IMG/VR virus record: IMGVR_UViG_3300021387_000700
Direction: 5' to 3' (one strand)
DNA from: a virus
Length of the DNA stretch: 64,000 nt
Shown here: positions 1 through 64,000 of the stretch, piece by piece
Layout: the number at the start of each line of letters is the position of its first letter
Position numbering within the stretch: position 1 is the stretch's first letter
The notes under the pieces: generated by a model
Database searches by the model: none
What the model was told of the DNA's origin: nothing
The model's input: only the letters and a program-made list of their open reading frames with translations
Made by a program: the position numbers and the translations under genes

Positions 1-802
1 CGAAAGTGAAAAACACCATCGAAAGGATAAAGTCCTCGTAGGACATATCGGGGTCTACAAGCAAAAGCGCATCAATGGCATCTTTTGCCTTTTCGTAAAC
101 CTCGCGCTTTGTGCGCCCCCAAACGGCCTTTTCATAATCTCCGTTCGGCATGAAGAAAAACATAACAACGCCATCCATCGACTTGTCGACCGTACCGTCG
201 TCGTTAATCCACCCACCGCCATGCACGCCTTTTCCGCACAGCTTACGCATAAAGCACTCTCTTTCGGGGTTCTGTGCGAGGAATACTTGCGCCTTTCCGC
301 TTGTGTCGCTACGCAAACGCGGAAAGAATGTGGATATTGTTCGCCATAAGAATTTGTTGCACTCGTCGAAAATGAGCTTTTTCGCCTGCAAGCCTTTTGC
401 GATTTTATCTATAACGATAGGGTTCTCGTTATCCAGCTGCTGAAACTTAATCTCAGAGCCGTTGTAGAGTTTCATACCCATGTCTTGATTGTTACGGATA
501 ATCTCGCCTATTGGGTCATGCGGCTGTTTCTTTGTTGTACGGTCGATAAGAGGGTACATCTTTTTAAGTGTATCATTTACCTTTCCCGCGCCCCAAAAGT
601 CGCTGATATTACGCATAAAGCATACTATCTTAGCGTTATCGTTCGTAGCAAGGTGCATGATAGGAGCATAGTATAATGCAACGGATTTGCCACCGCCCGT
701 ACCCCCCGTAAAGCATACGACATCAGCATTAGAACGGATAGCAAACTTTTGGTTGCCATCCTCTAACGGTGCTAATACAATATCGTTACGCTTACGTGCC
801 AT
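1..802 (-). CDS. terL: terminase large subunit, N-terminal ATPase part (partial; continues past left edge)
   Basis: Own translation of the minus strand from ATG at 802-800: MARKRNDIVLAPLEDGNQKFAIRSNADVVCFTGGTGGGKSVALYY... This gives Walker A GGTGGGKS, then a Walker B-like KKLIFDEC. The frame is open to position 1. It is absent from the ORF track because no stop lies in the window. Confidence 0.8.
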   Translation of the reverse strand, partial: MARKRNDIVLAPLEDGNQKFAIRSNADVVCFTGGTGGGKSVALYYAPIMHLATNDNAKIVCFMRNISDFWGAGKVNDTLKKMYPLIDRTTKKQPHDPIGEIIRNNQDMGMKLYNGSEIKFQQLDNENPIVIDKIAKGLQAKKLIFDECNKFLWRTISTFFPRLRSDTSGKAQVFLAQNPERECFMRKLCGKGVHGGGWINDDGTVDKSMDGVVMFFFMPNGDYEKAVWGRTKREVYEKAKDAIDALLLVDPDMSYEDFILSMVFFTF

Positions 803-859
803 ACGCAAAAGTAATTAAAAATGCAACAAGTTTATAAACCTAATAGAAATTTCTTGTTG

Positions 860-867
860 CAAAGATA
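860..867 (-). promoter_or_regulatory. Bacteroides-type -7 box (TATCTTTG on minus strand) upstream of terL
   Basis: The plus strand reads CAAAGATA, about 55 nt upstream of the terL ATG. It lies next to the 8-bp inverted repeat GCAACAAG...CTTGTTGC (about 822-859). Confidence 0.5.
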
Positions 868-976
868 CACATTACTTTTCTGTATAATTGACTTGCACCA
901 AATTAAGTTCGTGATTTTCACACGCTTTATCACGTTCTTGTGTTTATTTTACTTTTCGACTTTTCTTCTTATTTAT

Positions 977-984
977 TAAATTTG
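977..984 (+). promoter_or_regulatory. Bacteroides-type -7 box TAAATTTG(CACC) for the morphogenesis operon
   Basis: TAnnTTTG followed by CACC, about 45 nt upstream of the 1029 ATG. The same extended box recurs at 27393, 38315, 50730 and 54436. Confidence 0.5.
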
Positions 985-1028
985 CACCCAAACAAATCTA
1001 ATTGTTTAATTTTTAATAGTAGAAAACT

Positions 1029-1661
1029 ATGACAAAAGAAGAGGCTTTACAGAAAGTAAACGACTATTGTAACGAGAAAAGTTACACCGCTGCAACCCTT
1101 ACCGATGGTTTTAAAGACAAGTTTGCTGAACATTTTGCAAAGCGTTATCCCGACGCTGCCGCAGATGATGAAACAGCTCTTGGCGACATGAAGTTCGCGC
1201 TTAATTCCGCTTTCAGCGGCGCAAGCACGATTATCACGGACAAAACCAAGGAGTTTGAGACGAAAGAAAACGGCTACAAATCCCAAATCGCCGAGTTGCA
1301 GAAGAAAATCAAAACTCCGCCCGCCATTGTTGAGCCGCAGATTCCGAAGGAGGTACAAGACCAATTGGACGAATTAAAGGCTTTCAAGGATGCGAAGAGC
1401 AAGCAAGAAAAGCTTGGTAACATCATGCGCATTGCAAAGGAGGGCATCCGTTCAGACTTACACGCGTCATTCGACAAGTTCGCTTCCGATTACGCCGTTA
1501 AGCTGGACAAGGAAGACAAGGAGCAGGCCGAAGGGCTGGTAGCAAAGTTCAAGGACATCTTCAAGGATTCACTTGGCGACATCCGACCTCAGAAGCCTAC
1601 TACCGACGAAACGAAAGATGCAGAAATCATCGGTTCACTTCCGAAAGTAAAGATTAGCTAA
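1029..1661 (+). CDS. putative head scaffolding protein
   Basis: 210 aa, charged and probably coiled-coil (K/E/D-rich). It is the first gene of the capsid operon, upstream of the capsid genes. Confidence 0.5.
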   Translation: MTKEEALQKVNDYCNEKSYTAATLTDGFKDKFAEHFAKRYPDAAADDETALGDMKFALNSAFSGASTIITDKTKEFETKENGYKSQIAELQKKIKTPPAIVEPQIPKEVQDQLDELKAFKDAKSKQEKLGNIMRIAKEGIRSDLHASFDKFASDYAVKLDKEDKEQAEGLVAKFKDIFKDSLGDIRPQKPTTDETKDAEIIGSLPKVKIS

Positions 1662-1695
1662 CATCATTTTATAAACAACTTAAAAAGGAAACATC

Positions 1696-2439
1696 ATGGT
1701 AACAAATTTAGCGTTTTTCTTCGAGACCTCCCGTAAGGTTCGTGGCGGTAAGTTTGTTTGGGTTAAGGATGGTAACGGCGAGCAACGCGGTAACGTACTG
1801 CTCGGTGGCACTATTCTGAATCCTAACAAGGGTTTCGGCAAGTTGTACGCAGCCCAGCTGGTTCAGTACGACATGCAAGGTGGATGCCTTATTTTCCGTT
1901 CTTTCGCGGCTAATAACGCCACCGCCCAAGCCTCCGACACCGTAATCTACTTAAAGGGCGACGGATATTCTGACGCTCCCGAGGTCGGCATGGTTATTAT
2001 GAAAGCTCCCGATGCTGTTACGGTTAAGACAATGACCGTTGTGGCTGGTTCGGGTAGCGACCCCGATACCGTTACGGAGTCTTTCGCAGACTACACTGGT
2101 CAGTCGGGTAAGATTACCGCCGTTGAATACGATGAGGCCAACGCACGTTTCAAGGTAACACTTGATACCGCTATCGGTGCTCTCGCAGTCGGCGATGTGT
2201 TGGTAGAGGCACAAGGCACAGCCGCAAGTGCTTCCGCAAAGGTTCTTGTACCAAAGCCCAACACCTTTATCGAGAAGGATGAGGAACTGCTCCCCACCGA
2301 GGGTTATGGCTTCCAAAATGCCAACTATTCTATTTCCACCGTCTACAACAAGCAGGCTTTCATTGCCCGTATGCAGCCTCTGCCTAAGTACGTGCTTGCA
2401 TTGAATAAGTCCCTTATTGACGGAATCTTTTGGATTTAA
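1696..2439 (+). CDS. capsid-module protein (possible head decoration protein)
   Basis: 247 aa, lying between scaffold and major capsid as lambda D does. It shares the GAAAGGAAACA-N-ATGG translation start context with the capsid and major tail genes. Confidence 0.35.
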   Translation: MVTNLAFFFETSRKVRGGKFVWVKDGNGEQRGNVLLGGTILNPNKGFGKLYAAQLVQYDMQGGCLIFRSFAANNATAQASDTVIYLKGDGYSDAPEVGMVIMKAPDAVTVKTMTVVAGSGSDPDTVTESFADYTGQSGKITAVEYDEANARFKVTLDTAIGALAVGDVLVEAQGTAASASAKVLVPKPNTFIEKDEELLPTEGYGFQNANYSISTVYNKQAFIARMQPLPKYVLALNKSLIDGIFWI

Positions 2440-2461
2440 TTAATAAGAAAGGAAACAAGAT

Positions 2462-3748
2462 ATGGCACAAGCATTAAAATACCAATGGAATCCCGATGAG
2501 GCTATTGAAAAGCTTTATCAGAAAGGATTCATGGACGGAACTAACGTAGGTTTCCTCCAAACTCTGATTGACAACACTCTCGAAATCGAGGCCAACGCCT
2601 TCTTTTGGCAGGAGCACTTCACTGTCGAGGGTAACGAGTACAAGATTGACCTGCAAGACACCAAGAAGAATCCCGCTTGGACTGTTCGTCAGAAAGTCAA
2701 CCGTGTCGTGCCTATGGCCGATGCAATGGCTCCTCTGTCTGAGACCGCCCAACTCGACACCGAAGGCTGGGAGGAAAAGACTGGCTCTATCTACCAATAT
2801 GGTAAGGGCTTGTTTGACACCTCTATGTCTAAGATGGAATTGCAGGCACGTCTGCGCGAGCTGAACATTCAAGACCAAAACCTCATCACGGGCTTTGTTA
2901 AGGGTGTTGCAGACCTCGTTAAGACCCACAACTTCCGCGCCTCTTACATGGCCGCACAGACCCTTTCCTATGGTGGTGCTTATTCTAACACCAATACCAT
3001 TGCATTCAAGGGTACTACTGGCTCTATCACATCGACAAAGGGATTCAGCGGCGTTTCTACAATGCAGCAGTCCTACATTCCTATCGAGAACTTCAAGAAG
3101 GCTGGCACTAAGGTTTGGTCTGCAAACGACTGCGATATTCCTTCGCAGATGCAAAAGATTGAGCACGACTTCAAGGTTGCCAAGGGTCTTTCTGACGACT
3201 TCGCTATGGAGTGGGACATCCCGTACAGCATCGTTACCTCTATCTTGATTAACAACAGCTATTTCAAGGCCGAGGTCAATCGCTGGATTCGTCTGTATGC
3301 GCCCGACAAGGTTATCGTTGTAACCAGCGGTGCAAGCGGCATCGACGCCGATACTATCACTTGGGAGCAGCTGGTGGCCTACAGCCGCAGCACCATCTCT
3401 AAGATTGCTCCTATCCGTGTCGTTAAGCAGCAAAGCAAGGTGCAGGATTTCACAACCGTTACCGACGTAAGCGGCTGGAAGCCCAATACCGTTGTTCTGC
3501 GTCCGCTCGGCATGGCAGGTGTACTCGTTCACGCAGAGACTGCCGACGTTGCGCTGATGCGTAGCGGTGAGGTGAATAGCAATATTCAATTCTCGCTGGC
3601 TAAGATTCAGAACTTCTTGTATGTAATCAACAAGATTACGCCCAACGGTATGCTCAAGTCTTACCACACGGACGTTATCGGTCGTTACGCAACCGTTCTG
3701 AATGAGTCGCTGTATCACGTAGTAGTTGATATTGCAACCGCAGACTAA
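2462..3748 (+). CDS. putative major capsid protein
   Basis: 428 aa, placed after the scaffold and before the head-tail connector genes. The call rests on size and position only. Confidence 0.6.
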   Translation: MAQALKYQWNPDEAIEKLYQKGFMDGTNVGFLQTLIDNTLEIEANAFFWQEHFTVEGNEYKIDLQDTKKNPAWTVRQKVNRVVPMADAMAPLSETAQLDTEGWEEKTGSIYQYGKGLFDTSMSKMELQARLRELNIQDQNLITGFVKGVADLVKTHNFRASYMAAQTLSYGGAYSNTNTIAFKGTTGSITSTKGFSGVSTMQQSYIPIENFKKAGTKVWSANDCDIPSQMQKIEHDFKVAKGLSDDFAMEWDIPYSIVTSILINNSYFKAEVNRWIRLYAPDKVIVVTSGASGIDADTITWEQLVAYSRSTISKIAPIRVVKQQSKVQDFTTVTDVSGWKPNTVVLRPLGMAGVLVHAETADVALMRSGEVNSNIQFSLAKIQNFLYVINKITPNGMLKSYHTDVIGRYATVLNESLYHVVVDIATAD

Positions 3749-3802
3749 AAAATCGCGATGGCTAACATGATTCGATAATCAAGGTAAAAAACTGCAAGAA
3801 AG

Positions 3803-4195
3803 ATGACGGTATTAGAATGGCTTACAGCATCAACGACATACACTCGTTTCGACGAGAAGAATCTTGTCAAGATAGCATTGGATAGAGGGTGCGACCCGAA
3901 TGAAGATGCTTATGGCGATGGTGTTACAGAACAGCAGAAAGAGCTAATGACTGCTGACATCATATTCACGGCCATACTTTTAAGCCCTTCTAATACATCG
4001 TCTTTGCAGCAGTCGCATAACGGTTTCCAAAAGACCGTTGGCTCTGAGCAGGATTTCTACCAAGATGAAAAAATCAAGTACGCCATCAAGATTTACAACA
4101 AATACGACGACGAGAGGGCAGAGATACTTGAAAACTCCCGCAGAAAGATTAAGTTCATACCAATTGAGGACGTAGACCAAATCATACCGCAGTAA
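3803..4195 (+). CDS. putative head-tail connector/adaptor protein
   Basis: 130 aa, the first of four small tightly packed ORFs between capsid and major tail genes. Call is positional only. Confidence 0.35.
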   Translation: MTVLEWLTASTTYTRFDEKNLVKIALDRGCDPNEDAYGDGVTEQQKELMTADIIFTAILLSPSNTSSLQQSHNGFQKTVGSEQDFYQDEKIKYAIKIYNKYDDERAEILENSRRKIKFIPIEDVDQIIPQ

Positions 4196-4199
4196 AACT

Positions 4200-4541
4200 A
4201 TGATGCGCGACGAGATTCTTGAATACCCCTACCAAGGCGTGATAAACCGCATTATTGCGGGGCATGGCGACGATGATGATACTACCGTAGAAATATACAA
4301 CGGTATCATGGATGAAACGATTCGCACCGATGATAACGGTCGCGCATTGCAGACCTCCAGCTATGTTATATCAATACCTTTAACCAAGGGTAGCGATAAC
4401 AAATATATCATTCCTATCAAGGGCGACGAGATAACGCTGGTTCGGTTCGACCAAGAGGTATCGTTCGTGGTTGATAATGCAGAGCCTTCGCAATTGGGCG
4501 GTGTAAGTATCTATGCGACACGCAAGGAATGGAACAGCTAA
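4200..4541 (+). CDS. putative head-tail joining protein
   Basis: 113 aa. Call is positional only. Confidence 0.3.
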   Translation: MMRDEILEYPYQGVINRIIAGHGDDDDTTVEIYNGIMDETIRTDDNGRALQTSSYVISIPLTKGSDNKYIIPIKGDEITLVRFDQEVSFVVDNAEPSQLGGVSIYATRKEWNS

Positions 4542-4559
4542 CACACAATACGTAACGAT

Positions 4560-5078
4560 ATGGCAAAGACACGGTTCAAATTCAACGGAAAGCTTTGGGG
4601 TAAGCGTTTGTTCAATAGCGTTGCCGAGGAGCAGACCAAGCGGCTTATAGAGTACGCTGAAAAGGAAATCGTGAATATCGTGGAGAATGCGTCTTTTGAC
4701 AATGAGACTTTCAACTTATCCGACTCCTACGTATGGTGTGTGTACTTTAACGGAAAGCGCAAGGGCTACGGCACTTATGGGCGCAAGCAGGCGAGGAAAA
4801 ACTCCTTACTGCACGAATACAGCCCATCTATCAGCGTTCCCGTGAAAGGTCGCCAATTGGCCAATGATTTTGCAAAGGCTTACAAGCCAGACCAAGACAA
4901 AGGCTGGGAAATAGTTTTTGCCGCCACAGCACCCTACGGTGCATATATGGAAGAGGGTTACACCTTTAAGGGCAAGTTCTATAAGTTCCATGTTCTTTCG
5001 CAGCGGTACGACCACATCAAGAAAGCTCTTAGTCCGCTTTGTGTAGTAACACTTGAAATTGATACGCCTAAATATTAA
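4560..5078 (+). CDS. putative head-tail joining / neck protein
   Basis: 172 aa. Call is positional only. Confidence 0.3.
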   Translation: MAKTRFKFNGKLWGKRLFNSVAEEQTKRLIEYAEKEIVNIVENASFDNETFNLSDSYVWCVYFNGKRKGYGTYGRKQARKNSLLHEYSPSISVPVKGRQLANDFAKAYKPDQDKGWEIVFAATAPYGAYMEEGYTFKGKFYKFHVLSQRYDHIKKALSPLCVVTLEIDTPKY

Positions 5079-5083
5079 GCACG

Positions 5084-5530
5084 ATGATTACGGATTCGTC
5101 ACGCATACCGATATATGATTTCCTTTCGGAGATTCTTGCAGGTGTCACGGATAACATCTATTCCATGACATTGCCTACGGAAACTACGAAATCGGACATC
5201 GAGGACGGTTTTATCGTTACCAATGTCGGCAATATCAATGATGATTCCGAGTTTGATGGCGACGCTTACGGCTGGGTTCGCTGCACGGTTACGGCCTACA
5301 TATCCAAAAAGACTCGCGGGCGTTTGAATAAGACGCTTTACGATGCCTACGATAAGGGTATTACAGCGGCCATAAAAGCCCACACGGGGCGCGTTGATGA
5401 GGGCGACTACTACATCTTAGAGGATAGCGTTCTCTCGATGGATGATAACGAGAATACGGTAAAGGGAAACCAATACCATGCTTTCATAAAATCCTTTGTC
5501 GTCGTAATAGACCAACAAAGTAATTCGTAA
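5084..5530 (+). CDS. putative tail completion/terminator protein
   Basis: 148 aa, immediately upstream of the major tail gene. Call is positional only. Confidence 0.3.
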   Translation: MITDSSRIPIYDFLSEILAGVTDNIYSMTLPTETTKSDIEDGFIVTNVGNINDDSEFDGDAYGWVRCTVTAYISKKTRGRLNKTLYDAYDKGITAAIKAHTGRVDEGDYYILEDSVLSMDDNENTVKGNQYHAFIKSFVVVIDQQSNS

Positions 5531-5559
5531 CTAATTAAAATAAAGAAAGGAAACAAATT

Positions 5560-6093
5560 ATGGCAAAAAAGACAACTTTGAAGCCGATTGGCCTTGGCTA
5601 TCGCGCTGTTGGTTCTGCCTCAAGTGTGGCTTATACCAAGTTCATGGGTGTTTTGAAAGGACTGGCTATCGCGCAGGACGAGCCCGAATCTACCGAGATT
5701 GAGGCCGAGTTCTACGATGCACCTTTCGACATCTTCTATCAAGGTAATCCCGTGCGTCTGACCTTTGAGCTGGCAAACTACGATTTGTCGGAGCTGCCTG
5801 CCATCTTCGGTGGTACTTATACTGCTGGTTCTGCTGGCACTGGTGGTGCTGCTGGTACTCCCGAATCATACGAGGGTGCTGCATCCGCATACACCTCAGA
5901 GCAGGAGTGGAAGCTCGACTTCGGTCGCGGCTTTGGTTCGCTGGTTATCTACAAGGGTCTAACCGTTGGTACTCTCAAGAAGGATGCCGACGGTGCTTTG
6001 AACTATTCGGTAACTATTACCGCTTTGGTTTACACCGACGCAGACCAAGTTGACCACATGTATAAGATTATCGGCGACACCCCCACCGAGTAG
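5560..6093 (+). CDS. putative major tail protein
   Basis: 177 aa, directly upstream of the frameshifted chaperone pair and the tape measure. It has the strong GAAAGGAAACA start context. Confidence 0.5.
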   Translation: MAKKTTLKPIGLGYRAVGSASSVAYTKFMGVLKGLAIAQDEPESTEIEAEFYDAPFDIFYQGNPVRLTFELANYDLSELPAIFGGTYTAGSAGTGGAAGTPESYEGAASAYTSEQEWKLDFGRGFGSLVIYKGLTVGTLKKDADGALNYSVTITALVYTDADQVDHMYKIIGDTPTE

Positions 6094-6227
6094 TCCAAGC
6101 ATGGCAATTCTAACGTTTTCGTGAACGTGAGGGGTGCGTTGTTGGGGTGTCCCCGATGATGCGCCCCTTTGCTTTACGAAATGCCGTTAGAATCAAAATA
6201 AACTACGTTCACGAAAAAAGTTATATT

Positions 6228-6842
6228 ATGGCAAAGGAAAACGAGAACAAGCAGGTAGCGCAGGAGCAAGAGGAGATAAAGGATTTTCCAATTGACATCC
6301 AAAAAAACATCGTTGAGATAATCAATGATACGCCATCCTTGATACGCCTTGGTGATAAGGAGTATAAGGTAAAGGGTATGCGCTATTATTCGTTGTACCG
6401 TATATGCAACCTTGTATTAGATATGCGTAAGGCTGATGAAACGTTAGATACTGACCAAAAGGTTATAACTGCCTTGTGTACCGATTTGGATGCCATGTGT
6501 GAAATCATGGCCATTGTGCTTTGCAATCACCTTTTCACTCCCGACGGGAACAATCTTACTTGGGAGGAGGTTCGCACAAAGAACGACTACTATGTAAGCG
6601 TTATGAAGGCAAAGGTCATGCAGAGCACATTTGATGCAAACCAATGGGCGGCAATTGTGCTGGGCGCAATAAAATCAATAGATTTATCCGCTTTTTTTTT
6701 ACTCAAAAAATCGGTGAGTACGCTTACGGGTTCACTTCTGATGCGGAAGAAGAAATCGGAGGAGACAGCATCACTATTTATGGAAGCACTATCATTGCAG
6801 ATGCAGCAGACTTCCTCAGAGCCTTCCCACAATACCGATTAG
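6228..6842 (+). CDS. tail assembly chaperone (G-like, zero-frame product)
   Basis: Canonical position between major tail and tape measure. I prefer ATG 6228 (MAKENENK...) over the GTG at 6147 given in the track. Confidence 0.65.
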   Translation: MAKENENKQVAQEQEEIKDFPIDIQKNIVEIINDTPSLIRLGDKEYKVKGMRYYSLYRICNLVLDMRKADETLDTDQKVITALCTDLDAMCEIMAIVLCNHLFTPDGNNLTWEEVRTKNDYYVSVMKAKVMQSTFDANQWAAIVLGAIKSIDLSAFFLLKKSVSTLTGSLLMRKKKSEETASLFMEALSLQMQQTSSEPSHNTD

Positions 6843-7078
6843 ATGATTACCTCTATCGGTTAAGCATCGCGCAAGTGCAGTTTATGGCTGTTGACAATAC
6901 GCACACGAAATACTTACGTGGTACGGACAAAAAAGCTTGGCAAAACTTTAAGGATGCATACGAGGCACAGAAGAAACTCGAACGGTTCTTTAATTCTATC
7001 GGTGCGCCTAAAAACCTTGCTGCTGGAGAGGAGATGGAAATCCCCATGCCGCAGCGAAACAAGAAAAAGAAAGAATAG
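6228..7078 (+). CDS. tail assembly chaperone frameshift fusion (GT-like product)
   Basis: Frame 0 (6228-~6700) is joined by a -1 slip to the overlapping ORF 6644..7078, which ends 30 nt before the tape measure start. Confidence 0.55.
6692..6701 (+). promoter_or_regulatory. -1 programmed frameshift slippery site (T9 then A; T_TTT_TTA)
   Basis: The zero frame reads GCT TTT TTT TTA CTC (AFFLL). The -1 frame is open from 6644 to 7078 and reads ...RFFFTQKIGE... Confidence 0.6.
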
Positions 7079-7107
7079 TTATAAACTCTATATATACACT
7101 TTAAGAT

Positions 7108-10100
7108 ATGGCAGCAAATGATGATGTTCTGATTGTTGGTAAGCTTGATTCCAAAGAATTAGAAAAGTCGATTAACGATTTGATAGATTTCGTTGGTGAT
7201 AAGACTACTATAATGGCTGGTAAGTTTGATTCCGCAATGGATAAGATGAAATCGGCCATGAAGGATTTCGCTATTACGCAGAAAGTTTCCGTCGATTTGA
7301 TGAAGGAGGCTTGGAAGGATATGTCCGCGTCGTTTGATGCTATGGTAGCAGCTCAATCGGGTGCTACTGGTGGCGGCAAAGGTAAAGAGCCAAGGGAATA
7401 TGCGCCAAATACCATCGGTGCATTGGAGCAGGAAATTGAGAAACGCCAGCAAAACCGAAAGGAGATGGAGCTTGACAGCGACGCATTACGCCAAGAAAAC
7501 AAGCTCATCGAAGAGCGAAACAAAAAGCTGGCCGAGCAAAAGGGCTTGAATACTATGGCGGCGCAGGCTAAGAAAGCAGGCGAGGAAATCCGTGTAGCGT
7601 TCTCGCATCCCGCAAACAGCCTTGAGCAAGCCGAGGCAAAGCTCGCAAAGCTAAAGGCACTTGCTGCCAATTGGAAAGGTAAGGGCGTTTTGAATGAAAC
7701 GCAATGGAATAAGATTCAAAATGCCATTGATAGAACAGAAAAGTCTATCGAAAAGTTCAAGATGTCCGCAATGACATTAAAGGACTTAAAGCTCTTGCCC
7801 GAAAAATCAGTCGACGATATTACCAAGAAGCTGCAAGCTTTAAAGCATATTCAGATAGACCCGAAAAACGCCACGCAAGTCAAAAAGCTTGGCGACGAAT
7901 ACCAGCGTCTTTCCCGTATGCAGAATGAGCTTTTAGGCCGCAGCATACAGCTCACCAAATCCAACAACTATCTCGCGCAAAGTTTTGGTTATATCCGTAA
8001 CCGTATCGTTTATGCGCTTACGCTTGGTGCTGCGACATCGTTTGTTAAGCAAGTGTACGACATCCGTGCGCAATATGAACTGCTGGAGCGTTCCTTGGGC
8101 GTTCTGATAGGTTCTTTTGAACGTGGTAGCCGTATATTCCAAGAGCTGAACACAATGGCCTTGAAATCGCCGTTTACGCTTATGGAGTTGGGCACTGCCG
8201 CAAAGCAATTAACGGCATACAATTTCCAAGCAAACGAGGTTGTGAACACCACACGCCGTTTAGCAGACCTTTCCGCAGCTTTGGGCGTGCCTATGGAGCG
8301 TCTCACATACAACTTAGGTCAGATTCGCGCACAGACGGTACTTACAGCCCGTGATGCCCGCGACTTCGCAAATGCTGGTTTGCCTATCGTGAAATCGCTG
8401 GCAGACCATTTCTCTGAGCTTGAGGGGCGTGTCGTTTCTACGGGTGATGTCTACGACCGCATGAGTAAGAAGGCCGTGTCGTATAACGATGTTATGGCCG
8501 TGCTTAACAAAATGACAGACGAGGGCGGTAAGTTCTTTGATTTCCAAGCAAAGCAGGCAGAAACCCTTCGCGTGCAGTTAGCAAACCTTACATTGGCATG
8601 GAACAATATGCTTAATGCCGTTGGTAAGGAAAACCAAGGTATGCTCACATTGCCTATCACGGCTCTTAAATCGCTTTTCCAAAATTGGAAGGAACTTAGC
8701 CATGTAATAACCGAGGTCATTATTGCCCTTGGTCTTTACAAAGGCACACAACTCGTCGTAAACAAGCTCGTTGGCGAGAGTGCTATGGTGATGCGAAAGA
8801 GCATCCTTATGGATAAGGAAAAGGCCGCATCTGAACTGCAAAGAGAGGGTACAGTCCGCCGCTTGCTGGTAAGCGAGCAAAAACAGATAGCAAACAAAAA
8901 GAAAGTTGTCGCCGCCGATTACCAAGCCATCCTTTCAACACGCGAGCTTTCAAAGACGCAGGCTTTGTTGCTTGCTGCTTTTAACAAGAACGACAAGGAA
9001 TTGATGAAAGCCCTTGTTAAGCTAAAGCTGTTGAAGAAGTCCGAGATAGAGAATATCACCGTCGGAAAGGCTTTCTCGCTCGTTATCAAGCAGATGGGTA
9101 TTTCGCTTATGAGCCTTGGTAAGACTATCGCGATGTTCCTGCCGCAAATGGCGGCTATGGCCGCTATCGGTGCTATCGTTGAGGCCGTTTACACATTCTC
9201 CGAGATTAGCGATAAGATACGCGACATCAATAAGAGTATTGTGGATAGCGCAAAGGAAAGTGCCGATTCAATTGCACAATTCATGAAGGATTACAGCGAG
9301 ACCTATAAAAAGGTCTTTGAGTATCAAGAAAAGGTGCAAAAGAACGGTGTTCCTGCCACAAAGGACGGTATTCCACAATACAAGAATCTGAATGACGCAG
9401 AGGCGTTAAAGGCATGGGACGCAATCCGTGAGCAGATTGAGCTTTCAAGTGCTGCAAGCGGTGTGTTCATCGACAAGCTGATGCAGATAAATGACGTTAA
9501 TGACCGTGTTCGTGCTGGATTCGACTATCTCCAGCAGATTCACGATATTAACGGTGCGCTGGAGTCGCTTGACGATAAGGCCGTTACCATCAATGGCGAC
9601 TGGTCTAAGTGGTGGAACTTATGGTCTTTGCCCGATGGCCTTATTGACAACCTCAAGGATTATTCAGAACAGCTTGATAAGGTTATAGAGAAATGGGGTA
9701 GCCTTGCTAATGCAAAGGAAGCAGCCATGCGAAAGCAAGAGGGCGCAGAAGGCGATTTACACGATGTTCAAGCGCAGTTCAACACGTTCTCAAACGACCT
9801 CAAGGACACCATATCGTCAATGTTTAACGCATTTTCTTCCGTTGGTATCAATACGGCGGAGGGTATGCGAGAGGCATTTGAACGTTCCAATAATCAGATT
9901 CTTGCAGATGCCAACCTTTCTTCAAAGGAACAGCTTCAGTACCGCATGGCAGCGGAGGAGGAGTTTATCGCACAGCGCAAAGCCCAATTCAAAGAGGAAT
10001 ATGATTTTGAAATCGAGCAGGGCAATGCCGCACGCGCCGCACGGGTAAAGCAAGAAGAGGAGGCATGGCTTGCATCCTTTGGCAGCGGTAAGGCCGTTTC

Positions 10101-13100
10101 GCAGGCTTTCTTTGACTGGCTTAAAAACCAGCACGCAAGCGAAATCAACTCCATGTTTGGCAAAATGTCGCGCAGGGAGATTGAGCAGATAGATTGGTCA
10201 CAACCGAAATGGCAAAAGTGGGCGCAGGATAATGCCGAGTCGTTCAGCAAGCAGTACGGAATATCTTTCGATAAGCTGAAAGGGCTTGTTGCCGATGCTA
10301 ACACATGGAAGATTTTCCTCAAGCTTACCATCACCACCGACGAAAAGAGTGTTTATGATACACTTAAAGATGCAGATGCCGCAGCTAATGCCGCATGGAC
10401 TAAGATTCAGCGGTTAAAGCAACGCCAAGCCGAACTTAACAAGATTCCAGCCACATCGCTTACAGACGAGCAAAACGAAGAGGCAAAGAATCTTTTTACC
10501 GAGCTTACGCAGGCACAGAACGACTATAACGATGCTGTGGCAAAAGGCGGTCACGCCAGCAAGCAGGCAAAGGCCAACGCAAAAGCACAGAAAACAGCCG
10601 AGCAGGAGGTTAATGAGGCTTTACGTCAAGAGCTTTCTATCATCCGTGAGGTTCAAAGCAACTACGATAAGCTCCGCAAATCGGGTGTTGATGATATGCA
10701 GGCCGCACAATTGGCCGCACAAGGCTATGCGGACACATTAAGCCGCGTAAACAATATTCTTGCGAAATACGGCATAAGCAAGTTCAATGCAAAGGATTTC
10801 GCGGGAAAGGACACCCGTGCCATTCTTGAAACCCTGCAAAAGCAGCGCAATGACCTTATAGCAAGCGGGAAAGTTAAGGCCGCAGGCTTGAAGGACATGG
10901 ACGTCGAGATTCAAAAGCTTACCATCGATGCAAAGACCTACGATTACAAAAAGATTACAGATGGCCTTAATTCCGAGCTTGGTAAAATCAAGGACGAGTA
11001 CGAGCTGGCTGTTGAATTAGATGCCAACCCCGAACTTGGTGATATGTTTGCGGATATGTTCAGCATTGATACATCGTCACTGCCGCACACATTTGAGCAG
11101 GCACTTGCAATGATTCAATCTTCTGTCGATAATGCGTTAAGCAAGCTTGGCATTGAGCGTTCGTTTGATATTCTGAAAGGGGATATAAACGCCTTTGCGA
11201 AGTCGGTAAAACAGTCGATGGATGGCGATGCCATAAAAGAGCTGGAGAAGGCGCAAAATTATATTCGTGGTATTTGGAAAAAGAACGCAGAAGAGACCAT
11301 TAAAGACTGGAACTCCCTGCTTGAGAAGTACGGCGATTATCAAACAAAACTTATAAAGGCCGCACAAGATACTGCACAAGAGCAGCTTAATATTGTGCGA
11401 AAGTTTGGTGACGATTCCGAGCAGGCCGAGGCTTTGGATTTGTCTAAAAAGATAACTCTTACCACAGACCAAGACGAAGTCGCACGTATTCAAAAGCAGC
11501 TTTACGAACTTGTAAACAAGGTCGTTAAAGGCAAAGATGTTGGGATTAAGTTGGCGGCAAGTGTAGAGCAGGGCGATATAAAAACCAAAGCAAAAATTGA
11601 ATGGGATAACTTTAAGGATAGCGACTACTATACCATGATGTTTGAAGACATGGATAGGGTTTCTACCCGTGCAATTCGCTCTATTCTTGCGCAGCTTGAT
11701 TTGCTCAAGGAAAAAGTCAAAGACGACCCTGCAAGCATGAAGGCTCTTATGGATGCGTACAAGAAAGGCCGCGACGAGCTGGAAAGCCGTGCTCCGTTTG
11801 AGAATATCATAGAAAGCATAAAAGAGTGGCATCAAGCATCCGTCGAGGCAGCTGGTGCTAACAGAGAACTTGCTGACGCTAACAGAGAACTCGAAAGCGC
11901 ACAAGCCGAATTGAATAATGCTCAAAGCGCAGCCAATAATCCAAACGCAAGATTTGGTAACGAGGCTGAAAAAACAGAACGCCTTGCAAAAGCACAAGAG
12001 CGTTACACAAAGGCTGTCAAGAGCAAAAACCAAGCGGAGCAAAATGTTGCGCAGGCCGAAATAAAGCAGATAAACGCTCAAACAAAGTTCCAAAACGCCT
12101 TGAACGGTTCGGCAACAGCACTTCAAAACGTTGGTAATTTGCTGACGCAATTTGCAGAGCTGCTTGGTATCGCCGAGGATAGCGAGGCGGGTGAAATGGT
12201 CAAGTCGCTTGCACAAGGGTTTACCATGATGGCTACTGCTTTATCATTGGTAGCTACCGTAGCAGCAATAGCCGAAATGTCGCTTGGATGGGTCGCCGCT
12301 GTTGCAGCTGCACTTACGGTTGTTATAAGCCTCGTTTCTTTCCTTGCTGGCCAAAGCAATAGAAAGATTACAGAACAAATTGAAGAAATCGAGCGAGATG
12401 TACACGACCTTGAAATTGCGTATAAGAATTTGGAGCAAGCTGCCGACGAAGCCTATGGTGCTATGACAAGTGGCGCAAAGGCCGCTTTGCTTGCAAACAA
12501 GCAGGCTCAGTTGGAAGATTTGGAAAGACAGCTTGAGCTTGCAAAATCTCGAACGGGCAAGCATTACGACCAAGATGAAGTAGACAACTACCAAAGCGAA
12601 ATCGTAGACCTCCGTAATGAAATACGAGACCTCACGCATGAAATAACAAATGACTTGCTTGATATTTCAAGTGCTGGCGATGGCATAACAGACCTTGTTG
12701 ATGCAATGATTGAGGCTTTCAAAAACGGCGAGGATGCTATGGCCGCTTTTGGAGATAAGTGGGACGAGATGATTGATAATATGATTCTCAAAATGCTCAT
12801 ATCCACATTCATGCAAAAGGCTTGGGATAACGTTATGAAAACACTTGAAGAAAAAGAGGACGAGTTCCTACAAAGGGCAAGTGCAGACCGTGCCGAGGCG
12901 CAAAAGAATTACGACAAGGCATTCGATATGTCGGATGATGAGATAGCACAGATGATTGCCGAACAACTTGGCTATCATGATGAGGTGAGCATGAAAAGGA
13001 ACGATTTGGAGGATTTGGTCAAGAGAGGCAGTCTTGGTGTTGGCGGCATTGGCATGACCTCATACAATAGCACTCCATACTTCTTTGTCAAGGCTTGGCA

Positions 13101-13599
13101 GCAAGTCACAGACGAGGAAATCGCAGCATACCGCAAGATGCTAAAGGATGCTGTTGATAGCTCTATGTCCGCAACAGACCAAGCATCTGTAGACTTTACA
13201 AAATGGGCTTTGGATTATATGAACGGCGAAGGCCGTGATTATATGACGAATTACGCCGAAATGCTTAAAGCAGCACTTGGCGATTGGTATAGCTACGGCC
13301 AAGACGCGCAAGCAAGCTTATCCGCATTACAGCAGGGTATTCAAGGCATTAGCGAAGATACAGCAGGAGCTTTGGAGGCTTACATGAATAGCATTTCGCA
13401 GCAAGTCTACTTGCATAGCGAGCTTCTTACACAGCTACGTGACGCACTTGTTAATTTTGACCTTGACGTGCAGGTTGCAACGATGTCGCAGATGCTCTTG
13501 CAGTTGCAGCAAAGCTATCAAGTGCAATTGGCTATACAGAATATTCTTAACGGATGGTCTAATCCTTCGGGTATGGCCGTTCGTGTTGAAATGGTTTAA
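7108..13599 (+). CDS. tail length tape measure protein
   Basis: 2163 aa, largely coiled-coil. It has a hydrophobic hairpin MMATALSLVATVAAIAEMSLGWVAAVAAALTVVISLVSFLAG and follows the chaperone pair. Confidence 0.9.
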   Translation: MAANDDVLIVGKLDSKELEKSINDLIDFVGDKTTIMAGKFDSAMDKMKSAMKDFAITQKVSVDLMKEAWKDMSASFDAMVAAQSGATGGGKGKEPREYAPNTIGALEQEIEKRQQNRKEMELDSDALRQENKLIEERNKKLAEQKGLNTMAAQAKKAGEEIRVAFSHPANSLEQAEAKLAKLKALAANWKGKGVLNETQWNKIQNAIDRTEKSIEKFKMSAMTLKDLKLLPEKSVDDITKKLQALKHIQIDPKNATQVKKLGDEYQRLSRMQNELLGRSIQLTKSNNYLAQSFGYIRNRIVYALTLGAATSFVKQVYDIRAQYELLERSLGVLIGSFERGSRIFQELNTMALKSPFTLMELGTAAKQLTAYNFQANEVVNTTRRLADLSAALGVPMERLTYNLGQIRAQTVLTARDARDFANAGLPIVKSLADHFSELEGRVVSTGDVYDRMSKKAVSYNDVMAVLNKMTDEGGKFFDFQAKQAETLRVQLANLTLAWNNMLNAVGKENQGMLTLPITALKSLFQNWKELSHVITEVIIALGLYKGTQLVVNKLVGESAMVMRKSILMDKEKAASELQREGTVRRLLVSEQKQIANKKKVVAADYQAILSTRELSKTQALLLAAFNKNDKELMKALVKLKLLKKSEIENITVGKAFSLVIKQMGISLMSLGKTIAMFLPQMAAMAAIGAIVEAVYTFSEISDKIRDINKSIVDSAKESADSIAQFMKDYSETYKKVFEYQEKVQKNGVPATKDGIPQYKNLNDAEALKAWDAIREQIELSSAASGVFIDKLMQINDVNDRVRAGFDYLQQIHDINGALESLDDKAVTINGDWSKWWNLWSLPDGLIDNLKDYSEQLDKVIEKWGSLANAKEAAMRKQEGAEGDLHDVQAQFNTFSNDLKDTISSMFNAFSSVGINTAEGMREAFERSNNQILADANLSSKEQLQYRMAAEEEFIAQRKAQFKEEYDFEIEQGNAARAARVKQEEEAWLASFGSGKAVSQAFFDWLKNQHASEINSMFGKMSRREIEQIDWSQPKWQKWAQDNAESFSKQYGISFDKLKGLVADANTWKIFLKLTITTDEKSVYDTLKDADAAANAAWTKIQRLKQRQAELNKIPATSLTDEQNEEAKNLFTELTQAQNDYNDAVAKGGHASKQAKANAKAQKTAEQEVNEALRQELSIIREVQSNYDKLRKSGVDDMQAAQLAAQGYADTLSRVNNILAKYGISKFNAKDFAGKDTRAILETLQKQRNDLIASGKVKAAGLKDMDVEIQKLTIDAKTYDYKKITDGLNSELGKIKDEYELAVELDANPELGDMFADMFSIDTSSLPHTFEQALAMIQSSVDNALSKLGIERSFDILKGDINAFAKSVKQSMDGDAIKELEKAQNYIRGIWKKNAEETIKDWNSLLEKYGDYQTKLIKAAQDTAQEQLNIVRKFGDDSEQAEALDLSKKITLTTDQDEVARIQKQLYELVNKVVKGKDVGIKLAASVEQGDIKTKAKIEWDNFKDSDYYTMMFEDMDRVSTRAIRSILAQLDLLKEKVKDDPASMKALMDAYKKGRDELESRAPFENIIESIKEWHQASVEAAGANRELADANRELESAQAELNNAQSAANNPNARFGNEAEKTERLAKAQERYTKAVKSKNQAEQNVAQAEIKQINAQTKFQNALNGSATALQNVGNLLTQFAELLGIAEDSEAGEMVKSLAQGFTMMATALSLVATVAAIAEMSLGWVAAVAAALTVVISLVSFLAGQSNRKITEQIEEIERDVHDLEIAYKNLEQAADEAYGAMTSGAKAALLANKQAQLEDLERQLELAKSRTGKHYDQDEVDNYQSEIVDLRNEIRDLTHEITNDLLDISSAGDGITDLVDAMIEAFKNGEDAMAAFGDKWDEMIDNMILKMLISTFMQKAWDNVMKTLEEKEDEFLQRASADRAEAQKNYDKAFDMSDDEIAQMIAEQLGYHDEVSMKRNDLEDLVKRGSLGVGGIGMTSYNSTPYFFVKAWQQVTDEEIAAYRKMLKDAVDSSMSATDQASVDFTKWALDYMNGEGRDYMTNYAEMLKAALGDWYSYGQDAQASLSALQQGIQGISEDTAGALEAYMNSISQQVYLHSELLTQLRDALVNFDLDVQVATMSQMLLQLQQSYQVQLAIQNILNGWSNPSGMAVRVEMV

Positions 13600-13604
13600 T
13601 TTTC

Positions 13605-14210
13605 GTGATTATGGATAATGGAATGTTAGCATTTTACAAGGCCGCATTACAAGGGGAGATAACAGCCCCCTTGTGTGCGGAGTACAAAAACGAGTGGCGC
13701 AAATGCGGTGATGATAAGGAAAAGCTTGTTAAGCTGGTTATGCGCCAGCAGAGCCTCCCGTATTTCATTACGCATTGCTATCAAGGCAAGGGATTAAGCA
13801 AGGAGTATATCATCAAGAACTTTTCCGATTTCATCAACGGGAAACGCCCGATTCTTGATGCAGACCTCGTTAAAGGGTATTCTTATGCTATCTACGTTGA
13901 TTTTAAGGCCATTTGCAAGCCCGACAACGATGTTGCGGCCTTTATGTGGTGTAATTGCCCGCAGCTCGAAATTAAAGCCGCCAAATGCCCTAATTTCTAT
14001 ATTGGGGCTGGCAGCGAGATACACCTCGTTTGCGATGGGTACAATTCTCCACACATCTACCTTTTCGATGATAGCAGGCTAATCATTGAAGACGCTGATG
14101 ATACTTGCAGCATTGTGGTGTACCGATATTCGCGTAACGCCACCGTTGAGAAAGGCAAATACTGCACTACTGATAACATTAAGATTTTCGACAAAGAACT
14201 AAGATTATAA
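13605..14210 (+). CDS. hypothetical Cys-rich protein downstream of tape measure
   Basis: 201 aa, starting 5 nt after the tape measure stop. No motif recognised. Confidence 0.5.
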   Translation: MIMDNGMLAFYKAALQGEITAPLCAEYKNEWRKCGDDKEKLVKLVMRQQSLPYFITHCYQGKGLSKEYIIKNFSDFINGKRPILDADLVKGYSYAIYVDFKAICKPDNDVAAFMWCNCPQLEIKAAKCPNFYIGAGSEIHLVCDGYNSPHIYLFDDSRLIIEDADDTCSIVVYRYSRNATVEKGKYCTTDNIKIFDKELRL

Positions 14211-14214
14211 GATT

Positions 14215-14712
14215 ATGGCAAACAATTCATCAAACAGATATTTTGCAAAGAACACGGCCAACGGTTCGTTTTCCGACATAACGACTCTTTACGACGGTGT
14301 TGCAATACTTAAAGTCGACGGTATGCTTGGTAAGGGTAAGCCCGTGAACATATACACGGCTCAATGGGTGAACTCCCAGCAGGAGGACTTTATGATAACC
14401 ACATTCGATAATCAGAACAACCCCGTTGTGATACGTGAAAATGTGGATATAGACATTACGTTCATCGTTCGCAAGAAATATGCAACCACACAAACGGGAT
14501 TTGATGTCCGTGCGGTACACGACAGCTTTGCATCGTTCCTAACGGACAGCGATGTTTGGATTAAGTCCGCATACCTTGGGAACAAATACGTACATTGCGT
14601 GTGCTTAAAGGAATACAAGCCGACAACGGTAAAACTTGGACGCGGCGACAATTCCTATATCATAGGCACTATAACCCTGCACACGCTTGATGCACCAGCG
14701 ATAGATTCTTAA
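14215..14712 (+). CDS. hypothetical tail protein (possibly distal-tail-like)
   Basis: 165 aa, the last gene of the rightward structural operon. Call is positional only. Confidence 0.3.
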   Translation: MANNSSNRYFAKNTANGSFSDITTLYDGVAILKVDGMLGKGKPVNIYTAQWVNSQQEDFMITTFDNQNNPVVIRENVDIDITFIVRKKYATTQTGFDVRAVHDSFASFLTDSDVWIKSAYLGNKYVHCVCLKEYKPTTVKLGRGDNSYIIGTITLHTLDAPAIDS

Positions 14713-14783
14713 AGTGTTGATTTCAGTTTAAATTAATAAAAAAATTAAGATTTGTTGAAGTTGCCATTAGCGAATGGTACAAG

Positions 14784-14820
14784 AAAAGCCACCGTCCGCG
14801 AGGATAGTGGCCTTTCTTTT
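14784..14820. terminator. bidirectional hairpin terminator between convergent operons
   Basis: AAAAGCCACCGTCCGCGAGGATAGTGGCCTTTCTTTT. The stem is GCCAC/GTGGC with an inner TCC/GGA pairing, flanked by an A-run and a T-run. Confidence 0.55.
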
Positions 14821-14843
14821 CGACAATAAATAGATAAGCTGGC

Positions 14844-15284
14844 TTATAAAATCTTCTTCCACCAAGGCTTACGGAGGTCTTCGACGGTAGCCTCAAGCTC
14901 CGTGATATAATCCTTGTTGGCAGCGGCCTCGGCCTCCAGCTTATTCTTCTTTTGGATAAGCTCACGCACCTGCTCCTGCAAGCCGTTGACGACCTTGTCC
15001 TTTTCGGCGATTTTCGCATCCTTTTCCTTGATGGACTGTCCCAGCTGCTTAACCTCGGTCAAGTGATTCTTTTTCATGACGTCCATCTCAGCAATGCGCT
15101 TTTCGTTCAGCTCATCACCCTCCTTGTCGAGCTGCTTGAGGTGGGCAATCTGCTTTTTGTAGTTCGCATTGGATGTCTTGAAGCCGCTAATCTGCTTTTT
15201 CAAAGAGGCGTTTTCCTTCATCAACTCTTCGTTGTCGCCTTTGAGGGTTTGAATGGTTTGCTCCACGCTGTTCTTACTTTCCAT
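14844..15284 (-). CDS. hypothetical coiled-coil protein
   Basis: 146 aa, rich in heptad-like K/E/L repeats. Confidence 0.5.
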   Translation of the reverse strand: MESKNSVEQTIQTLKGDNEELMKENASLKKQISGFKTSNANYKKQIAHLKQLDKEGDELNEKRIAEMDVMKKNHLTEVKQLGQSIKEKDAKIAEKDKVVNGLQEQVRELIQKKNKLEAEAAANKDYITELEATVEDLRKPWWKKIL

Positions 15285-15329
15285 AATTACGTAATTTTAA
15301 AGAGTTAGAAAATATGATGTTATATAACA

Positions 15330-15737
15330 CTAAAAGTCGGGTTTCTTGTATTCGTCGATATTCGGTATCTCGCTGCCATGCAGGAGGCTTTCCTTTACAA
15401 GATTCTGCTCCATCTTTACCGTAGAACGGGGATAGCTTGCAAGGTTCATACATTGTCCTATAACGGAATATCCCTGCACGATGGTTTCTTTATCAATGGC
15501 ATAGGGGAACACCTCACCCTTGATTTCTACCAGCATACCGTTGTTAAAGTGATTGTTGATATACTTGACAAGTCCCTGCTTAAAGATAACCTTCCAAGAA
15601 AGGTACTTATCATCCACGACCTCGCCGTTGGATTTCTTGTAGCCTTTCTTGAACTCCGAAACAAAAACGAAACAGCCGCCTTGGTTCGGTAGGTACTTTA
15701 TGTTATCAACGAATCCTATAATTGTAATATTCGCCAT
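15330..15737 (-). CDS. SSB-like OB-fold protein (putative)
   Basis: 135 aa. The N-terminus MANITIIGFVDNIKYL... resembles the first strand of an SSB OB fold, and the C-terminus ends ...IDEYKKPDF, an SSB-tip-like D/F end. Confidence 0.4.
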   Translation of the reverse strand: MANITIIGFVDNIKYLPNQGGCFVFVSEFKKGYKKSNGEVVDDKYLSWKVIFKQGLVKYINNHFNNGMLVEIKGEVFPYAIDKETIVQGYSVIGQCMNLASYPRSTVKMEQNLVKESLLHGSEIPNIDEYKKPDF

Positions 15738-15739
15738 AT

Positions 15740-16030
15740 CTATTCTTTTTCTTTGTATGCGATGCAGGCCGTATCAGTAACCTTTATCGTCTTATATCCG
15801 CTGTTGCTGCGTTTAGACGGTTGCAGAGTACAGCATTGCACCACCTTGTTAGAGTGCTCGTTAAGCGCAAAACGCTTGCGCCAAGCGCATGTACGGCATT
15901 TCTTCTTCCAAACGACCTTGCTGACATCCAATTCGGGAAACAAGGCCATCTGCCGCACCTTTACGCTGTCTATCGTGTCGAACTTACCCATTATCGTTTG
16001 CCTTGATTCAATCCTTGTCTTTAAAGGCAC
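15740..16030 (-). CDS. hypothetical Cys-rich protein
   Basis: 96 aa with KKKCRTCAWRK...QCC...ACIAY. The true start may be the internal MGKFDT. Confidence 0.4.
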   Translation of the reverse strand: MPLKTRIESRQTIMGKFDTIDSVKVRQMALFPELDVSKVVWKKKCRTCAWRKRFALNEHSNKVVQCCTLQPSKRSNSGYKTIKVTDTACIAYKEKE

Positions 16031-16108
16031 GGATAATATAGATTATTCCACATACGACTAAAAACGCCGTCCATCCATGATTCTCCAATGCCGTGAAAAA
16101 TTCTTCCA

Positions 16109-16255
16109 TCATCTTTCGTATTCACATTTTTCTACTTCGTAATAGTTTGCCTTTATCTTTCCGCTGTTCACGTCCAAGGCACGGGCGAATTTAGCACATG
16201 TAAAACGCTCCGTGCAATGAACGTTACAGCATATCGAAACGCTATTTGTTTCCAT
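16109..16255 (-). CDS. hypothetical small Cys-rich protein
   Basis: Internal ATG at 16255 gives METNSVSICCNVHCTERFTCAKF... (48 aa). It overlaps the upstream gene's stop by a few nt. Confidence 0.3.
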   Translation of the reverse strand: METNSVSICCNVHCTERFTCAKFARALDVNSGKIKANYYEVEKCEYER

Positions 16256-16661
16256 CGTCTTTGTTTTCATATTGGAATAACAAACCAACGATGGCACGGC
16301 AGAAATCATACTGCGATGTCTGTTTTGGCAGCTTATCCCAATTATGGCACAGCCAGTCTGCCAGCTTATCCATGCCACCAAGCTTAGATAACGGCGTTTC
16401 TTGGATGTCCGATGCCTTTAGGCAAAGGAAGCAATCATGCAGGTATTTGCCAGTTGTATAGCTTTTGCCGTACAAGTTCTTAACAACTACCCAAACGCCC
16501 TCATCCAAATCTTTGTCTATACACATGGATTGTGGCTCATACACGATTTTCTTTCCGTGCAAGACCTTTCGGTACAGCACATTGTCAAAGGGCGGCTCGG
16601 GCTCTTGATAAACCCGATACCGTCCCTTTTCATCCTTGTAATAAAGCTTTTGCGGCTGCAT
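16242..16661 (-). CDS. hypothetical protein
   Basis: 139 aa, co-oriented and tightly packed with its neighbours. Confidence 0.5.
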   Translation of the reverse strand: MQPQKLYYKDEKGRYRVYQEPEPPFDNVLYRKVLHGKKIVYEPQSMCIDKDLDEGVWVVVKNLYGKSYTTGKYLHDCFLCLKASDIQETPLSKLGGMDKLADWLCHNWDKLPKQTSQYDFCRAIVGLLFQYENKDDGNK

Positions 16662-16663
16662 GG

Positions 16664-17176
16664 TTAGTTGCCTTTGGGATTGTTACGCTTGCGACCGTTC
16701 TTACCGTGACGGTTGCTGGGTGCTGGAACATGATTCTCCTTACGCCACTTGATAGCACTTGGCAGCGGGCAGTTGAAACGCTCATCGCAGTCGGTACAAT
16801 CCTCGTCGGCATCCTCGTCGTTATCGCCAGCCATTTTTTGCAGGCGGTCGCGGAGGTTCTCAAGGGTTTGCTTTGCGGCCATCGAAATCATCGGCATAAG
16901 GCGCAGCACGATACGTCTGCCAGCATTATCGTGTTTCTTGATGATAGCACCAAGGGCATCCATAACGCCCTCTGCAAAGATTTTGCCATCCTTGATGTCG
17001 TCGCCGTAGTAATCATCAAGCACGGTGGCAATCGCAGCGGCAATGTCGAGGCCATCCTTGCAGGAATCGAAATAGTTGACGTTGTCCTTCTCATCCTTGT
17101 AGATAACAACAACAGACTCGTTATTGCAAACCATGTTAATTAACTCATCAATTTTCTTTTCAACTTTCTTGCTCAT
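16664..17176 (-). CDS. hypothetical protein
   Basis: I chose the start at ATG 17176 (MSKKVEKKIDEL...) because the -7 box at 17231-17238 would otherwise fall inside the ORF. Confidence 0.5.
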   Translation of the reverse strand: MSKKVEKKIDELINMVCNNESVVVIYKDEKDNVNYFDSCKDGLDIAAAIATVLDDYYGDDIKDGKIFAEGVMDALGAIIKKHDNAGRRIVLRLMPMISMAAKQTLENLRDRLQKMAGDNDEDADEDCTDCDERFNCPLPSAIKWRKENHVPAPSNRHGKNGRKRNNPKGN

Positions 17177-17230
17177 TTTCGTAAACGTTTTAAAAGTAAC
17201 TATATTAATTATTAATAAAGAAATCTGCCG

Positions 17231-17238
17231 CAAAGGTA
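17231..17238 (-). promoter_or_regulatory. Bacteroides-type -7 box (TACCTTTG on minus strand)
   Basis: The plus strand reads CAAAGGTA, about 55 nt upstream of ATG 17176. Confidence 0.45.
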
Positions 17239-17296
17239 GTATTTATTTTGGCATATTCCAAAGAAATTACATTATTTAACCAAACTTTAACGCTTT

Positions 17297-19441
17297 TTAG
17301 AATGGTGCATCACCATCAATAGGGGGTGCAAACGGCATATCGCCTACTGCATAGGGCGCATCGCTCTGTTCAGAATACACCTCCACACGTTCGCTTTCAT
17401 TAAAGGACATCGTACCTTGAACGGGCTCAGCCTCCCAGCCGTAGTGTATATTCTCATCGGGCGTATTCTTGAAACGGCGGCTTTCGAGCTCATAGTGCAA
17501 GCCTACCAGCACATCACAAACGCCATACATACGGTTTTTGGATATTTCCACCACGTTTCCAAAGCATGAATAACGCTGTATCTGCGACTGCCCGTAGAAC
17601 TCCGCGCCAGCCTTTAGGAAATCTTGGTTTACACGGTGTGCGATAAACACGTTATCAACGGCGTTTGTAAGGTCGGCAGTTCCCGATATATCGGCCTTAC
17701 GCAAGAAAGCCAATGATTTACGCGGGTGTGCAACAATGATAATATGAACGTTGTTTGTCTTTGCGAAATCCTTCAATTGCAGGATAAGGTTTTTCTGCTT
17801 ATTGTTCTTGTCGCCCTCCAGCAGGTCTATATCCAATGCCATAAGATTGTCAAGAATAAACACTTTCACGCCAGCCTTCAAAAGCTCCTTCATGTCGTGA
17901 AAGACCTCCTCCCATGTGTTGCCGTATTCGTTATTGAAAAGGAAGAACTTACCGTCCATCCAATCGTCGATGCGCTTTGCTATATTGTTCGGCACGAAAT
18001 ACTTTCCGTCGCCGTATTGGGATAGTTTAAGATTCTCCTTTCCTGCGGCCACCATCTGAATCCACGCCTTTAGGATATGTGCTGGCAGCTCGCCGCTGAA
18101 CAATGCGCTCGGTGCGCCCTGCTGCAAGAAATTACATATAAGCGTATTCAAAAGCGAGGATTTTCCCGATGCGTTACCGCCCGAAAGCAAAGTAACCTCA
18201 CACTCGGCCAACCCAAGGAGCAGTCGGTCTATTTCATTAATGCCCGTCTTGATACGCGGGATAGATGATAAGTCCACCTTTTGAATATCACTCATGCAAA
18301 GCCATTTCTTACCCAATTCGGGCAATTCCTCCTTTATCTGATAGCGGGGCTTTTGCGGGGCATAGATGCGGGGTGCATACTGCGGCTGATAGGCAGGACG
18401 GTCATAGGCCGTTGGCTCATAGAACAAACGTACATCATGCCATGTCTTGTCCTTGCAATGGCTGTGCGTGCAGTTGAACGTGATTTTACCGTCGTTGTCA
18501 ACAAACAATGCGCTATCCCATTTCTTGCGGTCGCTATGCGTATCTACCCAAGGGCAGTACTCAAGCTCATAAATGGTGCTTGTGCCGCTTTTCTTTTCGC
18601 GATACTTAATGCCGTGCTCGTTAAGCCACGTAACCAAATCAAACGGGGTGTTATTGCCTTGATACTGCGGCCTGCGGTTGGGAGCTACCTTTGGCTCTTC
18701 CTTTGGCAGCAGGTCGGCTATCTTTTGGAATAGCGCATCATCATTGGGCGACAAATCGGCTGGCACTTTCACGATTTCGGCAATACGCCATTTTCGGTCG
18801 GGCGTATCTGAGCCTTTCTTAGCCCATGTGCCTATAAGCTTGTCGATGCGGGCAGGGTTAAAAACCTTCTCGTCAATCTCCACGCTCGCGTCAGAAAACA
18901 TCTTTGACAGCGACTGCAAGAAACGCTTAACAAGCTCGTTATGCTCTTCGTCGTTAGGCATATCACACGGGAGATACACATGCCAGCCGTTTCCCGATTT
19001 CGTGATTATCGGCTCTTTGAATCCAGCACCGATAAGATAGCGGAACACATCAACGGCCTTTAGGTGTGCTTTCTCAAACTCATCATCGCTTGCGCTGATG
19101 CCAGCGGCACGGCTTGGGTCGAGGTCTATAAGCACCATGCGCCGACGGGTAATATCGCCATCGTTTGTCGTTGACTTCGGCTTCTTTACGAATGTGTCGT
19201 GCTGCTCACGGCTGTATAGCGCATCATTGATTTCGTTGAGCGTGAAATATGCCTGCATCGCGCCGTAATACTGATAGTTGTTGTGGTCTAACAACGGGCG
19301 CAATTGCGCAATAAGCGTATCAATATCGCGAAAGTAGCCGCTGTATGCCGCCTTACCAAGCAGTCGTATCTCAACGAGCTTTCCCTGCGGGTTGAACAGC
19401 TGCCACCATTTCCTTATTTGGCCTTCGTTAATTTCGTACAT
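17297..19441 (-). CDS. bifunctional primase-polymerase (AEP/PrimPol) fused to DnaB-like/RecA-fold helicase
   Basis: 714 aa. AEP motifs VLIDLDPSR (DxD) and SGNGWHVYL are present, with a Cys/His cluster CTHSHCKDKTW. The helicase part has Walker A GGNASGKSS and Walker B VFILDNLMALD. Confidence 0.8.
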   Translation of the reverse strand: MYEINEGQIRKWWQLFNPQGKLVEIRLLGKAAYSGYFRDIDTLIAQLRPLLDHNNYQYYGAMQAYFTLNEINDALYSREQHDTFVKKPKSTTNDGDITRRRMVLIDLDPSRAAGISASDDEFEKAHLKAVDVFRYLIGAGFKEPIITKSGNGWHVYLPCDMPNDEEHNELVKRFLQSLSKMFSDASVEIDEKVFNPARIDKLIGTWAKKGSDTPDRKWRIAEIVKVPADLSPNDDALFQKIADLLPKEEPKVAPNRRPQYQGNNTPFDLVTWLNEHGIKYREKKSGTSTIYELEYCPWVDTHSDRKKWDSALFVDNDGKITFNCTHSHCKDKTWHDVRLFYEPTAYDRPAYQPQYAPRIYAPQKPRYQIKEELPELGKKWLCMSDIQKVDLSSIPRIKTGINEIDRLLLGLAECEVTLLSGGNASGKSSLLNTLICNFLQQGAPSALFSGELPAHILKAWIQMVAAGKENLKLSQYGDGKYFVPNNIAKRIDDWMDGKFFLFNNEYGNTWEEVFHDMKELLKAGVKVFILDNLMALDIDLLEGDKNNKQKNLILQLKDFAKTNNVHIIIVAHPRKSLAFLRKADISGTADLTNAVDNVFIAHRVNQDFLKAGAEFYGQSQIQRYSCFGNVVEISKNRMYGVCDVLVGLHYELESRRFKNTPDENIHYGWEAEPVQGTMSFNESERVEVYSEQSDAPYAVGDMPFAPPIDGDAPF

Positions 19442-19448
19442 ATATAGA

Positions 19449-20075
19449 TTACTTGTTTATCCAAACCCTAAAATTAGCATCCCACATTATATCGCCGCGA
19501 TTATTGTTAAGCATGATAGTTGCACCGTCGGGACGGTTCTCGTCCGTATAGCCATCGGAAATGAAACCGTCGAAATTGCCTATATACATGTATTTCTGAT
19601 AATAATCGTTCCAATTCAATGCGCCACCGCATATCGGTCTATAAACAGAATCGCAGCTATCCTCCTTTGTCGGGTCGTAGATAATCTGATTGTTTGCGAA
19701 CACTACCGTCTTGTAAACCTTGTCGCGGAGGTAACGCTCGAAATCCTTGCAGTATTGAATATCCCTGCTGGAGACGTATGCCTTGATATGCGGCAGGACG
19801 CTTTCCTTTTCACGTTCCGACATTTTCTTCCAATAATCCAAAGCCTTTTTCTTTGAGCCCTTTCTGTTGTATGCCTTCCAGCACTCCTCGAAAAGCTCCT
19901 TGTTAGGCGCAAGCGTCCTTACATAGTCCACAATCTCGGCCATTGTCTCAAAATCAAGACCGTCGTCTATCACTATTCCGTTTTCCTCGATTTCGATAAT
20001 GCCGCGTGTGTCGGCCTTTAACAAGATGTCCCTAACGCGGGCTATCTGCTCGTCTGTTGTTAATCGTAATGCCAT
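19449..20075 (-). CDS. hypothetical protein
   Basis: 208 aa, directly upstream of the primase-helicase in the same operon. Confidence 0.5.
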   Translation of the reverse strand: MALRLTTDEQIARVRDILLKADTRGIIEIEENGIVIDDGLDFETMAEIVDYVRTLAPNKELFEECWKAYNRKGSKKKALDYWKKMSEREKESVLPHIKAYVSSRDIQYCKDFERYLRDKVYKTVVFANNQIIYDPTKEDSCDSVYRPICGGALNWNDYYQKYMYIGNFDGFISDGYTDENRPDGATIMLNNNRGDIMWDANFRVWINK

Positions 20076-20199
20076 ATTTTGCGTTTCTAAAATTATGCGT
20101 TCATTTTAAGAAAAAAGTAATGGGCGAATGAAAGATGAAACGCTTAACTTTCATTGGGCTATTGGCGGGTTGCAAGGCCACCTCACGCCCATTCTTGTG

Positions 20200-20207
20200 C
20201 AAAGATA
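20200..20207 (-). promoter_or_regulatory. Bacteroides-type -7 box (TATCTTTG on minus strand)
   Basis: The plus strand reads CAAAGATA in the 170-nt gap upstream of ATG 20075. Confidence 0.45.
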
Positions 20208-20245
20208 ATACTATTATTTGAAATATACAAACCTCTTAACGTTAT

Positions 20246-20950
20246 TTAATCAAAAAGGCTTGTTTGCACCACCGTTTGCCCGTTTGCCTGCCTTATCTCG
20301 CCCTTGCATATCCTATCAAAGCGTTCTACGCCCTTATTAAAGTACAAAGGCGATATTTCACAGCCCACATAATCAAAGCCCATCTGATATGCTGCAATAC
20401 GGCTGCTGGCACTACCCATCATCGGGTCAAAGATGATGTTGCCCTCCTTGGCATAGTTGCGGTAAATCCAGCCGTAAAGCTCTACGGGCTTCTGCGTAGC
20501 ATGGAAACGCTTATCATCGTGCTTGCTAAGTTGGCTGAACTCCACTATCTTTGCATTTCCTTGAAAGCTCGTCCACGCATACTCGCACATGGCCATAGAG
20601 AAATTTTCTGGAATCTGCTTTTTCCATATTAAGAAACAGCGAGTGGCAGGCATACCGTCGAAATAGTTAGCACCCCAAATAATCTGATTCTTGCTCACGC
20701 GGAAAAGCTCCTCGAAGAAATCATCATCGGGTGCTTTATCCCATTCATCAATGTCAATGGGATTACCGTCCACTTGGCGATAGCGGTTGAAACGGCCTTT
20801 GTGGAATCGGCCACCCTTGATGAAAGCCTCGCTGCCGCCATGTCCGTAAGGCGGGTCGGCTACGGCCAAATCAAAATAATCATCGGGCAGCGTTTTCATA
20901 TATTCCACGCAATCCATATTGAATACATCGCTCCTAAGTTCTTTTTCCAT
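20246..20950 (-). CDS. DNA methyltransferase (N6-adenine/N4-cytosine, ParB-less PF01555-like)
   Basis: 234 aa. Motif IV is VADPPYG, followed by HATQKPVELYGWI and motif I-like IIFDPMMGSASS. Confidence 0.8.
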   Translation of the reverse strand: MEKELRSDVFNMDCVEYMKTLPDDYFDLAVADPPYGHGGSEAFIKGGRFHKGRFNRYRQVDGNPIDIDEWDKAPDDDFFEELFRVSKNQIIWGANYFDGMPATRCFLIWKKQIPENFSMAMCEYAWTSFQGNAKIVEFSQLSKHDDKRFHATQKPVELYGWIYRNYAKEGNIIFDPMMGSASSRIAAYQMGFDYVGCEISPLYFNKGVERFDRICKGEIRQANGQTVVQTSLFD

Positions 20951-20953
20951 ATA

Positions 20954-21650
20954 CTAAAAATCTAATGTAAGTTGACTTTGTTCAATTCTTATTCTCTTCT
21001 TCGTCAGTTCATAATAATGCTCGTCAAGCTCAAAGCCGATAAACGAGCATTTCTGCTGTATCGCCGCGATAAGCGTCGTGCCGCTGCCGCAGGTGCAGTC
21101 CATGACTGTGAATTTACCCCCCCCCCATTTTCGTCGCGTCAAAAATTAGACGTCGTAACAAGTTGACGGGCTTTTCATTGGGATGCACCATCTTGTCGGC
21201 GGACACGCGGGGAACGGATATAATATCTACGGGGCGTTTCCCTTGAAACCTAAAATCCTTCATCGGCGCGAACACGATGCTTTCGTATCTGCTGCCGTAT
21301 GCCGATTCAAGGTCGCCCATAGAGTGATTGCCCTTATCCCATATAAGCACGTTCTTTACGCGCATACCGTTTGCCTGCAATTCATCTATAACGGGCTGCT
21401 GAACGTCCCACCGTGTGAACAGATAAACAGCACCCGTATCTTTCATAACCCTCGGCAGGTACTTGATGAAATCGACAAACGGCCTTTTGTCGTTGGCAAT
21501 CTTTTCAAAGTGCTTTTGTTTTCCGTTCCAAGAGGACTGATAATCTATGCCGTATGGCAAATCCGTGATGCACACATCAATGCTCTTGTCGGGTACTTGC
21601 TGGATAAGCTCCAAGCAGTCGCCGTGATATACGTTATTGAACTCCAGCAT
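20954..21650 (-). pseudogene. second DNA methyltransferase, split by a G10 tract (frameshifted; possibly phase-variable)
   Basis: ORF 21650->21114 carries ITDLPYG and HPNEKPVNLLRRLIF and ends ...DATKMGGG* inside the G-run. ORF 21142->20954 reads ...WGGGKFTVMDCTCGSGTTLIAA, the missing SAM motif I. With 9 or 12 G the two halves fuse in frame. Confidence 0.75.
21117..21126. repeat. homopolymer C10 (G10 on coding strand) inside the methyltransferase
   Basis: Counted directly as ...aatttaCCCCCCCCCCattttcg... It is the longest homopolymer I found in the window. Confidence 0.9.
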
Positions 21651-21653
21651 ATA

Positions 21654-22427
21654 CTATCCCAATTTATCGCCACAGCACCAAAGCATGTCGCCACTTTCCA
21701 AGAACTTTATGCAATGCGCATCCGACTGAGCCAGCATCGGAATATCTTCGTAGACAACATCTTCTGTTGACGTCGTTTGCTTGATGCGCTTATACGTAAA
21801 CGTTACCTGCGGGCGGTCAAACAATCCGTTTCCAAGCAGCCTTGCAACGGTGTTGTACGGCTCGCGCTTTGCCGTTACGCCCATAACCTCCACATCGGGT
21901 CGGTTATAGAACGACAAGCCGTGACAGATGCCAGCAACGATAACGCCGCTTTCATCATATACCACAATGCGTTTTATATCCTGCGGCACTAAGAAACATT
22001 GGTGCATGACCGTTTCAACGGCACAGCGGGCAGCAAAGCCCATCGGTAGCATGATACGGTTGCTATCCATGTCCGCATATTCCCTTGCACGGGCGTTAAT
22101 AACGTTATTGTAGCCGTTTGCCACTTGATGATAGTGCAGATTCTTGTTTAGCACGGCCATTGCGCCCATCATAGGCGTTTCATCGCCGTTAGGGGTGAAT
22201 ATGTCACACTTAAACCCGAAATCCGCACAGCCCTGCGCCACAAGTGCCAAATCAACATCATTGCGTCCGCAGGCATAGGTAACCTCGGTATAGCCAGCAT
22301 CATCAACGCGGTTTAGCAAGGAGTAAACCATACGGCCTCTTGTGCCGCATACGCCACCTTTGGCGAACTTGTAGTCCTCCTTGATGTATATGCTGTTATG
22401 GCCGTATATAGGCATTAGTCTATCCAT
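21654..22427 (-). CDS. hypothetical protein with weak resemblance to ACC-deaminase/D-Cys desulfhydrase (fold-type II PLP) N-terminus
   Basis: 257 aa. IYIKEDYKFAKGGVCGTRGRMVYSLL resembles IYIKRDD...GGNKxRKLE, but the PLP lysine is not evident. Confidence 0.25.
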   Translation of the reverse strand: MDRLMPIYGHNSIYIKEDYKFAKGGVCGTRGRMVYSLLNRVDDAGYTEVTYACGRNDVDLALVAQGCADFGFKCDIFTPNGDETPMMGAMAVLNKNLHYHQVANGYNNVINARAREYADMDSNRIMLPMGFAARCAVETVMHQCFLVPQDIKRIVVYDESGVIVAGICHGLSFYNRPDVEVMGVTAKREPYNTVARLLGNGLFDRPQVTFTYKRIKQTTSTEDVVYEDIPMLAQSDAHCIKFLESGDMLWCCGDKLG

Positions 22428-22776
22428 TTTTCTTATCTTTGTCCTTTTTGTTCAACTTTCCTGCAAGCAACAGCGTAGATACCTTGTCGTAGATAGCCCT
22501 ATTCTCCAAGTTGGTACGTATCTTTCCGAAATCATCATCATCCACGCATCGGCGGTATGACTTGCCAAGCATCTTAGGCACGTCTGTACGTTTGATATTG
22601 GCATCATCGCAAAGGCGTGAAAGCATACGTACCTCCTTTTCGGTGGCCTCGCAGCTGCCATCCTTGTTAGCATGTATGGTGCTGTTAAGCCAAGACAGCA
22701 GGTCATGTTTCTTAGCCATATAGCGCAATCTTGAAAGATATTCACGCGCCATCGCTTGCAGGGTCTCGTTACGCAT
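22420..22776 (-). CDS. hypothetical protein
   Basis: 118 aa. Its stop overlaps the start of the downstream gene. Confidence 0.45.
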   Translation of the reverse strand: MRNETLQAMAREYLSRLRYMAKKHDLLSWLNSTIHANKDGSCEATEKEVRMLSRLCDDANIKRTDVPKMLGKSYRRCVDDDDFGKIRTNLENRAIYDKVSTLLLAGKLNKKDKDKKNG

Positions 22777-22778
22777 AG

Positions 22779-23201
22779 TTAGAATGGTAAATCATCAGCT
22801 GGTGTATCTCCCGTTGTTTCGGGCATAGGTGATGCGGCTGGTGCGCTTGTAGGCGCAGGTGCTGACGGGGCATTTCCCGTAGTAGTGCCAGCATTGGCCG
22901 CTGGTGCTGGAGCTGCCGCCTGCTGCCCGTCCATGCGAACGGCACGCCACGCTTGACACTCCGTGAACCACTTACCCTGCCACTCACGGCTCTCGACGTC
23001 GAATGATACGTTATAGAAACCGCCAACGACAATCTGCATCTGTGCGAACTTATCCTCGCCCATAACCTTGAAGGCTACCTTTTTCGGGTACTGCCCCTGC
23101 GTTTCGATAACGAACTGATTGGTTACGTATGTATTGCCATTCTTCTGTGATGTGTATGTCTGCGGATTAAGCACCGCAACGACTTTTCCTTGTATTTCCA
23201 T
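22779..23201 (-). CDS. DUF3127-like OB-fold protein with SSB-type C-terminal tip
   Basis: 140 aa. MEIQGKVVAVL...QYPKKVAFKVMGEDKF...VSFDVESREWQGKWFTECQAWRA matches my memory of Bacteroidota DUF3127. A Pro/Ala-rich linker follows and the protein ends ...ADDLPF. Confidence 0.6.
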   Translation of the reverse strand: MEIQGKVVAVLNPQTYTSQKNGNTYVTNQFVIETQGQYPKKVAFKVMGEDKFAQMQIVVGGFYNVSFDVESREWQGKWFTECQAWRAVRMDGQQAAAPAPAANAGTTTGNAPSAPAPTSAPAASPMPETTGDTPADDLPF

Positions 23202-23206
23202 ATTGC

Positions 23207-23389
23207 TTATTTTTTGAAGTTTATAATAATTTCATCCCAAATATTGAAAGTGTGATGAAGATAATCCATCATATCGCTTTCCGTGCGAGTACCAACGTGC
23301 CGCCATCTACCAAGGCCGAAAATACCACGTTTATAGATGTAATATACGTTTTCGCCATTTTCTACTTTTCTAATAATCTTTTCTTTCAT
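23207..23389 (-). CDS. hypothetical small protein
   Basis: 60 aa ORF, co-oriented. Confidence 0.35.
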   Translation of the reverse strand: MKEKIIRKVENGENVYYIYKRGIFGLGRWRHVGTRTESDMMDYLHHTFNIWDEIIINFKK

Positions 23390-23503
23390 AACTAAAACGG
23401 TAATCTTTTAAAACTTATAAACGGCCAACGTAGCTCTTCGTTGATATGTAGCCATATACAACCAAACAATAGGTATGTGTGAAACGAATCACGCCCCCAG
23501 CTA

Positions 23504-23689
23504 CTAAAACCGCATCTTTCGCATACTTTTATCATACTTCTCGAGCTTTTTACGCTTCTTGGCCTTATATTGCTTGTTGTGCCGCTCAAGCTCGCAGGGC
23601 TTTACGCTGCGGGTGCAGGTGCAATGATTACCCTGCAAGCGTGATTTAAGCCAATATTGGCAGCTGGTGCATCTCATACGTCCATCCAA
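23504..23689 (-). CDS. hypothetical small Cys-rich basic protein
   Basis: 61 aa with CTSCQYW...HCTCTRSVKPC and a basic tail. Confidence 0.35.
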   Translation of the reverse strand: MDGRMRCTSCQYWLKSRLQGNHCTCTRSVKPCELERHNKQYKAKKRKKLEKYDKSMRKMRF

Positions 23690-23853
23690 GCTTTGTAAAC
23701 ACTATCATACTCCTTCTCGTCGACGCTCCAAATGGCATTTTCAAAATAAATCAGAAACTTGCCACTTTTGGGGTGTGATATTGCCACGACGCGACGCAGG
23801 TCTAACGTTGTTTTTAACCCGCAATAAACCAATTCTACCTTAAACTGCTTCAT
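23674..23853 (-). CDS. hypothetical small protein
   Basis: Internal ATG at 23853 (MKQFKVELVY...) is preferred over the 24015 start, which would overlap the upstream gene. Confidence 0.3.
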   Translation of the reverse strand: MKQFKVELVYCGLKTTLDLRRVVAISHPKSGKFLIYFENAIWSVDEKEYDSVYKAWMDV

Positions 23854-23972
23854 AATTTTATGTTTTAAATCTTGTTTTTGCCCATTTTCAAGCCCGTAGG
23901 CGCGTTTTCTCCCATTGAGCCTATAAAGTGCCCACCGAAAGAAAAACAACGCCTTAAAACGGCTTAAAACCG

Positions 23973-24170
23973 TTATTCCGCATTTGCGTTCGTATATTTC
24001 AGTATTTTCTCCCATGATGCTTGGTCGTAAATATGATATGGCTGGTTTGCACCTACGGTATAAACGCGCTTGTTTTGCAGGTCGACGCCTTCTATCGTCT
24101 CCAAGTTGAAGAGATACGGCAGATTATCCTTGCCGACCTTGATTCTTACGAACTTTGCCATGATAAACAA
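23973..24170 (-). CDS. hypothetical small protein
   Basis: 65 aa, starting 4 nt after the MazG stop. Confidence 0.4.
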   Translation of the reverse strand: MFIMAKFVRIKVGKDNLPYLFNLETIEGVDLQNKRVYTVGANQPYHIYDQASWEKILKYTNANAE

Positions 24171-24173
24171 CGT

Positions 24174-24743
24174 TTAATAGTTCTTGCCGTGACGAATGGA
24201 ACGGGTCTCGTTGTATTGCATCTTCTGCTCCACATGCCAAAGCAGGTCGAACTTATGGAAATCAGCGAAATCAAAGCACCACGTAAGAGAAGCACCAAGA
24301 AGACGGGAAATGTCGTCTGTCGACGTATCTTCGTCAATACGGGTTATAATCTTCGTCAATCCGTAGCATTGCTCATTGATAGAGTCTTTACCCCAAAGTT
24401 TAGCCCAATCATCGCTTGTAGATGTTTCCTCGAGGATAAGCGGCTCTATATGCCGTGTTCCCAAGAAATCGCATATACGGATAACAACGTCGGCCAATTC
24501 ATCCTCCAGCGTGTCCTTGACGTTCGATTCAAACCATTCGGCGAAAGTTTCATCACTAATAGATAGCTTATCACCGACAAAAGCACGGCGCGATTTTCTG
24601 TCGGCCTCGACCATCTCGCCGATTTCCGAAACGACGAGCATCATAAAATGCGCATTACTGCGGTCTACCTCATGAAAGCCGTGTGTGGCCGCAATGCTGT
24701 AGGCACGCTTAATCAATTCTTGAACTTTTTCTTTTGAAATCAT
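24174..24743 (-). CDS. MazG-like nucleoside triphosphate pyrophosphohydrolase
   Basis: 189 aa with all-alpha NTP-PPase signatures LVVSEIGEMVEADRK and ELADVVIRICDF. Confidence 0.65.
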   Translation of the reverse strand: MISKEKVQELIKRAYSIAATHGFHEVDRSNAHFMMLVVSEIGEMVEADRKSRRAFVGDKLSISDETFAEWFESNVKDTLEDELADVVIRICDFLGTRHIEPLILEETSTSDDWAKLWGKDSINEQCYGLTKIITRIDEDTSTDDISRLLGASLTWCFDFADFHKFDLLWHVEQKMQYNETRSIRHGKNY

Positions 24744-24748
24744 AATCT

Positions 24749-25183
24749 TTAATCTTTATTTGAAATTGAATAAAACCTTTCTACGTTCGGATGGTGCTGC
24801 TTCCAATAGACACCATGTTTCTTTTTGAGCTGCTTTTTCAGTTTTCGCGGTATGCGCCCAATCGTATGCAACCGTGCGACGATTCTTGCATTGTGGAGGT
24901 GCAGCTCGCGTCCGCTATCATACTTGACGACAACATCGAAACGCGGCTCGCCGACAAAAAGCGTCGGAAACGAATCTCGCAACGGTGGAACATCTACATC
25001 TACGGATATAGACATCTCCGTTGGCCTAAACGCCATCTGCGGCTGGTATGCACCACCGCCTATAACGCAGTCCTTGCAGACGATTGGATGATTGCCCGAA
25101 TCTATCATCACGGTAGAGTCGCCAATGGTAAAACTAAATTTCGGCTGCTGCACTTTCATCACCTCCATCATTATCACAACCAC
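24749..25183 (-). CDS. hypothetical protein
   Basis: 144 aa. The start is uncertain because several Met codons lie near the N-terminus. Confidence 0.45.
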   Translation of the reverse strand: MVVIMMEVMKVQQPKFSFTIGDSTVMIDSGNHPIVCKDCVIGGGAYQPQMAFRPTEMSISVDVDVPPLRDSFPTLFVGEPRFDVVVKYDSGRELHLHNARIVARLHTIGRIPRKLKKQLKKKHGVYWKQHHPNVERFYSISNKD

Positions 25184-25457
25184 GCATGAAATCTATAACA
25201 GCACTATCCATCAGCGCACCTACGCCCACCAAAGTCGTATGTATGCCACCAACTAATGACACCATCTGCCGAAGGCGCAGATATTCGGCGTTAGCCGACG
25301 GAACTTTTTCAGAACCCTCCAATTCCACCTCCTTCGCTTTCATGGCATCATGCAAACGCCGTAATAAACCGCCTACCATGCCACGAATACGCTCCATGTC
25401 TTGATTAGCTATACCAAGCAAAGCACCAGCCTGCAACTCTAATATATCCTTTGCCAT
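25134..25457 (-). CDS. hypothetical protein (first gene of the leftward operon)
   Basis: Start taken at ATG 25457 (MAKDILELQAG...), downstream of the -7 box at 25510-25517. Confidence 0.45.
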   Translation of the reverse strand: MAKDILELQAGALLGIANQDMERIRGMVGGLLRRLHDAMKAKEVELEGSEKVPSANAEYLRLRQMVSLVGGIHTTLVGVGALMDSAVIDFMRGCDNDGGDESAAAEI

Positions 25458-25509
25458 ATACAATAACTTTCTTTTATCATATAAATAAATTAAACTATAA
25501 ATTCGGGTG

Positions 25510-25517
25510 CAAATATA
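25510..25517 (-). promoter_or_regulatory. Bacteroides-type -7 box (TATATTTGCACCCG on minus strand)
   Basis: The plus strand reads CGGGTGCAAATATA. The same 14-mer recurs at 30124-30137. Confidence 0.5.
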
Positions 25518-26326
25518 CACACTTTATTTTAAATATACCTAATAATAAGGTAACTTTAACAAAAGATTAACTATTATAAAGGTTTCTTTATATATATAAG
25601 ATACACTATTTATAATATAGATAACCTATATTAATAAGTATATACTATATATAGGGATATATCTGCATACGCACACACGCGAAAATTTTTCTTTTTTCAA
25701 AAATTTCTTTTTTTAAAAAATGGATTATGCGCACCACACCGATTTTGGGCGCAAAAATAGCCCCCACCCCCTATAAAACCCCGTAACTCGCTGAAAATCA
25801 AGCAGTTATAAATATTATACGTTCGTTTTTTATTTATAACTTTGCACCCGCTTATATTACACGACGGTACGACTAAATAATCCCCACAAAGATACGCAAA
25901 CAAAGGGCAAAAAGTATAATTTTCGGGCTGCAAAGATAGTATATATTTTAGTCTTGAAAATAGGCTGTTTTTAGGTAGTTTTATTTATAAGATAACTATA
26001 TATATAAAGTATATATATTTAAGGGCTACAAAGTGCAGGAAAATAGGAAATAATATAATATAAATAATCATGTTTTAATATAGGTTTATAGGCAAAAAGA
26101 AAAGCATACAAGAAAAAGAAAAATAAAATATATAAATCTATATAATAATATAATATAATAAATAAGAATAGAAAAAGAAATAAAAGAAAAAGAAAAGATA
26201 ATAAGTGTATCAAAAACAATTAATAATATTATGATGCTGGCAATAACAAAGAATAATTGTAAATAATACACTATCAAATAAGGGCTATAAATAAAGGGTG
26301 AAAAATGTTTCACGCTTATTTAGAAT

Positions 26327-26342
26327 TGTGTGCGGACACAAA
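26327..26342. repeat. palindromic box TGTGTGCGGACACAAA (copy 1)
   Basis: Arms TGTGT/ACACA around a central CG. Read directly from the sequence. Confidence 0.7.
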
Positions 26343-26532
26343 TAGAAAAGTATATAAAAAGTAATATTGTAATATATACACATAAAATGCTTGAAAACCT
26401 TATATATAAATGGCTCTAACATTTATTATATATTTCTGTTAATAAGTATATATTTTGCAGAAGTCCTTTATTTATGGGTGTTTCACGCAATTAGTGCAAT
26501 ATTTTATAAAAGTCTAAATAATAAAAGGCCTC

Positions 26533-26548
26533 TGTGTGCGTACACAAA
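26533..26548. repeat. palindromic box TGTGTGCGTACACAAA (copy 2)
   Basis: Same architecture as copy 1. Confidence 0.7.
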
Positions 26549-27025
26549 TCGCTTAAAATTTTGGGGCTGGTATAAGTACCCACAAAGAGCATGAAAACGC
26601 AACAGCGGGAAAATTGGGGTCTTTTGTCTTGAAAAAGTATATAAATAAAATATATTCATATATATGCTAAAAGCCCTTTATACAAAGGTATTTGCAAGGA
26701 TTTAGTATATTATATTCTGTAAATATTCTTTATTGTTAATAAATATTTAACTCCTTGATTATCAATAAGTTACGTTTTAAACGTAACCCTCGCAAAAATT
26801 CACCTTATAAATGTAATAAATACACTATTAAAATACCCTATCATTTTATATATAAGTGTATATAGTACACCGAAAATATAAATACCAGCGTTTTTGTATC
26901 TTTATAAAATGATATACTTTGCACATGCTACAAAGGTACAAAGAATATATAAATATAAGATATAAGGAAATAAGGTCGGCAGGGTGCAAAAGTACGGGAA
27001 AAGCGGGTAAAATAGGGTCTATAAT

Positions 27026-27041
27026 TGTGTCCGTACACAAA
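27026..27041. repeat. palindromic box TGTGTCCGTACACAAA (copy 3)
   Basis: Same architecture as copy 1. Confidence 0.7.
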
Positions 27042-27392
27042 ACGGCTTTTATTGTGCTGGGTATATAATTACTATATTTGCAGGCTTTTAACGCTGTGTC
27101 GGGCTTTAAAACATGCTTAAAACGAATTATTTGCATTTTTGCTATATATACGCGCATATTCATATTATAAATAAATAATGCAATAATCCAGCATTTTTGC
27201 ACCCGCTTATAAAATAGGCTTTTAACATTTTAAGTTATTGATTTTCAAGCAGTTACAAACTTTTGTAATTAGTTTTCATCATAAAAAGTGTTTCATTTGT
27301 TAATTTAATAGGCTTTTCATGCTTATATAATAAATAAAGGTTAAAAAAATAACTTTTTAGGCTTAAAAGTTTGGTATATAAAAATATATTTG

Positions 27393-27400
27393 TACCTTTG
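27393..27400 (+). promoter_or_regulatory. rightward promoter: TTTGGTATAT...-N-...TACCTTTGCACC
   Basis: The -33-like TTTG lies at 27370-27373 and the -7 box at 27393-27400. The layout is nearly identical to the promoters at 38291-38326 and 50707-50741. Confidence 0.55.
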
Positions 27401-27899
27401 CACCAGCAAAACGATAGAACGGCAGGCGGAAGCCACATAGCGGACAGGGGTCGTTTGCGGGCGAGGAAAAAGCCTCGACCTATCTTTGCAAGTTTGGGCA
27501 ATATATACGCAGTAAGTTGACAGCCCGAAGACTACAAAGGGAAATAGGACGAGCACATTATCCCGAAAACTTGCATTTACTTGTTAGCGTGCAAAGTTTT
27601 GACCCAGTCACCTAATAAGGAATTAAAAAGAATAGTTAGGGCTTTAAATAGTAACATTGATATTTAAAACAAAGGGCTGTTAATTGCATGATGTTTCAAT
27701 GAATTGCAAACAAGCAAATAACTCACTATTTTGTATTTTTGTGCAGGGTATTTAGCACTGGGAACAGAATCTATTTTGCACATACATAAATACTTGCAAA
27801 TAGGCAGATTAATTGCACCCGCAGGAAATTGACAACTAATAGGGCAAAATGAAAAACCGAATTTTTGCAGCCTTCAAATATAATCCACTTTATTTATTA

Positions 27900-27927
27900 A
27901 CGTATTAATTTTATAGGAGGTTTTATT
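27900..27927 (+). promoter_or_regulatory. conserved element ACGTATTAA-N-TATAGGAGG-N-ATG (copy a)
   Basis: acgtattaattttataggaggttttattATG. It carries a strong SD-like GGAGG. Confidence 0.6.
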
Positions 27928-29166
27928 ATGTTATTCAAGAATTTAGCTACAGAGGAGCAGGTAAATGTTTCTAATTTGTCACTGCGTGACGGTCGTGTTT
28001 TCTTTTCGGTACGTGGTAAGGGCTGCGGACAGCGTTTTTTCAATCGTAACACATGCCTCGTCCTTGATGAAGAGGCTGCGGACGGTACATTCCTAAAATG
28101 TGCCGAAGGCTGGGAAATAGTTGCAAAGGAGCGCAAACAGCCGAAGGAAGGCGGCAGAATTGCAACCAAAAAAGGCGTAAAAAAGGCGCAGGATGAAATA
28201 AAGCAGAATGATGAAATCAAGCAGGAAAACGAGGACGAAGCACTTGCAAAGGAAATCGCTGCCCTGCTTGCAAGCCGCAAAAATAATGCGGGTGCAATCA
28301 ATCGCGAGGAGGTCGAGGGTATTTTTGCCGAATTGCTTGCAAAGTATGCAAGCGAACAGCCGAAGGTTTTGGCAAAGGTAGTCAAGCGGTTGCAATCCAA
28401 GGAGGAGGAGAAAAACGAGGTTTATTGCGATAATTTCAATCGCATTAAGCGTGACCTCGAGGACGGTTTTCATGTGTACCTTTTCGGGCCTGCTGGCTGT
28501 GGTAAATCGCACACAGCGGAACAGCTTGCAAAAATGTTAGGGCTTGAATTTTACGGTCAGACCACTATTCAATTTGCACATGATGTCAAGGGCTACGGCG
28601 ATGCAGGCGGTAATTTCCAAGAGACGCCGTTTTTCAAGGCATTCGCAAACGGCGGTCTTTATTTCCAAGATGAATATGACCGCAGTTTTCCCGAGGCCAC
28701 TATCGCATTAAATTCTGCCCTTGCAAACGGCTGGTATGATTTTCCCGTAGTTGGCCGAGTTTATGCACATGAAAATTTCCGCTTTATGGCGGCAGGCAAT
28801 ACCCAAATGACTGGGGCTGACGAGCAGTACGTGACTGGGCAGGTTATGGATTCATCAAGCGTTGACCGCTTTTCTTGCATGTATGAAGTTGGCTATAATC
28901 ATACGGTCGAGATGAAGATTGCAAAGGGTAATAAAGACCTCGTGCAATTCATCGAAGATGTGCGCAGGGCTATCGCTGAATGTGGCATTAAGCATGTGGT
29001 CAGCTATCGTGCTACGGCTTATTTGATTAATCGCGAGGACGATATGGAATTTGCAGTTAAAAACTGCGTATTCAAGACCTTGTCGGTTGATGAAATAAGA
29101 ATGATTTGCAACAAGTTACGCCACACCGACAATATTTGGGCGCAGGCTGCAAATAAGGCGTTTTAA
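27928..29166 (+). CDS. AAA+ ATPase (MoxR/AAA_5-like)
   Basis: 412 aa. Walker A is LFGPAGCGKSH, Walker B is GLYFQDEYDRS, and FMAAGN is sensor-1-like. A K/E-rich N-terminal extension is present. Confidence 0.75.
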   Translation: MLFKNLATEEQVNVSNLSLRDGRVFFSVRGKGCGQRFFNRNTCLVLDEEAADGTFLKCAEGWEIVAKERKQPKEGGRIATKKGVKKAQDEIKQNDEIKQENEDEALAKEIAALLASRKNNAGAINREEVEGIFAELLAKYASEQPKVLAKVVKRLQSKEEEKNEVYCDNFNRIKRDLEDGFHVYLFGPAGCGKSHTAEQLAKMLGLEFYGQTTIQFAHDVKGYGDAGGNFQETPFFKAFANGGLYFQDEYDRSFPEATIALNSALANGWYDFPVVGRVYAHENFRFMAAGNTQMTGADEQYVTGQVMDSSSVDRFSCMYEVGYNHTVEMKIAKGNKDLVQFIEDVRRAIAECGIKHVVSYRATAYLINREDDMEFAVKNCVFKTLSVDEIRMICNKLRHTDNIWAQAANKAF

Positions 29167-29180
29167 GCCTATCTTATAAG

Positions 29181-29205
29181 GGCGGCGGGTACATTATCCG
29201 CTGCC
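29181..29205 (+). terminator. hairpin after the ATPase gene
   Basis: GGCGGCGGgtacattatCCGCTGCC, with one mismatch. Confidence 0.35.
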
Positions 29206-29254
29206 TATCTTTAAAGCGATTACAAAGGAAATAAACAATTAAATTTAAAAAATT

Positions 29255-30082
29255 ATGCAGTACATATTTAACTATTTTGCAAACATCAAGCAGTTAGATG
29301 CTTATTTGAATAGTACACAGCCGCAGCAGGCTTTTAAGCCTTATATGGCCAGTATTGCAACCGACCGCAGCCACATAAAAAACGCTAAAACAAAAGATTT
29401 TGCCGAGGCAAATGATTTGTTAATGTACGGCGATAAAAAGACCGCTAAAAAGATAGATGACGCAGGGCTTGCAAAGGTACGCTGTGAAATCGCAAAAGAT
29501 ATGATACACAGACAGCCCTATTCATCGGTCGTAGGTTTTGCCGCAAATGTACCCGCTTATTTGGCAGGCTCGCCGAATAGTATGATAAACATCAAGCAAA
29601 ACAAAACAAAGGAAAAGGTCGTAAATATTGCCTATTCGGTGACAACAAGTTGGTCGACCGCCCCTAATGATATTATAAGCGCAGCCACTAATTTATTAAG
29701 TGCAATTTGCAAGATTGAGGCAGGCGGTATTCGTATTAACCTTTTCTCCTGCTGGTGCATTAAAAATAATAGCGGTACGCAGTTAGTCGGTTTTGCCACA
29801 AAGGTGAAGGATAGCAAAGAAAAGATAGATACATTAAAGGTGGCCTATCCCCTTTGCAATCCAAGTATGCAGCGCAGGCACGCCTTTAAATGGACTGAAA
29901 ATACCGAAGGGCTCGACCCATCCATCGCCAGCGGTTATGGAAATGTAGTCGGCGGCGATAAATTAAAGGAATTATTAACCGCTAACAATTGCAAATGTGA
30001 CGTAGCTTTTCAATTTAATGATATTGCGTATCGCTCGACCGACCGTATTATCCAAATGATTGAGGAACAGATGAAAAAGTAA
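29255..30082 (+). CDS. hypothetical protein, partner of the AAA+ ATPase (possibly a degenerate vWA-like fold)
   Basis: 275 aa. VVNIAYSVTTSWS sits where a vWA MIDAS DxSxS would be, but the metal ligands are absent. The link is gene order only. Confidence 0.25.
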   Translation: MQYIFNYFANIKQLDAYLNSTQPQQAFKPYMASIATDRSHIKNAKTKDFAEANDLLMYGDKKTAKKIDDAGLAKVRCEIAKDMIHRQPYSSVVGFAANVPAYLAGSPNSMINIKQNKTKEKVVNIAYSVTTSWSTAPNDIISAATNLLSAICKIEAGGIRINLFSCWCIKNNSGTQLVGFATKVKDSKEKIDTLKVAYPLCNPSMQRRHAFKWTENTEGLDPSIASGYGNVVGGDKLKELLTANNCKCDVAFQFNDIAYRSTDRIIQMIEEQMKK

Positions 30083-30091
30083 CAAAGGGCA

Positions 30092-30115
30092 GGCGGTTGC
30101 AAGTGACCGCCTTTT
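30092..30115 (+). terminator. rho-independent terminator
   Basis: GGCGGTtgcaagtgACCGCC followed by TTTT. Confidence 0.6.
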
Positions 30116-30278
30116 CCCCTTTGCGGGTGCAAATATAAATCATTGTATCTGTAGTGAAAACAGACCCCGCACAAAGTTATAAAATAAGGTAGTTTTAAAG
30201 GCTTTTAAGGGCTTTAAATATACGTACCTTTTAGTTATCCACAAAGTAAAAAACAGCCCTTTGTCGGGCTTTAAAATA

Positions 30279-30312
30279 ACGTATTAATAATTAATTTATA
30301 GGAGATTAATTT
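30279..30312 (+). promoter_or_regulatory. conserved element ACGTATTAA-N-TATAGGAGA-N-ATG (copy b)
   Basis: acgtattaataattaatttataggagattaatttATG. Confidence 0.6.
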
Positions 30313-30474
30313 ATGGAAACGATTAAAAACGTACACGAGTTGAATGAGAAAAAGATTACATTTGTCAGTTTTGAGAATGTAGTGAAGTTTTTGCAGGTTT
30401 GTTCTGTTCTTGGCATTGCTTGTTGTGGTGGCGCATTCGACACAGAAATGACTGGTCAGTGGTTTTACGTTTAA
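30313..30474 (+). CDS. hypothetical small protein (53 aa; below the ORF-track cutoff)
   Basis: Own translation: METIKNVHELNEKKITFVSFENVVKFLQVCSVLGIACCGGAFDTEMTGQWFYV*. It is preceded by element copy b. Confidence 0.45.
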   Translation: METIKNVHELNEKKITFVSFENVVKFLQVCSVLGIACCGGAFDTEMTGQWFYV

Positions 30475-30496
30475 ATATAGTATAGGAGGCTTTAAT
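30468..30496 (+). promoter_or_regulatory. conserved element (variant ACGTTTAAA)-N-TATAGGAGG-N-ATG (copy c)
   Basis: acgtttaaatatagtataggaggctttaatATG. Confidence 0.5.
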
Positions 30497-30904
30497 ATGG
30501 CAAATGTTAAGGAACATGCGGTCGCTGTGGCAAATGTAATCATGCAACAGCTTTATGCGACGACGGATATTAACATTATTTGGTCGTGGGGTATTCGCGG
30601 GTATGGCGCAGGGTGGATTTATAACGACTGCGAATTATATTGCGCGTGTTTGGTTCTTGATGTTTCGGGGCTGGTTCATAAAGGTCGTGTAATTGTGGCA
30701 CTTGACGAGGCTAACGACTGGTATGACGTTCTTTTGCTAAATGCAAATGGCGAGCGTGTTGGAACATGGCACAAAGAAATATACTGCGACATGCTGGGGC
30801 GCAAACTTGATGAATTGATAGAACGACCCGCAGGCATGACGGACGAGGAATATCGGCACAAATATACGGCTGATAATATCCGTAAAATCTTGGAGGAGAA
30901 ATAA
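30497..30904 (+). CDS. hypothetical protein
   Basis: 135 aa, preceded by element copy c. Confidence 0.5.
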   Translation: MANVKEHAVAVANVIMQQLYATTDINIIWSWGIRGYGAGWIYNDCELYCACLVLDVSGLVHKGRVIVALDEANDWYDVLLLNANGERVGTWHKEIYCDMLGRKLDELIERPAGMTDEEYRHKYTADNIRKILEEK

Positions 30905-31093
30905 TCCCTATATTTAAATTAATGCGTTTTCCGTACCCGCTGGCGGGCTTTCGTACCGTTGGCGGGTACTTTATAACGTGGCGTATTTAAACGGGCTTTT
31001 AAATGTTATAGATATGGATTTTAAAGATATTGAAACGTTCGAGGACTACGGCTTCGAACTCGCAAAGATTTTGCACGAGAGTAGAAATAAAAA

Positions 31094-31125
31094 GCGTATT
31101 AACTTAAAATATAGGAGATTTAATT
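31094..31125 (+). promoter_or_regulatory. conserved element GCGTATTAA-N-TATAGGAGA-N-ATG (copy d)
   Basis: gcgtattaacttaaaatataggagatttaattATG. Confidence 0.6.
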
Positions 31126-31569
31126 ATGAGTAGTTTTATTATCGACAAGAAAGAGTACATCAAGGCCGCAGGGCTGATGTACGGCATCGAAGACGCAAAG
31201 GTGCATAAACATGAGTATTTCTTGAAACATATCCGCTATTATTTCTGCAACTGCTATACGTTGAACGTGAAAAGCGTTAATTTGCAGTATGGTGATAATA
31301 ATGCGGTTGACAAGGGCGAGTACATGGACGTGTTTGAAGAATACAAGGCCAAAGGGCGCAAGATAGCCAACTGCGAGGGCTGTGGCGACGTGAAGAATTT
31401 GGGCGCACTACGCAAACGGCTGACAAAGTTCTTTGAATGTGTGCTTTATCAGATTGAGGACGAAGATTGTGCCGAGTACGCATCATGGCTGGCGTTCATG
31501 TGCATCGGCAAGCTGTGTGAAACCGAAATCGAAGATATAAAAGGCTGGTGGGGCGAAATAGAAATCTAA
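31126..31569 (+). CDS. hypothetical protein
   Basis: 147 aa, preceded by element copy d. Confidence 0.5.
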   Translation: MSSFIIDKKEYIKAAGLMYGIEDAKVHKHEYFLKHIRYYFCNCYTLNVKSVNLQYGDNNAVDKGEYMDVFEEYKAKGRKIANCEGCGDVKNLGALRKRLTKFFECVLYQIEDEDCAEYASWLAFMCIGKLCETEIEDIKGWWGEIEI

Positions 31570-31587
31570 CATTAAATATTAATCATC

Positions 31588-31950
31588 ATGGAAAAGAAAG
31601 ATGTTATGAAGTGGACGCGTGCAGAATTGCTAAATCTGCCAGTCCGAAGATGGGATGATATTAAATCTTATCACGGCGTTATGCTTGTGCCTACATACAA
31701 GTTGCACGACAGCGGTTGGAGGCTTATTGCTATTGTTGGTTTGGACGAACATTTCAACCCCGTAGAAATTGCAGCATATTGCGATGATGTTCAGTGGCGC
31801 ACCATCAAAACAGATTGGGGCGTTAATTGCGACATGATACCCAAAACAAACATATTGCGTTTCCATTCAAACAATCTAATGTTTGAAGTTGGCGTTTGTT
31901 TGTCGACTACAGAAATTAAAATATATGGGCAGGCCATCTGCTACAAGTAA
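31588..31950 (+). CDS. hypothetical protein
   Basis: 120 aa, co-oriented. Confidence 0.5.
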   Translation: MEKKDVMKWTRAELLNLPVRRWDDIKSYHGVMLVPTYKLHDSGWRLIAIVGLDEHFNPVEIAAYCDDVQWRTIKTDWGVNCDMIPKTNILRFHSNNLMFEVGVCLSTTEIKIYGQAICYK

Positions 31951-31981
31951 ACAACATCAAATTTTAATGTATTGTACGACT

Positions 31982-32119
31982 ATGAGTAAGTTTGAAATCT
32001 ATGCAGCGTATGACGCTATCATTTCATTGGAGGCAAGCGGTGATTTTCGCGGGGCTTGCAAGAAAATGAAGAGTATTAACAAATCAGTATCAAGGAGGGC
32101 ATCAAAATGGCAAAGTTAG
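31982..32119 (+). CDS. hypothetical small protein
   Basis: ATG 31982 (MSKFEIYAAYDAI...) lies in the frame of track ORF 31883..32119. Confidence 0.35.
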   Translation: MSKFEIYAAYDAIISLEASGDFRGACKKMKSINKSVSRRASKWQS

Positions 32120-32310
32120 TGTTTATATATTTGGCTTGTACGGCTGCATTGATGGCGGCTGTGTTCCTTATCTGTGGCGGTGGCTGGTATTCTATGGCTG
32201 GCCTGCTGTGGTCGGCGGTGCTTTATGTTTCGGGCGATGTATTCCCCGATATATGGAAGACGTATTGGACTTCTAATATAAAAATATTGGCGTACTTCAA
32301 TTGCCTCTAA
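32107..32310 (+). CDS. hypothetical small membrane protein
   Basis: 67 aa with two hydrophobic segments. Confidence 0.4.
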   Translation: MAKLVFIYLACTAALMAAVFLICGGGWYSMAGLLWSAVLYVSGDVFPDIWKTYWTSNIKILAYFNCL

Positions 32311-32370
32311 CGTGCGCGGGCGACGCATATATAATAATTAATATATATAATTAATAAAACGTGCTTAATT

Positions 32371-32526
32371 ATGAAAAAGTACATTTGCAGCGTGTGCGGT
32401 TCTGACGATATTCTCGTACATGCGTGGGTAAATCCCAAGAACAATAAGGTCGTGGAATATGACGAGGAAGAGTGCTATTGCAACAAGTGCAAGGAAATCG
32501 TCGAGTATGAAACAATTGAAAAATAG
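32371..32526 (+). CDS. hypothetical zinc-ribbon mini-protein (51 aa)
   Basis: Own translation: MKKYICSVCGSDDILVHAWVNPKNNKVVEYDEEECYCNKCKEIVEYETIEK*. It has CxxC...CxxC. Confidence 0.45.
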   Translation: MKKYICSVCGSDDILVHAWVNPKNNKVVEYDEEECYCNKCKEIVEYETIEK

Positions 32527-32538
32527 AAAGGGCTTGAT

Positions 32539-32961
32539 ATGGAAAATATGACTATCACAAAGTTTATTGAACGTTTTCTCAATGGCGACTTCGACCGTCC
32601 TTTTAGAAACGTTCAGATTGAGGCAGGATGGTATGACTGGTTCTGCAAGGATTCATCTTTGGCCGCAAAGACGCAGTATCTTGGCCGCAAGGTGGTGGCA
32701 ATCAAGGATAGCAGGCGTTTTGATAATGACAAGTGCTATGTATTCTTTAAGAACAATTGCCCGATGGTGGGTAAATTGTACGACCAATTCTCAATCTGTG
32801 ACATGGAAAGCGGCGACGTTCTATTCTGCTGCCAGCATCTTGAAAAAGGCAGTCACGGATGCGACAAGGCTCATTGGGAAATATACGACCGTAACGTGGG
32901 ATTCGATACCCCCGTAGTTAATGGTTCGTGGCGTGATGTGTTGAACTATTTTAATAAGTAA
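32539..32961 (+). CDS. hypothetical protein
   Basis: 140 aa. Confidence 0.5.
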   Translation: MENMTITKFIERFLNGDFDRPFRNVQIEAGWYDWFCKDSSLAAKTQYLGRKVVAIKDSRRFDNDKCYVFFKNNCPMVGKLYDQFSICDMESGDVLFCCQHLEKGSHGCDKAHWEIYDRNVGFDTPVVNGSWRDVLNYFNK

Positions 32962-32966
32962 CGGCT

Positions 32967-33143
32967 ATGGCAAATCTGAAACTAAACGAACAGCAGCTTG
33001 ATTTGTTGTGCAAAAGTGTACTCAAGAAAATCAAGGTCAATCGGGAGGCGTTAGACATGATAACGAATAACGCAGCCCGCAACGGTCTTATGCAGGAGAA
33101 CGACCAACTAAATGAAATCCTTCAGTTATTAACAAAGATTTAA
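32967..33143 (+). CDS. hypothetical small protein (58 aa)
   Basis: Own translation: MANLKLNEQQLDLLCKSVLKKIKVNREALDMITNNAARNGLMQENDQLNEILQLLTKI*. Confidence 0.35.
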   Translation: MANLKLNEQQLDLLCKSVLKKIKVNREALDMITNNAARNGLMQENDQLNEILQLLTKI

Positions 33144-33254
33144 TTCTTATAGCGTATGGCATTTATTATTATTATCGGTGTGTTAGGTATGCTTTTCGAC
33201 GGTTCTATGGTACGTATGGGAGGCAAGTAATAAACAATTTAAATTTCAAGAACT

Positions 33255-33458
33255 ATGGTTATTGGTGTAGCATTGACGCAGGATGATATGCAGCGTATCA
33301 CAGCGTCTGTAGGTTTAGCGGCAAAGGTTCTGTCCGAAAGTGTCGAGGACGTGAAAGATGTTGAGGAGGTCATGCGGCTGAATATCCTTTATGCCAAGTT
33401 GGTTGCTGGCATGAAGAAAGTGGCCGATGAAACCAACAGCGACAAGAACGAAAGCTAA
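33255..33458 (+). CDS. hypothetical small protein
   Basis: 67 aa. Confidence 0.4.
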   Translation: MVIGVALTQDDMQRITASVGLAAKVLSESVEDVKDVEEVMRLNILYAKLVAGMKKVADETNSDKNES

Positions 33459-33593
33459 CAATTAATCGGGGCGGGCATATCCCGTCTTGTGTTGTTGTTG
33501 ACTCCTGCCTACGGGCTGGGCGGGTGGTTAGGCGGTATAAATAAAACCTTTGTAGCCGTAGAGGAAACGGCTACCGCCACAATTATTTTTCAT

Positions 33594-33626
33594 CAGTATT
33601 AATTTAATTTATAGGAGGGCTTTATC
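33594..33626 (+). promoter_or_regulatory. conserved element AGTATTAA-N-TATAGGAGG-N-ATG (copy e)
   Basis: cagtattaatttaatttataggagggctttatcATG. It is preceded by the hairpin GTAGCCGtagaggaaaCGGCTAC (33552-33574). Confidence 0.6.
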
Positions 33627-33983
33627 ATGGCTACAACGAAAAAGAATGATTTCAAGAAAATCAAGGATTTGTCAAACATCGTCGACCCCAAGAATGGCAA
33701 GACGCGTGTCGTCACCCTTTGGGAATACAAGGGCAGAAAATTCAGATTCGTGTTCGAGAACACTAACGGCACACCATGCGGATTTGACTATAAGCATTGT
33801 ATTGACGTGTTCAGCATCAACGATGATGAATGGAAACATCTTGCAGACAAGAAAGATATTCTTGCTTTCGCAAAGTGCGAGATTAACTGCGTGGAATACT
33901 ACGGCAGTCCCTACGTGCTTGGCAAGGCATCCCGCGATTTCACGGAAGCCTGCATCGAATATTTGAAGGCATTGTATAGTTAA
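33627..33983 (+). CDS. hypothetical protein
   Basis: 118 aa, preceded by element copy e. Confidence 0.5.
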   Translation: MATTKKNDFKKIKDLSNIVDPKNGKTRVVTLWEYKGRKFRFVFENTNGTPCGFDYKHCIDVFSINDDEWKHLADKKDILAFAKCEINCVEYYGSPYVLGKASRDFTEACIEYLKALYS

Positions 33984-34014
33984 TCAGTAAACAAAATCAA
34001 AAGCATTTAAAGTT

Positions 34015-34431
34015 ATGGATATTAAGACTTATTTTGATGATGGCGCAAATTGGCAGGCGCAGGCGGTTTTAGCCTATGTTAGAGCTTATTCATCTTGGGC
34101 TCTTGACGGAACATGGGACGACGAGGCAAAGAAATATATGGCTACGCTTGATGTTGGCCGTTTTGAAAATTGCAGGGAGCAGGGCTATATCTTTTCCGTA
34201 AGATACAAGACAAGCCAAATGAACTATGCCGTATATGAGCATCGGAATAGCGATATTATAAGCGTTGTTAGGTTTGAGTGTAACACAATGAACACCCCCA
34301 CCAACGACATGGTTTTTGAACACATGGCCGATAAGTACGACACGACGAAAGATTTTGTTTATGGCAACATCGTTGAATGTGGAGAGTGGCTTGTAAAGGA
34401 CATGAATAATTTTGTAAGGTCTTTAATTTAG
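34015..34431 (+). CDS. hypothetical protein
   Basis: 138 aa. Confidence 0.5.
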   Translation: MDIKTYFDDGANWQAQAVLAYVRAYSSWALDGTWDDEAKKYMATLDVGRFENCREQGYIFSVRYKTSQMNYAVYEHRNSDIISVVRFECNTMNTPTNDMVFEHMADKYDTTKDFVYGNIVECGEWLVKDMNNFVRSLI

Positions 34432-34437
34432 GTTGTT

Positions 34438-35304
34438 ATGAAACAATTCGTTATTTATATTCGTGTATCAACACGAAAGCAGGGTGCAAGCGGATTAGGC
34501 TTGGAAAGCCAGCGCAAGATATGTACCGAACTTGTTAAATCAAAGGGCGGTGATGTTGTTGCAGAATTTAAGGACGTGGAAAGCGGTACGCACCGTGACA
34601 GAAAAGGTCTGCTGGCAGCGGTTGACTATTGCAAGAATAATAATTGCGCATTGGTTATCGCAAAGTTAGACCGCCTCGCCCGTGACGTGGAGTTCTGTTT
34701 CAAGGTAGTCAACACGGGTATAGATATTCACTTTGCGGATATGCCGACCATCAATACGCTTTTGCTTGGCGTGTTTGCATCTGTGGCGCAGTACGAAAGG
34801 GAACTTACCAGCGACCGCACGGTCAAAGCTTTGGCAGCAAAGAAGGCACGCGGCGAAAAGACTGGCGGCGCAAGCGACGCATGGATTGAGAACTACAACA
34901 AGAAGTCAAATATAGAAAAGCATGAGATTGGAATGAGAAGAGGAGCAACAAAGAACGAAAGACATCTTTTAAGCCGTGATGTGCAGGCGTTCATCAAGGC
35001 TTTGCGTAGCGTGTTCCCCGATGCCTGCAAGGGCGATGTAACCGAGTGGGATTTTAGCGCGATAAACACAAAGGAAACCTCACGTATCAAGCTGTTATCA
35101 TTGATGCGTGATTACAAGGAACTTGATAACACGTTATTTGCAAAGTGGGATTTATCGGGCGACGATTTATCCGCAAGACCTTTGCAGGTAAAATTGGCCG
35201 CACAGATTCAGTCTTTAAGAAACTCAGTCAAGAAACTCAATGAAAACAAAGACAACGAAAAAGGCGATGCGCTTTTGTGTGACTATGGAACGGGAATTGA
35301 CTAA
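34438..35304 (+). CDS. serine recombinase (resolvase/invertase-type catalytic domain)
   Basis: 288 aa. FVIYIRVSTRKQGASGLGLESQR contains the YxRVSTxxQ nucleophile motif, followed by LVIAKLDRLARD. The C-terminal half is not a recognisable HTH_7. Confidence 0.8.
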   Translation: MKQFVIYIRVSTRKQGASGLGLESQRKICTELVKSKGGDVVAEFKDVESGTHRDRKGLLAAVDYCKNNNCALVIAKLDRLARDVEFCFKVVNTGIDIHFADMPTINTLLLGVFASVAQYERELTSDRTVKALAAKKARGEKTGGASDAWIENYNKKSNIEKHEIGMRRGATKNERHLLSRDVQAFIKALRSVFPDACKGDVTEWDFSAINTKETSRIKLLSLMRDYKELDNTLFAKWDLSGDDLSARPLQVKLAAQIQSLRNSVKKLNENKDNEKGDALLCDYGTGID

Positions 35305-35353
35305 ATTTTTGTTAAAGCGTGTGTTATTTCTTGCATATTAGATAAATATTCCG

Positions 35354-35361
35354 TATCTTTG
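35354..35361 (+). promoter_or_regulatory. Bacteroides-type -7 box TATCTTTG upstream of the AP2/HNH-like gene
   Basis: A second box, TACATTTG, lies about 70 nt further on, between the 9-bp inverted repeats AATCCAACA and TGTTGGATT. Confidence 0.45.
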
Positions 35362-35465
35362 CAAAGTAGGATAGATTGGAGTAGCTACCAACCGACAAGG
35401 GCAATCCAACAGCCCTTCCTACATTTGCAATTTGTTGGATTTATAAATTGTTGGAATTTGGAATT

Positions 35466-36056
35466 ATGAAAGAAAAAAAGAATCTAATTTATGGCGTTGG
35501 CATTAATGATGTTGACACAATTCGTGACTTTAACGGAAATGTTTTTGAATCATACGTAAAATGGAACGAAATGTTACGACGCTGTTATTCTCTATCATTT
35601 CGCTTAAAAAACACCTCTTATACTGGTTGTTCTGTTTGTGCTGAATGGCTTACGTTTAGTAATTTTAAGCATTGGTTTGATAGAAACTACATCAAAGGTT
35701 ATCAACTTGATAAGGATATTCTTGTTAAGGGAAATAAGGTTTATAGCCCAGATACTTGCTGTTTTGTTCCGCAAGAAATAAACAACATATTAACCAAAAA
35801 TAATAAGCATAGAGGCAATTTTCCTATTGGCGTATCTAAATATACAAACAAGAATGGTTTTGTGGCATCTTTAAGAATAAAATCTAAAACCGTATATTTA
35901 GGATATTACAAAACACCAAAAGAGGCATTTGCAGTATATAAAAAGTCAAAAGAAACTTACATCAAAGAACTGGCTAACGAATATAAAGAAAAAGGGCTAA
36001 TATCAGATATAGTGTATAACGCTTTGATGCGTTATGAAGTGAGTATTAATGATTAA
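35466..36056 (+). CDS. AP2-domain protein with degenerate HNH-like region (free-standing homing-endonuclease-like gene)
   Basis: The AP2-like segment is GVSKYTNKNGFVASLRIKSKTVYLGYYKTPKEAFAVYKK. Upstream, QLDKDILVKGNKVYSPDTCCFVPQEIN resembles HNH_3 without the His. The gene is visibly more AT-rich than its neighbours and has its own promoter. Confidence 0.55.
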   Translation: MKEKKNLIYGVGINDVDTIRDFNGNVFESYVKWNEMLRRCYSLSFRLKNTSYTGCSVCAEWLTFSNFKHWFDRNYIKGYQLDKDILVKGNKVYSPDTCCFVPQEINNILTKNNKHRGNFPIGVSKYTNKNGFVASLRIKSKTVYLGYYKTPKEAFAVYKKSKETYIKELANEYKEKGLISDIVYNALMRYEVSIND

Positions 36057-36106
36057 TTAAAAACAATTAGAGTTGGTGCGCCGACACGTATAGGCGTATA
36101 GTTTTT

Positions 36107-37072
36107 ATGACACCTTTTCAAGTTGCACTTTTCAAGCACTTTATTGAAGGCAAGGGTATGGTGACGATTTACATCAATCTGTACCGCAGGTATCACCTCA
36201 AGACTAACCCGATTAGCGTCGAGGAGTTTCTCTTCAAAGTTCCCGAAACGGAAGTATGTACCAAGGCGTTCTATTGGGTAGCCAACATGAATTATGGCTA
36301 TGACTATTGGACTCAGATGCAGTTGTTTTGGATGGAGTTTCTTGCATCCAACGAAAACAACTACACGGCTGATGAATGGTACAAGCTGCAAGGCATGTCG
36401 AAAATCCTGCGCACGAATTGGGATGCGGCAAAACATTGGAAGATGGAAAACCGATTAACGGCGGCTATCCGCTTGGGTATTGACTTGAAGCTTATCGGCG
36501 CAGAGGACAAAGAGCCTACTGCCCCGCCTACGAAGCTATCCGAGGAATATCTTCGCGAAAGCACAAAGGCCGAAATCCTTAACCGCGACTTTTCTGCCGA
36601 GAAAGAAACATCAAAACAAGCGGATGCTCCAGCACCTGCGGATGCTATACCCAACGGTAGCAGCGTTTTGGGCGAGTTCATGTTCGTCGACCTTACACCC
36701 CGACGCCAGCTGAAAAAGGACGAGATTAGCATCAACCGCAGAAACAAGAAAGGCTCTGTAACATTCAACCTGCCATTATCCAAAGAGTTCCGTGAGCGTG
36801 GCGGCTATGAATATGCAGCCCTTATGCGTAACAAGGCTGGTGATGTCGTCCTTTTCTTGAACGATGTCAACGGCGTGCCGATGCTCGACGGTAACAGCAG
36901 CGGCGGTAACGGCAATTCCGTAATAAACAGCATTGAACTTGTATCACGGCTGTTTGTTCTCTTGAATCTGAACACCGACTATCATATCGTGAACATTAAG
37001 GAAATTGAGAAGACCGCAGACCATGTGGCCTATCAAGTTTATGTAAACAACAATAATAACAATCAAAATTAA
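36107..37072 (+). CDS. hypothetical protein (poly-Asn C-terminus)
   Basis: 321 aa, ending ...VNNNNNNQN. Confidence 0.5.
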   Translation: MTPFQVALFKHFIEGKGMVTIYINLYRRYHLKTNPISVEEFLFKVPETEVCTKAFYWVANMNYGYDYWTQMQLFWMEFLASNENNYTADEWYKLQGMSKILRTNWDAAKHWKMENRLTAAIRLGIDLKLIGAEDKEPTAPPTKLSEEYLRESTKAEILNRDFSAEKETSKQADAPAPADAIPNGSSVLGEFMFVDLTPRRQLKKDEISINRRNKKGSVTFNLPLSKEFRERGGYEYAALMRNKAGDVVLFLNDVNGVPMLDGNSSGGNGNSVINSIELVSRLFVLLNLNTDYHIVNIKEIEKTADHVAYQVYVNNNNNNQN

Positions 37073-37078
37073 AAAGCT

Positions 37079-37321
37079 ATGGCACAACCCAATTGGAATC
37101 CCGAATCTGCCAACACGCAGCGGGCGCAAATCGCCAACTATCTTATGGCTGGCAACCACATTACACCACTTGAGGCTCTTAACAAGTTCGGTAGCCTCCG
37201 TCTTTCAGCCGTAATCTTTGACTTGAAAAAGCAGGGTTACAAAATCAACTCGCAAAAGGTCAAGACCGAAAGCGGGAAATTCGTTGCTGATTATTGGATT
37301 GATGAGGCCGACCGTATCTGA
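37079..37321 (+). CDS. putative winged-helix/HTH DNA-binding protein
   Basis: 80 aa. ITPLEALNKFGSLRLSAVIFDLKKQGYKI resembles the HTH_39-type pattern (LT.LEAL...RL.ARI.DLR..GY.I). Confidence 0.4.
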   Translation: MAQPNWNPESANTQRAQIANYLMAGNHITPLEALNKFGSLRLSAVIFDLKKQGYKINSQKVKTESGKFVADYWIDEADRI

Positions 37322-37519
37322 GGCTTTCTAACGGCATTATCTGTGCAGGGCGGGTAAACTATCCGCTTTGCACATTTGATGCGCTTACAGCGAAAGGAAA
37401 CAACTTAAAATCATACACTATGGCTATTGATTTACATACCTTATGGGAAATTGCAAAGATAACGGGCTGTTTCGTTATCTTGATATGGCTACTTAAACAA
37501 CGCAAAAAATTTGAGTGAC

Positions 37520-37768
37520 ATGGCAGCAAAGAAATATAATCCCGTGACGTGTTTCATGTATTATATAAACAACAGATTCACGCTTTCGGAGGCAATATCG
37601 CTGTTCGGCAAAGACCTTGGCACACACATCTACAATAAAAAGATGGAGGTTTCGCAATGGTCTAACGACGTGACTATGACTTGGTATGCAGAGCTTGATA
37701 CCGCCTGCAAGGATAAGTTAGTCCTTCGCGCCCAGCAGATTTACAACAAGACAAAAGTAACGGTTTAA
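37520..37768 (+). CDS. hypothetical protein
   Basis: I chose ATG 37520 over the TTG at 37511. Confidence 0.4.
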   Translation: MAAKKYNPVTCFMYYINNRFTLSEAISLFGKDLGTHIYNKKMEVSQWSNDVTMTWYAELDTACKDKLVLRAQQIYNKTKVTV

Positions 37769-37794
37769 AGTTTAACAATAAAAAATTAGGAACT

Positions 37795-37998
37795 ATGGCA
37801 AAGAAAATGATTAAGTTTACGGATAAGAACACGGGTACTTCACTCGAGATTCTTGTCGGCAGCTTGGGGCAGCATGTTTACAAGCTGACTAAAAGCGTTA
37901 ATGAAATGAACGATGCTATCCGCTGGTGCAACCACCATGAGGTCGGCGAAAAGTTCGACTGCGAGCAGTATTCCTTGGAAATCATTAGTGTTGGCTGA
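37795..37998 (+). CDS. hypothetical small protein
   Basis: 67 aa. Confidence 0.4.
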   Translation: MAKKMIKFTDKNTGTSLEILVGSLGQHVYKLTKSVNEMNDAIRWCNHHEVGEKFDCEQYSLEIISVG

Positions 37999-38000
37999 AT

Positions 38001-38189
38001 ATGGCGCATGTACTTACGGATGCACAATTGGAGGCCATCTGTGAACGGTCTCCCGATTGTGGTTGTAACTGCGCTCGCTGCGAAGCTTTCGCGGCAAACG
38101 TGCGGTACAATAACGGCGACTATGAAAATGATTCCAACTCCGATGATGATGAGGAAGATTGGGATGATGGCTACGGGACGCAATGGTGA
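38001..38189 (+). CDS. hypothetical small Cys-rich, very acidic protein
   Basis: 62 aa with CGCNCARCEAF followed by DYENDSNSDDDEEDWDDGYGTQW. Confidence 0.4.
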   Translation: MAHVLTDAQLEAICERSPDCGCNCARCEAFAANVRYNNGDYENDSNSDDDEEDWDDGYGTQW

Positions 38190-38314
38190 AAAGCTATGGC
38201 ATTGGTTATCATCCTTATCTGCGCGATTTGGTGTATCGGCAGGATATATCGGCAATGGTAAGTTAAGATAGGTTAAATTTTGGCTTATTGTTTGGTATAT
38301 TAAAATATTCATCG

Positions 38315-38322
38315 TACATTTG
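38315..38322 (+). promoter_or_regulatory. rightward promoter TTTGGTATAT...TACATTTGCACC
   Basis: The -33-like TTTG lies at 38291-38294 and the -7 box at 38315-38322. It is a near copy of the 27393 promoter. Confidence 0.55.
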
Positions 38323-38329
38323 CACCGTG

Positions 38330-38840
38330 AAACAAGTGTTGCAGGCTTGTGTATCGGTAAGAATTGGGAAACTTTTATCACAAACCCCCTATATTCGGCA
38401 ATACCCCTATCTTGTGCTGCAACCACTTGATAGGGGATTCCTTTTATGGGGGGTTTCCTTTTTCACGAAACGGCATTTGAACGTCGCCAAGAAAGGATTT
38501 GCTGAAACGTGATAAAAGTAAGCAATATCGGTCACACCTCGATGTCGTGGATAAAGCTACCAAGAGGGGAACGTACTAAGGTAGCAAGTGCGGGTACGCC
38601 TTATCGGTGTTACGCTGGCTTGTACGACCGAAAGCAAATCGGGAACAGCGTATATCAATGGTATTTGCAATCCTGCCATTGTGTGTGAAGCGAGGGGCTC
38701 TAAGGGGGTCGTCTATGATTCATCGCAAAGCACAAAACCAAAGGCTGATAAAACGGCTTTTAGGGAATATTGTGCTTTCTTAGGGATAAGTAGGGTTTCT
38801 ATAATTTTTTTAGGCTGGAATATAATAATTTTATTAATAT
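38330..38840 (+). ncRNA. candidate structured non-coding RNA or long structured leader upstream of RNase H
   Basis: About 0.5 kb with no credible ORF and its own promoter. Nested helices are AAACCCCC(38383-38390)/GGGGGGTTT(38448-38456) and CCCCTATC(38404-38411)/GATAGGGG(38429-38436). Further stems are CAATGG/CCATTG (~38657/38676) and CGTAC/GTACG (38571/38594). TAGGG repeats lie at 38760-38800. Confidence 0.35.
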
Positions 38841-39302
38841 ATGGACTACGATTTTATTGTTTATACAGACGGTGGCTATTCGCAGAAAGCGAATGTAGGT
38901 GCTTTCGCCTACGTTATATGTGATGGCCGATGCAATGAGATAAAACGTGGCGCATGGCGGGCAGAGCATGAAACAAACAACCGCATGGAACTAAAAGCCA
39001 TTATTGCAGCCCTGCACCACATACCAGCAACAAACGTAAGTGTTCTTGTGCGTTCCGATTCACAATACGCATTATACACGCTAAACAAGTCATGGTCACG
39101 CAAGACTAACACCGACCTTTTCCCTATTCACGACAAAATCGTTGCAGAAAAGAATCTTGATGTTACATACGAATGGGTGAAAGGTCACAGCGGCAACAAG
39201 TTCAATGAGATTTGCGACCAGCTATGCAGCGAGGCCGCAGGCGTGGACTTAAATGCCGAGTATGAGTTCTATAAGCAATTGAAAAAGAATAAAAAGCAAT
39301 AA
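38841..39302 (+). CDS. ribonuclease H (RNase HI-like), copy 1
   Basis: 153 aa with YTDGG, ETNNRMELKAI, SDSQYA and WVKGHSGNKFNEICDQLC, giving the DEDD catalytic pattern. Confidence 0.8.
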   Translation: MDYDFIVYTDGGYSQKANVGAFAYVICDGRCNEIKRGAWRAEHETNNRMELKAIIAALHHIPATNVSVLVRSDSQYALYTLNKSWSRKTNTDLFPIHDKIVAEKNLDVTYEWVKGHSGNKFNEICDQLCSEAAGVDLNAEYEFYKQLKKNKKQ

Positions 39303-39304
39303 TC

Positions 39305-39673
39305 ATGAGGTACTTTAACTATGATATGGCAAAGCGGATGCAGGGGACTCCCGAGAATGAGGCTTTGCAGAAATATTTCCCCGACAGTGACAAATGGGGT
39401 GCTTGCGTTTATTTCACCCGTGACAAGACGGTTGATTTCGTTGAGATAAACACATTAACAAACTCAAGCATAAACGGCGCAACATGGACGCATTTCTGTA
39501 ATATTCAGAATACGGGCGATGGTAAATGGGAGGTAAATACGCAGTTCAACGGCAAATTGGAGGATGAAATGTGGATTTACGGCTACTACAAGTATTTCAA
39601 GGTTGCTTGCCATTGTGCCGCCAGCGAATCTTTCCGAAACAAGACACGTAAACCTATAAAAATATACATCTAA
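39305..39673 (+). CDS. hypothetical protein between the two RNase H genes
   Basis: 122 aa. Confidence 0.5.
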   Translation: MRYFNYDMAKRMQGTPENEALQKYFPDSDKWGACVYFTRDKTVDFVEINTLTNSSINGATWTHFCNIQNTGDGKWEVNTQFNGKLEDEMWIYGYYKYFKVACHCAASESFRNKTRKPIKIYI

Positions 39674-39681
39674 CAAACATT

Positions 39682-40116
39682 ATGCACTATCTTCTTTATA
39701 CCGACGGGGCATATTTCCCCGAACATGAGCGCAGTTCCATTGCTTACGTGATGATACAAGCAGTACCAAAAAGAGAGGTGCGCCGCCTACATCAGACCGT
39801 AAAGGGCGAAACCAGCGGGCGTGCGGAGCTGAAGGCCATCATAAGTGCCGTGTACGCTTTACCCGAAGATGCCGATAGCTGCACCGTCATAAGCGACTCG
39901 AAATATGCGCTTGATGCTTGCAGTAAACGCTGCATACGATACAAGAATACGGATTTGCTTAACCTCTTTGATAACATCATTGAGTCGCGTGGCCTTTCGG
40001 TAACGTATTCTTGGGTAAAATCCCACAACGGGAACTTTTACAATGAGCTTTGTGACTCTTTATGCCAGCAGGCAATAAACGAATACATTAACAACAAAAA
40101 CAAAGAAAACGTATGA
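39682..40116 (+). CDS. ribonuclease H (RNase HI-like), copy 2
   Basis: 144 aa with YTDGA, ETSGRAELKAI, SDSKYA and WVKSHNGNFYNELCDSLC. Confidence 0.8.
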   Translation: MHYLLYTDGAYFPEHERSSIAYVMIQAVPKREVRRLHQTVKGETSGRAELKAIISAVYALPEDADSCTVISDSKYALDACSKRCIRYKNTDLLNLFDNIIESRGLSVTYSWVKSHNGNFYNELCDSLCQQAINEYINNKNKENV

Positions 40117-40304
40117 TTAAGATTTCAAAAAACATTTGGAAAAAGTTATTGGCAGCATTAACCAACGATACCGTTTGGTCGGCTGTGGGTTTGTTCTTTG
40201 GTATCATCAACGGCTTCCGCCATTACTTTCACGAAGACCCGCTGCGTGGCATCTTTTGGATTGTAGTTGCTATTTTCTGTTTGGTGAACATGAAAGATAA
40301 TTGA
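40113..40304 (+). CDS. hypothetical small membrane protein
   Basis: 63 aa with two hydrophobic segments. Confidence 0.4.
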   Translation: MIKISKNIWKKLLAALTNDTVWSAVGLFFGIINGFRHYFHEDPLRGIFWIVVAIFCLVNMKDN

Positions 40305-40305
40305 T

Positions 40306-40656
40306 ATGGCCGAAGTTTTTAACAATTATCTTTGCCACACTAACGAATGGCATTGGGGTAAGACGGTTGATATTATCCATAAACAAGGCATAGGTACAAT
40401 CTGCGTCAAGCTGGAGGATGATTACCCCGTTACCGCTTATATCTGCGACCTATCCGTGTTTGTGCTTAACCGCAGGCAGGGTATAGGAACGGAGCTTATC
40501 AAAAACGCCTTGGCCGTTGCACGCAAGTATGGCAAAGTATTTGCCGAGCTTAACGTCGATAAAAACAAGGACTGGCTTGTGGCTTGGTATTCCTCTTTGG
40601 GATTTCAGATTACGTATATCGGAAAAGACGAGTACACAATGACGAAAACTTTATGA
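40306..40656 (+). CDS. GNAT-family N-acetyltransferase (small)
   Basis: 116 aa with motif A, VLNRRQGIGTELIKNALAVARKYG. Confidence 0.6.
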   Translation: MAEVFNNYLCHTNEWHWGKTVDIIHKQGIGTICVKLEDDYPVTAYICDLSVFVLNRRQGIGTELIKNALAVARKYGKVFAELNVDKNKDWLVAWYSSLGFQITYIGKDEYTMTKTL

Positions 40657-40919
40657 AACAGAATTTATTCTCTACAGATTTATCAACGATGTACGATAAA
40701 GGCACTGAGGTTGTCGTATATTGTTACGAAAGCGAAAAAGACAAAGCGGAAAAGGAAACAAGAAAAATGGGATATATACCTATTGATTTTGTTTTTGTTG
40801 ATAACGAGTATGGTATAAGTCATATAATTCCAAAAGGGCATTTCACTTGTGCGCCAAAAGTAAAAATACGCTGGGCTGCAAGTCCTTACACAACAATTTT
40901 TGCAAGAATGATGCTATGA
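40653..40919 (+). CDS. hypothetical protein
   Basis: ATG 40653 (MKQNLFSTDL...) overlaps the GNAT stop as ATGA. Confidence 0.4.
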   Translation: MKQNLFSTDLSTMYDKGTEVVVYCYESEKDKAEKETRKMGYIPIDFVFVDNEYGISHIIPKGHFTCAPKVKIRWAASPYTTIFARMML

Positions 40920-41209
40920 CAAAGGAAGAATTGATTTTTACGATTGACTACAACGTGAAAAGTATGGAGTTCGCCTGCGACGATGATAACTGCTTTAAGG
41001 CACATTTCGTCGACGAGAATGGTGAAACTTTCGATTTCACGGCATCCCGCCAAAAGGTGCTGGAGCACACAGAGCGTTTCAGCGCACACCCCGAACGGTA
41101 TATATCCAACAAAGGGTTATGCGTCGCGCATTTTCACCGCATGGCTATCAATTGGTACAAGAAAACACACCTATCAAAATGGGCGCAGGAACTTGTAAAC
41201 AATAATTAA
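40916..41209 (+). CDS. hypothetical protein
   Basis: ATG 40916 (MTKEELIFTIDY...) overlaps the upstream stop. Confidence 0.4.
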   Translation: MTKEELIFTIDYNVKSMEFACDDDNCFKAHFVDENGETFDFTASRQKVLEHTERFSAHPERYISNKGLCVAHFHRMAINWYKKTHLSKWAQELVNNN

Positions 41210-41253
41210 CTTAAATAAACGTAACAATACTTTTATATATGCCAAATTATTTG

Positions 41254-41261
41254 TATCTTTG
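41254..41261 (+). promoter_or_regulatory. Bacteroides-type -7 box TATCTTTG
   Basis: Lies about 18 nt upstream of ATG 41279. Confidence 0.45.
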
Positions 41262-41278
41262 CATCAAATTTCACGAAA

Positions 41279-41686
41279 ATGGCAAAATTGGATAAAAACA
41301 TAGTATTGCTTGAGGGCTTGATTGGCGATGATTTCAAGTTTGGCAGGACGAGTGATGCAAAGGAAATGGCAACATTCTCCCTCGCTATCAACTCCTACCT
41401 AAAAGAGCTGGCTGATGATACGGAGCGCACAAGGGCGCAAACCTACGTGCGCATATTCGTATATGACAAGAAACTGCTCGATTATCTTCGCCGCATTGAT
41501 GTGCATCGTGGTATGCGTGCATCCATCCTTGGCCGTTTAAGCAGCCATAAATCCGAATACAAGGGCATTGAATACATTCAGCTGACCGTAATCGTTCGCG
41601 ATATTGGCATTATTCAAACGAAATCATTCAAGAAACGTACAACAAAACCAAATTCAACAGAAAATAATAATGAGCAAAAAGATTAA
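41279..41686 (+). CDS. SSB-like OB-fold protein (third SSB-like gene; no acidic tip)
   Basis: 135 aa. NIVLLEGLIGDDFKFGRTSDAKEMATFSLAINSY follows the SSB N-terminal pattern (V.L.G.L..DPE.R.T..G...A.FSLA). Confidence 0.45.
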   Translation: MAKLDKNIVLLEGLIGDDFKFGRTSDAKEMATFSLAINSYLKELADDTERTRAQTYVRIFVYDKKLLDYLRRIDVHRGMRASILGRLSSHKSEYKGIEYIQLTVIVRDIGIIQTKSFKKRTTKPNSTENNNEQKD

Positions 41687-41993
41687 GAAAATCTATCTGT
41701 CCGCACCTATCAGCGGCTACGACATTCCCGAACGCCAGCAGACGTTTCAAGAAATGGAAACAAAGCTGTCTAAATTGGGCTATCAGATTCTAAACCCGAT
41801 GAAAAACGGGCTTGATATAAGCGCACCAACATCTCATCACATGAAGCGTGATATTATCATGCTCTTGCAGGCCGACGCCATTTTCCTTATGCAGAATTGG
41901 AACAAATCGGCTGGATGCCTTACCGAGCTGCATGTGGCAACCGCCTGCGGCCTTGATGTGCTTTTTGAGGGTGTTTCAGAAGTTCAACTCTAA
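41670..41993 (+). CDS. DUF4406 / nucleoside 2-deoxyribosyltransferase-like protein
   Basis: KKIYLSAPISGYDIPERQQTFQEMETKLSKLGYQILNP fits the iYisGPisG...F...e..L...G..v.NP pattern. The start is taken at ATG 41670. Confidence 0.45.
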   Translation: MSKKIKKIYLSAPISGYDIPERQQTFQEMETKLSKLGYQILNPMKNGLDISAPTSHHMKRDIIMLLQADAIFLMQNWNKSAGCLTELHVATACGLDVLFEGVSEVQL

Positions 41994-42003
41994 ATAGACA
42001 ATT

Positions 42004-42177
42004 ATGATAGCAACAATCATTCTACTTGTATTACATGTGCTTGATTTGGGTATTAACCTTGGAAAGCACGGTGAGCCGAAAAGCGGTAATTATAATTTTT
42101 GGGTATCGCTTATCTGTTCGGCTATCATTATCTATCTCTACTATAAGGCAGGCTTATTCAACAACTTTAATATTTAA
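42004..42177 (+). CDS. hypothetical small membrane protein (57 aa)
   Basis: Own translation: MIATIILLVLHVLDLGINLGKHGEPKSGNYNFWVSLICSAIIIYLYYKAGLFNNFNI*. Confidence 0.35.
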   Translation: MIATIILLVLHVLDLGINLGKHGEPKSGNYNFWVSLICSAIIIYLYYKAGLFNNFNI

Positions 42178-42183
42178 CAAGAA

Positions 42184-43197
42184 ATGGAAGAAGTAAAAGA
42201 TTACAAGCAGGACGTCGCCCAAAGCCGTGTAGGTTGCTTGGGTAGTTCCGATGGCAAGATGCTGGCGCAGATTTGTGCGCTTGGCTATGTACCTAAATCA
42301 GCCCACAAGCGTTTGGCAATATGCAAGGGCTTGATTCCGCAGGAGGAGATTCCACGTACCGCAGCTATCAAGGCTGGTGACGAAATGGAAATGCTTATCT
42401 ACAAGCACCTCGCCGCTAACGACCAGCGTTATCAGTCTAACCCAAAATGGGTGTCCGAAAAGTATTCGTATGCCAACGTTAAGCTGATTTCGCACCCCGA
42501 CCTTGTGTTGCAGGATGATGCAAGAAAGATTCTGTTCATCTACGAGGTTAAGACCACAAAGTACTCTATTGAGGAAACACGGCAGACCTACAAGGCACAG
42601 CTTTTCATTCACTATCTTCTTGGAAAGGAGATTACGGATAAGCTTGGCGATGGATGGCAGGTTAAGCTTAACTTGGTTCACTACAACACCGACGGATTAG
42701 ACCTTGCAGAGGCATTGGCCAACGACGCGCTGGAGCTTGACCCCTCACGCCTTACCGTTAAGGAGGTTCGCTTTACATCTGCCGCATATTTCGACATCAA
42801 GAAATCCATGCAGCTTGTAAACGATTTCCTTTCTACGTTCGTCGAGTTCTACGAAGGCGATGAGGTGGATGCCAATCTGCTGCCAGCAGCCGTAAAGACT
42901 CAGTTTGAGGATATTGCGGTAGTGTTGCAGGAAATCAAAGACCGTGAAAACAAGGTCGATGAGTTCAAGAAACGCCTCTATGATTTCATGGTGGAAAAGG
43001 ACATCAAGTCCATCAAGAACGATATGTTTGCCATTACCCGTGTAGACCCAACGGAAAGCAAGTCTTTCGACGGTAAGAAATACATGGATGATATGGCAAA
43101 GGAGCATCCACGCAAGGCAAAGAAAATCTTGGCTAAGTACACCAAGACCGTTAAGCGTAAGGGATATGCCACCATCAAGGTAAATGAAACAAAATAA
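42184..43197 (+). CDS. YqaJ/lambda-Exo-like PD-(D/E)XK recombination exonuclease
   Basis: 337 aa with GCLGSSDGKML near the N-terminus and ISHPDLVL...LFIYEVKTTKY (D...E.K). It is paired with RecT downstream. Confidence 0.6.
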   Translation: MEEVKDYKQDVAQSRVGCLGSSDGKMLAQICALGYVPKSAHKRLAICKGLIPQEEIPRTAAIKAGDEMEMLIYKHLAANDQRYQSNPKWVSEKYSYANVKLISHPDLVLQDDARKILFIYEVKTTKYSIEETRQTYKAQLFIHYLLGKEITDKLGDGWQVKLNLVHYNTDGLDLAEALANDALELDPSRLTVKEVRFTSAAYFDIKKSMQLVNDFLSTFVEFYEGDEVDANLLPAAVKTQFEDIAVVLQEIKDRENKVDEFKKRLYDFMVEKDIKSIKNDMFAITRVDPTESKSFDGKKYMDDMAKEHPRKAKKILAKYTKTVKRKGYATIKVNETK

Positions 43198-43211
43198 ATT
43201 AATTTAAAATT

Positions 43212-43343
43212 ATGGCAAAGTACATCGGTTCATGTTTTAAAGTTATGCACGGAAACCCCGACGGGTTCGGCATGTATTACATTCACAGTTCAAAGGCGCG
43301 TCAGAATCATTTGAAGCGCAAGTTGTTAAACAAGAAAAAATAA
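43212..43343 (+). CDS. hypothetical small basic protein (43 aa)
   Basis: Own translation: MAKYIGSCFKVMHGNPDGFGMYYIHSSKARQNHLKRKLLNKKK*. Confidence 0.3.
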   Translation: MAKYIGSCFKVMHGNPDGFGMYYIHSSKARQNHLKRKLLNKKK

Positions 43344-43350
43344 TGGCATT

Positions 43351-44220
43351 ATGGCAGAAGAAAAGAAAGCTACGGGATTGAAATTGTTCAATCAAACAAT
43401 CACCAACCCGTCAACACAAAAGTATCTCTCAGATGTTCTTGGCGAGCGCAAGGGTTCATTCGTAAATAACCTTACTGCGCTTGTGGCAAACAACGCCATG
43501 TTGCAGGATTGCGAGCCTTACACGCTTATGTTTGCGGCTATGAAGGCTACAGCCTTGAACTTGCCGCTTGACAACTCACTTGGATTTGCATACGTTTTGC
43601 CTTACAAGGATAACAAGAAAGGCATTACGGTAGCGCAGTTCCAATTGGGCTACAAGGGTGTTAAGCAGCTGGCATTGCGAAGCGGTTCGTTCGCTACCAT
43701 TCCCAACGCCACCGACGTCCGTGAGGGCGAGCTTATCAGCCGCAACCGCTTGACTGGCGAGTGTAAATTCAACTTCATAGAGGATGCCGATGAGCGCGAA
43801 TCTAAACCCGTTATAGGATTTGTTTCGTATTTCAAGCTCCTTAACGGCGCAGAATCCACATTCTACATGTCGCTCAAGGAGATGGAAAAGCACGCCCTGC
43901 GTTATTCACAGACCTACCGTTCAAAGGATAGCCGCATCAAGGCTGCATCAAAATGGACGACGGACTTTAACGACATGGCCTGCAAGACGGTTGTTAAGCT
44001 GAATCTTTCAAAGAACGCCCCGCTATCCGTAGAGATGCAGGATGCCTTGAAAGCAGACCAAGCAATCATGTATGAGCGTGACAAGTACGAATACTTGGAT
44101 AACGAGCAGACGGAGGTCGATATGGCAAAGGCGCAGGCCGTAGCCGAAAAATTCGCTGGTTTCGATAACGCAGAAGATGTGACCGACCAAGGTGACGGTA
44201 ATGCTAACGGTAATAAATAA
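43351..44220 (+). CDS. recT: RecT-family single-strand annealing recombinase
   Basis: 289 aa. ...FAAMKATALNLPLDNSLGFAYVLPYKD...AQFQLGYKGVKQLALRSG is typical of the RecT core. Confidence 0.7.
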   Translation: MAEEKKATGLKLFNQTITNPSTQKYLSDVLGERKGSFVNNLTALVANNAMLQDCEPYTLMFAAMKATALNLPLDNSLGFAYVLPYKDNKKGITVAQFQLGYKGVKQLALRSGSFATIPNATDVREGELISRNRLTGECKFNFIEDADERESKPVIGFVSYFKLLNGAESTFYMSLKEMEKHALRYSQTYRSKDSRIKAASKWTTDFNDMACKTVVKLNLSKNAPLSVEMQDALKADQAIMYERDKYEYLDNEQTEVDMAKAQAVAEKFAGFDNAEDVTDQGDGNANGNK

Positions 44221-44225
44221 GTGTT

Positions 44226-44438
44226 ATGAGTCACGGATTGGAGATACTACATTCGCATAGTGGGCTTGAGCGGGACTTAAAGTTCCCCAAGCACACCGTG
44301 CTTATTGATGCAAAATTCGTGCATCTGTTCAACAAAGATGCGGCTATTGCTTTCCGATATGGCGGTATTGACTATTTCAAGGTCAATATCCTGCAATTCG
44401 TAAGGAACGGAGGCGTATTCAAAAATCTAAATTCATAG
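44226..44438 (+). CDS. hypothetical small protein
   Basis: 70 aa. Confidence 0.4.
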   Translation: MSHGLEILHSHSGLERDLKFPKHTVLIDAKFVHLFNKDAAIAFRYGGIDYFKVNILQFVRNGGVFKNLNS

Positions 44439-44443
44439 TAAAA

Positions 44444-44854
44444 ATGGTAAATAACGATTCTAAGCGTTTTCTGTTCGCGGACTGGAATAGTTGGCGGGCT
44501 TACATGGAAAAAGCCGTTGTAGGCTTTGCAAAGGGCTTTATTTCTATTCTGTACGCCATCTTTGTAGGTATCGCAACGCTCTTGTATAACGCTTTCATGG
44601 CTTTCAAGGCGTTTGTGGTGAAATATCCCGTTCATTCGCTTGCTGCACTTTGCGTTATCCTTTCGGTTGTACTTATGTTCAATTACATTCGTTTCAGCGT
44701 GAAGGCGAAAACGGCAGAGGCACAGCGCGACAGCATCGGTTATGAGCTTTACAAGATAGAGCAGGCTCTTGGCGGTGATACTATTATCATCGGAGGTAAG
44801 ACTAAGAAACAGAATTATCAGAAAACAAAACAGAAAGAAGAAAATGAAGACTGA
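44444..44854 (+). CDS. hypothetical membrane protein
   Basis: 136 aa with two hydrophobic helices and a K/Q/E-rich tail. Confidence 0.45.
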   Translation: MVNNDSKRFLFADWNSWRAYMEKAVVGFAKGFISILYAIFVGIATLLYNAFMAFKAFVVKYPVHSLAALCVILSVVLMFNYIRFSVKAKTAEAQRDSIGYELYKIEQALGGDTIIIGGKTKKQNYQKTKQKEENED

Positions 44855-45155
44855 CGATAGATTGGAGAAAGTAGGTGGCATCCGAGGCCGTGCCTATGTA
44901 ATGTTCGGTGGCAAGGTTGCACTTGGCACTTTCAACGACGGGGAGCGTTTCGGCGGTATTGCCTTTGCGGAGCTTCTTGACAAGAAAAACGTCGGCGACG
45001 ATGTTTCCAACAAGGAGCATTACGAGGCGCAGGTTTATATCGAGGTGAAAAGCCTTGATTCGTTGCAGGCGTTACGCGATGTGCTGGATATGTGCGAAAG
45101 CCAGCTCAAAGAGCAAATCGAGAAAGACCGTGCTAACACGGAAACAAAACAATAA
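44844..45155 (+). CDS. hypothetical protein
   Basis: Start taken at ATG 44844 (MKTDDRLEKVGG...). Confidence 0.4.
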   Translation: MKTDDRLEKVGGIRGRAYVMFGGKVALGTFNDGERFGGIAFAELLDKKNVGDDVSNKEHYEAQVYIEVKSLDSLQALRDVLDMCESQLKEQIEKDRANTETKQ

Positions 45156-45179
45156 TCATCTTAAAACGTTCACGAAAAT

Positions 45180-45962
45180 ATGGAAACAAAGGATTTTGAC
45201 AAGAATACCCAATTAAAGCTTTTCCTTTTGGATAAGTTCGGTATCGCAGATGATTTGAAAACCATTGATTTCTGCGAAAGAGCCTATAAGTTCTTGATGC
45301 AGGGTGATATGATGGTCTACAAGGGCTTGGACGAGAAAGACAATGTTCTCGTTGAGCGTATGCCACCCGTTGTTAGCGGTAAACCGAAGGAGTTTATCCG
45401 TGAGCAAGCCTTGGATGGTGTGTATCTTATCTATGAGCAGCGTGACGGTGACAAGATTAACCGCTGGTGTGAGCCTTTCGATGGCACAAACAGCAAGGAA
45501 TATGCCGTAGCCGTAGCGTTTAAGTTCGGGCAGGTATCGCTTATCCTTTACCGTAACAATATCCGCGACTGCAAAATGACCACCGAAAAGGATGGTGATA
45601 GTGCAAACTATATCACGTCCTATGCACAAGCAGCACATGATTTCAACGGCAAACGCTGGACGGAATTGCTTATCAAGCGCAAGCTTTCTTGTGCAGGCCA
45701 GCTCCCGTTTGAATACCCCGAATGGTATATCCCCGCAATCGGCGAATTGTACGTCATGTTTCTTATGAAAACGTACATCAACGATGCGCTGGAGTACATC
45801 GGTGCAGAGCCTCTTGAAGATAAATGGTATTGGAGCAGTACGGAGTACTCTGCCACGAATGCTTGGCATCTGGGTTTCGGCGATGGCTACTTCAGCGGCT
45901 ACGACAAGACGCATGAGGGCTTAGTTCGCCCCGTGTCCGCATTTAACCCCTTATCCCTTTAA
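45180..45962 (+). CDS. DUF1566 (Lcl C-terminal-like) domain protein
   Basis: 260 aa. The C-terminus WYIPAIGELYVMF...KWYWSSTEYSATNAWHLGFGDGYFSGYDKTHEGLVRPVSAF fits the DUF1566 pattern. Confidence 0.5.
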   Translation: METKDFDKNTQLKLFLLDKFGIADDLKTIDFCERAYKFLMQGDMMVYKGLDEKDNVLVERMPPVVSGKPKEFIREQALDGVYLIYEQRDGDKINRWCEPFDGTNSKEYAVAVAFKFGQVSLILYRNNIRDCKMTTEKDGDSANYITSYAQAAHDFNGKRWTELLIKRKLSCAGQLPFEYPEWYIPAIGELYVMFLMKTYINDALEYIGAEPLEDKWYWSSTEYSATNAWHLGFGDGYFSGYDKTHEGLVRPVSAFNPLSL

Positions 45963-45995
45963 ATTCTTATCCCTTTATCAATTTATCGAAAAATT

Positions 45996-46394
45996 ATGAT
46001 TATGGAACATTTAGTTATTCTTTTGATTATCGTTGGTGTTATTGATGTAGTTTTCAGCACCATTTCCCATTTCCGCAACATCAAAAACGACGATTTGGGT
46101 AAGCAGTTCTTGGAAACAACGAAAGCGTTTAACCAAGAAAAGGAGCAGTTCCGTACCCAGCTTGAAATTAAGGACACTATCATTGCCGCCTTGCGTGACA
46201 AAAACGCGAGGCAAATCAATTATGATGTTGTCCGCGTAAACGCCATAATCGCCGCTATGCAGGGTATTCTTTCCAATCCTAAACGCGAATGGAAGGAGTT
46301 CTATAAAGAGGATATTGTCGGTAACGCCATATCTTATGCGGACTACCTTGTTGAAACGCTCAAAAAGCAGGAAGAAAACGAAGAGAAAAAATAA
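45996..46394 (+). CDS. hypothetical membrane-anchored coiled-coil protein
   Basis: 132 aa with the N-terminal TM segment HLVILLIIVGVIDVVF. Confidence 0.45.
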   Translation: MIMEHLVILLIIVGVIDVVFSTISHFRNIKNDDLGKQFLETTKAFNQEKEQFRTQLEIKDTIIAALRDKNARQINYDVVRVNAIIAAMQGILSNPKREWKEFYKEDIVGNAISYADYLVETLKKQEENEEKK

Positions 46395-46413
46395 TCTTTA
46401 ATGGCTTTGTGAT

Positions 46414-46563
46414 ATGGATTATACGCAATGCTACTGCTATGAGTGCAAGTTGTGTCAGTTTGATGTCTTTGGGAGGGCTATATGCCTTTCCAAAGACACA
46501 GAAACGGGCTACTATCAAAAGGCATGTCCCGAGTTTGACGATAGATACGAAAATAATACATAG
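46414..46563 (+). CDS. hypothetical Cys-rich mini-protein (49 aa)
   Basis: Own translation: MDYTQCYCYECKLCQFDVFGRAICLSKDTETGYYQKACPEFDDRYENNT*. It ends just before ATG 46566, so I prefer it to the overlapping track ORF 46409..46624. Confidence 0.35.
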   Translation: MDYTQCYCYECKLCQFDVFGRAICLSKDTETGYYQKACPEFDDRYENNT

Positions 46564-46565
46564 TT

Positions 46566-46988
46566 ATGGGAAAGAAAGAAGATTACGAAAAGCTTATTGG
46601 CCGCAAGTTCAGACCTACTTTTAAATCTAATATCGACCATTACGAGATTCGTGGTTACGACGATGCAACGGAAATGGTGTTTACAAGGGTATATCCGCTT
46701 GACGGTACGCCTTTTGATGATAAGATAGAGGAAAAGTACCTTATTGGCGCGTTTGAAACGGGCGATTACGAGGTTTGTGATATGCCGCATTTCCCCGATG
46801 AGCAGAAAACTTTCGTGTTGCACAACTACCACATGCCGCCTGCTCCTAAACCGCGTACAAGGCTGTTTAACGCCCCTTCATGCGACCGCTGTGTGCATCG
46901 TTTCGGTACTACAAGTAATCGCGAATGGTGTACTAAGCACGTTGGAAACGAGAAGTGTTATAGATTTAAACTTGATACAAAGACATGA
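46566..46988 (+). CDS. hypothetical protein
   Basis: 140 aa. Confidence 0.5.
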   Translation: MGKKEDYEKLIGRKFRPTFKSNIDHYEIRGYDDATEMVFTRVYPLDGTPFDDKIEEKYLIGAFETGDYEVCDMPHFPDEQKTFVLHNYHMPPAPKPRTRLFNAPSCDRCVHRFGTTSNREWCTKHVGNEKCYRFKLDTKT

Positions 46989-47164
46989 GTACCGTAATTG
47001 GCCGCAAGTGCAAGGATTGCCACCATTTCAAAAACAATTGGTTGTGATTGGAAAGGAACATCAAGGCGTGGCACAAGTACAGAATGTGATGATGGTTGGT
47101 GCGACCCAAAACAATTTAAAGATAGTTAGTTTATGGCGACAAAGAATTAAAAACAAAAAGGTGT

Positions 47165-47425
47165 ATGAAAAGTATAAAAGAGAAGGCCGAAGAGTACGGT
47201 TATACAAATTGGCAGTCTGACGATTATCACGAAGGCGCAAGCGAGGGTTTGGAGTTTGACCCGATAGGTCATACTCAGAAATCTTTTGAGGCGGGTGCAA
47301 ATTATGTGCTTGAATGTTTAGAACGTGCGATAGGGTTAAACGAATCAACATTTGTTTATAGTCGCGAAAAGTATATAAAAGTTCAAGTTCTTAATGAATT
47401 TATTGAAAAAATAAGAGTAAAATAA
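47165..47425 (+). CDS. hypothetical protein
   Basis: 86 aa. Confidence 0.4.
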   Translation: MKSIKEKAEEYGYTNWQSDDYHEGASEGLEFDPIGHTQKSFEAGANYVLECLERAIGLNESTFVYSREKYIKVQVLNEFIEKIRVK

Positions 47426-47461
47426 TTATTGTTTGATTCAAAGAAACTAAAATAATAAAGT

Positions 47462-47872
47462 ATGAAAGCAAACGAATTGATGATTGGTGATTGGGTCGAA
47501 TGTGTTGACTCTACCCATAAGAAAAAAGTATATGCCAAAGTTTGTGCAATAGAAGAAGGTCAAACCTGTATATTAGTGGAAAAAGATTGTAGCAATTGGT
47601 TCTTGGATATATCTTTTCTTGCGCCAATACAGATTACTCCTAAAATTCTTGAAAAGAATGGGTTTAGAATAACTTTTGAGGGCGAGCTACATAAAACGTA
47701 TTTCCAAGATATTGATGGCTTTGCAGTAGAGATTAAAATTGATTGCATCGGATTCACAAAACTTTCAATGTCAAACGGACTTGGTTATAAAGTTGTTGTT
47801 GAATGTAAACATGTTCACAAGCTCCAGCATGCATTAAGACTTTGTGGAATCGAAAAAGAAGTTGTGTTATGA
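47462..47872 (+). CDS. hypothetical protein
   Basis: 136 aa. Confidence 0.5.
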   Translation: MKANELMIGDWVECVDSTHKKKVYAKVCAIEEGQTCILVEKDCSNWFLDISFLAPIQITPKILEKNGFRITFEGELHKTYFQDIDGFAVEIKIDCIGFTKLSMSNGLGYKVVVECKHVHKLQHALRLCGIEKEVVL

Positions 47873-48093
47873 AGGAAGAAGTTGTAAAATGTGATAAATG
47901 TGGTAAAGATATTTCGCCCAAAAAGTTAATATATGGGTGTAGTAGCCATATCAAATTTACACTGGAATACTGGCACGGTGGTAGTATTGGTGGAGAAGAG
48001 GACAGAGACCACTTCGACCTCGACCTATGTGATGATTGTTCAAGAGAGTTATCTTATATGATTAAAAAATGGATTAAAGAAAATAAGAAATGA
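47869..48093 (+). CDS. hypothetical zinc-ribbon protein
   Basis: Start at ATG 47869. MKEEVVKCDKCGK...LCDDCSRE has CxxC...CxxC. Confidence 0.4.
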   Translation: MKEEVVKCDKCGKDISPKKLIYGCSSHIKFTLEYWHGGSIGGEEDRDHFDLDLCDDCSRELSYMIKKWIKENKK

Positions 48094-48425
48094 AACGGAG
48101 AATCAAAAAGAAAGCGTATGATTGTGCGCACCATGTTTATGACGATTTTCTTGTAACAGACGACCCATACCCAATACACAACACAGAAGATTATTGCAAG
48201 TTGGGTAAATACGATAACACTTGGTTAGCACCCGAAAAGAAAGTAAGTCTGTGCGAGCATTGTAAGCGTTTCTGTGCAAGCCGTCCTATGATACGCAAGC
48301 AACGTGAAAGAAAAGCCTTTCTTAAAGAGGTTGAGCGTGATTGGAATAGAAACTATTGCGCGGCTGTCCGTGCTGGTGTCGCACAAGAAGATAATGGTGC
48401 ATTTAATTTTGATTTGGTATTATGA
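48090..48425 (+). CDS. hypothetical protein
   Basis: 111 aa. Its start overlaps the upstream stop. Confidence 0.45.
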   Translation: MKRRIKKKAYDCAHHVYDDFLVTDDPYPIHNTEDYCKLGKYDNTWLAPEKKVSLCEHCKRFCASRPMIRKQRERKAFLKEVERDWNRNYCAAVRAGVAQEDNGAFNFDLVL

Positions 48426-48559
48426 AAGTAATGCGTTGTAAGAAACTTGGCGGGAGGAAAGTGCCACGAAGCTGTCACGTTCTCAATGGACGTAAAGATT
48501 ACTGCGAGAGCTTGTTTGAAACTGATGAAAAAGAAGAATTAATAATAATAGATTGAATT

Positions 48560-49063
48560 ATGAAAAAGATATATCAAAGAATAGACGACCCGCGACATGG
48601 AGATTGTTATAAATGTGCGATTGCCAGCATCCTTGATTTGGAATACGAGGACGTACCTCATTTTATCGAATTCGGTGAGGATTGGTTGCTTGAGGCACAA
48701 AAGTTTTTCAAGGAACACGGCTACGACTATTCGGGAAAGGAACTTTATAACCCCCGTGTTGCGTTTCTTGAAAACCCGACATGGAATGTTTGGGAGAATG
48801 TATGGCCAGTCGACCATTGTACGTTTAATGCACTTACGCCCGACATGGGAATCGACGGATTGTTTCTTGCATCGGTCTATTCACCAAAGTACACCAATCC
48901 GAACGAGCATCCGATTGAACACTTGCATAGCGTTTTGTGCGACATTGATTTTAATATAGTTTTTGACCCGCAAAAAGAATATGAAAAGGTCGTAAACTAT
49001 CCATACTCTCGTCTTATTGACTACAACGGAATACGTTCAATAGATATAATCAAGAAATTGTAG
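48560..49063 (+). CDS. hypothetical protein, possibly a papain-like (C39-like) cysteine peptidase fold
   Basis: 167 aa. GDCYKCAIASIL is a candidate nucleophile Cys context, with a later HSVLC. The resemblance is weak. Confidence 0.25.
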   Translation: MKKIYQRIDDPRHGDCYKCAIASILDLEYEDVPHFIEFGEDWLLEAQKFFKEHGYDYSGKELYNPRVAFLENPTWNVWENVWPVDHCTFNALTPDMGIDGLFLASVYSPKYTNPNEHPIEHLHSVLCDIDFNIVFDPQKEYEKVVNYPYSRLIDYNGIRSIDIIKKL

Positions 49064-49064
49064 T

Positions 49065-49289
49065 ATGAAAGCAAACGCACCCGAGAAGATATGGATTAAC
49101 CAGTCCGACCTGCCAAAGTTAAGCGGGTATATAGACAGGAATAGCATTGAGTACACTCGTACTGATGCCTTTATAGAGAAGGCAAAGAAATGGTTTGAGA
49201 AGCAAAATGAATGGCATGACATAAATGGTATGAAGCATTGTGATATAGAAGATTTTGAGAATTTTAAAAACTATATGAAAGGAGGGTAA
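49065..49289 (+). CDS. hypothetical protein
   Basis: 74 aa. Confidence 0.4.
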   Translation: MKANAPEKIWINQSDLPKLSGYIDRNSIEYTRTDAFIEKAKKWFEKQNEWHDINGMKHCDIEDFENFKNYMKGG

Positions 49290-49292
49290 TGT

Positions 49293-49430
49293 ATGGCTGG
49301 TATAATTAAGTGCCCAAAATGCGGTAAGAACATGCTAATCAGTAAGAAAGTTATTGAAACGGGGAAACATAAGGGTGAACACCTTGTTTCTTGCTTTAAG
49401 TGTGGATATAAGACGTATGTAAAATATTGA
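49293..49430 (+). CDS. hypothetical zinc-ribbon mini-protein (45 aa)
   Basis: Own translation: MAGIIKCPKCGKNMLISKKVIETGKHKGEHLVSCFKCGYKTYVKY*. It is preceded by GGAGGG. Confidence 0.4.
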   Translation: MAGIIKCPKCGKNMLISKKVIETGKHKGEHLVSCFKCGYKTYVKY

Positions 49431-49435
49431 TAGTT

Positions 49436-49708
49436 ATGGAACTTTTACAACAACTTCAAGAATTGGCATTGTGCCTGCTGGTTTGGTATATCATACCAAC
49501 GGCAATATGCGTTATCTTTGCTTTCGTGTATCACCACGAAAACCCGTTTAAGAAAGATAACACGAATACACGTACCTATGTGTTTGCACCCGTAGCAAAC
49601 ATCGGTATCGCTCTTATTATCATTTTTGCGCTTATCCCAATGGAGGCGTATTGGTTCATCAGAAAGAAAATAAAAAAGTTCATATCATGGAAGAAAAGGG
49701 AATTTTAG
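49436..49708 (+). CDS. hypothetical membrane protein
   Basis: Start at ATG 49436, with two hydrophobic helices. Confidence 0.4.
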   Translation: MELLQQLQELALCLLVWYIIPTAICVIFAFVYHHENPFKKDNTNTRTYVFAPVANIGIALIIIFALIPMEAYWFIRKKIKKFISWKKREF

Positions 49709-50451
49709 AGCTAAAGGAATCATCGGTTATCGCCGACGATATTGAAAAGAAAATACGTACCGTCGGCGTTCGCGGCCTTGATTTCGAGAAGGCAAAGGAG
49801 CTTGGCCTCTTTAACCGTATATCAAATCTGCTTTGTGCCACACATGCAAGTGTTATGGCCGCTTACCGCATATACGGTGGTGTTGATTATCTTGTAGACC
49901 AGCTTCAAGCCCGCAAGAATGAAATATCGCGGGAAATGAATATGTTCGACAAGGCTTTCGAGCGTTTCGTAAAGTTTTGGACTGACTATTATGCACACGG
50001 TGATGCTGCACGCGAGGTAAACGAAGAGACAGAGATGCTTTATCGTCGTATCATGGAATGGGCGCAGCTGCCTTATAAATGGGGACTTGGTGACCCGCAG
50101 CGCACAGAGGATAACAGCCTTGATGTCGCCATCCGCGTAAACGCCGATGATAAGCAGTACACATTCAGAACTACAACTATCGGCGACGAGGATATTGACG
50201 AATCTAAGACAACAGAGTCTTGGTGCGTTACAAAATACGATACCAAGGAGCATCGTCAAACAACCGTCGAGGAACGTATGGATAAGGCATCGGCCATGAT
50301 GGTTGCAAAACGCCTTTCGGCAGAGGATGCGGAAAATATCTATACCGCCAGCATAGTGCGTGACTACACGGAGCACAAGACGGTTATTATGCCATACAAG
50401 GCTTATAAAGCTAACGAAACCGTAGGACGTCTAACCAAAATGCAGAAATAA
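49687..50451 (+). CDS. hypothetical protein
   Basis: Start taken at ATG 49687 (MEEKGILELK...), 254 aa. Confidence 0.5.
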   Translation: MEEKGILELKESSVIADDIEKKIRTVGVRGLDFEKAKELGLFNRISNLLCATHASVMAAYRIYGGVDYLVDQLQARKNEISREMNMFDKAFERFVKFWTDYYAHGDAAREVNEETEMLYRRIMEWAQLPYKWGLGDPQRTEDNSLDVAIRVNADDKQYTFRTTTIGDEDIDESKTTESWCVTKYDTKEHRQTTVEERMDKASAMMVAKRLSAEDAENIYTASIVRDYTEHKTVIMPYKAYKANETVGRLTKMQK

Positions 50452-50452
50452 C

Positions 50453-50686
50453 ATGGCAGCACCTATCACAAATTGGGTTCACGAAAAAGGCGTAGTGACC
50501 GAAAAAGACCGTATTGCGCTGGAACGTGCGCAGCGTATCGAGAAAAAGCAGGAGAAAATGGGTTACAGATGGTATAAAATCAATGAACGAAACAAGATTT
50601 TCATTCCATTTGGCAAAGACGGTAAGCCCACCAAGGAAGGCTATGCGGCCATTGAGCGTTATAAAGCATGTTTGGGGATAAAATAA
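50453..50686 (+). CDS. hypothetical protein
   Basis: 77 aa. Confidence 0.4.
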   Translation: MAAPITNWVHEKGVVTEKDRIALERAQRIEKKQEKMGYRWYKINERNKIFIPFGKDGKPTKEGYAAIERYKACLGIK

Positions 50687-50729
50687 CGTTAAAGTATATA
50701 AAATATTTGGTATATTACAAATTACTTTG

Positions 50730-50737
50730 TATCTTTG
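50730..50737 (+). promoter_or_regulatory. rightward promoter TTTGGTATAT...TATCTTTGCACC
   Basis: The -33-like TTTG lies at 50707-50710. It has the same architecture as the 27393 and 38315 promoters. Confidence 0.55.
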
Positions 50738-50770
50738 CACCGTTGTTTAATTCATTAAAAACGTTACAAT

Positions 50771-51478
50771 ATGAATATCAAGTTTGAAAAAGAGGTTTGC
50801 GCATATCTTAATCTGCCAAAACTCCCCGTGAAGGAATGGGATGGTGAAAGTGCGTTTGACAAAGGTGTTGCTATCATCAAGCTCGCGTTTAATGAAACCG
50901 CCTACGCCGTTGCCCGCTTTAATCCCGAAAAGGAGAAAGCACCCAGCATTACCAAGGTGTTCGGCCAAGAGCCTTTCTATGGCATCGAAAAGGTGTTTAT
51001 CGTTCCCGACTATATGGAAACAAATGTAGAGGACGCCGACCTTGACGAAGAGTCAAAGAAAAAGGCTGCTGAACTTGCTAATGAGGCCGCTGAAATCGAG
51101 AACGATGGTACTAAGGCGCATATTGATTTGCCAGATAACCCGTACTATTTCGATAACATCACCAACGACGAGGAGGCTATTGCCTTTATTGCCGCATACA
51201 ATCAGAAAAACGGTATTCGCGGCCAAGTTCCCAAGAAGCACGAAACCATCCTTAACCGCCTGCTTGTTATCTACATGGAACAGCGCAAGGCAGCTGGCGT
51301 TGATGATGCACCTGCTGGAGCACAAGACGACGCTAACGCAGAAACCGAAACCGAACACCAAGAGCCCGATAACACCGCTGCACCCGAAGATGAAACCGAA
51401 GGCACGCAGGATGAGCATGGTGACGACACACAAGAGCCTGCCGCTGGCGGTGAGGATGAAAACGGTAACGGTGAGTAA
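50771..51478 (+). CDS. hypothetical protein with extremely acidic C-terminal third
   Basis: 235 aa. The tail reads ...DDAPAGAQDDANAETETEHQEPDNTAAPEDETEGTQDEHGDDTQEPAAGGEDENGNGE. Confidence 0.5.
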   Translation: MNIKFEKEVCAYLNLPKLPVKEWDGESAFDKGVAIIKLAFNETAYAVARFNPEKEKAPSITKVFGQEPFYGIEKVFIVPDYMETNVEDADLDEESKKKAAELANEAAEIENDGTKAHIDLPDNPYYFDNITNDEEAIAFIAAYNQKNGIRGQVPKKHETILNRLLVIYMEQRKAAGVDDAPAGAQDDANAETETEHQEPDNTAAPEDETEGTQDEHGDDTQEPAAGGEDENGNGE

Positions 51479-51500
51479 TGGCTGGTAACGGGTAAGTTCT

Positions 51501-51647
51501 ATGGATTACGAATATCACAAACTTAAATCCCAGCTTGCTATACTAAAGGACGTGGCCGAGATTTACCCGACCGCGTCCTTACCTAACGCAATTCAACAGA
51601 TAGAATCAAGAATAAAAAACATAGAAGAAAAAAGAAACATTTTTTAG
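51501..51647 (+). CDS. hypothetical small protein (48 aa)
   Basis: Own translation: MDYEYHKLKSQLAILKDVAEIYPTASLPNAIQQIESRIKNIEEKRNIF*. Confidence 0.3.
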   Translation: MDYEYHKLKSQLAILKDVAEIYPTASLPNAIQQIESRIKNIEEKRNIF

Positions 51648-51648
51648 T

Positions 51649-52326
51649 ATGGGAAACAATTCAGTAACAAAAGGCGACCTCGAACGCCGTATGCGCAATG
51701 CACTTGTGCTTGTACCGAAAGACAAGGACTACATGGGTGTGTATTTCGATGATAAGGGTTTACGCCTTGAGGTAACATCTGATTTCGCCGTTATCTCTAC
51801 GGGATTCCATAAGCATGTGTTCACGAACTTTACGGCACAAGGCGTTTCGCGCCCGTATCTTTACACAAAGCGTTTCATTGAGATTGCACTCGCCAACGAC
51901 TGCACCATCAAGGATGCAAAGGGTAACGTTACCCGTTCCTACGGCAAGCTGCTTGGAATCCTCAAGGAAAAGGAAGACCAAAAGGAGTTTCAAGTCGCTT
52001 GGTACATCGACCTTTGGTTCAATAATATTTTTCATCCGCTGTACGGCATCGGCGAATCGGAGGCCGAGTCGTTCCTCGTTTACGAGTCCTACCTCCACAA
52101 TATCGCACGTAATAAGATTATCATGTCGGAGAAGATTAACGATATGACTAACCTTGACTTTATCGACGCTGTTATGCAGGAGGTTAAGGCTTTCACCGAG
52201 GGTATGGATAAGCGCACCATCTTCAAGAAGAAAACCGACGAGGAGATGATGCAGGAAAACATTGAGGCGGCAGCGGCACAGCAGTCTGAAAAAGCTATGG
52301 AGGAGCAAAGCCATGACGCAAACTAA
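51649..52326 (+). CDS. hypothetical protein
   Basis: 225 aa. Confidence 0.5.
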   Translation: MGNNSVTKGDLERRMRNALVLVPKDKDYMGVYFDDKGLRLEVTSDFAVISTGFHKHVFTNFTAQGVSRPYLYTKRFIEIALANDCTIKDAKGNVTRSYGKLLGILKEKEDQKEFQVAWYIDLWFNNIFHPLYGIGESEAESFLVYESYLHNIARNKIIMSEKINDMTNLDFIDAVMQEVKAFTEGMDKRTIFKKKTDEEMMQENIEAAAAQQSEKAMEEQSHDAN

Positions 52327-52483
52327 CGAACAATACGAAATGCTAAGTGTGTCCGATGTGGCAAAGAAACTTGGCGTTACATCGCAGACGGTCTACAATC
52401 AGATTAAGGCTGGCATGTGGGAAACGCAGGAGTTCAAGCGCGGACAATACAAAGGCATACTCGTGAAATACCCGATAAAATAG
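52313..52483 (+). CDS. small HTH DNA-binding protein (excisionase/MerR-like HTH_17 pattern)
   Basis: Start at ATG 52313. LSVSDVAKKLGVTSQTVYNQIKAGMW fits the pattern. Confidence 0.5.
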   Translation: MTQTNEQYEMLSVSDVAKKLGVTSQTVYNQIKAGMWETQEFKRGQYKGILVKYPIK

Positions 52484-52490
52484 ATGCGGT

Positions 52491-52889
52491 ATGGCTTACA
52501 AGACAAATGATGCTGTTATACGCCATCTTAAAGAGCAATGGGAGGCTGCTTGCAATGGCTACCTCCTTGAGCTCTTGAATATGTGGGATTGCGATTCGTA
52601 CTACGGCTATTGGGTTGCCGATAACGTCGGCGGGCTTTACTGCTATGGCGACGATATTGCTATCAATATGAGCGAGATTATCCTTTGTGTCGAAAAGGGC
52701 ATAAGCATGGATGATTACCGCAAATATACTGATTATTGCTCAAAATGCAACGAGTACGGTTTCAATATTGTGTCCCTTGAAGCATATCATCTTGGTTGCC
52801 CCACCGTTCCGCAGGAAACCTTCGATAAGCTGGACGAGATGAAGGCAAACTTGCAAAAGGCGATAGAGGAGGAAAAAGCAAAGTTCTAA
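52491..52889 (+). CDS. hypothetical protein
   Basis: 132 aa. Confidence 0.5.
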   Translation: MAYKTNDAVIRHLKEQWEAACNGYLLELLNMWDCDSYYGYWVADNVGGLYCYGDDIAINMSEIILCVEKGISMDDYRKYTDYCSKCNEYGFNIVSLEAYHLGCPTVPQETFDKLDEMKANLQKAIEEEKAKF

Positions 52890-52893
52890 GTAA

Positions 52894-53070
52894 ATGGCTA
52901 CACAAAAGAAAAAGCCCGTTGTAAAGGCGAAAAAGAAGAAACGTAAGGTAGTTATCAAGAAAACGGCCAAAGTGCGCCCAAAAGCCTCGAAAACCGCCTC
53001 AGATACCATGCTTACGCAAATACCGCGTACCAACGGAGTCGTGTTTAGGATAAAAGCAAGGAGAAAATGA
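52894..53070 (+). CDS. hypothetical very basic mini-protein (58 aa)
   Basis: Own translation: MATQKKKPVVKAKKKKRKVVIKKTAKVRPKASKTASDTMLTQIPRTNGVVFRIKARRK*. Confidence 0.35.
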   Translation: MATQKKKPVVKAKKKKRKVVIKKTAKVRPKASKTASDTMLTQIPRTNGVVFRIKARRK

Positions 53071-53483
53071 TAAATTCATTCAGACGGTTGCTTATCCGAA
53101 TAGGAAAGATACTGCCTTTTGTTCTTTGCTTTATCGTTTGTATCAGCTACACAGAATCACTATACGGCAATATCATTGTTTACGGTGATATTTCTTTCAT
53201 AGAAACGCCTATATCTTTCTTTGTTGCAGAATACTTTGAATACGATTTACTTTCTTTGGTCGTGATGCTTACAATATCCGTAGCCATCGAAACATGCTAT
53301 TGGAATAAGCTCGCAATAATCTACCTTTGCATTAATCTTTACGAAAGAAATTATTTTGCTACTACAGAGATAAGCGAGGAGGCCGCATTGTTGTTTGCCA
53401 TATTGAATATTATTACAAGCGGCTTTCTTGCTTTCAAAGGAATTTATTTACTCATACATAATAAGAAAGATTATGAAACTTGA
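53067..53483 (+). CDS. hypothetical multi-pass membrane protein
   Basis: 138 aa with about four hydrophobic helices. Confidence 0.45.
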   Translation: MINSFRRLLIRIGKILPFVLCFIVCISYTESLYGNIIVYGDISFIETPISFFVAEYFEYDLLSLVVMLTISVAIETCYWNKLAIIYLCINLYERNYFATTEISEEAALLFAILNIITSGFLAFKGIYLLIHNKKDYET

Positions 53484-54372
53484 CAAACGTGATGTTACCG
53501 TAGTGGATAACCCCGAATTTAGGATGCTTAACAACCGCGTTGGATTGTTCAACTCCAGCTATCAAGACTTCAAGCGTTATGGCATACCTAAAGCCCAGCT
53601 TATTTTGACGGATATTCCGTATTCGCTTGGTGATAAGGCTTACGGCAGTAATCCAAGCTGGTATATTGACGGTGATAACAAGAACGGAGAAAGCGACAAG
53701 GCTGGCGAAACATTCTTTGTGACAGACGAGAATTTCAAGCCTGCGGAGTTCATGCACTTTGCCGCACAGATGCTAAAGCCCGAACAAAAAGGAAAGGTTG
53801 ACGAAAAAGACCGCACAAAGACAAGTGCGCCTTGCATGATTGTGTTCTGCGAGTTCATGCAGCAGTTCTATCTTATAGAGCTTGGTAAGCGTTACGGATT
53901 CAATCACTATATCAATTTGGTTTTCCGTAAAAATTATTCGGCGCAGGTCTTAAAGGCAAACATGAAGATAGTTGGTAACTGCGAGTACGGCCTCGTCCTT
54001 TACCGTGACAAGCTGCCGAAATTCAATAATAACGGAACAATGGTTTTCAACTGCATGGACTGGCAGCGCGACTTGGGTATGCCGCGTATTCACGAAACGC
54101 AAAAACCGATTCCGCTTTTGCAGCGGTTGATAGAGCTTTTCACAGACCCCGACGATGTCGTTATAGACCCGTGCGCAGGCAGCGGCAGCACATTGATTGC
54201 AGCGGCCAACCTTGGGCGTAAGGCATACGGTCTCGAGATTTCAAAGCGTTTCTATGTGGATGCCCGCGATGCCATGCAGAATTATATCCAGCCCGATATG
54301 TTTGCTATGCAAGAAAGCAGGTATTATCAGCGTAAAATGGCACAAGAACAAACACTTGCGCTTGATATTTAA
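53473..54372 (+). CDS. DNA methyltransferase (third; N6A/N4C PF01555-like)
   Basis: Start at ATG 53473. Motifs are LTDIPYSLGD (a DPPY variant), HETQKPIPLLQRLIELF and VVIDPCAGSGSTLIAA. Confidence 0.8.
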   Translation: MKLDKRDVTVVDNPEFRMLNNRVGLFNSSYQDFKRYGIPKAQLILTDIPYSLGDKAYGSNPSWYIDGDNKNGESDKAGETFFVTDENFKPAEFMHFAAQMLKPEQKGKVDEKDRTKTSAPCMIVFCEFMQQFYLIELGKRYGFNHYINLVFRKNYSAQVLKANMKIVGNCEYGLVLYRDKLPKFNNNGTMVFNCMDWQRDLGMPRIHETQKPIPLLQRLIELFTDPDDVVIDPCAGSGSTLIAAANLGRKAYGLEISKRFYVDARDAMQNYIQPDMFAMQESRYYQRKMAQEQTLALDI

Positions 54373-54435
54373 CCCTATCTGTGTTAAATAAGTGTTAAAG
54401 ATTTTATTTTCCTTTGTATATCCAAAAGAAAGTAT

Positions 54436-54443
54436 TACCTTTG
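54436..54443 (+). promoter_or_regulatory. Bacteroides-type -7 box TACCTTTGCAC upstream of the tRNA/tmRNA cluster
   Basis: It is preceded by TTTGTATAT. The first tRNA begins about 185 nt downstream. Confidence 0.5.
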
Positions 54444-54627
54444 CACACGATGATAAATTTTCTTTTAGGATAAATGCCTATAAATAAAATTAATACGTAC
54501 AAAGGCCAAGGCTTGTGAAAGTAGTAGGCTTTTTAACCACATTAAATGTTGAACAAAGTAAAATTCATATTATTAAAATTTATGTGAGTGCCGAAACGTT
54601 GAGATAACGGAATAGGCTCTTTAATAT

Positions 54628-54700
54628 CGCGGGGTGGAGCAGTTGGCAGCTCGCAAGGCTCATATCCTTGAGGTCGCAGGTTCGAGTCCTGCCCACCGCA
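54628..54700 (+). tRNA. tRNA-Met-like (anticodon CAU), initiator-like, atypical acceptor stem
   Basis: CGCGGGG-TG-GAGC-AGTTGGCA-GCTC-G-CAAGG-CTCATAT-CCTTG-AGGTC-GCAGG-TTCGAGT-CCTGC-CC(A)CCGCA. The D, anticodon and T arms are perfect. The acceptor pairs only if A54695 is bulged, and C1xA72 mismatches as in bacterial initiators. Confidence 0.6.
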
Positions 54701-54738
54701 ACAAAAACTTTCTTTGGCATACTGATTAATAAACGGAT

Positions 54739-54812
54739 TGCTCCATAGCGCAATTGGTCAGAGCATCAGAATTTGGGTCTGAGGGTTGCACGTTCGAGTC
54801 GTGCTGGGGCAA
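54739..54812 (+). tRNA. tRNA-Gln (anticodon UUG)
   Basis: Acceptor is TGCTCCA/TGGGGCA with U1-A72. The anticodon arm is TCAGA-ATTTGGG-TCTGA and the T arm is GCACG-TTCGAGT-CGTGC. Confidence 0.85.
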
Positions 54813-54817
54813 CAAAT

Positions 54818-54894
54818 GGGGTTTTAGCTCAGTTGGTTAGAGCATCTGCTTTGCAAGCAGAGGGTCGTGAGTTCGAGTCTCACATTCTCCACCA
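54818..54894 (+). tRNA. tRNA-Ala (anticodon UGC), CCA encoded, two U-U mismatches in the acceptor stem
   Basis: GGGGTTT-TA-GCTC-AGTTGGTTA-GAGC-A-TCTGC-TTTGCAA-GCAGA-GGGTC-GTGAG-TTCGAGT-CTCAC-ATTCTCC-ACCA. G3:U70 is present, and pairs 5-68 and 6-67 are U-U. Confidence 0.75.
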
Positions 54895-54900
54895 TGATAC

Positions 54901-55210
54901 GGGGGTATTTTGGTTTTGATTGTAGATGGATGGTAAGAAATCGTGCAAGCAATCATGCTTTGAAATGGTAAAAACAATAAATGCTAAGGTTGTCAATATG
55001 ACTCCCCGTGCTCAAGTGCTGGCAGCAGCCGCATAAGCACCTCGCTGGTGACTTGCGAAGGAACATAAAAGTTACGGCTCGTTTTCTCCGTTTTCTCAAA
55101 ACGTAGTGGTGGAACGCTCGTCCAAGTTATAAAAGCTGGTCAGCCCCGACGCACGTAACAAGTTTCTATGATAAATCTGCAAGACGAGGGTTCGACTCCC
55201 TCTACCTCCA
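54901..55210 (+). ncRNA. ssrA: tmRNA (ssrA-like)
   Basis: The 5' GGGGGTA pairs with the 3' TACCTCC(A), including G3:U70. The T arm is GAGGG-TTCGACT-CCCTC. TTGTAGAT near the 5' end pairs with ATCTGCAA near the 3' end (P2). An internal frame ...GCT AAG GTT GTC AAT ATG ACT CCC CGT GCT CAA GTG CTG GCA GCA GCC GCA TAA ends in an Ala-rich tag. Confidence 0.8.
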
Positions 55211-55241
55211 CTTGAATATTTTATTTTTAATCATAAGAAAG

Positions 55242-56396
55242 ATGAGTAGAATTAAATTTAATGTTGATGAATGGCTACCCCGCTTATCGCAAGTTGTAGG
55301 CGTAGTTAATTCAAAAAATCCCCTGCCTATCCTTGGCGACATCTTAATCAAAACAGACATGGAAGCCCAAAGGGGGCTTACGTTCACAGCCAGCGATTCG
55401 GAAACATGGCTCACCATCGAAGCACCACATCTTAGCTTTGACGATAGCTTTGAAATCTGCATCGCTGCCGTTGACTTCTACAAGGCATTATGCAATCTGA
55501 AAGGAAAGCAGGTTTGTATGACATTGGATGCCGAGCATCACACCGTAGAATGTGATTACGGTAATGGCCGTTTTACGATGGCCTACGAGGATGCTACAGA
55601 ATATCCAAAGCCAAATATGGATGCCAGCGATTCACAAAGCAAGGTTATCGACGCTGATAAGCTGCTTTACGCGGTAAATAAGCCCGATTACGCCACAGCT
55701 AACGATGAGTTACGCCCCGTAATGAATGGCATACGCCTTGAGTTCTTTGCAGATGGTATGGTAGCCGTTGCAACCGACGGTCACAAGCTTGCAAAGTTCA
55801 AGGATTTGTCTATCATTCCCGAAGGCGATAACGTGGAGGTTTGTGGTTTCACATTACCAAAGAAACCTGCTGGAGTGCTGCGTAATCTGCTTAATCAGTT
55901 CGGTGGCGATGTAAGCATAACCTTTAACGACAGATGCGCCACATTCGCAATTGCCGATTGCTTTACATTGAACACCCGTCTTATCGAAGGCCGTTATCCC
56001 AATTATGAAAGTGTTATCCCAAGGGAAAATACCATCGTTGCCACTATTGACAAGGCCGCTTTCATTGCTGCCATGAAACGTGTGCTGCCGATGAGTAACG
56101 CATCAAGCGAGCTTATCAGCTTTAAGTTTACGATGGGTAACATGGAGATTAGCGCAGAGGACTACGATTTCAGCCGCGCCGCAAGCGAAAACATTTCCTG
56201 CGACTATGCCAGCCCCGACCTACAGATTGGATTTAAGGGCAGCGTGATTATGGCCGTTCTGCAAAGCATTGATGATGATTCCGTAAAGGTCTACTTGAAG
56301 GATTCCATGCGTGCAGGCGTATTCATGCCAGCTACGCAAAAGGATAATACGTCGTATCTTGCGCTTGCAATGCCGATGCTTATTCAAGACAAATAA
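55242..56396 (+). CDS. dnaN: DNA polymerase III beta sliding clamp
   Basis: Start at ATG 55242. MSRIKFNVDEWLPRLSQVVGVVNSKNPLPILGDILIKTD parallels the DnaN N-terminus (...PILGNLLL...). At 384 aa it has the size of a three-domain clamp. Confidence 0.8.
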   Translation: MSRIKFNVDEWLPRLSQVVGVVNSKNPLPILGDILIKTDMEAQRGLTFTASDSETWLTIEAPHLSFDDSFEICIAAVDFYKALCNLKGKQVCMTLDAEHHTVECDYGNGRFTMAYEDATEYPKPNMDASDSQSKVIDADKLLYAVNKPDYATANDELRPVMNGIRLEFFADGMVAVATDGHKLAKFKDLSIIPEGDNVEVCGFTLPKKPAGVLRNLLNQFGGDVSITFNDRCATFAIADCFTLNTRLIEGRYPNYESVIPRENTIVATIDKAAFIAAMKRVLPMSNASSELISFKFTMGNMEISAEDYDFSRAASENISCDYASPDLQIGFKGSVIMAVLQSIDDDSVKVYLKDSMRAGVFMPATQKDNTSYLALAMPMLIQDK

Positions 56397-56398
56397 CC

Positions 56399-56782
56399 AT
56401 GAGTGAGGCTGATTACTATCCAGCAGGCGCATATAGCGACCCTAACGCGCCGTATAACGAGCCGATAATCCCCGAACGCGACTTTGATATTGACGTCGAG
56501 TTTGTAATGAGCAAAAACGTTACGGTAACGACAAACGACTATGCACCCGAATACGATGATGAGGATGGGCGCGAATACGCCAATACCGAAAATACGGACT
56601 GGGAGCAGGCATACGATAACAGCGGCCACCTTACGATAGCCGAAATGTTGCAGGAGCTTGAGTCTTATGTAAAGGATGATATGACGAAAACTGCGCCCAA
56701 TTCGGGCAAAGGCCGTTATCTGCAACGTGTGTTGGAATCATGCCAAGGCTGGGAGGTTAAAGAAAAAACTTTTGAATATTAG
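56399..56782 (+). CDS. hypothetical acidic protein
   Basis: 127 aa, D/E/Y-rich. Confidence 0.45.
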   Translation: MSEADYYPAGAYSDPNAPYNEPIIPERDFDIDVEFVMSKNVTVTTNDYAPEYDDEDGREYANTENTDWEQAYDNSGHLTIAEMLQELESYVKDDMTKTAPNSGKGRYLQRVLESCQGWEVKEKTFEY

Positions 56783-56787
56783 AAGAT

Positions 56788-57033
56788 ATGAAACCGATTA
56801 AATTCAAGGAGGCAAACACCGTGTATGGTAAAGGCCAAGAAAGCTTAGAGGAACTGCCAGCGTTAAGATTTGACGACGGTGAGGTTGTATCGTGTTGGAA
56901 ACTTTCTCTTTGGGAGGCGTTGCGCCTGCTTTTCACACGCAGGGTATGGCTATGTGTTGCAACGTTCAACAATCCGTTACAGCCGACATACATGTCTACG
57001 CAAAGCAAGGATTTGTTCGTTCCTAACAAATAA
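56788..57033 (+). CDS. hypothetical protein
   Basis: 81 aa. Confidence 0.4.
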   Translation: MKPIKFKEANTVYGKGQESLEELPALRFDDGEVVSCWKLSLWEALRLLFTRRVWLCVATFNNPLQPTYMSTQSKDLFVPNK

Positions 57034-57038
57034 GCCCT

Positions 57039-57464
57039 ATGGATTACGGCGACTACATAAACGGACACATCGAAAGGGTGGCGCAAGGTGGGTACAGCGG
57101 CCAATTGACGGTCGAAGGTATCGACCTTTCGCCAATCGAGGCGCAGTTCTTCAAAAAGGATGGTGATATTTTCTGTTTCATCAAGCGCAAGCCAATCATG
57201 CAGTACAATCACGAAACGCAAAGTTACAGCACAAGGGAGCGCAAGCCTGCATTGCAGATATACATGAAGAAACAGATTAACCCCGATGGTGTGGTGGCCT
57301 TTGCTGGCGATTTCATGTTTATGCGGTTCAAGTTCAAGATTGAGGGCGTTTGGGATAAGATATTAGGCAAGGAAAAGCACCGCCTTAATCTTTTCGTGGA
57401 GCGTCTGCCTTTATCCGAACAAACACTTTTGCTAAGTATCAACGAAAAAAAGCGCAAGGCATGA
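57039..57464 (+). CDS. hypothetical protein
   Basis: 141 aa. Confidence 0.45.
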   Translation: MDYGDYINGHIERVAQGGYSGQLTVEGIDLSPIEAQFFKKDGDIFCFIKRKPIMQYNHETQSYSTRERKPALQIYMKKQINPDGVVAFAGDFMFMRFKFKIEGVWDKILGKEKHRLNLFVERLPLSEQTLLLSINEKKRKA

Positions 57465-57952
57465 AAACCGACGAGCAGATAAAGAACGACTGGCAGCGAC
57501 TCGAGACGGAGAATATCGAGAAAGCTTGCGATTTGTTGCGCCAGCATGAAAGCCGCATCGAGGATTACATGGCCGATATTGTTGCATCGCTGTGTAACGT
57601 GGATTGTGCCGCCATGCTGACTAATTCATCTGTTGCTTATTTGGCGCAGGCGCGTTGGCTGTATTGGTATGCCATCCGTTACATGACGAATGAAACATAC
57701 GATAAGATTGCCATGCGTACAACGGCCAAAAGCGGCTGCAAGTTTACGCCTAACGGTATAGGGCAAAGCATAAACAAGATGGCCTTATTGGTAGCCCAAG
57801 AGCCTATTTGGGTTAAACGCTGGACTATCATCAAGCATATCATTAAACTGCGGGATTCAAGCAAGCAGGCTTATTTGCCGCAGGAAACGGTCACCATATA
57901 TGTAACACCACCGAAAGGCGTTAAAGTAGAAATAAAACCCGATAAACAATAA
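57461..57952 (+). CDS. hypothetical protein, weak DnaA domain-IV-like (HTH) resemblance
   Basis: QARWLYWYAIRYMTNETYDKIAMRTTAKSG...GIGQSINKM loosely follows aRqiAMYL.r.lt..S...Ig..fg. Confidence 0.25.
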   Translation: MKTDEQIKNDWQRLETENIEKACDLLRQHESRIEDYMADIVASLCNVDCAAMLTNSSVAYLAQARWLYWYAIRYMTNETYDKIAMRTTAKSGCKFTPNGIGQSINKMALLVAQEPIWVKRWTIIKHIIKLRDSSKQAYLPQETVTIYVTPPKGVKVEIKPDKQ

Positions 57953-57965
57953 AAATTTTTAAGTT

Positions 57966-58376
57966 ATGATTTACGAAACAACTGCACAATTTGTCGAGGT
58001 CGATAACAACGGCAACGATAAGGTAAGAAAACAAAAGTTCATCGTTATGGATGCTGCCAATCACGGCGATGCCGAGGAGCAGACCTTTGAGGAATGTGAC
58101 GGGCATACCGACCTTGATGTTGTGTCCGTAAAGCGTTCCAAAATCAAGGAGATTCTCAACAGCCGTTCCACCGATGAGGAGAAAATCTTCATCGCACACG
58201 TCGTTGATGTTCAGATTGACGAGGAAGGCGAGGAAAAAGAGCTTGTTTACAAGATGGCCTTTTACGCATCATCATTCGATAAGGCACACAGCTTTATGAA
58301 CGAATGGCTGAAGCAGGGCTACAACATGCGCCTCGACGGTGTTACTCGTACCAGCTTTGTAGATACCATCGGATAG
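57966..58376 (+). CDS. hypothetical protein
   Basis: 136 aa. Confidence 0.45.
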   Translation: MIYETTAQFVEVDNNGNDKVRKQKFIVMDAANHGDAEEQTFEECDGHTDLDVVSVKRSKIKEILNSRSTDEEKIFIAHVVDVQIDEEGEEKELVYKMAFYASSFDKAHSFMNEWLKQGYNMRLDGVTRTSFVDTIG

Positions 58377-58381
58377 GCCGT

Positions 58382-58795
58382 ATGAAGTATTTCAACAAGA
58401 AAGTAAGATATGGCGGTTTCACGTTCGATTCAACGAAAGAGCGTGACCGTTATATCCTGCTTTCCAACATGGAAAAGAAAGGCATTATCCGCGACCTTAC
58501 GCTGCAAAAGGAGTTTGAGCTATTACCCAAGCAAACGCGCATCGAGATAGAACACAAAAAAACAAAAGATGTTCTGAAAGAGGTTTTTGACGAGCATCCC
58601 GTAAAGTATCATTGTGATTTCTATTATTTCGAGGTAAAGTCGCAGAAATACGTTATCGAGGAGATAAAATCCAAGATTACGGAGCAGGTTCGCGACTATC
58701 CTTTGCGTAGAAAGCTTGTAAAGTTCAAGGTTCGACAGATGAATAGGGAGGCAGGCTATGATAAATACGTATTCCGTGAAATCATAATGAATTAA
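58382..58795 (+). CDS. DUF1064-like (PD-(D/E)XK nuclease-like) protein
   Basis: Start at ATG 58382. KVRYGGFTFDSTKERDRYILL...YHCDFYYFEV...YVIEEIKS fits the DUF1064 pattern. Confidence 0.45.
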   Translation: MKYFNKKVRYGGFTFDSTKERDRYILLSNMEKKGIIRDLTLQKEFELLPKQTRIEIEHKKTKDVLKEVFDEHPVKYHCDFYYFEVKSQKYVIEEIKSKITEQVRDYPLRRKLVKFKVRQMNREAGYDKYVFREIIMN

Positions 58796-58799
58796 CACT

Positions 58800-59429
58800 A
58801 TGCTATCATACTTAGATACAAAGAACGTTCTTTTTACAAGGGGTATCAGCTTTGATGCAAAGCAGTATATTTTCGTGGCGCAGGTCGTGTTGGGCGAGGA
58901 TGCGGCTACGGCGTATGCTATGGTCTACGACGCAGCCAACTTTGCCCGTGAAATAGGCACGGAGGATGAGCAGGAATATATTGCAAAGTTCACCAAGCCT
59001 GCGGAGGTTATGCTCCAGCAGCAAGAGTGCGTGCATCTTAAAGACTACCTTGAAGATGCCTACCAAAGCGATATTCAAGCCAAGGCCAGCACGCTCGAAG
59101 ACTATAAGTTCAGCGGTGCGGACATCCAACAGCTGCTCGCAAACCTCCTGCATAACCGTGTTGGCGATAGCGACAGTCTTGACGACGCAAGCGTAAAGGA
59201 CGTCATATCGCTTATCAAGATGATGTATGAGCAGGGCGCGTTGGATTCGGGAGACAGCTTCCAAAAGCATTTCATACAGATTCACGACCCGTTTAACGCC
59301 TTGTGTACCAAATGCGGCCATGAGTTCGAGGCACATGCTGGTATTCATTGCAAATGCCCGCATTGCGGCCAAGTGTACCAATGGTCTGAGGATGAGCGGC
59401 GTTTCTATCCCAATATAGACACATTGTAA
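58800..59429 (+). CDS. hypothetical protein with C-terminal zinc ribbon (possible small-terminase-like N-terminus, very tentative)
   Basis: 209 aa with CTKCGHEFEAHAGIHCKCPHCG. The N-terminal KQYIFVAQVVLGEDAATAYAMVYD is vaguely TerS-like. Confidence 0.25.
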   Translation: MLSYLDTKNVLFTRGISFDAKQYIFVAQVVLGEDAATAYAMVYDAANFAREIGTEDEQEYIAKFTKPAEVMLQQQECVHLKDYLEDAYQSDIQAKASTLEDYKFSGADIQQLLANLLHNRVGDSDSLDDASVKDVISLIKMMYEQGALDSGDSFQKHFIQIHDPFNALCTKCGHEFEAHAGIHCKCPHCGQVYQWSEDERRFYPNIDTL

Positions 59430-59440
59430 AATAGCGAAAC

Positions 59441-59842
59441 ATGGCAAAGGTAAAATACATTCCATGCGACATTTATAAACGTGGCATTTCAATATTCATT
59501 GGCTCACTAAAAGAGTTTAAGGCTTGGGTTAAGAAAGAATACACGGATGGAACTGATAAAGGCTTTGCGGAAATGGTTGAAAAACTTGATGAAGATAATG
59601 TCGGTATGGCATCTTTCAACTATAACAACCAAGACGGGCAAGGCGTTGTCCTTATTCCAAAATATCCGAGCAACCCGAAAGAATACGCTGCGTTGGCACA
59701 CGAATTGTTACATGCAACATTCCATGTGCTTAACTTTTGCCATGTAGAATATTCTTACGATGGCAACAACGAAAGCTTTACCTATCTGCTGGAACACCTA
59801 ACAAGGTGGGCTTTGGAAAAAGACGGTTACGAAAATGTATAA
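59441..59842 (+). CDS. small HExxH-motif protein (putative metallopeptidase-like)
   Basis: 133 aa with ...YAALAHELLHATFHVL...ESFTYLLEHL. Confidence 0.4.
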   Translation: MAKVKYIPCDIYKRGISIFIGSLKEFKAWVKKEYTDGTDKGFAEMVEKLDEDNVGMASFNYNNQDGQGVVLIPKYPSNPKEYAALAHELLHATFHVLNFCHVEYSYDGNNESFTYLLEHLTRWALEKDGYENV

Positions 59843-59862
59843 TAGAAAACGAAGAAAGCGTT

Positions 59863-60555
59863 ATGAAAGAATTGTTACCAAAAGAAAGGGCGTTTAAGGT
59901 TGTTTGTACCAACGACCGTAACGAAGACGAAGATTTGTTTGGTTTCTATCCAAGTGCCAAGTTTGCAAGCAGGGCTATCCCATTGCTTAAAGAGCAGTAC
60001 CGCGACTGGATAGAGCGATGTTTCGGAGAGCTTATCGTAAAGCCTACAGACCCAGCAATGATTACGCGCCCCGTATGCACGGATTACGAACATTATAATC
60101 GTGCGCTAATCCCAAACGAGGAATGGCAGCGCGTGATGAAAAGCGATGCTGGCGCGGAGATTTGCAGTAACAACATGACATGCGGCTATGGATTTTACTA
60201 CAAGCTTTCGCAGATGATTAGTAAGGAATGGACGGTCGTGGATATTGGCTGTGCCTATAACCCGCAGAGCTACCTTTTTCAAAACCATGCCCGTTTTATA
60301 GCCGTTAATCCCGAATGGCACGACAGCGATTTCCACTTTGAGCATTTCCAAGCACCAAAGACGGAGTTCTATGCCATGACGGGGCAAACGTTCATCAAGG
60401 AAAAGCTCGAAGAGTTAAAGCTCGACATGTCCTGCACGTTCGCCATCTGCAACTACGTACCCGATGAATCATGCCAACAATGGGTGCGAGAATATTTCAA
60501 GAATGTTTGGTGCTACTATCCCGCAAGCCCCAAAGGAAGGGAGGACTGGCTATGA
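59863..60555 (+). CDS. hypothetical protein
   Basis: Start at ATG 59863 (MKELLPKERAF...), 230 aa. Confidence 0.45.
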   Translation: MKELLPKERAFKVVCTNDRNEDEDLFGFYPSAKFASRAIPLLKEQYRDWIERCFGELIVKPTDPAMITRPVCTDYEHYNRALIPNEEWQRVMKSDAGAEICSNNMTCGYGFYYKLSQMISKEWTVVDIGCAYNPQSYLFQNHARFIAVNPEWHDSDFHFEHFQAPKTEFYAMTGQTFIKEKLEELKLDMSCTFAICNYVPDESCQQWVREYFKNVWCYYPASPKGREDWL

Positions 60556-60821
60556 GGGTGCGAAAGGTTGCAAAGCAGCTAAAGCTGTTCCATAAGAACG
60601 TAACATTTGACAAGGATGGCTACCCCGTATGCCATTACAAGATAGCAAACCATTCCGCGAAAACGGACTACATAATGCGAATGACAAGAAAGCATTATTT
60701 CGGCCTTGCAAAGAAACACGACCCAAACAGCATGATAGGCAGGCTGTATATCCATAACGCTTGCAGCCCGTTCCTTTACGAGGAGATAATGGAGTTTTGG
60801 GGAATGAACTTGTACGAATAA
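60552..60821 (+). CDS. hypothetical protein
   Basis: Start at ATG 60552, overlapping the upstream stop. It is the last gene of the rightward block. Confidence 0.4.
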   Translation: MRVRKVAKQLKLFHKNVTFDKDGYPVCHYKIANHSAKTDYIMRMTRKHYFGLAKKHDPNSMIGRLYIHNACSPFLYEEIMEFWGMNLYE

Positions 60822-60851
60822 AGCATAAGATTAGCCGCTAACGTGGTTTTT

Positions 60852-60880
60852 AAGCCCGCTAACGGCTTTTCTTTTCGTTT
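60852..60880 (+). terminator. hairpin plus T-run at the convergent junction
   Basis: AAGCCcgctaacGGCTT followed by TTCTTTTCGTTTT. Confidence 0.4.
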
Positions 60881-60933
60881 TGGTACACTTTATCGACCTG
60901 CGATGAAAAACGCGCTTAAAACGCCTAAAAACA

Positions 60934-61320
60934 TTATTTGCACGGCTCGCCTATCTCCTCTACCGCACATTTTGTTATGTAACCCGTAAGATATGCCGCA
61001 TCCTCTCCATCCCAATCAACACCGTAGTACTCGATAATCGCGTCGGCTACGTGTTTTATTTCGTGGATTAGCGTAGACCAAAACTCGCTTGGTGATGTGG
61101 CCTTGCTTACGAATATGGCCGACATGCGTATATCTGCGTTCGATACGGCCATACCCGTATTGTAGTTCGATAGAATCTTCAAAGCCCTTCCTGCGTTCCT
61201 ATCCGACATGCCAAAGCTGCGCATTATAGCCCAAAGGTCGTCGTAATCGGTAACATCATATCCGCAGTTCACGATGATGCCCCAGCGACCGTCGACATCT
61301 ATGTATTTCGTTTCAATCAT
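60934..61320 (-). CDS. small HExxH-motif protein (putative metallopeptidase-like)
   Basis: 128 aa with ...FWSTLIHEIKHVADAI...AAYLTGYI. The layout matches the 59441..59842 protein. Confidence 0.4.
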   Translation of the reverse strand: MIETKYIDVDGRWGIIVNCGYDVTDYDDLWAIMRSFGMSDRNAGRALKILSNYNTGMAVSNADIRMSAIFVSKATSPSEFWSTLIHEIKHVADAIIEYYGVDWDGEDAAYLTGYITKCAVEEIGEPCK

Positions 61321-61326
61321 AAAGCC

Positions 61327-61755
61327 CTACCATGCTGAGTGTATCATATTCTCCCAAAAGATAGCAATGCCCTTACCGCCACAATCGGCAAGGAAACGGT
61401 TAAATACCAACCCTTCATAACCGTCGGGGTCGCAGATAACATCTTCGATATAGCGAGCCATGTGCTCCTCATCCTCGATGCTGCTGCCCCAATAGTCGGC
61501 CTTAACCATGTTTGCCAAGTACAATGCGTCGTATTGCTCGTTTGTATCAATGTTCACGCTGTACTTTTCAAGCATAGCCTTTAACTCCTCCATCGTAAAC
61601 GGTGTTATACGTTTGATAACGCCCGTTTGCTTATCTTCCCTTTTCATCTTACTAACGGCAAACTCGCAAAGCAGCTTATTGAAATGCGTGCCGTAATACG
61701 AAAGATACTGCTGCATATCTTCGGGAATCAAATAGTTCATCATTGTATTTGCCAT
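61327..61755 (-). CDS. hypothetical protein
   Basis: 142 aa. Confidence 0.45.
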   Translation of the reverse strand: MANTMMNYLIPEDMQQYLSYYGTHFNKLLCEFAVSKMKREDKQTGVIKRITPFTMEELKAMLEKYSVNIDTNEQYDALYLANMVKADYWGSSIEDEEHMARYIEDVICDPDGYEGLVFNRFLADCGGKGIAIFWENMIHSAW

Positions 61756-61900
61756 AATCTGTTAATTTTTTCCGATTTCTTTTACACGTTTCAAGAATAT
61801 GTTAAATTTCTTGCTAATTCTTTCAAGACTTGCAAGAATTGGAAAGAACTTGAAAGGATTGGATAAGGCAAATGCGCATACCCAACCCTTTTGTTCTATC

Positions 61901-62131
61901 CTACACGAAACGGCCTCGGCTGTCACGACTGCGACGAAATTCCTCATCCATGTCGTTCTCGCTGTCCTCCCATCCGTGTTTGTAACCCATGCGGTAGCCG
62001 TGTTCCCAGCCTTCCCCGCCGTTCATCATTGGCATAGTGCCATCGTGACGGTTGGCGGTACGCATGGAGCGGCGCATCTGATGCCGAATATTGCCGCCAT
62101 CACCTTCTCTGTCTACAAAAATATATCCCAT
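61901..62131 (-). CDS. hypothetical small Gly/His/Arg/Met-rich protein
   Basis: 76 aa. Confidence 0.35.
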   Translation of the reverse strand: MGYIFVDREGDGGNIRHQMRRSMRTANRHDGTMPMMNGGEGWEHGYRMGYKHGWEDSENDMDEEFRRSRDSRGRFV

Positions 62132-62158
62132 AGTCGTATTTGTTTTTAATGGAAAACA

Positions 62159-62704
62159 TTAGCCTTGGGACTTTCCTCCCGAACCGTTCAGTTGGCGTAG
62201 GATGGTAAGCATTTCGGAATTTTGCGCTTTTAGTTCCGCAAGCTGTGCATCTTGAGCCTTTTGCTTTTCCTGCAAAGACTGAATGACGCGTGCGTTTTGC
62301 TTATTTTCTGCATATTGCGGATTAAGCACCTCAAGCATCTTTTCCGATTCCGAGATAACGCTTTTGTGAAACGGCACTTGCTCTATCGCTTTTTTTGATG
62401 TCTGCAACATCGCATCAACCGCTTGCAACATTGCCTCGCGGCTACCGCTAAACGTATCATTACCTCTTGCTGCGATTTCGACATTTATAGGAATCTCCGC
62501 AAATGTCTCGTCTTTGCCATTTATTGTTGCCACGATGTCAATAACCTGCTGCATCTGCATACCAGTCATAACATTTGGTGTTTGCGTCGGAAACTTGGCA
62601 CGCGGCTGAGATTTTGTCTTAACCACACCAACCTCCAAAACGGGCTTTTCGCCGCGTCTCAAAACGTAGAAGGGATTACCACTCCCAAGACTATTGAAAT
62701 CCAT
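62159..62704 (-). CDS. hypothetical protein with C-terminal coiled coil
   Basis: 181 aa. Confidence 0.45.
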   Translation of the reverse strand: MDFNSLGSGNPFYVLRRGEKPVLEVGVVKTKSQPRAKFPTQTPNVMTGMQMQQVIDIVATINGKDETFAEIPINVEIAARGNDTFSGSREAMLQAVDAMLQTSKKAIEQVPFHKSVISESEKMLEVLNPQYAENKQNARVIQSLQEKQKAQDAQLAELKAQNSEMLTILRQLNGSGGKSQG

Positions 62705-62730
62705 GTTGTTTTGTTTTTATAAGTTATTAA

Positions 62731-63072
62731 TTAAACTACGGTACGTGACATAAGAGCCAATATGCCGTTAAACCTATCGTTAAAGATAAGCATTACGTTA
62801 GTTCCAAGCACGTCCGCAACCGTTACGGCAGTTCCGTTAGGTAGTGTTAGCGGCCTTGTTACGCCGTTAAGTGTAAGCGTAATAGGCAATGACGCGGTTG
62901 CATCCGATGGGATAGCGTTCTCCATACGGATAGTCAAATATCCGATTGGCTGAATACGCCGCCAGCCAAGTGCAATATTAACCGCATCTGTACCTACGGT
63001 AACTTGCGTGTTCGCGATGTAAGGCTGACCACCAGCATTAATTGTTATATTGCAGTTACAATTACAATTCAT
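62731..63072 (-). CDS. hypothetical protein starting MNCNCNCN
   Basis: 113 aa. The rest is beta-rich and T/V/N/L-rich. Confidence 0.45.
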   Translation of the reverse strand: MNCNCNCNITINAGGQPYIANTQVTVGTDAVNIALGWRRIQPIGYLTIRMENAIPSDATASLPITLTLNGVTRPLTLPNGTAVTVADVLGTNVMLIFNDRFNGILALMSRTVV

Positions 63073-63098
63073 ACCTTTAACCTCCTATGCCTTAATCG

Positions 63099-64000
63099 TT
63101 AGAATACAAAGTTATTACCGTTGAAACCGCCGTAGAAACCACCCATGTACGGTGTGGAATTTACAACCTGCAAGTTAGGATACTGCACGGGTACGGTGTT
63201 CGGCATCTTGCTCTTGATGTCGTCGACTTGGTTCTGAATGCCTGCGAGCTGACCAAGGATAGGTGCAACGGCCTGCTGAACGACGCCAGTAGTGAAGTTT
63301 TGCGACTTCAACGTAGCGACCTCGGAGGTCAATGCCGTAATCTCGCGGTCTTTGCGGTTGGATTCCATTTGGTCGAGCTTGTTGTCAAGCGCAAGATAGT
63401 TGCGGTTCATCGTGTCGGTCAAAGCGTATGTCTGTTGGCACATAGCAAGCTGGTCGGCTGCTGCCTTTGCGTCTACCTTGTTGCCAACGCCGTTGATTGC
63501 GTTCTGCAAGGTGTTCGTTTGCTGACAAGTAGCAAGCTGTTGGTCGCAACAACACTTTTGGAAAGTGCTTATGATGCTTGCGTCGCCGCTTTGAATCGAA
63601 TTGATTATTTGCGGTACGCTTACGGCTTGCTGCAACGCCAATGTCTGCAATGCGTTCTGAACCGTCTGCACGCCTTGATTGACAAGGTTGAAGTCTTGGC
63701 CAAGCATCGTTGACAAAGTTTGGATTGCCGTGCGTGAAGCCTCGCCTTGGTTCGTGATTGCATTCATGATAAGCTCGCGACCCGAATCGTTCGACAACTG
63801 ATTAGCCAAGAAAGCCGCGCCTGAGTTTCCTCCGCCAAAGCCTCCATTGCCAAATCCGCCACCGTTCCAGCCGAACATTGAAGCAATGATAGCCAATCCA
63901 AACAAGTCAGCAATCCCGTTCATGCCATAGCCAAAACCATTACCGAACCCACCAAAGCCTCCAAAGCCACCGATGGGAATAGAGAATGGAATGTTACCAA
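63099..64000 (-). CDS. Gly/Phe-rich, Cys/Gln-rich coiled-coil protein (partial; N-terminus beyond right edge)
   Basis: The frame stays open upstream of Met 63923 to the window edge (...GNIPFSIPIGGFGGFGGFGNGFGYGMNGIADLF...). It has a hydrophobic segment, QKCCCDQQLATCQQ, heptad regions, and ends ...YMGGFYGGFNGNNFVF. Confidence 0.45.
   Translation of the reverse strand, partial: GNIPFSIPIGGFGGFGGFGNGFGYGMNGIADLFGLAIIASMFGWNGGGFGNGGFGGGNSGAAFLANQLSNDSGRELIMNAITNQGEASRTAIQTLSTMLGQDFNLVNQGVQTVQNALQTLALQQAVSVPQIINSIQSGDASIISTFQKCCCDQQLATCQQTNTLQNAINGVGNKVDAKAAADQLAMCQQTYALTDTMNRNYLALDNKLDQMESNRKDREITALTSEVATLKSQNFTTGVVQQAVAPILGQLAGIQNQVDDIKSKMPNTVPVQYPNLQVVNSTPYMGGFYGGFNGNNFVF

Follow-up and report, generated by a model that had tools for sequence, protein, structure and literature searches.

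A G10 homopolymer as a probable ON/OFF switch of an orphan DNA methyltransferase in a ruminant-gut phage

Introduction

Orphan DNA methyltransferases (MTases) are a main route by which phages escape restriction–modification (R–M), while the same marks expose a genome to methylation-dependent (type IV) nucleases. At contingency loci (Moxon and colleagues; bacterial mod, hsd and cj0031), reversible length changes are known to arise by slipped-strand mispairing. To our knowledge, switching of a phage modification gene has so far been proven experimentally only for agt of phage T2, and the tract in bpm of Bordetella phage BPP-1 has been noted but never studied further. In T2, reversible ±1 slippage occurs in a 9-nt A9 tract within the ORF of agt, an alpha-glucosyltransferase gene, and an ON/OFF trade-off between TgvAB and McrA/BC restriction has been demonstrated experimentally (Gomez, Barrick and Waters, bioRxiv 10.1101/2025.10.21.683753). 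Poly-G tracts in the BPP-1 methylase were noted by Liu et al. 2004, as cited in bioRxiv 10.1101/2025.10.21.683753. Hypermutable poly-G is also described (Sorensen et al. 2021, Cell Rep 35:109214) for receptor-binding proteins of Campylobacter Fletchervirus phages. Phase-variable MTases of bacteria include Type III mod, Type I hsd and the poly-G Type IIG cj0031 (e.g. PMC4889913), and an MTase of a Bibersteinia trehalosi prophage, the hia5-like M.Btr192IV, carries 12 × CAAG in its ORF; no expression was seen in the native host, and its significance was left open by the authors (PMC4996451).

Here we analyse a 64,000-nt stretch of viral DNA (IMG/VR record IMGVR_UViG_3300021387_000700; hereafter the window) in which a run of 10 G divides a predicted MTase gene. 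The closest known case is BPP-1 bpm, and the closest demonstrated mechanism is that of T2 agt. Like the present gene, bpm (an adenine MTase gene) belongs to PF01555 and carries its homopolymer at the same turn before motif I, but it comes from a distant MTase lineage in an unrelated 42-kb temperate podovirus of a proteobacterium; it is represented by three laboratory variants, whereas the series described here is natural, runs from G7 to G12 across dozens of metagenomes, and involves a run conserved over deep divergence. T2 agt is likewise a phage DNA-modification gene toggled by a homopolymer inside the ORF, although there an A9 tract controls a glucosyltransferase acting on hmC, and here a G10 tract would control a predicted SAM-dependent MTase; in addition, wild-type T2 is ON with rare variants (about 7e-4), whereas OFF alleles dominate the consensus sequences of our gene. 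The Fletchervirus genes share phage-borne G7–G11 runs in ORFs and mixed progeny populations, but their tracts affect host recognition rather than DNA modification, in a host genus that widely uses poly-G contingency loci. Bacterial phase-variable MTases share simple-sequence repeats within ORFs and ON/OFF changes by slipped-strand mispairing; they are chromosomal, usually lie within R–M systems and alter host gene expression, in contrast to the apparently orphan, Type II-like beta-class phage enzyme without a cognate nuclease. M.Btr192IV resembles it as a prophage-borne orphan MTase with a coding-region repeat, and differs in MTase family and in having a tetranucleotide repeat near the 5′ end.

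Given the 2004 note on the BPP-1 methylase poly-G and the switching shown for T2 agt (bioRxiv 10.1101/2025.10.21.683753), the novelty implied by the original prediction for this locus was overstated. The term phasevarion, which that prediction invoked, is also the wrong label here, as it denotes a set of bacterial genes whose expression follows the switching of an MTase. The mechanism is known in principle; what is unusual is how well natural phage populations document it at this locus.

Results

A homopolymer divides a beta-class methyltransferase gene

The window belongs to a tailed phage, with genes for a 2163-aa tape measure protein, a primase/helicase, an SSB and a sliding clamp together with three tRNAs. 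Related contigs of 79–87 kb are probably near-complete genomes, and the phage is a tailed phage of roughly 80–87 kb from ruminant guts. The locus comprises the following features.

20246–20950, minus strand: second MTase gene (PF01555, motif DPPY), intact, starting 4 nt past the stop of the switched gene
20954–21650, minus strand: PF01555 beta-class MTase gene, out of frame as assembled (from ORFs, profile match and intact relatives)
20954–21116, minus strand: post-tract part, KFTVMDCTCGSGTT...LTLDF-stop, intact in every allele examined (dN/dS 0.09–0.35)
21074–21100, minus strand: SAM-binding motif I, DCTCGSGTT, assigned by PDB alignment and read only with G9 or G12
21114–21116, minus strand: premature stop codon (TAA) encountered with G10 or G7 (177-/178-aa products in the protein collection)
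21117–21126, minus strand: the G10 tract itself (plus-strand C10), hypermutable, of outlier length and varying from G7 to G12 in relatives
21127–21650, minus strand: pre-tract part with motif IV and HPNEKP, identified by its motifs (dN/dS 0.05–0.16)
21654–22427, minus strand: PLP-enzyme-like gene with a weak PF00291 match, given for context only

From an ATG at 21650, the minus-strand ORF 21650→21114 encodes 178 aa and ends ...LIFDATKMGGG-stop. The original prediction had described precisely such an N-terminal half terminating at G10, and its coordinates were confirmed, as was the assignment of the enzyme to PF01555. Catalytic motif IV (DLPYG, 21549–21563, minus strand) and the HPNEKP motif (21168–21185, minus strand) lie in this part. 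The tract starts at the third base of the Met175 codon and encodes the Gly run of ...KMGGG.... After the tract, the next frame continues KFTVMDCTCGSGTTLIAAIQQKCSFIGFELDEHYY... through DCTCGSGTT to a TAG at 20954–20956, and the predicted C-terminal half with motif I was found where it had been placed. The gene spans 697 nt with G10, and with G9 it becomes a 231-aa ORF plus stop. The 231-aa protein obtained by deleting one G matches PF01555 with E=5.5e-24 and 85.8 bits (gathering cut-off 26.7) and PHROG 67 ‘DNA methyltransferase’ at 3e-53, and its PDB relatives include M.MboIIA, DpnA, CcrM and M.RsrI. Its motifs follow the circularly permuted order of the class, in which catalytic motif IV (D/S-P-P-Y/F) is N-terminal and the FxGxG-like SAM-binding motif I is C-terminal, with DLPY at residues 30–33, HPNEKP at 156–161 and DCTCGSGTT at 184–192. 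In motif IV, Leu replaces the first Pro, and D30 and P32 are invariant in the family alignment. The protein is predicted to be a beta-class N6A/N4C MTase, DLPY alone being unable to separate N6-adenine from N4-cytosine specificity.

The G10 run is the longest homopolymer in the 64-kb window, as had been claimed; T9 (6692–6700) and several A7/T7 runs follow, and the second-longest G or C run is 6 (one each). By our own estimate, about 1e-3 G/C runs of at least 10 would be expected by chance in 64 kb, a value extrapolated from run-length decay (about 0.12–0.18 per added base) in counts from the window. A T9 run is seemingly used by the same phage as a –1 frameshift site in its tail-chaperone genes.

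The switched gene is flanked by the PLP-enzyme-like gene, the second MTase gene, a replication-initiator-like gene and the primase/helicase gene, and no cognate restriction endonuclease was found among these neighbouring genes. The single nuclease found in a relative is an HNH/I-HmuI-like homing endonuclease. Judged by this gene content, the switched MTase appears to be solitary rather than part of an R–M system. In close relatives for which the upstream flank was retrieved, the PLP-enzyme-like gene lies directly upstream of the MTase pair. The second MTase, originally described as an adjacent intact paralogue, is indeed intact and is free of homopolymers of 6 or more; with an identity of only 25% to the switched enzyme, it is a remote member of the family and not a recent paralogue. 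An apparent split of the second MTase in one relative (L190) was rejected, the break being a scaffold gap of Ns. A DNA search of GenBank phages gave no match, and the best protein relative there is only 41% identical; a search of 185,579 species genomes for the host returned only relatives of 45–56%, scattered over phyla.

The run occupies a variable turn before motif I

When the protein is aligned with solved beta-class MTases (PDB 9c3u/8urk, ...CPPGG-RVLDPFMGSGTT), its Gly run falls in the turn that links the HPxxKP helix to the strand entering motif I. This turn is naturally Gly/Pro-rich in the family, and varies among relatives in both length and sequence (TPKDG, TPPNG, RIGD, KMGGGKF). It also tolerates an extra Gly, as alleles of 231 aa and 232 aa both exist. 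A homopolymer at this position therefore costs the enzyme little, and both poly-G (Gly) and poly-C (Pro) versions arise.

Tract length varies on near-identical backgrounds

Relatives were drawn from IMG/VR, JGI, ENA and Logan assemblies, representing ruminant-gut metagenomes of many studies. Their MTase genes are 96–100% identical outside the run and show G8, G9, G10, G11 and G12 at the DNA level, each length being an assembly consensus in which some ±1 calls may be wrong. In a collection of 15 billion proteins, protein tails match every length from G7 to G12. The products and the DNA alleles are listed below; alleles that encode the full-length enzyme are termed ON and all others OFF.

G7: MGG-stop, 177 aa
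G8: MGGV..., 214 aa; DNA alleles L009, L041, L203–L212
G9: MGGGK..., 231 aa; DNA alleles L001/L008, L002, L195–L202
G10: MGGG-stop, 178 aa; DNA alleles in the window, L039, L040, L185–L194
G11: MGGGV..., 215 aa; DNA allele L003
G12: MGGGGK..., 232 aa; DNA alleles L043, L044
G9-T-GG (interrupted), in frame; DNA allele L042, the sole interrupted allele seen

The occurrence of 231-aa and 232-aa alleles agrees with the expectation that G9 or G12 would yield an intact enzyme. The protein collection holds 41 distinct G8-type sequences and several G10 types, each of the latter on up to 13–15 contigs, and ON alleles account for about one-fifth of contigs among the matches listed. OFF alleles thus dominate the natural consensus sequences of the gene. 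The minority of ON alleles among the matches listed cannot be reconciled with rare ±1 miscalls of genes that are all truly G9. It is compatible both with bet-hedging and with selection for the enzyme that is weak or intermittent. All three frames are present in each of three sub-lineages of the protein collection, and single-study-like accession series also hold all three.

Close pairs of sequences differ in the run. No difference separates L003 (G11) from L043 (G12) over 2200 nt of flank, and the window is 6 substitutions away from both. Pairs separated by 3–5 substitutions per 684 nt differ in tract length about half the time, and beyond about 1% divergence the tract-differing pairs plateau at 75–78%, which is the random-assortment level; this relationship is qualitative, as exact-protein retrieval forces identical pairs to share tract state and biases allele counts. 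The G10 allele of the window was recovered identically from an ENA scaffold and from a Logan assembly. Length polymorphism on near-identical backgrounds therefore moves the gene between frames. Together with the intact, selected post-tract part, the G7–G12 series on such backgrounds supports the original prediction of a candidate phase-variable MTase, which had suggested looking for the same tract with varying length in related phages. A G9 fixed in all relatives was not seen, both ON and OFF lengths being present, and neither was a fixed G10 accompanied by secondary decay, the genes being otherwise intact and under purifying selection.

The enzyme and the pure run are both conserved

Correction of the tract alone restores a full-length ORF in every lineage examined, and no other frame-breaking lesion was found. 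Between lineages, dN/dS is 0.05–0.16 upstream of the tract and 0.09–0.35 downstream, with synonymous sites at or near saturation (pS 0.6–0.9; dS about 1.1–1.3 for the window versus L045). Both halves of the gene are under purifying selection, and the low dN/dS on both sides of the tract therefore indicates that the full-length enzyme has been selected throughout. A decaying pseudogene was rejected on the basis of the ORFs restored in every lineage, the dN/dS values of 0.05–0.35 and the G7–G12 series. The run extends to divergent lineages, as follows.

L045: 82% protein identity, pure G8, OFF
L046–48: 76% protein identity, pure G7, OFF
L049: 64% protein identity, pure G7, OFF
L050: 62% protein identity, G9 at the site, OFF

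The sequence GGG GGG GG is kept at 82, 76 and 64% protein identity despite synonymous sites at or near saturation, and the protein collection also contains ON members and both OFF frames of the 76% cluster. GGG is the rarest Gly codon of the phage (6.2% of Gly codons, with GGT, GGC and GGA preferred), and only 2 of 40 Gly-Gly dipeptides in sampled ORFs are encoded by GGGGGG. The wobble base directly after the run varies between T and C (GGT/GGC). At 72% identity, L051 has a C10 run at the same turn that encodes ...STPP... and is out of frame, and a 63% orthologue (L004/L010) has no run at the turn. A gene that is needed intact, and yet keeps a pure run that one synonymous change would stabilise, bears the classical signature of a selected contingency locus.

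Runs before motif I recur in other phage methyltransferases

IMG/VR was scanned for G runs of at least 8 followed within 4–16 nt by a D-x3-G-S/T-G-S/T motif. At least 120 contigs carry such a run before motif I, and 121 of the 122 matches listed are MTase motif-I contexts. Deduplication and the requirement for an upstream HPxxKP left 83 cases, covering run-bearing loci only; among these matches listed, the run keeps the frame in 52 and breaks it in the other 31, distributed by length as follows.

G8: 34 in frame, 6 out of frame
G9: 17 in frame, 15 out of frame
G10–12: 0 in frame, 10 out of frame
G13: 1 in frame, 0 out of frame

Allele pairs differing in the run are again found on matching backgrounds: L174 (G9) and L129 (G10) have 1 mismatch in 500 nt outside the run, L166 (G11) and L172 (G13) have 0 in 399 nt, and L124/L143 and L137/L150 are further pairs identical or nearly so outside it. 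The poly-C counterpart is rarer, and C8–9 at the same place is in frame in 17 of 17 deduplicated IMG/VR cases. The frame status of G and C runs of lengths 8–9 differs (Fisher p = 0.009), and since the C8–9 runs are all in frame while reads come from both strands, a purely technical origin is argued against. The case for switching by poly-C is thin: the C10 of L051 is out of frame, but the C8–9 runs of IMG/VR are all in frame.

The 42.5-kb BPP-1 genome has a single G/C run of at least 7, the G8 in bpm, which encodes ...VMPGGVVLDPFAGSGTT at the homologous turn. The bpm tract is G8 in BPP-1 (intact), G9 in BIP-1 and G10 in BMP-1 (both frameshifted), and the rest of the gene is identical; a 2025 isolate has G8. 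We take these three to be laboratory tropism variants of one phage with Sanger-era sequences, and if so, the tract slips in ordinary propagation and is no artefact of Illumina metagenomes. Split MTases in Staphylococcus and Streptococcus phage records were considered as further parallels and rejected: the break in the Silviavirus gene falls at another site, a C8 run within the DPPY motif, and that in IPP69 is not at a long homopolymer.

Discussion

The G10 locus probably functions as an ON/OFF switch, operated by strand slippage, for an orphan phage MTase. Slipped-strand mispairing during phage DNA replication would add or remove Gs, presumably in a reversible manner. ON and OFF alleles interspersed on shared backgrounds, and the BPP-1, BIP-1 and BMP-1 series, lend indirect support to frequent and reversible switching within a clonal population. 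With G9 or G12, motif IV and motif I share one frame (ON, 231 or 232 aa); with G7 or G10, the TAA right after the run terminates the product (OFF, 177 or 178 aa); and with G8 or G11, a 38-residue out-of-frame tail follows (OFF, 214 or 215 aa). A burst or lineage could then comprise a mixture of genomes with and without one methylation mark. Because the second MTase is free of homopolymers of 6 or more, it may be expressed constitutively, such that one mark would be constitutive and the other stochastic. By analogy with T2 agt, ON genomes may be protected from cognate classical R–M, and OFF genomes may escape methylation-dependent nucleases or avoid another cost of methylation. This combination of classical R–M protection when ON and type IV escape or cost avoidance when OFF seems the most plausible benefit of switching, and the bet-hedging rationale for a phage is one that we infer from the same analogy. 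More speculatively, termination in the G10 frame, 165 nt upstream of the second MTase gene, could lower expression of that gene via lost coupling or polarity, and low-level full-length product might arise from OFF templates through RNA-polymerase or ribosome slippage.

Other explanations of the tract were considered against these data. If the true state were G9 everywhere and the gene intact, the remaining lengths would be homopolymer miscalls; long G runs are error-prone on several platforms, all of the lengths are consensus values of metagenome assemblies, and the one-G difference between L003 and L043 could come from two assemblies of overlapping data. Miscalls would nevertheless leave G9 dominant, whereas six lengths from G7 to G12 occur and neither G8 nor G10 is rarer than G9. 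The same G10 allele in two independent assemblies, the G8, G9 and G10 found at the homologous site in the isolate-phage records of BPP-1, BIP-1 and BMP-1, and the in-frame status of 17 of 17 C8–9 runs at the same gene position likewise render this explanation very improbable. The diversity of frames bears also on programmed recoding, by which a fixed slippery site would yield full-length enzyme from G10 through +1 frameshifting at GGG-TAA or RNA-polymerase slippage. The stop codon directly after the run recalls the context of +1 frameshift sites such as prfB; the phage itself seemingly uses a T9 run as a –1 site, and leaky expression from OFF templates by polymerase slippage on G10 is plausible. 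Recoding sites, however, keep a fixed length and frame relation, and here all three frame relations occur, the shift needed differs between lineages, and about one-fifth of contigs among the matches listed are simply in frame, so that recoding appears highly improbable. Finally, the 178-aa N-terminal fragment could pair with a separately initiated C-terminal fragment to form an active two-subunit MTase. Split MTases such as M.AquI are known, a TTG-initiated 62-aa ORF (20954–21142) and an internal ATG (21101–21103) are present, and some contigs have a 49-aa PF01555 fragment called as a gene. The C-terminal piece nonetheless lacks a conserved start or ribosome-binding context, the frame relation differs between alleles, and the G8 and G11 alleles extend the N-terminal fragment over the C-terminal coding region; a two-subunit enzyme is almost certainly not the explanation.

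The serious residual rival is a neutral mutational hotspot, in which chance codon use in a Gly-Gly turn gave rise to the run, the phage can do without the MTase in most hosts, frameshifts are tolerated and there is no selected bet-hedging; hypermutability is real in either case, and it is the adaptive value of switching that would be in doubt. ON alleles are in the minority among the matches listed, the Gly/Pro-rich turn is intrinsic to the family, such that G runs may arise there by chance, and the IMG/VR counts, which cover run-bearing loci only, show that G8 usually preserves the frame and that longer runs usually break it, as simple expansion from a functional state would produce. Against this, purifying selection on both halves across run-bearing lineages implies a recurrent need for the intact enzyme. 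One synonymous change (GGG to the preferred GGT, GGC or GGA) would be enough to stabilise the gene, but the run has stayed pure with synonymous sites at or near saturation, and only one interrupted allele (L042) was seen. Unrelated lineages, BPP-1 among them, have also acquired tracts at this turn. On balance, we regard neutrality as unlikely, and favour a selected ON/OFF switch.

A heritable, reversible and stochastic MTase switch would provide each phage population with both genotypes in advance. To the systems described previously, the present locus adds a natural population record of six tract lengths from many independent ruminant metagenomes, and evolutionary evidence that the run itself is maintained. 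It also defines a structural site, the turn before motif I, that is common to BPP-1 bpm and many uncultivated phages, and a run at this site offers annotators a rule for recognising OFF-phase MTases. Methylomes of phages derived from bulk data may be population averages.

A broader proposal, which we advance tentatively and with our doubts slightly outweighing our belief, is that this turn in beta-class (PF01555) phage MTases is a recurrent, convergently evolved switch point serving a widespread, selected counter-defence. The run-building lineages would then comprise rumen siphovirus-like phages, Bordetella podoviruses and more than 100 IMG/VR contigs, with runs of G8–G13 and occasionally poly-C. 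If this were true, many phage MTases recorded as ‘frameshifted’ or ‘split’ would be contingency genes caught in the OFF phase, and neither pseudogenes nor errors, and stochastic ON/OFF methylation would be a widespread and selected means by which phages counter host defence.

Variation of the tract in relatives and in other phages

The relatives of the window locus differ at the Gly/Pro-rich turn just upstream of SAM-binding motif I, where a G tract splits the PF01555 methyltransferase gene MTase1. Specifically, the tract of the relative L042 (about 1724-1735) is interrupted as G9-T-GG and the gene reads in frame (232 aa); it may represent a partly stabilised ON allele, that is, one joining both gene halves in a single frame. 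The base after G9 in the relatives L196 and L202 is C rather than T, a synonymous change. At the same turn, a 72%-identical orthologue in the relative L051 (1001-1621; Logan SRR31077500) possesses a C10 run (...STPP...), which places the methyltransferase out of frame, while C9 would restore it; further PF01555 methyltransferase genes flank this orthologue on both sides.

A G run also occupies the turn before motif I in the adenine methylase genes (bpm) of Bordetella phages, at the following positions:

L052 (BPP-1), 29922-29929: bpm G run
L056 (BIP-1) and L057 (BMP-1), from locus position 635: bpm G run

The three genes are identical outside this run, which is G8 in BPP-1 (intact), G9 in BIP-1 and G10 in BMP-1; bpm is without annotation in the BIP-1 and BMP-1 records. 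A scan of IMG/VR for G runs before methyltransferase motif I yielded at least 120 loci (L059-L178), and within this set G8-G13 directly upstream of the motif was common in uncultivated phage contigs. The gene halves were out of frame in 31 of 83 PF01555-type cases (deduplicated, among the matches listed), and the locus pairs L174/L129, L166/L172, L124/L143 and L137/L150 differed in the G run alone or almost alone.

Neighbourhood of the methyltransferase pair

The genes adjoining MTase1 and its intact neighbour MTase2 include:

21654-22427, minus strand: PLP-dependent-enzyme-like gene (257 aa; weak PF00291 match, PHROG 3650 of unknown function)
L044 (one relative), 2757-3099: HNH/I-HmuI-like homing endonuclease gene, after the second methyltransferase

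The PLP-like gene lies directly upstream of the pair in the close relatives with retrieved upstream flank, and its product may be a partner in DNA modification. Within the PLP-like/MTase1/MTase2 array, TAGTATATG recurs at each of the two boundaries between genes (21648-21656 and 20948-20956): the upstream gene's stop is followed by 3 nt and the next gene's start, which looks like a repeated, cassette-like junction. After the second methyltransferase, the window has a replication-initiator-like gene whereas L044 has the homing endonuclease gene; this difference indicates that the region downstream of the pair is mosaic.

Other features of the window

6692-6700: T9, the second-longest homopolymer of the window
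6147-6842 and 6644-7078, plus strand: overlapping ORF1 and ORF2, with T9 inside the overlap
54629-54894: tRNA-Met, tRNA-Gln and tRNA-Ala, directly before the tmRNA
54901-55213, plus strand: tmRNA (Rfam RF00023)

ORF2 is in the -1 frame relative to ORF1 (only 'unknown function' in PHROGs), and the tape measure gene (7108-13599) lies directly downstream of both. Judged from sequence, the ORF pair and T9 form the classic layout of a programmed -1 frameshift in a putative tail assembly chaperone, and slippage would probably take place on T TTT TTT TTA. The phage also encodes its own tmRNA, which scores 67.7 bits against RF00023 (gathering score 47, E=3e-24), has the tag peptide AKVVNMTPRAQVLAAAA according to ARAGORN and abuts the sliding-clamp gene start at its 3′ end (55213).

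A homopolymer at catalytic motif IV

In Staphylococcus phage Koomba-kaat_1 (L053, about 386-393), a C8 run within catalytic motif IV splits a Silviavirus methyltransferase; the motif reads GAC CCC CCC C TA, and one C fewer would give DPPY. Its relative vB_SauM-V1SA20 (L055) has GA-CCTTCCTTAT (DLPY) at motif IV and an intact methyltransferase. Because the Silviavirus-type methyltransferase occurs in two pieces in many Staphylococcus phage records, C8 at motif IV may represent a second type of site where a homopolymer acts as a switch.

Follow-up and report, generated by a model that had tools for sequence, protein, structure and literature searches.

A predicted two-module structured RNA family at the head of an RNase H operon in cattle-rumen phages

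A 64,000-nt stretch of viral DNA (IMG/VR record IMGVR_UViG_3300021387_000700; called the window here, at its full length) specifies, on its + strand, what comparative analysis indicates is a structured, functional RNA family new to Rfam. We place the probability of this reading at roughly 95%. The predicted RNA is about 470 nt long, promoter driven, and composed of two separable modules, a 5' leader and a core. It would be the 5' part of the transcript of an RNase H/SSB/RecT operon. No known family or described system matches it in sequence, fold, or architecture, and the novelty lies both in the RNA family and in the architecture of the locus.

New large, intricately folded bacterial and phage RNAs are rare. 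RNase P, the group I and group II introns, OLE, ROOL, and GOLLD each opened new biochemistry. The comparative support here is unusually clean for so few sequences: a lineage-specific 7-bp loop pair, a four-state pseudoknot, and 282 invariant nt. The RNA belongs to phages that are abundant in the cattle rumen, and, whatever its function, the family lends itself to structure determination and to inclusion in Rfam.

Locus, promoter, and gene context

The source phage has a length of about 84 kb, and its nearest relative, IMGVR_UViG_3300028797_000148, is 97% identical. In bovine and other rumen metagenomes, 152 data blocks contain RNase H proteins identical to its own. The features that frame the RNA are the following.

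38001-38189: 62-aa gene that adjoins the gap on its upstream side, with its stop at 38189
38196-38261, + strand: micro-ORF of 21 codons with an ATG start (MALVIILICAIWCIGRIYRQW), directly 3' of the 62-aa gene
38291-38322, + strand: Bacteroidota-type promoter from a pattern scan, with a -33 element TTTG at 38291-38294 and a -7 element TACATTTG at 38315-38322
38779-38840, + strand: AT-rich spacer between the 3' hairpin of the RNA and the RNase H start codon, with TAGGG repeats in this lineage
38841-39302, + strand: RNase H gene 1 (Pfam RNase_H, E=3e-24), predicted to be co-transcribed 3' of the RNA
39682-40116, + strand: RNase H gene 2 (Pfam RNase_H, E=7e-19)

The original prediction, made from the letters of the window, described the interval between 38189 and 38841 as free of ORFs. 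This description holds from 38262 to 38840, where the only ORFs start at non-ATG codons (ORFs of 58-111 codons are among them), but not at the left end, which the 21-codon micro-ORF occupies. The product of the micro-ORF, MALVIILICAIWCIGRIYRQW, is predicted to form a single hydrophobic helix. Its frame is retained, with amino-acid changes, in 11 close relatives, and a counterpart, MGFLVILIAVIYIIGRVYKQW, is present in lineage L013 and absent from L024 and L034. The micro-ORF is outside the RNA.

The promoter conforms to the Bacteroidota type that the source phage uses (TTTG ... TAnnTTTG). A full promoter had been proposed at this position, and its conservation upstream of every homologue of the RNA bears this out, as do the coordinates of its two elements. 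Near-identical units, TTTGGTATAT...TTTGCACC, are likewise found where they had been reported elsewhere in the window, at 27370 and 50706. The base composition of the ORF-free segment is ordinary, again as noted earlier (GC 0.38-0.49). The RNA has a positive GC skew of +0.14 to +0.28, and G-tracts lie toward its 3' end. In all lineages, a spacer of 66-100 nt that is 75-86% A+T separates the RNA from the next gene. The TAGGG repeats to which the original prediction drew attention near the 3' end do exist, at 38760-38795, but they are no general feature of the family: they recur only in lineage L078, and the other lineages carry UCAARGUUCAAA instead. A search for an intrinsic terminator between the RNA and RNase H found no such site. 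Thus, the RNA is literally a long structured 5' segment of the transcript. No internal direct repeats occur in the region, and no copies of it occur elsewhere in the window; internal repeats or a template resembling that of a DGR were therefore rejected as candidates.

Placement of a structured RNA immediately before RNase H paralogs had been regarded as an unusual pairing. RNase H does follow the RNA in at least five lineages (the window, L024, L051, L056, and L064). In L058 and L054, other genes follow (a DUF559-type or other protein; a 458-aa protein and a 114-aa protein). Because related phages carry protein genes in the same slot before RNase H, the pairing is not specific, and the RNase H adjacency is inherited gene order.

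In relatives that lack the core, the leader is followed by winged-helix proteins or by other ORF-free segments. Two families of winged-helix proteins fill the place between the shared leader and RNase H, one in L034, L049, and L020, the other in L015, L048, and L053. PHROG searches return weak, recurrent matches of these proteins to a DnaD-like loader (2e-8) and to replication initiation or O-like proteins (~6e-6), and the matches cover only generic HTH stretches. A PDB sequence search with the same proteins was uninformative, and the window encodes no homologue of them. The other ORF-free segments that follow the leader are 300-400 nt long (L013/L022, L079, and L081), and at least two to four unrelated ORF-free cargos follow this same leader. 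The surrounding genes encode the two RNase H proteins, SSB, RecT, a GNAT acetyltransferase, a serine recombinase, a primase-polymerase/DnaB-like helicase, and a beta-clamp. The locus is mosaic: in relatives, its cargo ranges from HNH and DUF559 endonucleases to a Ro60 cassette and further ORF-free segments.

A covarying fold without a conserved reading frame

Homologues were sought in contigs carrying RNase H homologues of 50-83% identity and by a degenerate-motif scan of IMG/VR and JGI metagenomes. Seven further lineages with the core RNA emerged (L024/L043, L051/L052, L056, L064, L058/L065, L054/L061, and L078), so the core is present in at least eight lineages of cattle-rumen phages, the window included. 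The divergent homologues are ~60-76% identical to the RNA of the window. In L056, the flanks are 94-97% identical to those of the window, and the RNA variant differs. BLAST searches of the GenBank phage collection in distant and near modes gave no match to the region or to the 18 kb around it. Exact-pattern scans of IMG/VR (with a 33-mer, GACCGAAAGCAAATCGGG, and CCAAGAGGG...CTAAGGTAG) returned only two known contigs and chance coding matches. A scan of GTDB genomes gave chance matches only, L071 and L066 included, with no Rfam family among them, so the RNA was not found in these bacterial genomes. A search of the literature found no description of this RNA.

The original prediction recognized no known RNA class here, and the Rfam 15 check agrees, with no match to the RNA in the window or in any homologue. 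Across the window, the Rfam 15 search finds a tmRNA and three tRNAs (54629-55213) and nothing in the region of interest. When 37900-39100 was searched with E values up to 10, only microRNA and snoRNA models appeared (E>=5, 14-16 bits versus cut-offs of 44-100). Five other family members, together with L056 and L058, likewise gave no match to the large RNA. The classes without a match include ROOL, GOLLD, HEARO, OLE, raiA, group I and II introns, RNase P, 6S, SRP, tmRNA, YrlA, and riboswitches.

Thermodynamic and comparative measures both point to a fold. The MFE z-score for 38325-38840 is -3.6 relative to shuffled controls. The consensus fold, obtained with RNAalifold from seven lineages, comprises 67 pairs in 13 helices, and 31 of these pairs show double (compensatory) changes; when the 3' partners are slid by 1-3 columns, only 5-10 pairs do. 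Similarly, 89.6% of cells are paired as observed, versus 35-41% in the slid controls. None of 500 shuffles reached the observed values, and 6 of 500 did so when pair types alone were scored. Addition of L078 to the alignment retained the main helices. The + strand folds with a consensus energy of -114.9 versus -91.8 for the - strand over the whole RNA, and of -92.3 versus -71.9 over the core, and two G-U pairs are invariant on the + strand. One pairing offered by RNAalifold, a long-range match of a 5' CACC with GGUG, is weak; the local P0 helix fits better.

The leader consists of these elements.

38323-38464, + strand: 5' leader module with P0, P1, and P2 (MFE z-score -4.55 for 38323-38470)
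38324-27 with 38355-58, + strand: P0
38332-37 with 38345-50, + strand: P1, whose 7-nt loop X is GUUGCAG (38338-44)
38382-93 with 38445-56, + strand: outer stem of P2
38404-11 with 38429-36, + strand: inner stem of P2, whose 7-nt loop X' is CUGCAAC (38417-23)

P2 is a long, covarying hairpin, and GUG/CAC closes its apical 7-nt loop. Loops X and X' are perfectly complementary (7/7) in all 11 lineages first examined, with a different heptamer in each. Three more lineages, obtained from a leader-motif scan, bring the total to 14, and their loops are likewise complementary. When loops from different lineages are paired with one another, only ~4 of 7 positions match. When each sequence is folded independently, both heptamers fall in apical loops in 9 of 11 cases. 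To judge from this pattern, the two hairpin loops of the leader can form a 7-bp kissing interaction whose sequence is lineage specific. The leader also occurs without this core, in L013, L020, L022, L028, L034, L079, and L081. In L034 and L020 it runs directly up to the start codon of a protein gene, and there at least the leader module is thus a genuine 5' UTR element.

The core consists of these elements.

38465-38792, + strand: core RNA module, ~330 nt, with at least eight helices and a covarying pseudoknot
38470-76 with 38542-48, + strand: helix Ha
38557-61 with 38580-84, + strand: P5, a hairpin stacked on P6
38585-89 with 38618-22, + strand: P6
38572-76 with 38622-26, + strand: pseudoknot between the P5 loop and the bases just after P6
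38596-600 with 38606-10, + strand: core hairpin
38628-31 with 38639-42, + strand: core hairpin
38656-61 with 38676-81, + strand: core hairpin
38727-35 with 38770-78, + strand: long 3' hairpin

The pseudoknot exists in four compensating versions, CGUAC:GUACG in the window and GCAC:GUGC, CCC(G):GGG, and GAGC:GCUC in other lineages. Lineage L051 has the core with no leader; the core is an autonomous multi-helix, pseudoknotted module. Several helices had been proposed by eye. The nested pair AAACCCCC/GGGGGGTTT enclosing CCCCTATC/GATAGGGG is real and covaries, CGTAC/GTACG proves to be the covarying pseudoknot, and CAATGG/CCATTG is 100% paired with double changes in five of its six pairs. The proposed GTTTC/GAAAC helix is not part of the consensus fold, in which those bases belong to other elements. 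Three features go beyond what had been claimed for this segment: its division into two modules, the covarying complementarity of the two 7-nt loops, and the invariant run of 282 nt in the core.

Population data locate the strongest constraint in the core. In an alignment of the window with 10-11 contigs that encode an identical RNase H protein, spanning 6.4 kb, positions 38465-38747 (282 nt) are fully invariant among these close relatives. This is the longest invariant run in the 6.4 kb (the runner-up is 102 nt), and the core coincides with it. In the same relatives, the neighboring RNase H gene has 5-7 silent variable sites per 100 nt; identity of the RNase H protein was the criterion by which the contigs were selected, yet its silent sites vary. 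Close relatives also differ by 1-nt indels in homopolymer runs at ~38386, 38455, and 38461, which rules out coding in the 5' part. Indels among the divergent homologues are not multiples of three, and these homologues share no reading frame: translated similarity consists of short patches that switch frame and strand. Neither a conserved frame nor the mostly silent variation expected of a protein-coding gene is present in 38262-38840. A conserved coding frame in homologous phages, the result named beforehand as telling against an RNA, was looked for and not found. In sum, with homologous intergenic regions in hand and covariation strong (31 pairs with double changes), no conserved frame, and no Rfam match, the evidence supports the original suggestion of a novel promoter-driven structured noncoding RNA or regulatory leader.

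Possible roles

We tentatively propose, by analogy and at rather less than even odds, that the core RNA acts in the initiation of phage DNA replication. The proposal stems from two observations: in relatives, the leader precedes initiator-like winged-helix genes, and the locus lies inside a replication/recombination module. The absence of a terminator, the G-tract-rich 3' part, and the AT-rich stretch after the RNA also guided the choice. The notion is that the core RNA would be a folded pre-primer or R-loop-forming RNA, like ColE1 RNA II. At the AT-rich stretch that follows, the 3' part of the RNA, with its many G-tracts, would stay hybridized, and RNase H would then cut the RNA back to a primer. 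The kissing loops, different in each lineage, would serve the leader as a switch of fold or specificity. Consistent with such a role, winged-helix, initiator-like proteins occupy the slot in L015, L048, L049, L034, L020, and L053, and the window has no counterpart of them. The two RNase H genes, SSB, and RecT are neighbors, the 75-86% AT spacer follows the RNA in every lineage with no terminator, and the RNA has the positive skew of +0.14 to +0.28 and the G-tracts described above.

Several observations weigh against a replication role. The cumulative GC-skew minimum and a 2.5-kb, promoter-dense region of 29-31% GC lie at 25-28 kb. That region is the more conventional candidate for an origin or control region; GC skew places the probable origin at ~26 kb and shows no inflection at 38.5 kb. 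RNase H also adjoins the slot in relatives where a protein fills it, and it is not adjacent in L058 and L054. The matches of the winged-helix proteins to initiator families are weak and limited to generic HTH stretches. Since this mosaic locus is a hotspot at which unrelated cargo accumulates, replacement in position need not imply replacement in function. There is no antisense promoter like that of ColE1 RNA I, and a pseudoknotted core constrained nucleotide by nucleotide exceeds the apparent needs of a primer.

One leader is coupled in some phages to DNA-binding proteins and in others to different structured RNAs, an arrangement suggesting that the two kinds of molecule may be interchangeable for one step of the phage cycle. 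A stronger form of the replication proposal, which we regard as improbable, is that a folded RNA has replaced a protein initiator in a dsDNA phage lineage. In this form, a leader with a lineage-specific 7-bp kissing "address" would couple either to an initiator gene or to one of several unrelated structured RNAs that do the same job of specifying or priming the origin. If so, RNA would have taken the place of protein in replication initiation in a system other than the ColE1 plasmid family.

The RNA could instead be a processed, trans-acting structured noncoding RNA unrelated to replication, such as a scaffold, a decoy, an anti-defense RNA, or a self-assembling ornate RNA, a possibility that we also hold at less than even odds. 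The RNA would merely use a strong early promoter and a variable accessory slot. The autonomy of the core, found without the leader in L051 as the leader is found without the core elsewhere, fits this idea, as do the strong constraint on the pseudoknotted core and the mosaic locus with its unrelated cargo, at least two to four ORF-free kinds of which follow the leader. RNA-level functions are at home in these phages (the tmRNA and tRNAs of the window; the Ro60 and YrlA-like cassette beside the RNA in L056), and the complementary loops could also act between molecules. However, searches identified no partner, target, or terminator, and without a terminator, processing would be required. No known decoy or anti-defense RNA in Rfam matches, and the frequent winged-helix, initiator-like alternative cargo is left unexplained.

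A less probable but live alternative is a role in cis for the RNA, as a 5' UTR that regulates the RNase H/SSB/RecT operon by riboswitch-like sensing, processive antitermination, or mRNA stabilization. The RNA begins at the transcription start and directly precedes the operon with no terminator before RNase H, and in L034 and L020 the leader abuts the start codons of proteins. Against it stand the size of the core (~330 nt, at least eight helices) and the spacer of 66-100 nt, which is AT-rich, not conserved, and without conserved alternative pairing to the start region. Moreover, the downstream gene varies by lineage among RNase H, the 458-aa protein, and the 114-aa protein, and no known riboswitch model matches. 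The hallmarks of a riboswitch or cis-regulatory leader, a sensor with an expression platform and a consistent gene set, were not seen.

Far less probable is a DNA-level element (an iteron origin, a packaging site, or a recombination site) or a recent selfish insertion, with the invariance reflecting a sweep. An element of this kind would fit the complete lack of variation over 282 nt in one population, the homing-endonuclease genes close by in relatives, and the mosaic locus, but divergent lineages keep the pairing through double substitutions and strand-specific G-U pairs, and folding clearly favors the + strand over the - strand. Internal direct repeats are absent from the region, which interrupts no host gene, and with complete flanking genes and no match to an intron model, the region does not resemble a self-splicing group I or group II intron. 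Least credible of all is that the gap encodes one or more small proteins: the 58-111-codon non-ATG ORFs and the variable ORFs that gene callers placed here in some relatives are outweighed by the frame-shifting indels between close relatives, by the lack of silent-site variation in the core when flanking genes have it, by similarity patches that change frame and strand between lineages, and by ORF calls that vary from contig to contig. The DNA-element, selfish-insertion, and coding explanations are largely excluded.

Comparison with known systems

ColE1-type plasmids replicate from an RNA II pre-primer that is controlled through kissing with RNA I and processed by RNase H. The phage RNA resembles RNA II as a promoter-driven RNA of ~500 nt at a locus with no initiator protein gene: here, a promoter at 38291-38322 precedes ~470 nt of RNA reaching to the AT-rich spacer, and the window encodes no homologue of the winged-helix proteins. 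Both systems have 7-nt hairpin loops whose full complementarity makes them kissing partners, both have an AT-rich stretch after a G-rich RNA, and both have a connection to RNase H. Unlike in ColE1, both complementary loops are on the same strand and in the same transcript. A minus-strand search within the RNA found neither a -33/-7 promoter nor a lone -7 box from which an RNA I-type antisense RNA could start. There is no sequence similarity, the phage core is pseudoknotted, and GC skew points to another origin region.

In the repZ leader of IncI-alpha and IncB plasmids, a hairpin loop pairs with a distal stretch, and the partners co-vary between related replicons. Analogously, initiator-like winged-helix genes follow the phage leader with its kissing loops in L034, L020, and L028. 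In contrast to repZ, no leader peptide or antisense RNA was seen at the phage locus, the distal partner is in a second hairpin loop and not beside a start codon, and the leader in the window is followed by an RNA, not by a rep gene.

ROOL and GOLLD are similar to the phage RNA in their length of several hundred nt, their many helices, and their occurrence in phages and rumen samples. Their assemblies are built by intermolecular kissing loops (bioRxiv 10.1101/2024.12.08.627333). The phage RNA differs in that it does not match RF03087 or RF01998, is preceded by Bacteroidota-type promoters, indicative of different hosts, and is not located beside tRNAs.

A further parallel is with YrlA and Ro60. 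In L056, a TROVE/Ro60 gene is immediately upstream of the RNA. Directly upstream of this gene, in turn, lies a YrlA-like element of its own (L056 5075-5152, E=0.005); this element explains the Ro60 partner and speaks against a Y RNA identity of the large RNA. Ro60 adjacency is confined to L056, the window has no Ro60 gene, and the large RNA matches no YrlA or Y RNA model; a Y RNA identity was thus rejected.

Finally, in the phi29 pRNA, two mutually complementary loops co-vary between related phages as the remaining sequence drifts, and the phage RNA described here likewise has a mutually complementary, covarying loop pair. The pRNA, however, is ~170 nt long, has 4-nt loops, and lies at the genome end beside packaging functions, whereas the loop pair here is in a leader that also precedes protein genes and lies within a replication module. 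ColE1, the IncI-alpha leader, ROOL and GOLLD, and the phi29 pRNA each share only single features with the phage RNA.

Segments that follow the leader in other phages

In other phages, the 5' leader of the RNA, with its two complementary kissing loops, is followed by different ORF-free segments, located as follows:

L013, 2124-2512: ORF-free segment after the leader
L022, 1950-2272: ORF-free segment after the leader
L079: ORF-free segment of 300-400 nt after the leader
L081: ORF-free segment of 300-400 nt after the leader

The L013 and L022 segments have in common a 39-nt block with 85% identity, and the L013 segment has a folding z of -2.8. Those of L079 and L081 are unrelated by sequence. These four segments may represent further RNA classes that occupy the same slot, that is, the place between the leader and the RNase H gene.

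Genes inserted or retained around the RNA locus

Free-standing HNH and DUF559-type endonuclease genes are also present around the locus in relatives of the window phage:

L013, 2513-2986: endonuclease gene
L034, 1947-2447: endonuclease gene
L051, 2431-3297: endonuclease gene
L058 and L054: endonuclease gene 3' of the RNA

Their insertion points vary among the relatives. These enzymes are likely homing endonucleases, and their scattered insertions are consistent with a recombination hotspot at the RNA locus. A different cassette, at 5075-6657, is carried by L056 (Ga0265300_10000121), which is related to the window phage in a mosaic fashion. The cassette encodes a TROVE/Ro60 protein (Pfam TROVE, 1e-15; PHROG 850, 6e-40), and a sub-threshold YrlA-like element (E=0.005) lies just 5' of that gene. 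The insertion point of the cassette is immediately 5' of the RNA promoter.

In the window, upstream of the RNA, lies one further small frame:

38196-38261: hydrophobic micro-ORF of 21 codons, directly 3' of a 62-aa gene

The product of the 62-aa gene is acidic and Cys-rich. The micro-ORF is retained in close relatives and in L013, and it has no counterpart in L024 or L034.

Replication genes, translation RNAs and promoters of the window phage

Elsewhere in the window, the following features were identified:

17297-19441 (-): primase-polymerase/DnaB-like helicase fusion
34438-35304 (+): small serine recombinase (resolvase domain)
43351-44220 (+): RecT
54629-55213: tRNA-Met, tRNA-Gln and tRNA-Ala, then directly a tmRNA (Rfam, 67.7 bits)
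27370-27404 and 50706-50741: two more copies of the promoter TTTGGTATAT...TTTGCACC

AKVVNMTPRAQVLAAAA is the tag peptide that the phage tmRNA specifies; near the cluster, at 54413, there is a promoter unit, and a beta-clamp gene comes after the tmRNA, at 55242. The phage appears to depend on a host polymerase plus its own clamp. Among the scanned window ORFs there is no reverse transcriptase; a 254-aa ORF (49687-50451) gives a weak, below-cut-off match to GIIM, the group II intron maturase-specific domain (E=0.002).

A G-rich, non-AUG stretch (AGCAAAACGATAGAACGGCAGGCGGAAGCC...) comes after the promoter copy at 27370. Promoter-like units of the TTTGCACC type are numerous between 25000 and 28000, together with AT-rich repeats. 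Here, a 2.5-kb ORF-poor stretch (GC 29-31%) coincides with the cumulative GC-skew minimum and with the point at which gene orientation changes between leftward and rightward. This stretch is likely the origin or control region, and it is possibly a source of small transcripts.

Follow-up and report, generated by a model that had tools for sequence, protein, structure and literature searches.

The window analysed here, a 64-kb stretch of a genome of perhaps 85 kb, is DNA of a tailed phage with Bacteroidota-type promoters. It carries what is probably (probability about 0.78, as judged from its sequence) a functional one-piece tmRNA (ssrA) gene of a tailed, probably virulent phage whose hosts are Bacteroidales of the ruminant gut. 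The gene belongs to a family of compact tmRNAs that are unusually short and possess a conserved tag of their own. Phage tmRNAs as such are known; this family is previously undescribed.

The two tools that the original prediction had proposed as a check, ARAGORN and the RF00023 covariance model, both call a tmRNA. ARAGORN assigns it to 54901-55211 with the tag AKVVNMTPRAQVLAAAA followed by a stop. The RF00023 match reaches 67.7 bits, above the gathering score of 47, and runs through the model end to end (1-374). With an E value of 3.3e-24 and the full model covered, a chance match is far out of reach. All the features on which the call at 54901-55210 had been based are found in the sequence at their coordinates, and the RNA is indeed shorter than a cellular tmRNA (310 nt to the discriminator, versus 401 nt in the Bacteroidales comparator). 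The single-sequence MFE z-score is weak (-1.75), as is to be expected because the RNA is pseudoknotted, and it was left out of the evidence.

The phage and its tRNA-tmRNA-clamp region

The tmRNA gene is preceded by three tRNA genes and followed by a sliding-clamp gene, all on the same strand:

54413-54443, + strand: promoter motif of the Bacteroidota type (TTTG-N19-TAccTTTG), putative in function, between the methyltransferase stop (54372) and tRNA-Met
54629-54700, + strand: tRNA-Met (CAU), from ARAGORN and Rfam (tRNA model, 53.4 bits)
54739-54813, + strand: tRNA-Gln (UUG), from ARAGORN and Rfam
54818-54894, + strand: tRNA-Ala (UGC) with encoded CCA, ending 6 nt before G1 of the tmRNA, from ARAGORN and Rfam
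54901-55210, + strand: tmRNA gene, G1 to discriminator A, 310 nt, from ARAGORN, Rfam RF00023 and the 43-member alignment A3
55242-56396, + strand: DNA polymerase III beta sliding clamp gene with three beta-clamp Pfam domains, its ATG 31 nt past the discriminator A

The neighbors named in the original prediction, the tRNA cluster directly upstream and the clamp gene downstream (ATG at 55242), are thus in place. Its phage assignment also stands: phage genes lie on both sides of the tmRNA, and the gene recurs on viral contigs of IMG/VR. The window encodes a 2,163-aa tape measure protein, a weak major-head match, a primase-helicase, a DNA methyltransferase and the three-domain beta sliding clamp, and further Pfam matches comprise RecT, SSB, two RNase H domains and additional methylases. 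In 50,697 GenBank phage records nothing with more than 37% identity to the clamp is found, and its best matches there are uncultured faecal phage contigs. Assemblies labelled as bovine metagenome contain an identical clamp protein. No tyrosine integrase was found by Pfam scans of 112 window ORFs; the only recombinase is a serine recombinase of the resolvase/invertase type (34438-35304), 20 kb off the tmRNA. In the AT-rich region at 26-28 kb only weak repeats were seen.

The promoter consensus TTTG-N17-21-TAnnTTTG is present in 7 copies in the window, compared to 2.5 expected. Most of these copies are extended (TTTGgTATAT...TAyCTTTG), intergenic and oriented with the genes. A scan of the window for sigma-70 promoters revealed no enrichment (13 versus 11.4 expected). 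Between the promoter motif at 54413-54443 and the clamp gene no terminator-like site was found on the + strand. Because of this, the promoter motif upstream and the clamp ATG only 31 nt downstream, it is plausible from the sequence that the tRNAs, the tmRNA and the clamp are co-transcribed as an operon.

Fold and tag frame of the RNA

The pseudoknotted structure was written from the window numbering, and its pairs were counted on alignment A3 of 43 distinct homologues. It consists of the following elements, given here with the tag frame:

54901-54907, + strand: 5' strand of the acceptor stem, GGGGGUA, pairing with UACCUCC at 55203-55209; discriminator A55210
54920-54927 with 55175-55182, + strand: P2a, UUGUAGAU with AUCUGCAA; two-sided changes in 7 of 8 pairs, 97% of cells paired
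54936-54946, + strand: 5' strands of P2c (AGAAAU) and P2d (CGUGC), with partners at 55162-55167 and 55151-55155; 97-100% of cells paired
54947-54969, + strand: pseudoknot PK1, stem a nt 47-50/57-60, stem b nt 52-56/65-69
54983-55036, + strand: tag frame, resume codon GCU at 54983-54985, 17 codons (AKVVNMTPRAQVLAAAA), stop UAA at 55034-55036; from ARAGORN, the Rfam alignment and codon conservation
55008-55040, + strand: helix 5, GUGCU of codons 9-10 with AGCAC across the stop codon; from covariation
55042-55075, + strand: second pseudoknot PK2, stem a nt 142-146/154-158, stem b nt 148-153/170-175
55086-55113, + strand: hairpin Hx (nt 186-194/198-206), followed by invariant UGGUGGA (nt 207-213); from the 43-member family
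55122-55139, + strand: small variable hairpin Hy (nt 222-224/237-239), weakly supported; 99% of cells paired
55186-55202, + strand: T arm, GAGGG-UUCGACU-CCCUC; compensatory changes in 4 of 5 pairs, 100% of cells paired

Overall, standard pairs occupy 93.4% of the cells, versus 40-47% in slid controls and 86.4% after shuffling. Two-sided changes affect 36 pairs, compared to 4-16 in the slid controls and 20.9 ± 2.2 in the shuffled ones, and a count of 36 was reached in none of 500 shuffles. When all column pairs were scanned without bias, the top helices were both stems of the post-tag pseudoknot, the T arm, both stems of PK1 and P2. The original prediction had set covariation beforehand as its refuting test. 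The 43 homologues support the T arm and P2, while the acceptor stem is invariant.

In the tRNA-like domain, the predicted acceptor pairing with its G3:U70 pair, the discriminator A and the T arm can all be seen in the sequence. All 43 sequences have G-U at G3:U70, and neither the acceptor stem nor the discriminator A varies; acceptor mismatches that appear in eight rows amount to a one-column MAFFT shift. Two members (L041 and L055) display non-canonical T loops, so that some copies need not be active. The CCA is not encoded at the 3' end, where the sequence runs on as A-CUU. The original prediction was right about this absence from the phage gene; it had also counted it as a difference from cellular tmRNAs, and there it failed for the likely host group, as the Bacteroidales comparator lacks an encoded CCA too.

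The P2 helix had likewise been anticipated. Its UUGUAGAU/AUCUGCAA pairing is present, and with the compensatory changes in P2a, two pairs in P2c and one in P2d, the pairs with two-sided changes come to 10. A regular P2b pairing (nt 28-35 with 268-274) was considered and dropped, as conservation was missing by eye. PK1 sits directly upstream of the resume codon and both of its stems are supported by covariation (two compensatory pairs per stem, 98-100% of cells paired). In helix 5, which spans the stop codon, three of the four core pairs show compensatory changes and 100% of cells are paired. PK2 follows with four compensatory pairs in each stem.

Only 75 nt separate PK2 from the 3' strand of P2, and they hold the hairpins Hx and Hy and the UGGUGGA motif. 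All 43 members have Hx, whose stem exists in 17 variants and shows compensatory changes at four positions. For Hx no second strand that would create an H-type pseudoknot was found, and its loop is just CUC in many members. In an outer extension of Hx, the two outermost pairs were dropped, since they form in only 45% of the cells. The changes in Hy are one-sided only and its loop varies in length. Two further candidate pairings, UGGUGGA/UCUACC and CUCGUC/GACGAG, involve bases without variation in the family. The reduced pseudoknot region that had been suspected is therefore borne out: besides PK1 there is one further pseudoknot, and two hairpins stand where PK3 and PK4 would be. The set of PK2-PK4 after helix 5 is typical for tmRNAs but not universal, and one of the three is supported here. 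Because this feature varies within the tmRNA family, the smaller number of pseudoknots does not exclude the RNA from the class.

The internal frame running from GCU to GCA UAA is present at 54983-55036. The resume codon GCU, a guess at the time, is now backed by two sources, as the resume-codon columns of RF00023 align to the same GCU as that chosen by ARAGORN. Over the 43 variants the frame measures 15-18 codons, with five length classes of which every difference is a whole codon, and always ends in UAA. Its final sense codon is GCA or GCG, preceded by GCC, GCA, GCU or GCG (once GUC). Because the Ala codons vary synonymously and the indels stay in frame, the tag frame appears to be translated. 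The pattern of variation indicates that purifying selection acts on both the fold and the tag frame.

Even among RNAs of only 59-65% identity there is hardly any change in residues 1-10, AKVV[N/D]MTP[R/C/V]A, and the third positions of codons 2-7 show no variation. A change from R to C (CGU to UGC) is coupled with the matching change 3' of the stop codon. Residues 11-15 are hypervariable (Q/K/N/E/S/T, M/V/L/Y, L/R, A/K/I), and those in front of the final Ala-Ala are often basic (RAAA, RKAA), unlike the canonical ...ALAA. The invariance of codons 2-8 is in part an ascertainment effect, because two of the scans demanded the tag sequence. The N-terminus is nevertheless the same in 13 of 13 true matches of the 29-mer scan and in 19 of 19 of the tag-independent motif scan, these RNAs being closely related.

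Distribution of the family and relation to cellular tmRNA

When IMG/VR was searched for exact copies of the 29-nt 3' end, 15 viral contigs were obtained, 13 of which bear a tmRNA of 302-325 nt with tags of the form AKVV[N/D]MTP[R/C]A..AAA. Further members came from a pattern scan with the tag region. A metagenome scan together with a local nhmmer profile gave 74 matches, from which 43 distinct full-length sequences were obtained. Their pairwise identity ranges from 59 to 99.7% (median 83%). The IMG/VR relatives score 64-78 bits with RF00023 and lie on viral contigs of up to 141 kb, and the family is widespread in ruminant-gut phages. The order tRNA-Ala, tmRNA, clamp is confined to the clade of the window itself. 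Since the flanks are unrelated in most other carriers, the RNA gene is common to different phage backbones.

Neither the tmRNA alone (blastn) nor 24 kb of the window (megablast) has a match in 50,697 GenBank phage records, and a 1-kb blastn query gave tRNA similarities only. A loose motif scan (GAAGGAACA-N30-60-TGGTGGA) led, among the matches listed, to chance matches, with a tmRNA at 0 of 118 new loci. A stricter motif scan, which is a limited unbiased check, returned 19 known members, 14 chance loci and no new tag type. The family is also an annotation matter: gene callers lay spurious ORFs over the RNA, and ARAGORN fails on the relatives L041, L055, L075 and L014.

Among 185,579 species-representative genomes, the 29-mer matches a single contig, which belongs to a Porphyromonadaceae MAG (CAMWSM010000062.1, locus L023). 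This contig holds a canonical 401-nt tmRNA with the tag GENNNYALAA and a score of 150.7 bits. As the only genome match of the 29-mer thus falls in a canonical tmRNA, the comparison indicates that the phage gene is not a host gene. The two RNAs are identical over the 3' 29 nt (T arm and 3' strand of the acceptor) and near-identical in the 5' acceptor/D-analogue region; in the family member L007, the 5' 21 nt agree with the MAG tmRNA at 20 of 21 positions. They share G3:U70, the discriminator A and the lack of an encoded CCA, as well as P2, PK1, an A-rich leader before the resume codon, helix 5 over the stop and the Ala-Ala end of the tag. In its tRNA-like domain, the phage RNA therefore looks like a streamlined derivative, or a close mimic, of a Bacteroidales tmRNA. 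Bacteroidales are taken as the host group because of the identical 3' end, the 5' match of L007, the promoter enrichment and the clamp from bovine metagenomes.

The differences lie elsewhere. With 310 instead of 401 nt, the phage RNA is shorter by about 90 nt, and it scores less than half as high (67.7 versus 150.7 bits). The Rfam alignment of the MAG tmRNA fills helix 5, PK2, PK3 and PK4, whereas that of the phage RNA deletes the PK3 and PK4 blocks, which are exchanged for two simple hairpins and the invariant UGGUGGA. The phage tag comprises 17 residues (AKVVNMTPRAQVLAAAA) and that of the MAG 10 (GENNNYALAA), with similarity confined to the end. Finally, unlike the MAG gene, the phage gene is encoded in a phage beside phage tRNAs.

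Proposed function and comparison with known phage tmRNAs

In the window, no partners of the RNA were detected. A phmmer search of the window ORFs for SmpB (query: the E. coli SmpB sequence) gave a best E value of 0.8, and the Pfam scans of the 112 ORFs contained no SmpB, no Clp or Lon protease and no CCA-adding enzyme. As far as the window goes, the RNA would thus have to use the AlaRS, SmpB, EF-Tu, processing enzymes and proteases of the host.

All steps of the proposed mechanism, and likewise the benefit for the phage, are derived from established tmRNA biology. The RNA would most likely be transcribed from the Bacteroidota-type promoter along with tRNA-Met, tRNA-Gln and tRNA-Ala. Host tRNA-processing enzymes would free it, and the host CCA-adding enzyme would complete its 3' end. 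Subsequently, the host AlaRS would charge it with alanine via G3:U70 and the discriminator A, and host SmpB and EF-Tu would bring it to ribosomes that have stalled on mRNAs which are broken or lack a stop codon. Translation would resume at GCU and the peptide (A)AKVVNMTPRAQVLAAAA would be added (17 residues, or 18 with the charged Ala), of which the Ala-Ala-COOH end should send the product to host proteases. In this way the phage would probably gain extra ribosome-rescue capacity as mRNA decay, host shut-off or RNase-based defences stall ribosomes. Recognition of the tag by host proteases is only assumed, because the long tag, its basic residues and its ...LAAAA, RAAA and RKAA ends differ from the ...YALAA of Bacteroidales. 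The loss of PK3 and PK4 could lower activity; according to work in E. coli, a tmRNA can do without PK2-4.

Some other readings of the locus have to be weighed against a functional tmRNA. It is barely credible that a host ssrA fragment, an attP site or a decaying pseudogene without function was left here by imprecise excision or by an integrative element. Integration into tmRNA genes is frequent (PMC11915505, PMC9004378), a cellular tmRNA has the identical 29-nt 3' end and the RNA is truncated versus cellular forms. However, the gene is full length from the 5' acceptor strand through the discriminator and lies deep in the genome with phage genes on either side; a tyrosine integrase is absent from the 112 ORFs and the resolvase/invertase-type recombinase is 20 kb away. 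Compensatory covariation is wide and the frame intact across the 43 variants, and the short form is absent, at the 29-mer level, from the 185,579 species genomes. The RNA might instead serve as a decoy or competitor, which titrates host SmpB (or AlaRS/EF-Tu) or displaces the host tmRNA and thereby blunts or re-routes trans-translation. For such a role a tRNA-like domain alone would do, yet PK1, the resume context, helix 5 and the in-frame tag with its UAA are under selection, and the synonymous variation of the terminal Ala codons and the whole-codon length changes indicate a translated frame. Because the mRNA-like domain is conserved in this manner, a decoy is considered unlikely, even though the host pool would be shared (there is no phage SmpB in the window), the tRNA-like domain is identical or near-identical to that of Bacteroidales tmRNA, the phage tag differs from the host tag and an inhibitory phage RNA consisting of the tRNA-like domain only provides a precedent (PMC4131195, PMC11915505).

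A third possibility concerns the tag itself. The AKVVNMTP(R)A module could give rescued polypeptides another fate than host-tagged ones, for example because another protease or adaptor acts on them, because they are degraded more slowly or because a phage factor recognises them. The essentially invariant first 10 residues, unrelated to the host GENNNYALAA, and the often basic residues before Ala-Ala (RAAA, RKAA) would fit such re-programmed tagging. It is nonetheless given little credence, as the search patterns themselves account for part of the conservation of codons 3-8, helix 5 constrains codons 9-10, the fixed third positions of codons 2-7 equally fit an RNA-level constraint or recent common descent and no candidate adaptor was found in the window. 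There is a small but appreciable chance that the RNA is a dedicated phage component of trans-translation, i.e., a minimal two-pseudoknot tmRNA whose AKVVNMTP(R)A module is read by a factor other than the usual ones or escapes the SsrA-tag machinery. In that case, control over what happens to proteins freed from stalled ribosomes would lie with the phage instead of the host, and host nascent chains could be recycled or RNase-based abortive-infection defences neutralised. Together with L014, an unrelated phage tmRNA lineage with a long non-host tag and a Bacteroidales-type tRNA-like domain, the family would in that event suggest that phages of gut Bacteroidales have adopted such a strategy more than once.

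Under the preferred reading, a functional tmRNA, the family is a well-defined test case, as phage tmRNAs have been catalogued with a demonstrated role for none. At ~300 nt and with two pseudoknots, the RNA is small enough to serve as a natural minimal tmRNA, and a phage tag (e.g., AAKVVNMTPRAQVLAAAA) can be clearly told apart from the host tag by mass spectrometry. If active, it would be direct evidence that ribosome rescue in Bacteroidales is supplemented or redirected by phages; trans-translation has received little study in this group, which is a dominant one in the gut.

Phage tmRNAs are less exotic than the original prediction, which called them only sporadically reported, had suggested. 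They are carried by ~2.3% of sequenced phage genomes and called routinely with ARAGORN (PMC9004378, PMC4131195, PMC7162821). One survey lists 402 of 18,146 phage genomes with a tmRNA, which amount to 133 unique tmRNAs (PMC9004378). A list from 2014 comprises cluster C mycobacteriophages, Bacillus phage G and the DS6A form reduced to the tRNA-like domain (PMC4131195). In huge phages tmRNAs were reported together with SmpB (PMC7162821), recent isolates were also noted to carry one (PMC12656738) and standard phage annotation includes a tmRNA search with ARAGORN (PMC13503771). Their function is hypothetical throughout (PMC4131195, PMC7162821, PMC9004378, PMC12656738, PMC13503771). In the searchable literature, of which the coverage is incomplete, no description of this family or of any tmRNA from a Bacteroidales phage was found.

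Like the one-piece tmRNAs of Bxz1 and other cluster C phages, phage G, huge phages and Bradyrhizobium elkanii phages, the RNA described here is a complete ssrA in a phage genome. These earlier examples are, as here, often located near tRNA genes, detected by ARAGORN and assigned a hypothesised role (PMC4131195, PMC7162821, PMC9004378, PMC12656738). The present RNA differs from them in that it has no detectable sequence similarity in the 50,697 GenBank phage records and in its host group, the Bacteroidales. Its compact two-pseudoknot architecture may be a further difference. Unlike some huge phages, which encode SmpB, the window contains none.

The two-piece tmRNAs of marine myophages (Melnitz) are likewise phage-borne, situated just downstream of a promoter and proposed to be expressed early (PMC9004378). 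In contrast to the Melnitz type, the RNA here is one-piece and unpermuted, belongs to another host lineage and has no riboswitch that Rfam could find. With the mini-tmRNA of the mycobacteriophage DS6A it shares that it is shortened, carried by a phage and presumably dependent on host SmpB. DS6A, however, has neither an mRNA-like domain nor a tag frame, and its RNA has been proposed to inhibit trans-translation (PMC4131195), whereas the RNA described here keeps the tag frame, PK1 and helix 5.

Motifs within the tmRNA and the adjacent tRNA-Ala

The motif UGGUGGA (window 55107-55113, RNA nt 207-213) is invariant in all 43 members of the tmRNA family. Its GGUGGA portion is complementary to UCUACC (nt 301-306), which spans the junction between the T stem and the acceptor 3' strand. 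Judging from this complementarity, an alternative pairing of the two elements, whose bases are invariant in the family, is conceivable. In the tag frame (window 54986-55000), AAGG is followed 8 nt on by an in-frame AUG (Met6), and none of these bases varies across the family. This looks like a Shine-Dalgarno/start arrangement. Since Shine-Dalgarno sequences are little used by Bacteroidota, the likeness is probably coincidental. In the neighbouring tRNA-Ala(UGC) (window 54818-54894), the Rfam alignment places two U.U mismatches in the acceptor stem (positions 5-6). The CCA end is encoded by this phage tRNA, unlike in the tmRNA.

Family members with altered loops

Two members, belonging to separate clades within the family, carry a non-canonical T loop:

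L041, 4813-5122, minus strand: tmRNA with non-canonical T loop
L055, 13674-13992, minus strand: tmRNA with non-canonical T loop

Here the T loop reads GGCAGAA or GGCAGUA instead of UUCGACU, and the D-loop analogue is likewise altered (UAAAAUAGGAUAGA). The L041 tag is identical to that of the window, and its clamp is 98% identical. Neither tmRNA was called by ARAGORN. The two loops may interact and have been exchanged in concert, or the copies could be inactive.

Promoter motifs, gene content and annotation

Bacteroidota-type promoter motifs are matched 7 times in the window, compared to 2.5 expected, and most of them share the extended form TTTGgTATAT...TAyCTTTG. They are mostly intergenic and in gene orientation. 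The matches include:

27370-27400, plus strand: promoter motif
38291-38322, plus strand: promoter motif
50706-50737, plus strand: promoter motif
54413-54443, plus strand: promoter motif
17231-17262, minus strand: promoter motif
20200-20231, minus strand: promoter motif

At 26310-27928, where the minus-strand gene block gives way to the plus-strand block, 1.6 kb are devoid of ORFs and the G+C content is very low (29% across 26-28 kb). The cumulative GC skew minimum coincides with this region, and its repeats are weak and AT-rich only. It may represent an origin or a divergent control region.

The window further encodes a very long tape measure protein (7108-13599, 2,163 aa), four or more ORFs for N6/N4 DNA methyltransferases and, as the sole recombinase detected, a serine recombinase of the resolvase/invertase type (34438-35304). 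In public gene calls, the 3' half of the tmRNA is covered by a spurious 53-aa ORF (locus L278, 2-163, and similar calls), directly upstream of the clamp gene.

Other tmRNAs on viral contigs with the same 3' end

The 29-nt T-arm/acceptor sequence is also found on two viral contigs with other tmRNAs:

L014, 107-503, plus strand: second tmRNA, unrelated to the family (85.4 bits)
L015, 920-1179, plus strand: permuted (two-piece) tmRNA (Rfam RF04321, 52.1 bits)

The L014 tmRNA, located on a 72-kb IMG/VR contig, is of full size (397 nt) and was not called by ARAGORN. Its tag, read from the covariance-model alignment, is GNVLNKMAAIGLVREDATVAA. It shares the 29-nt 3' end of the window tmRNA, itself encodes CCA, and suggests that several phage tmRNA lineages possess a Bacteroidales-type tRNA-like domain.
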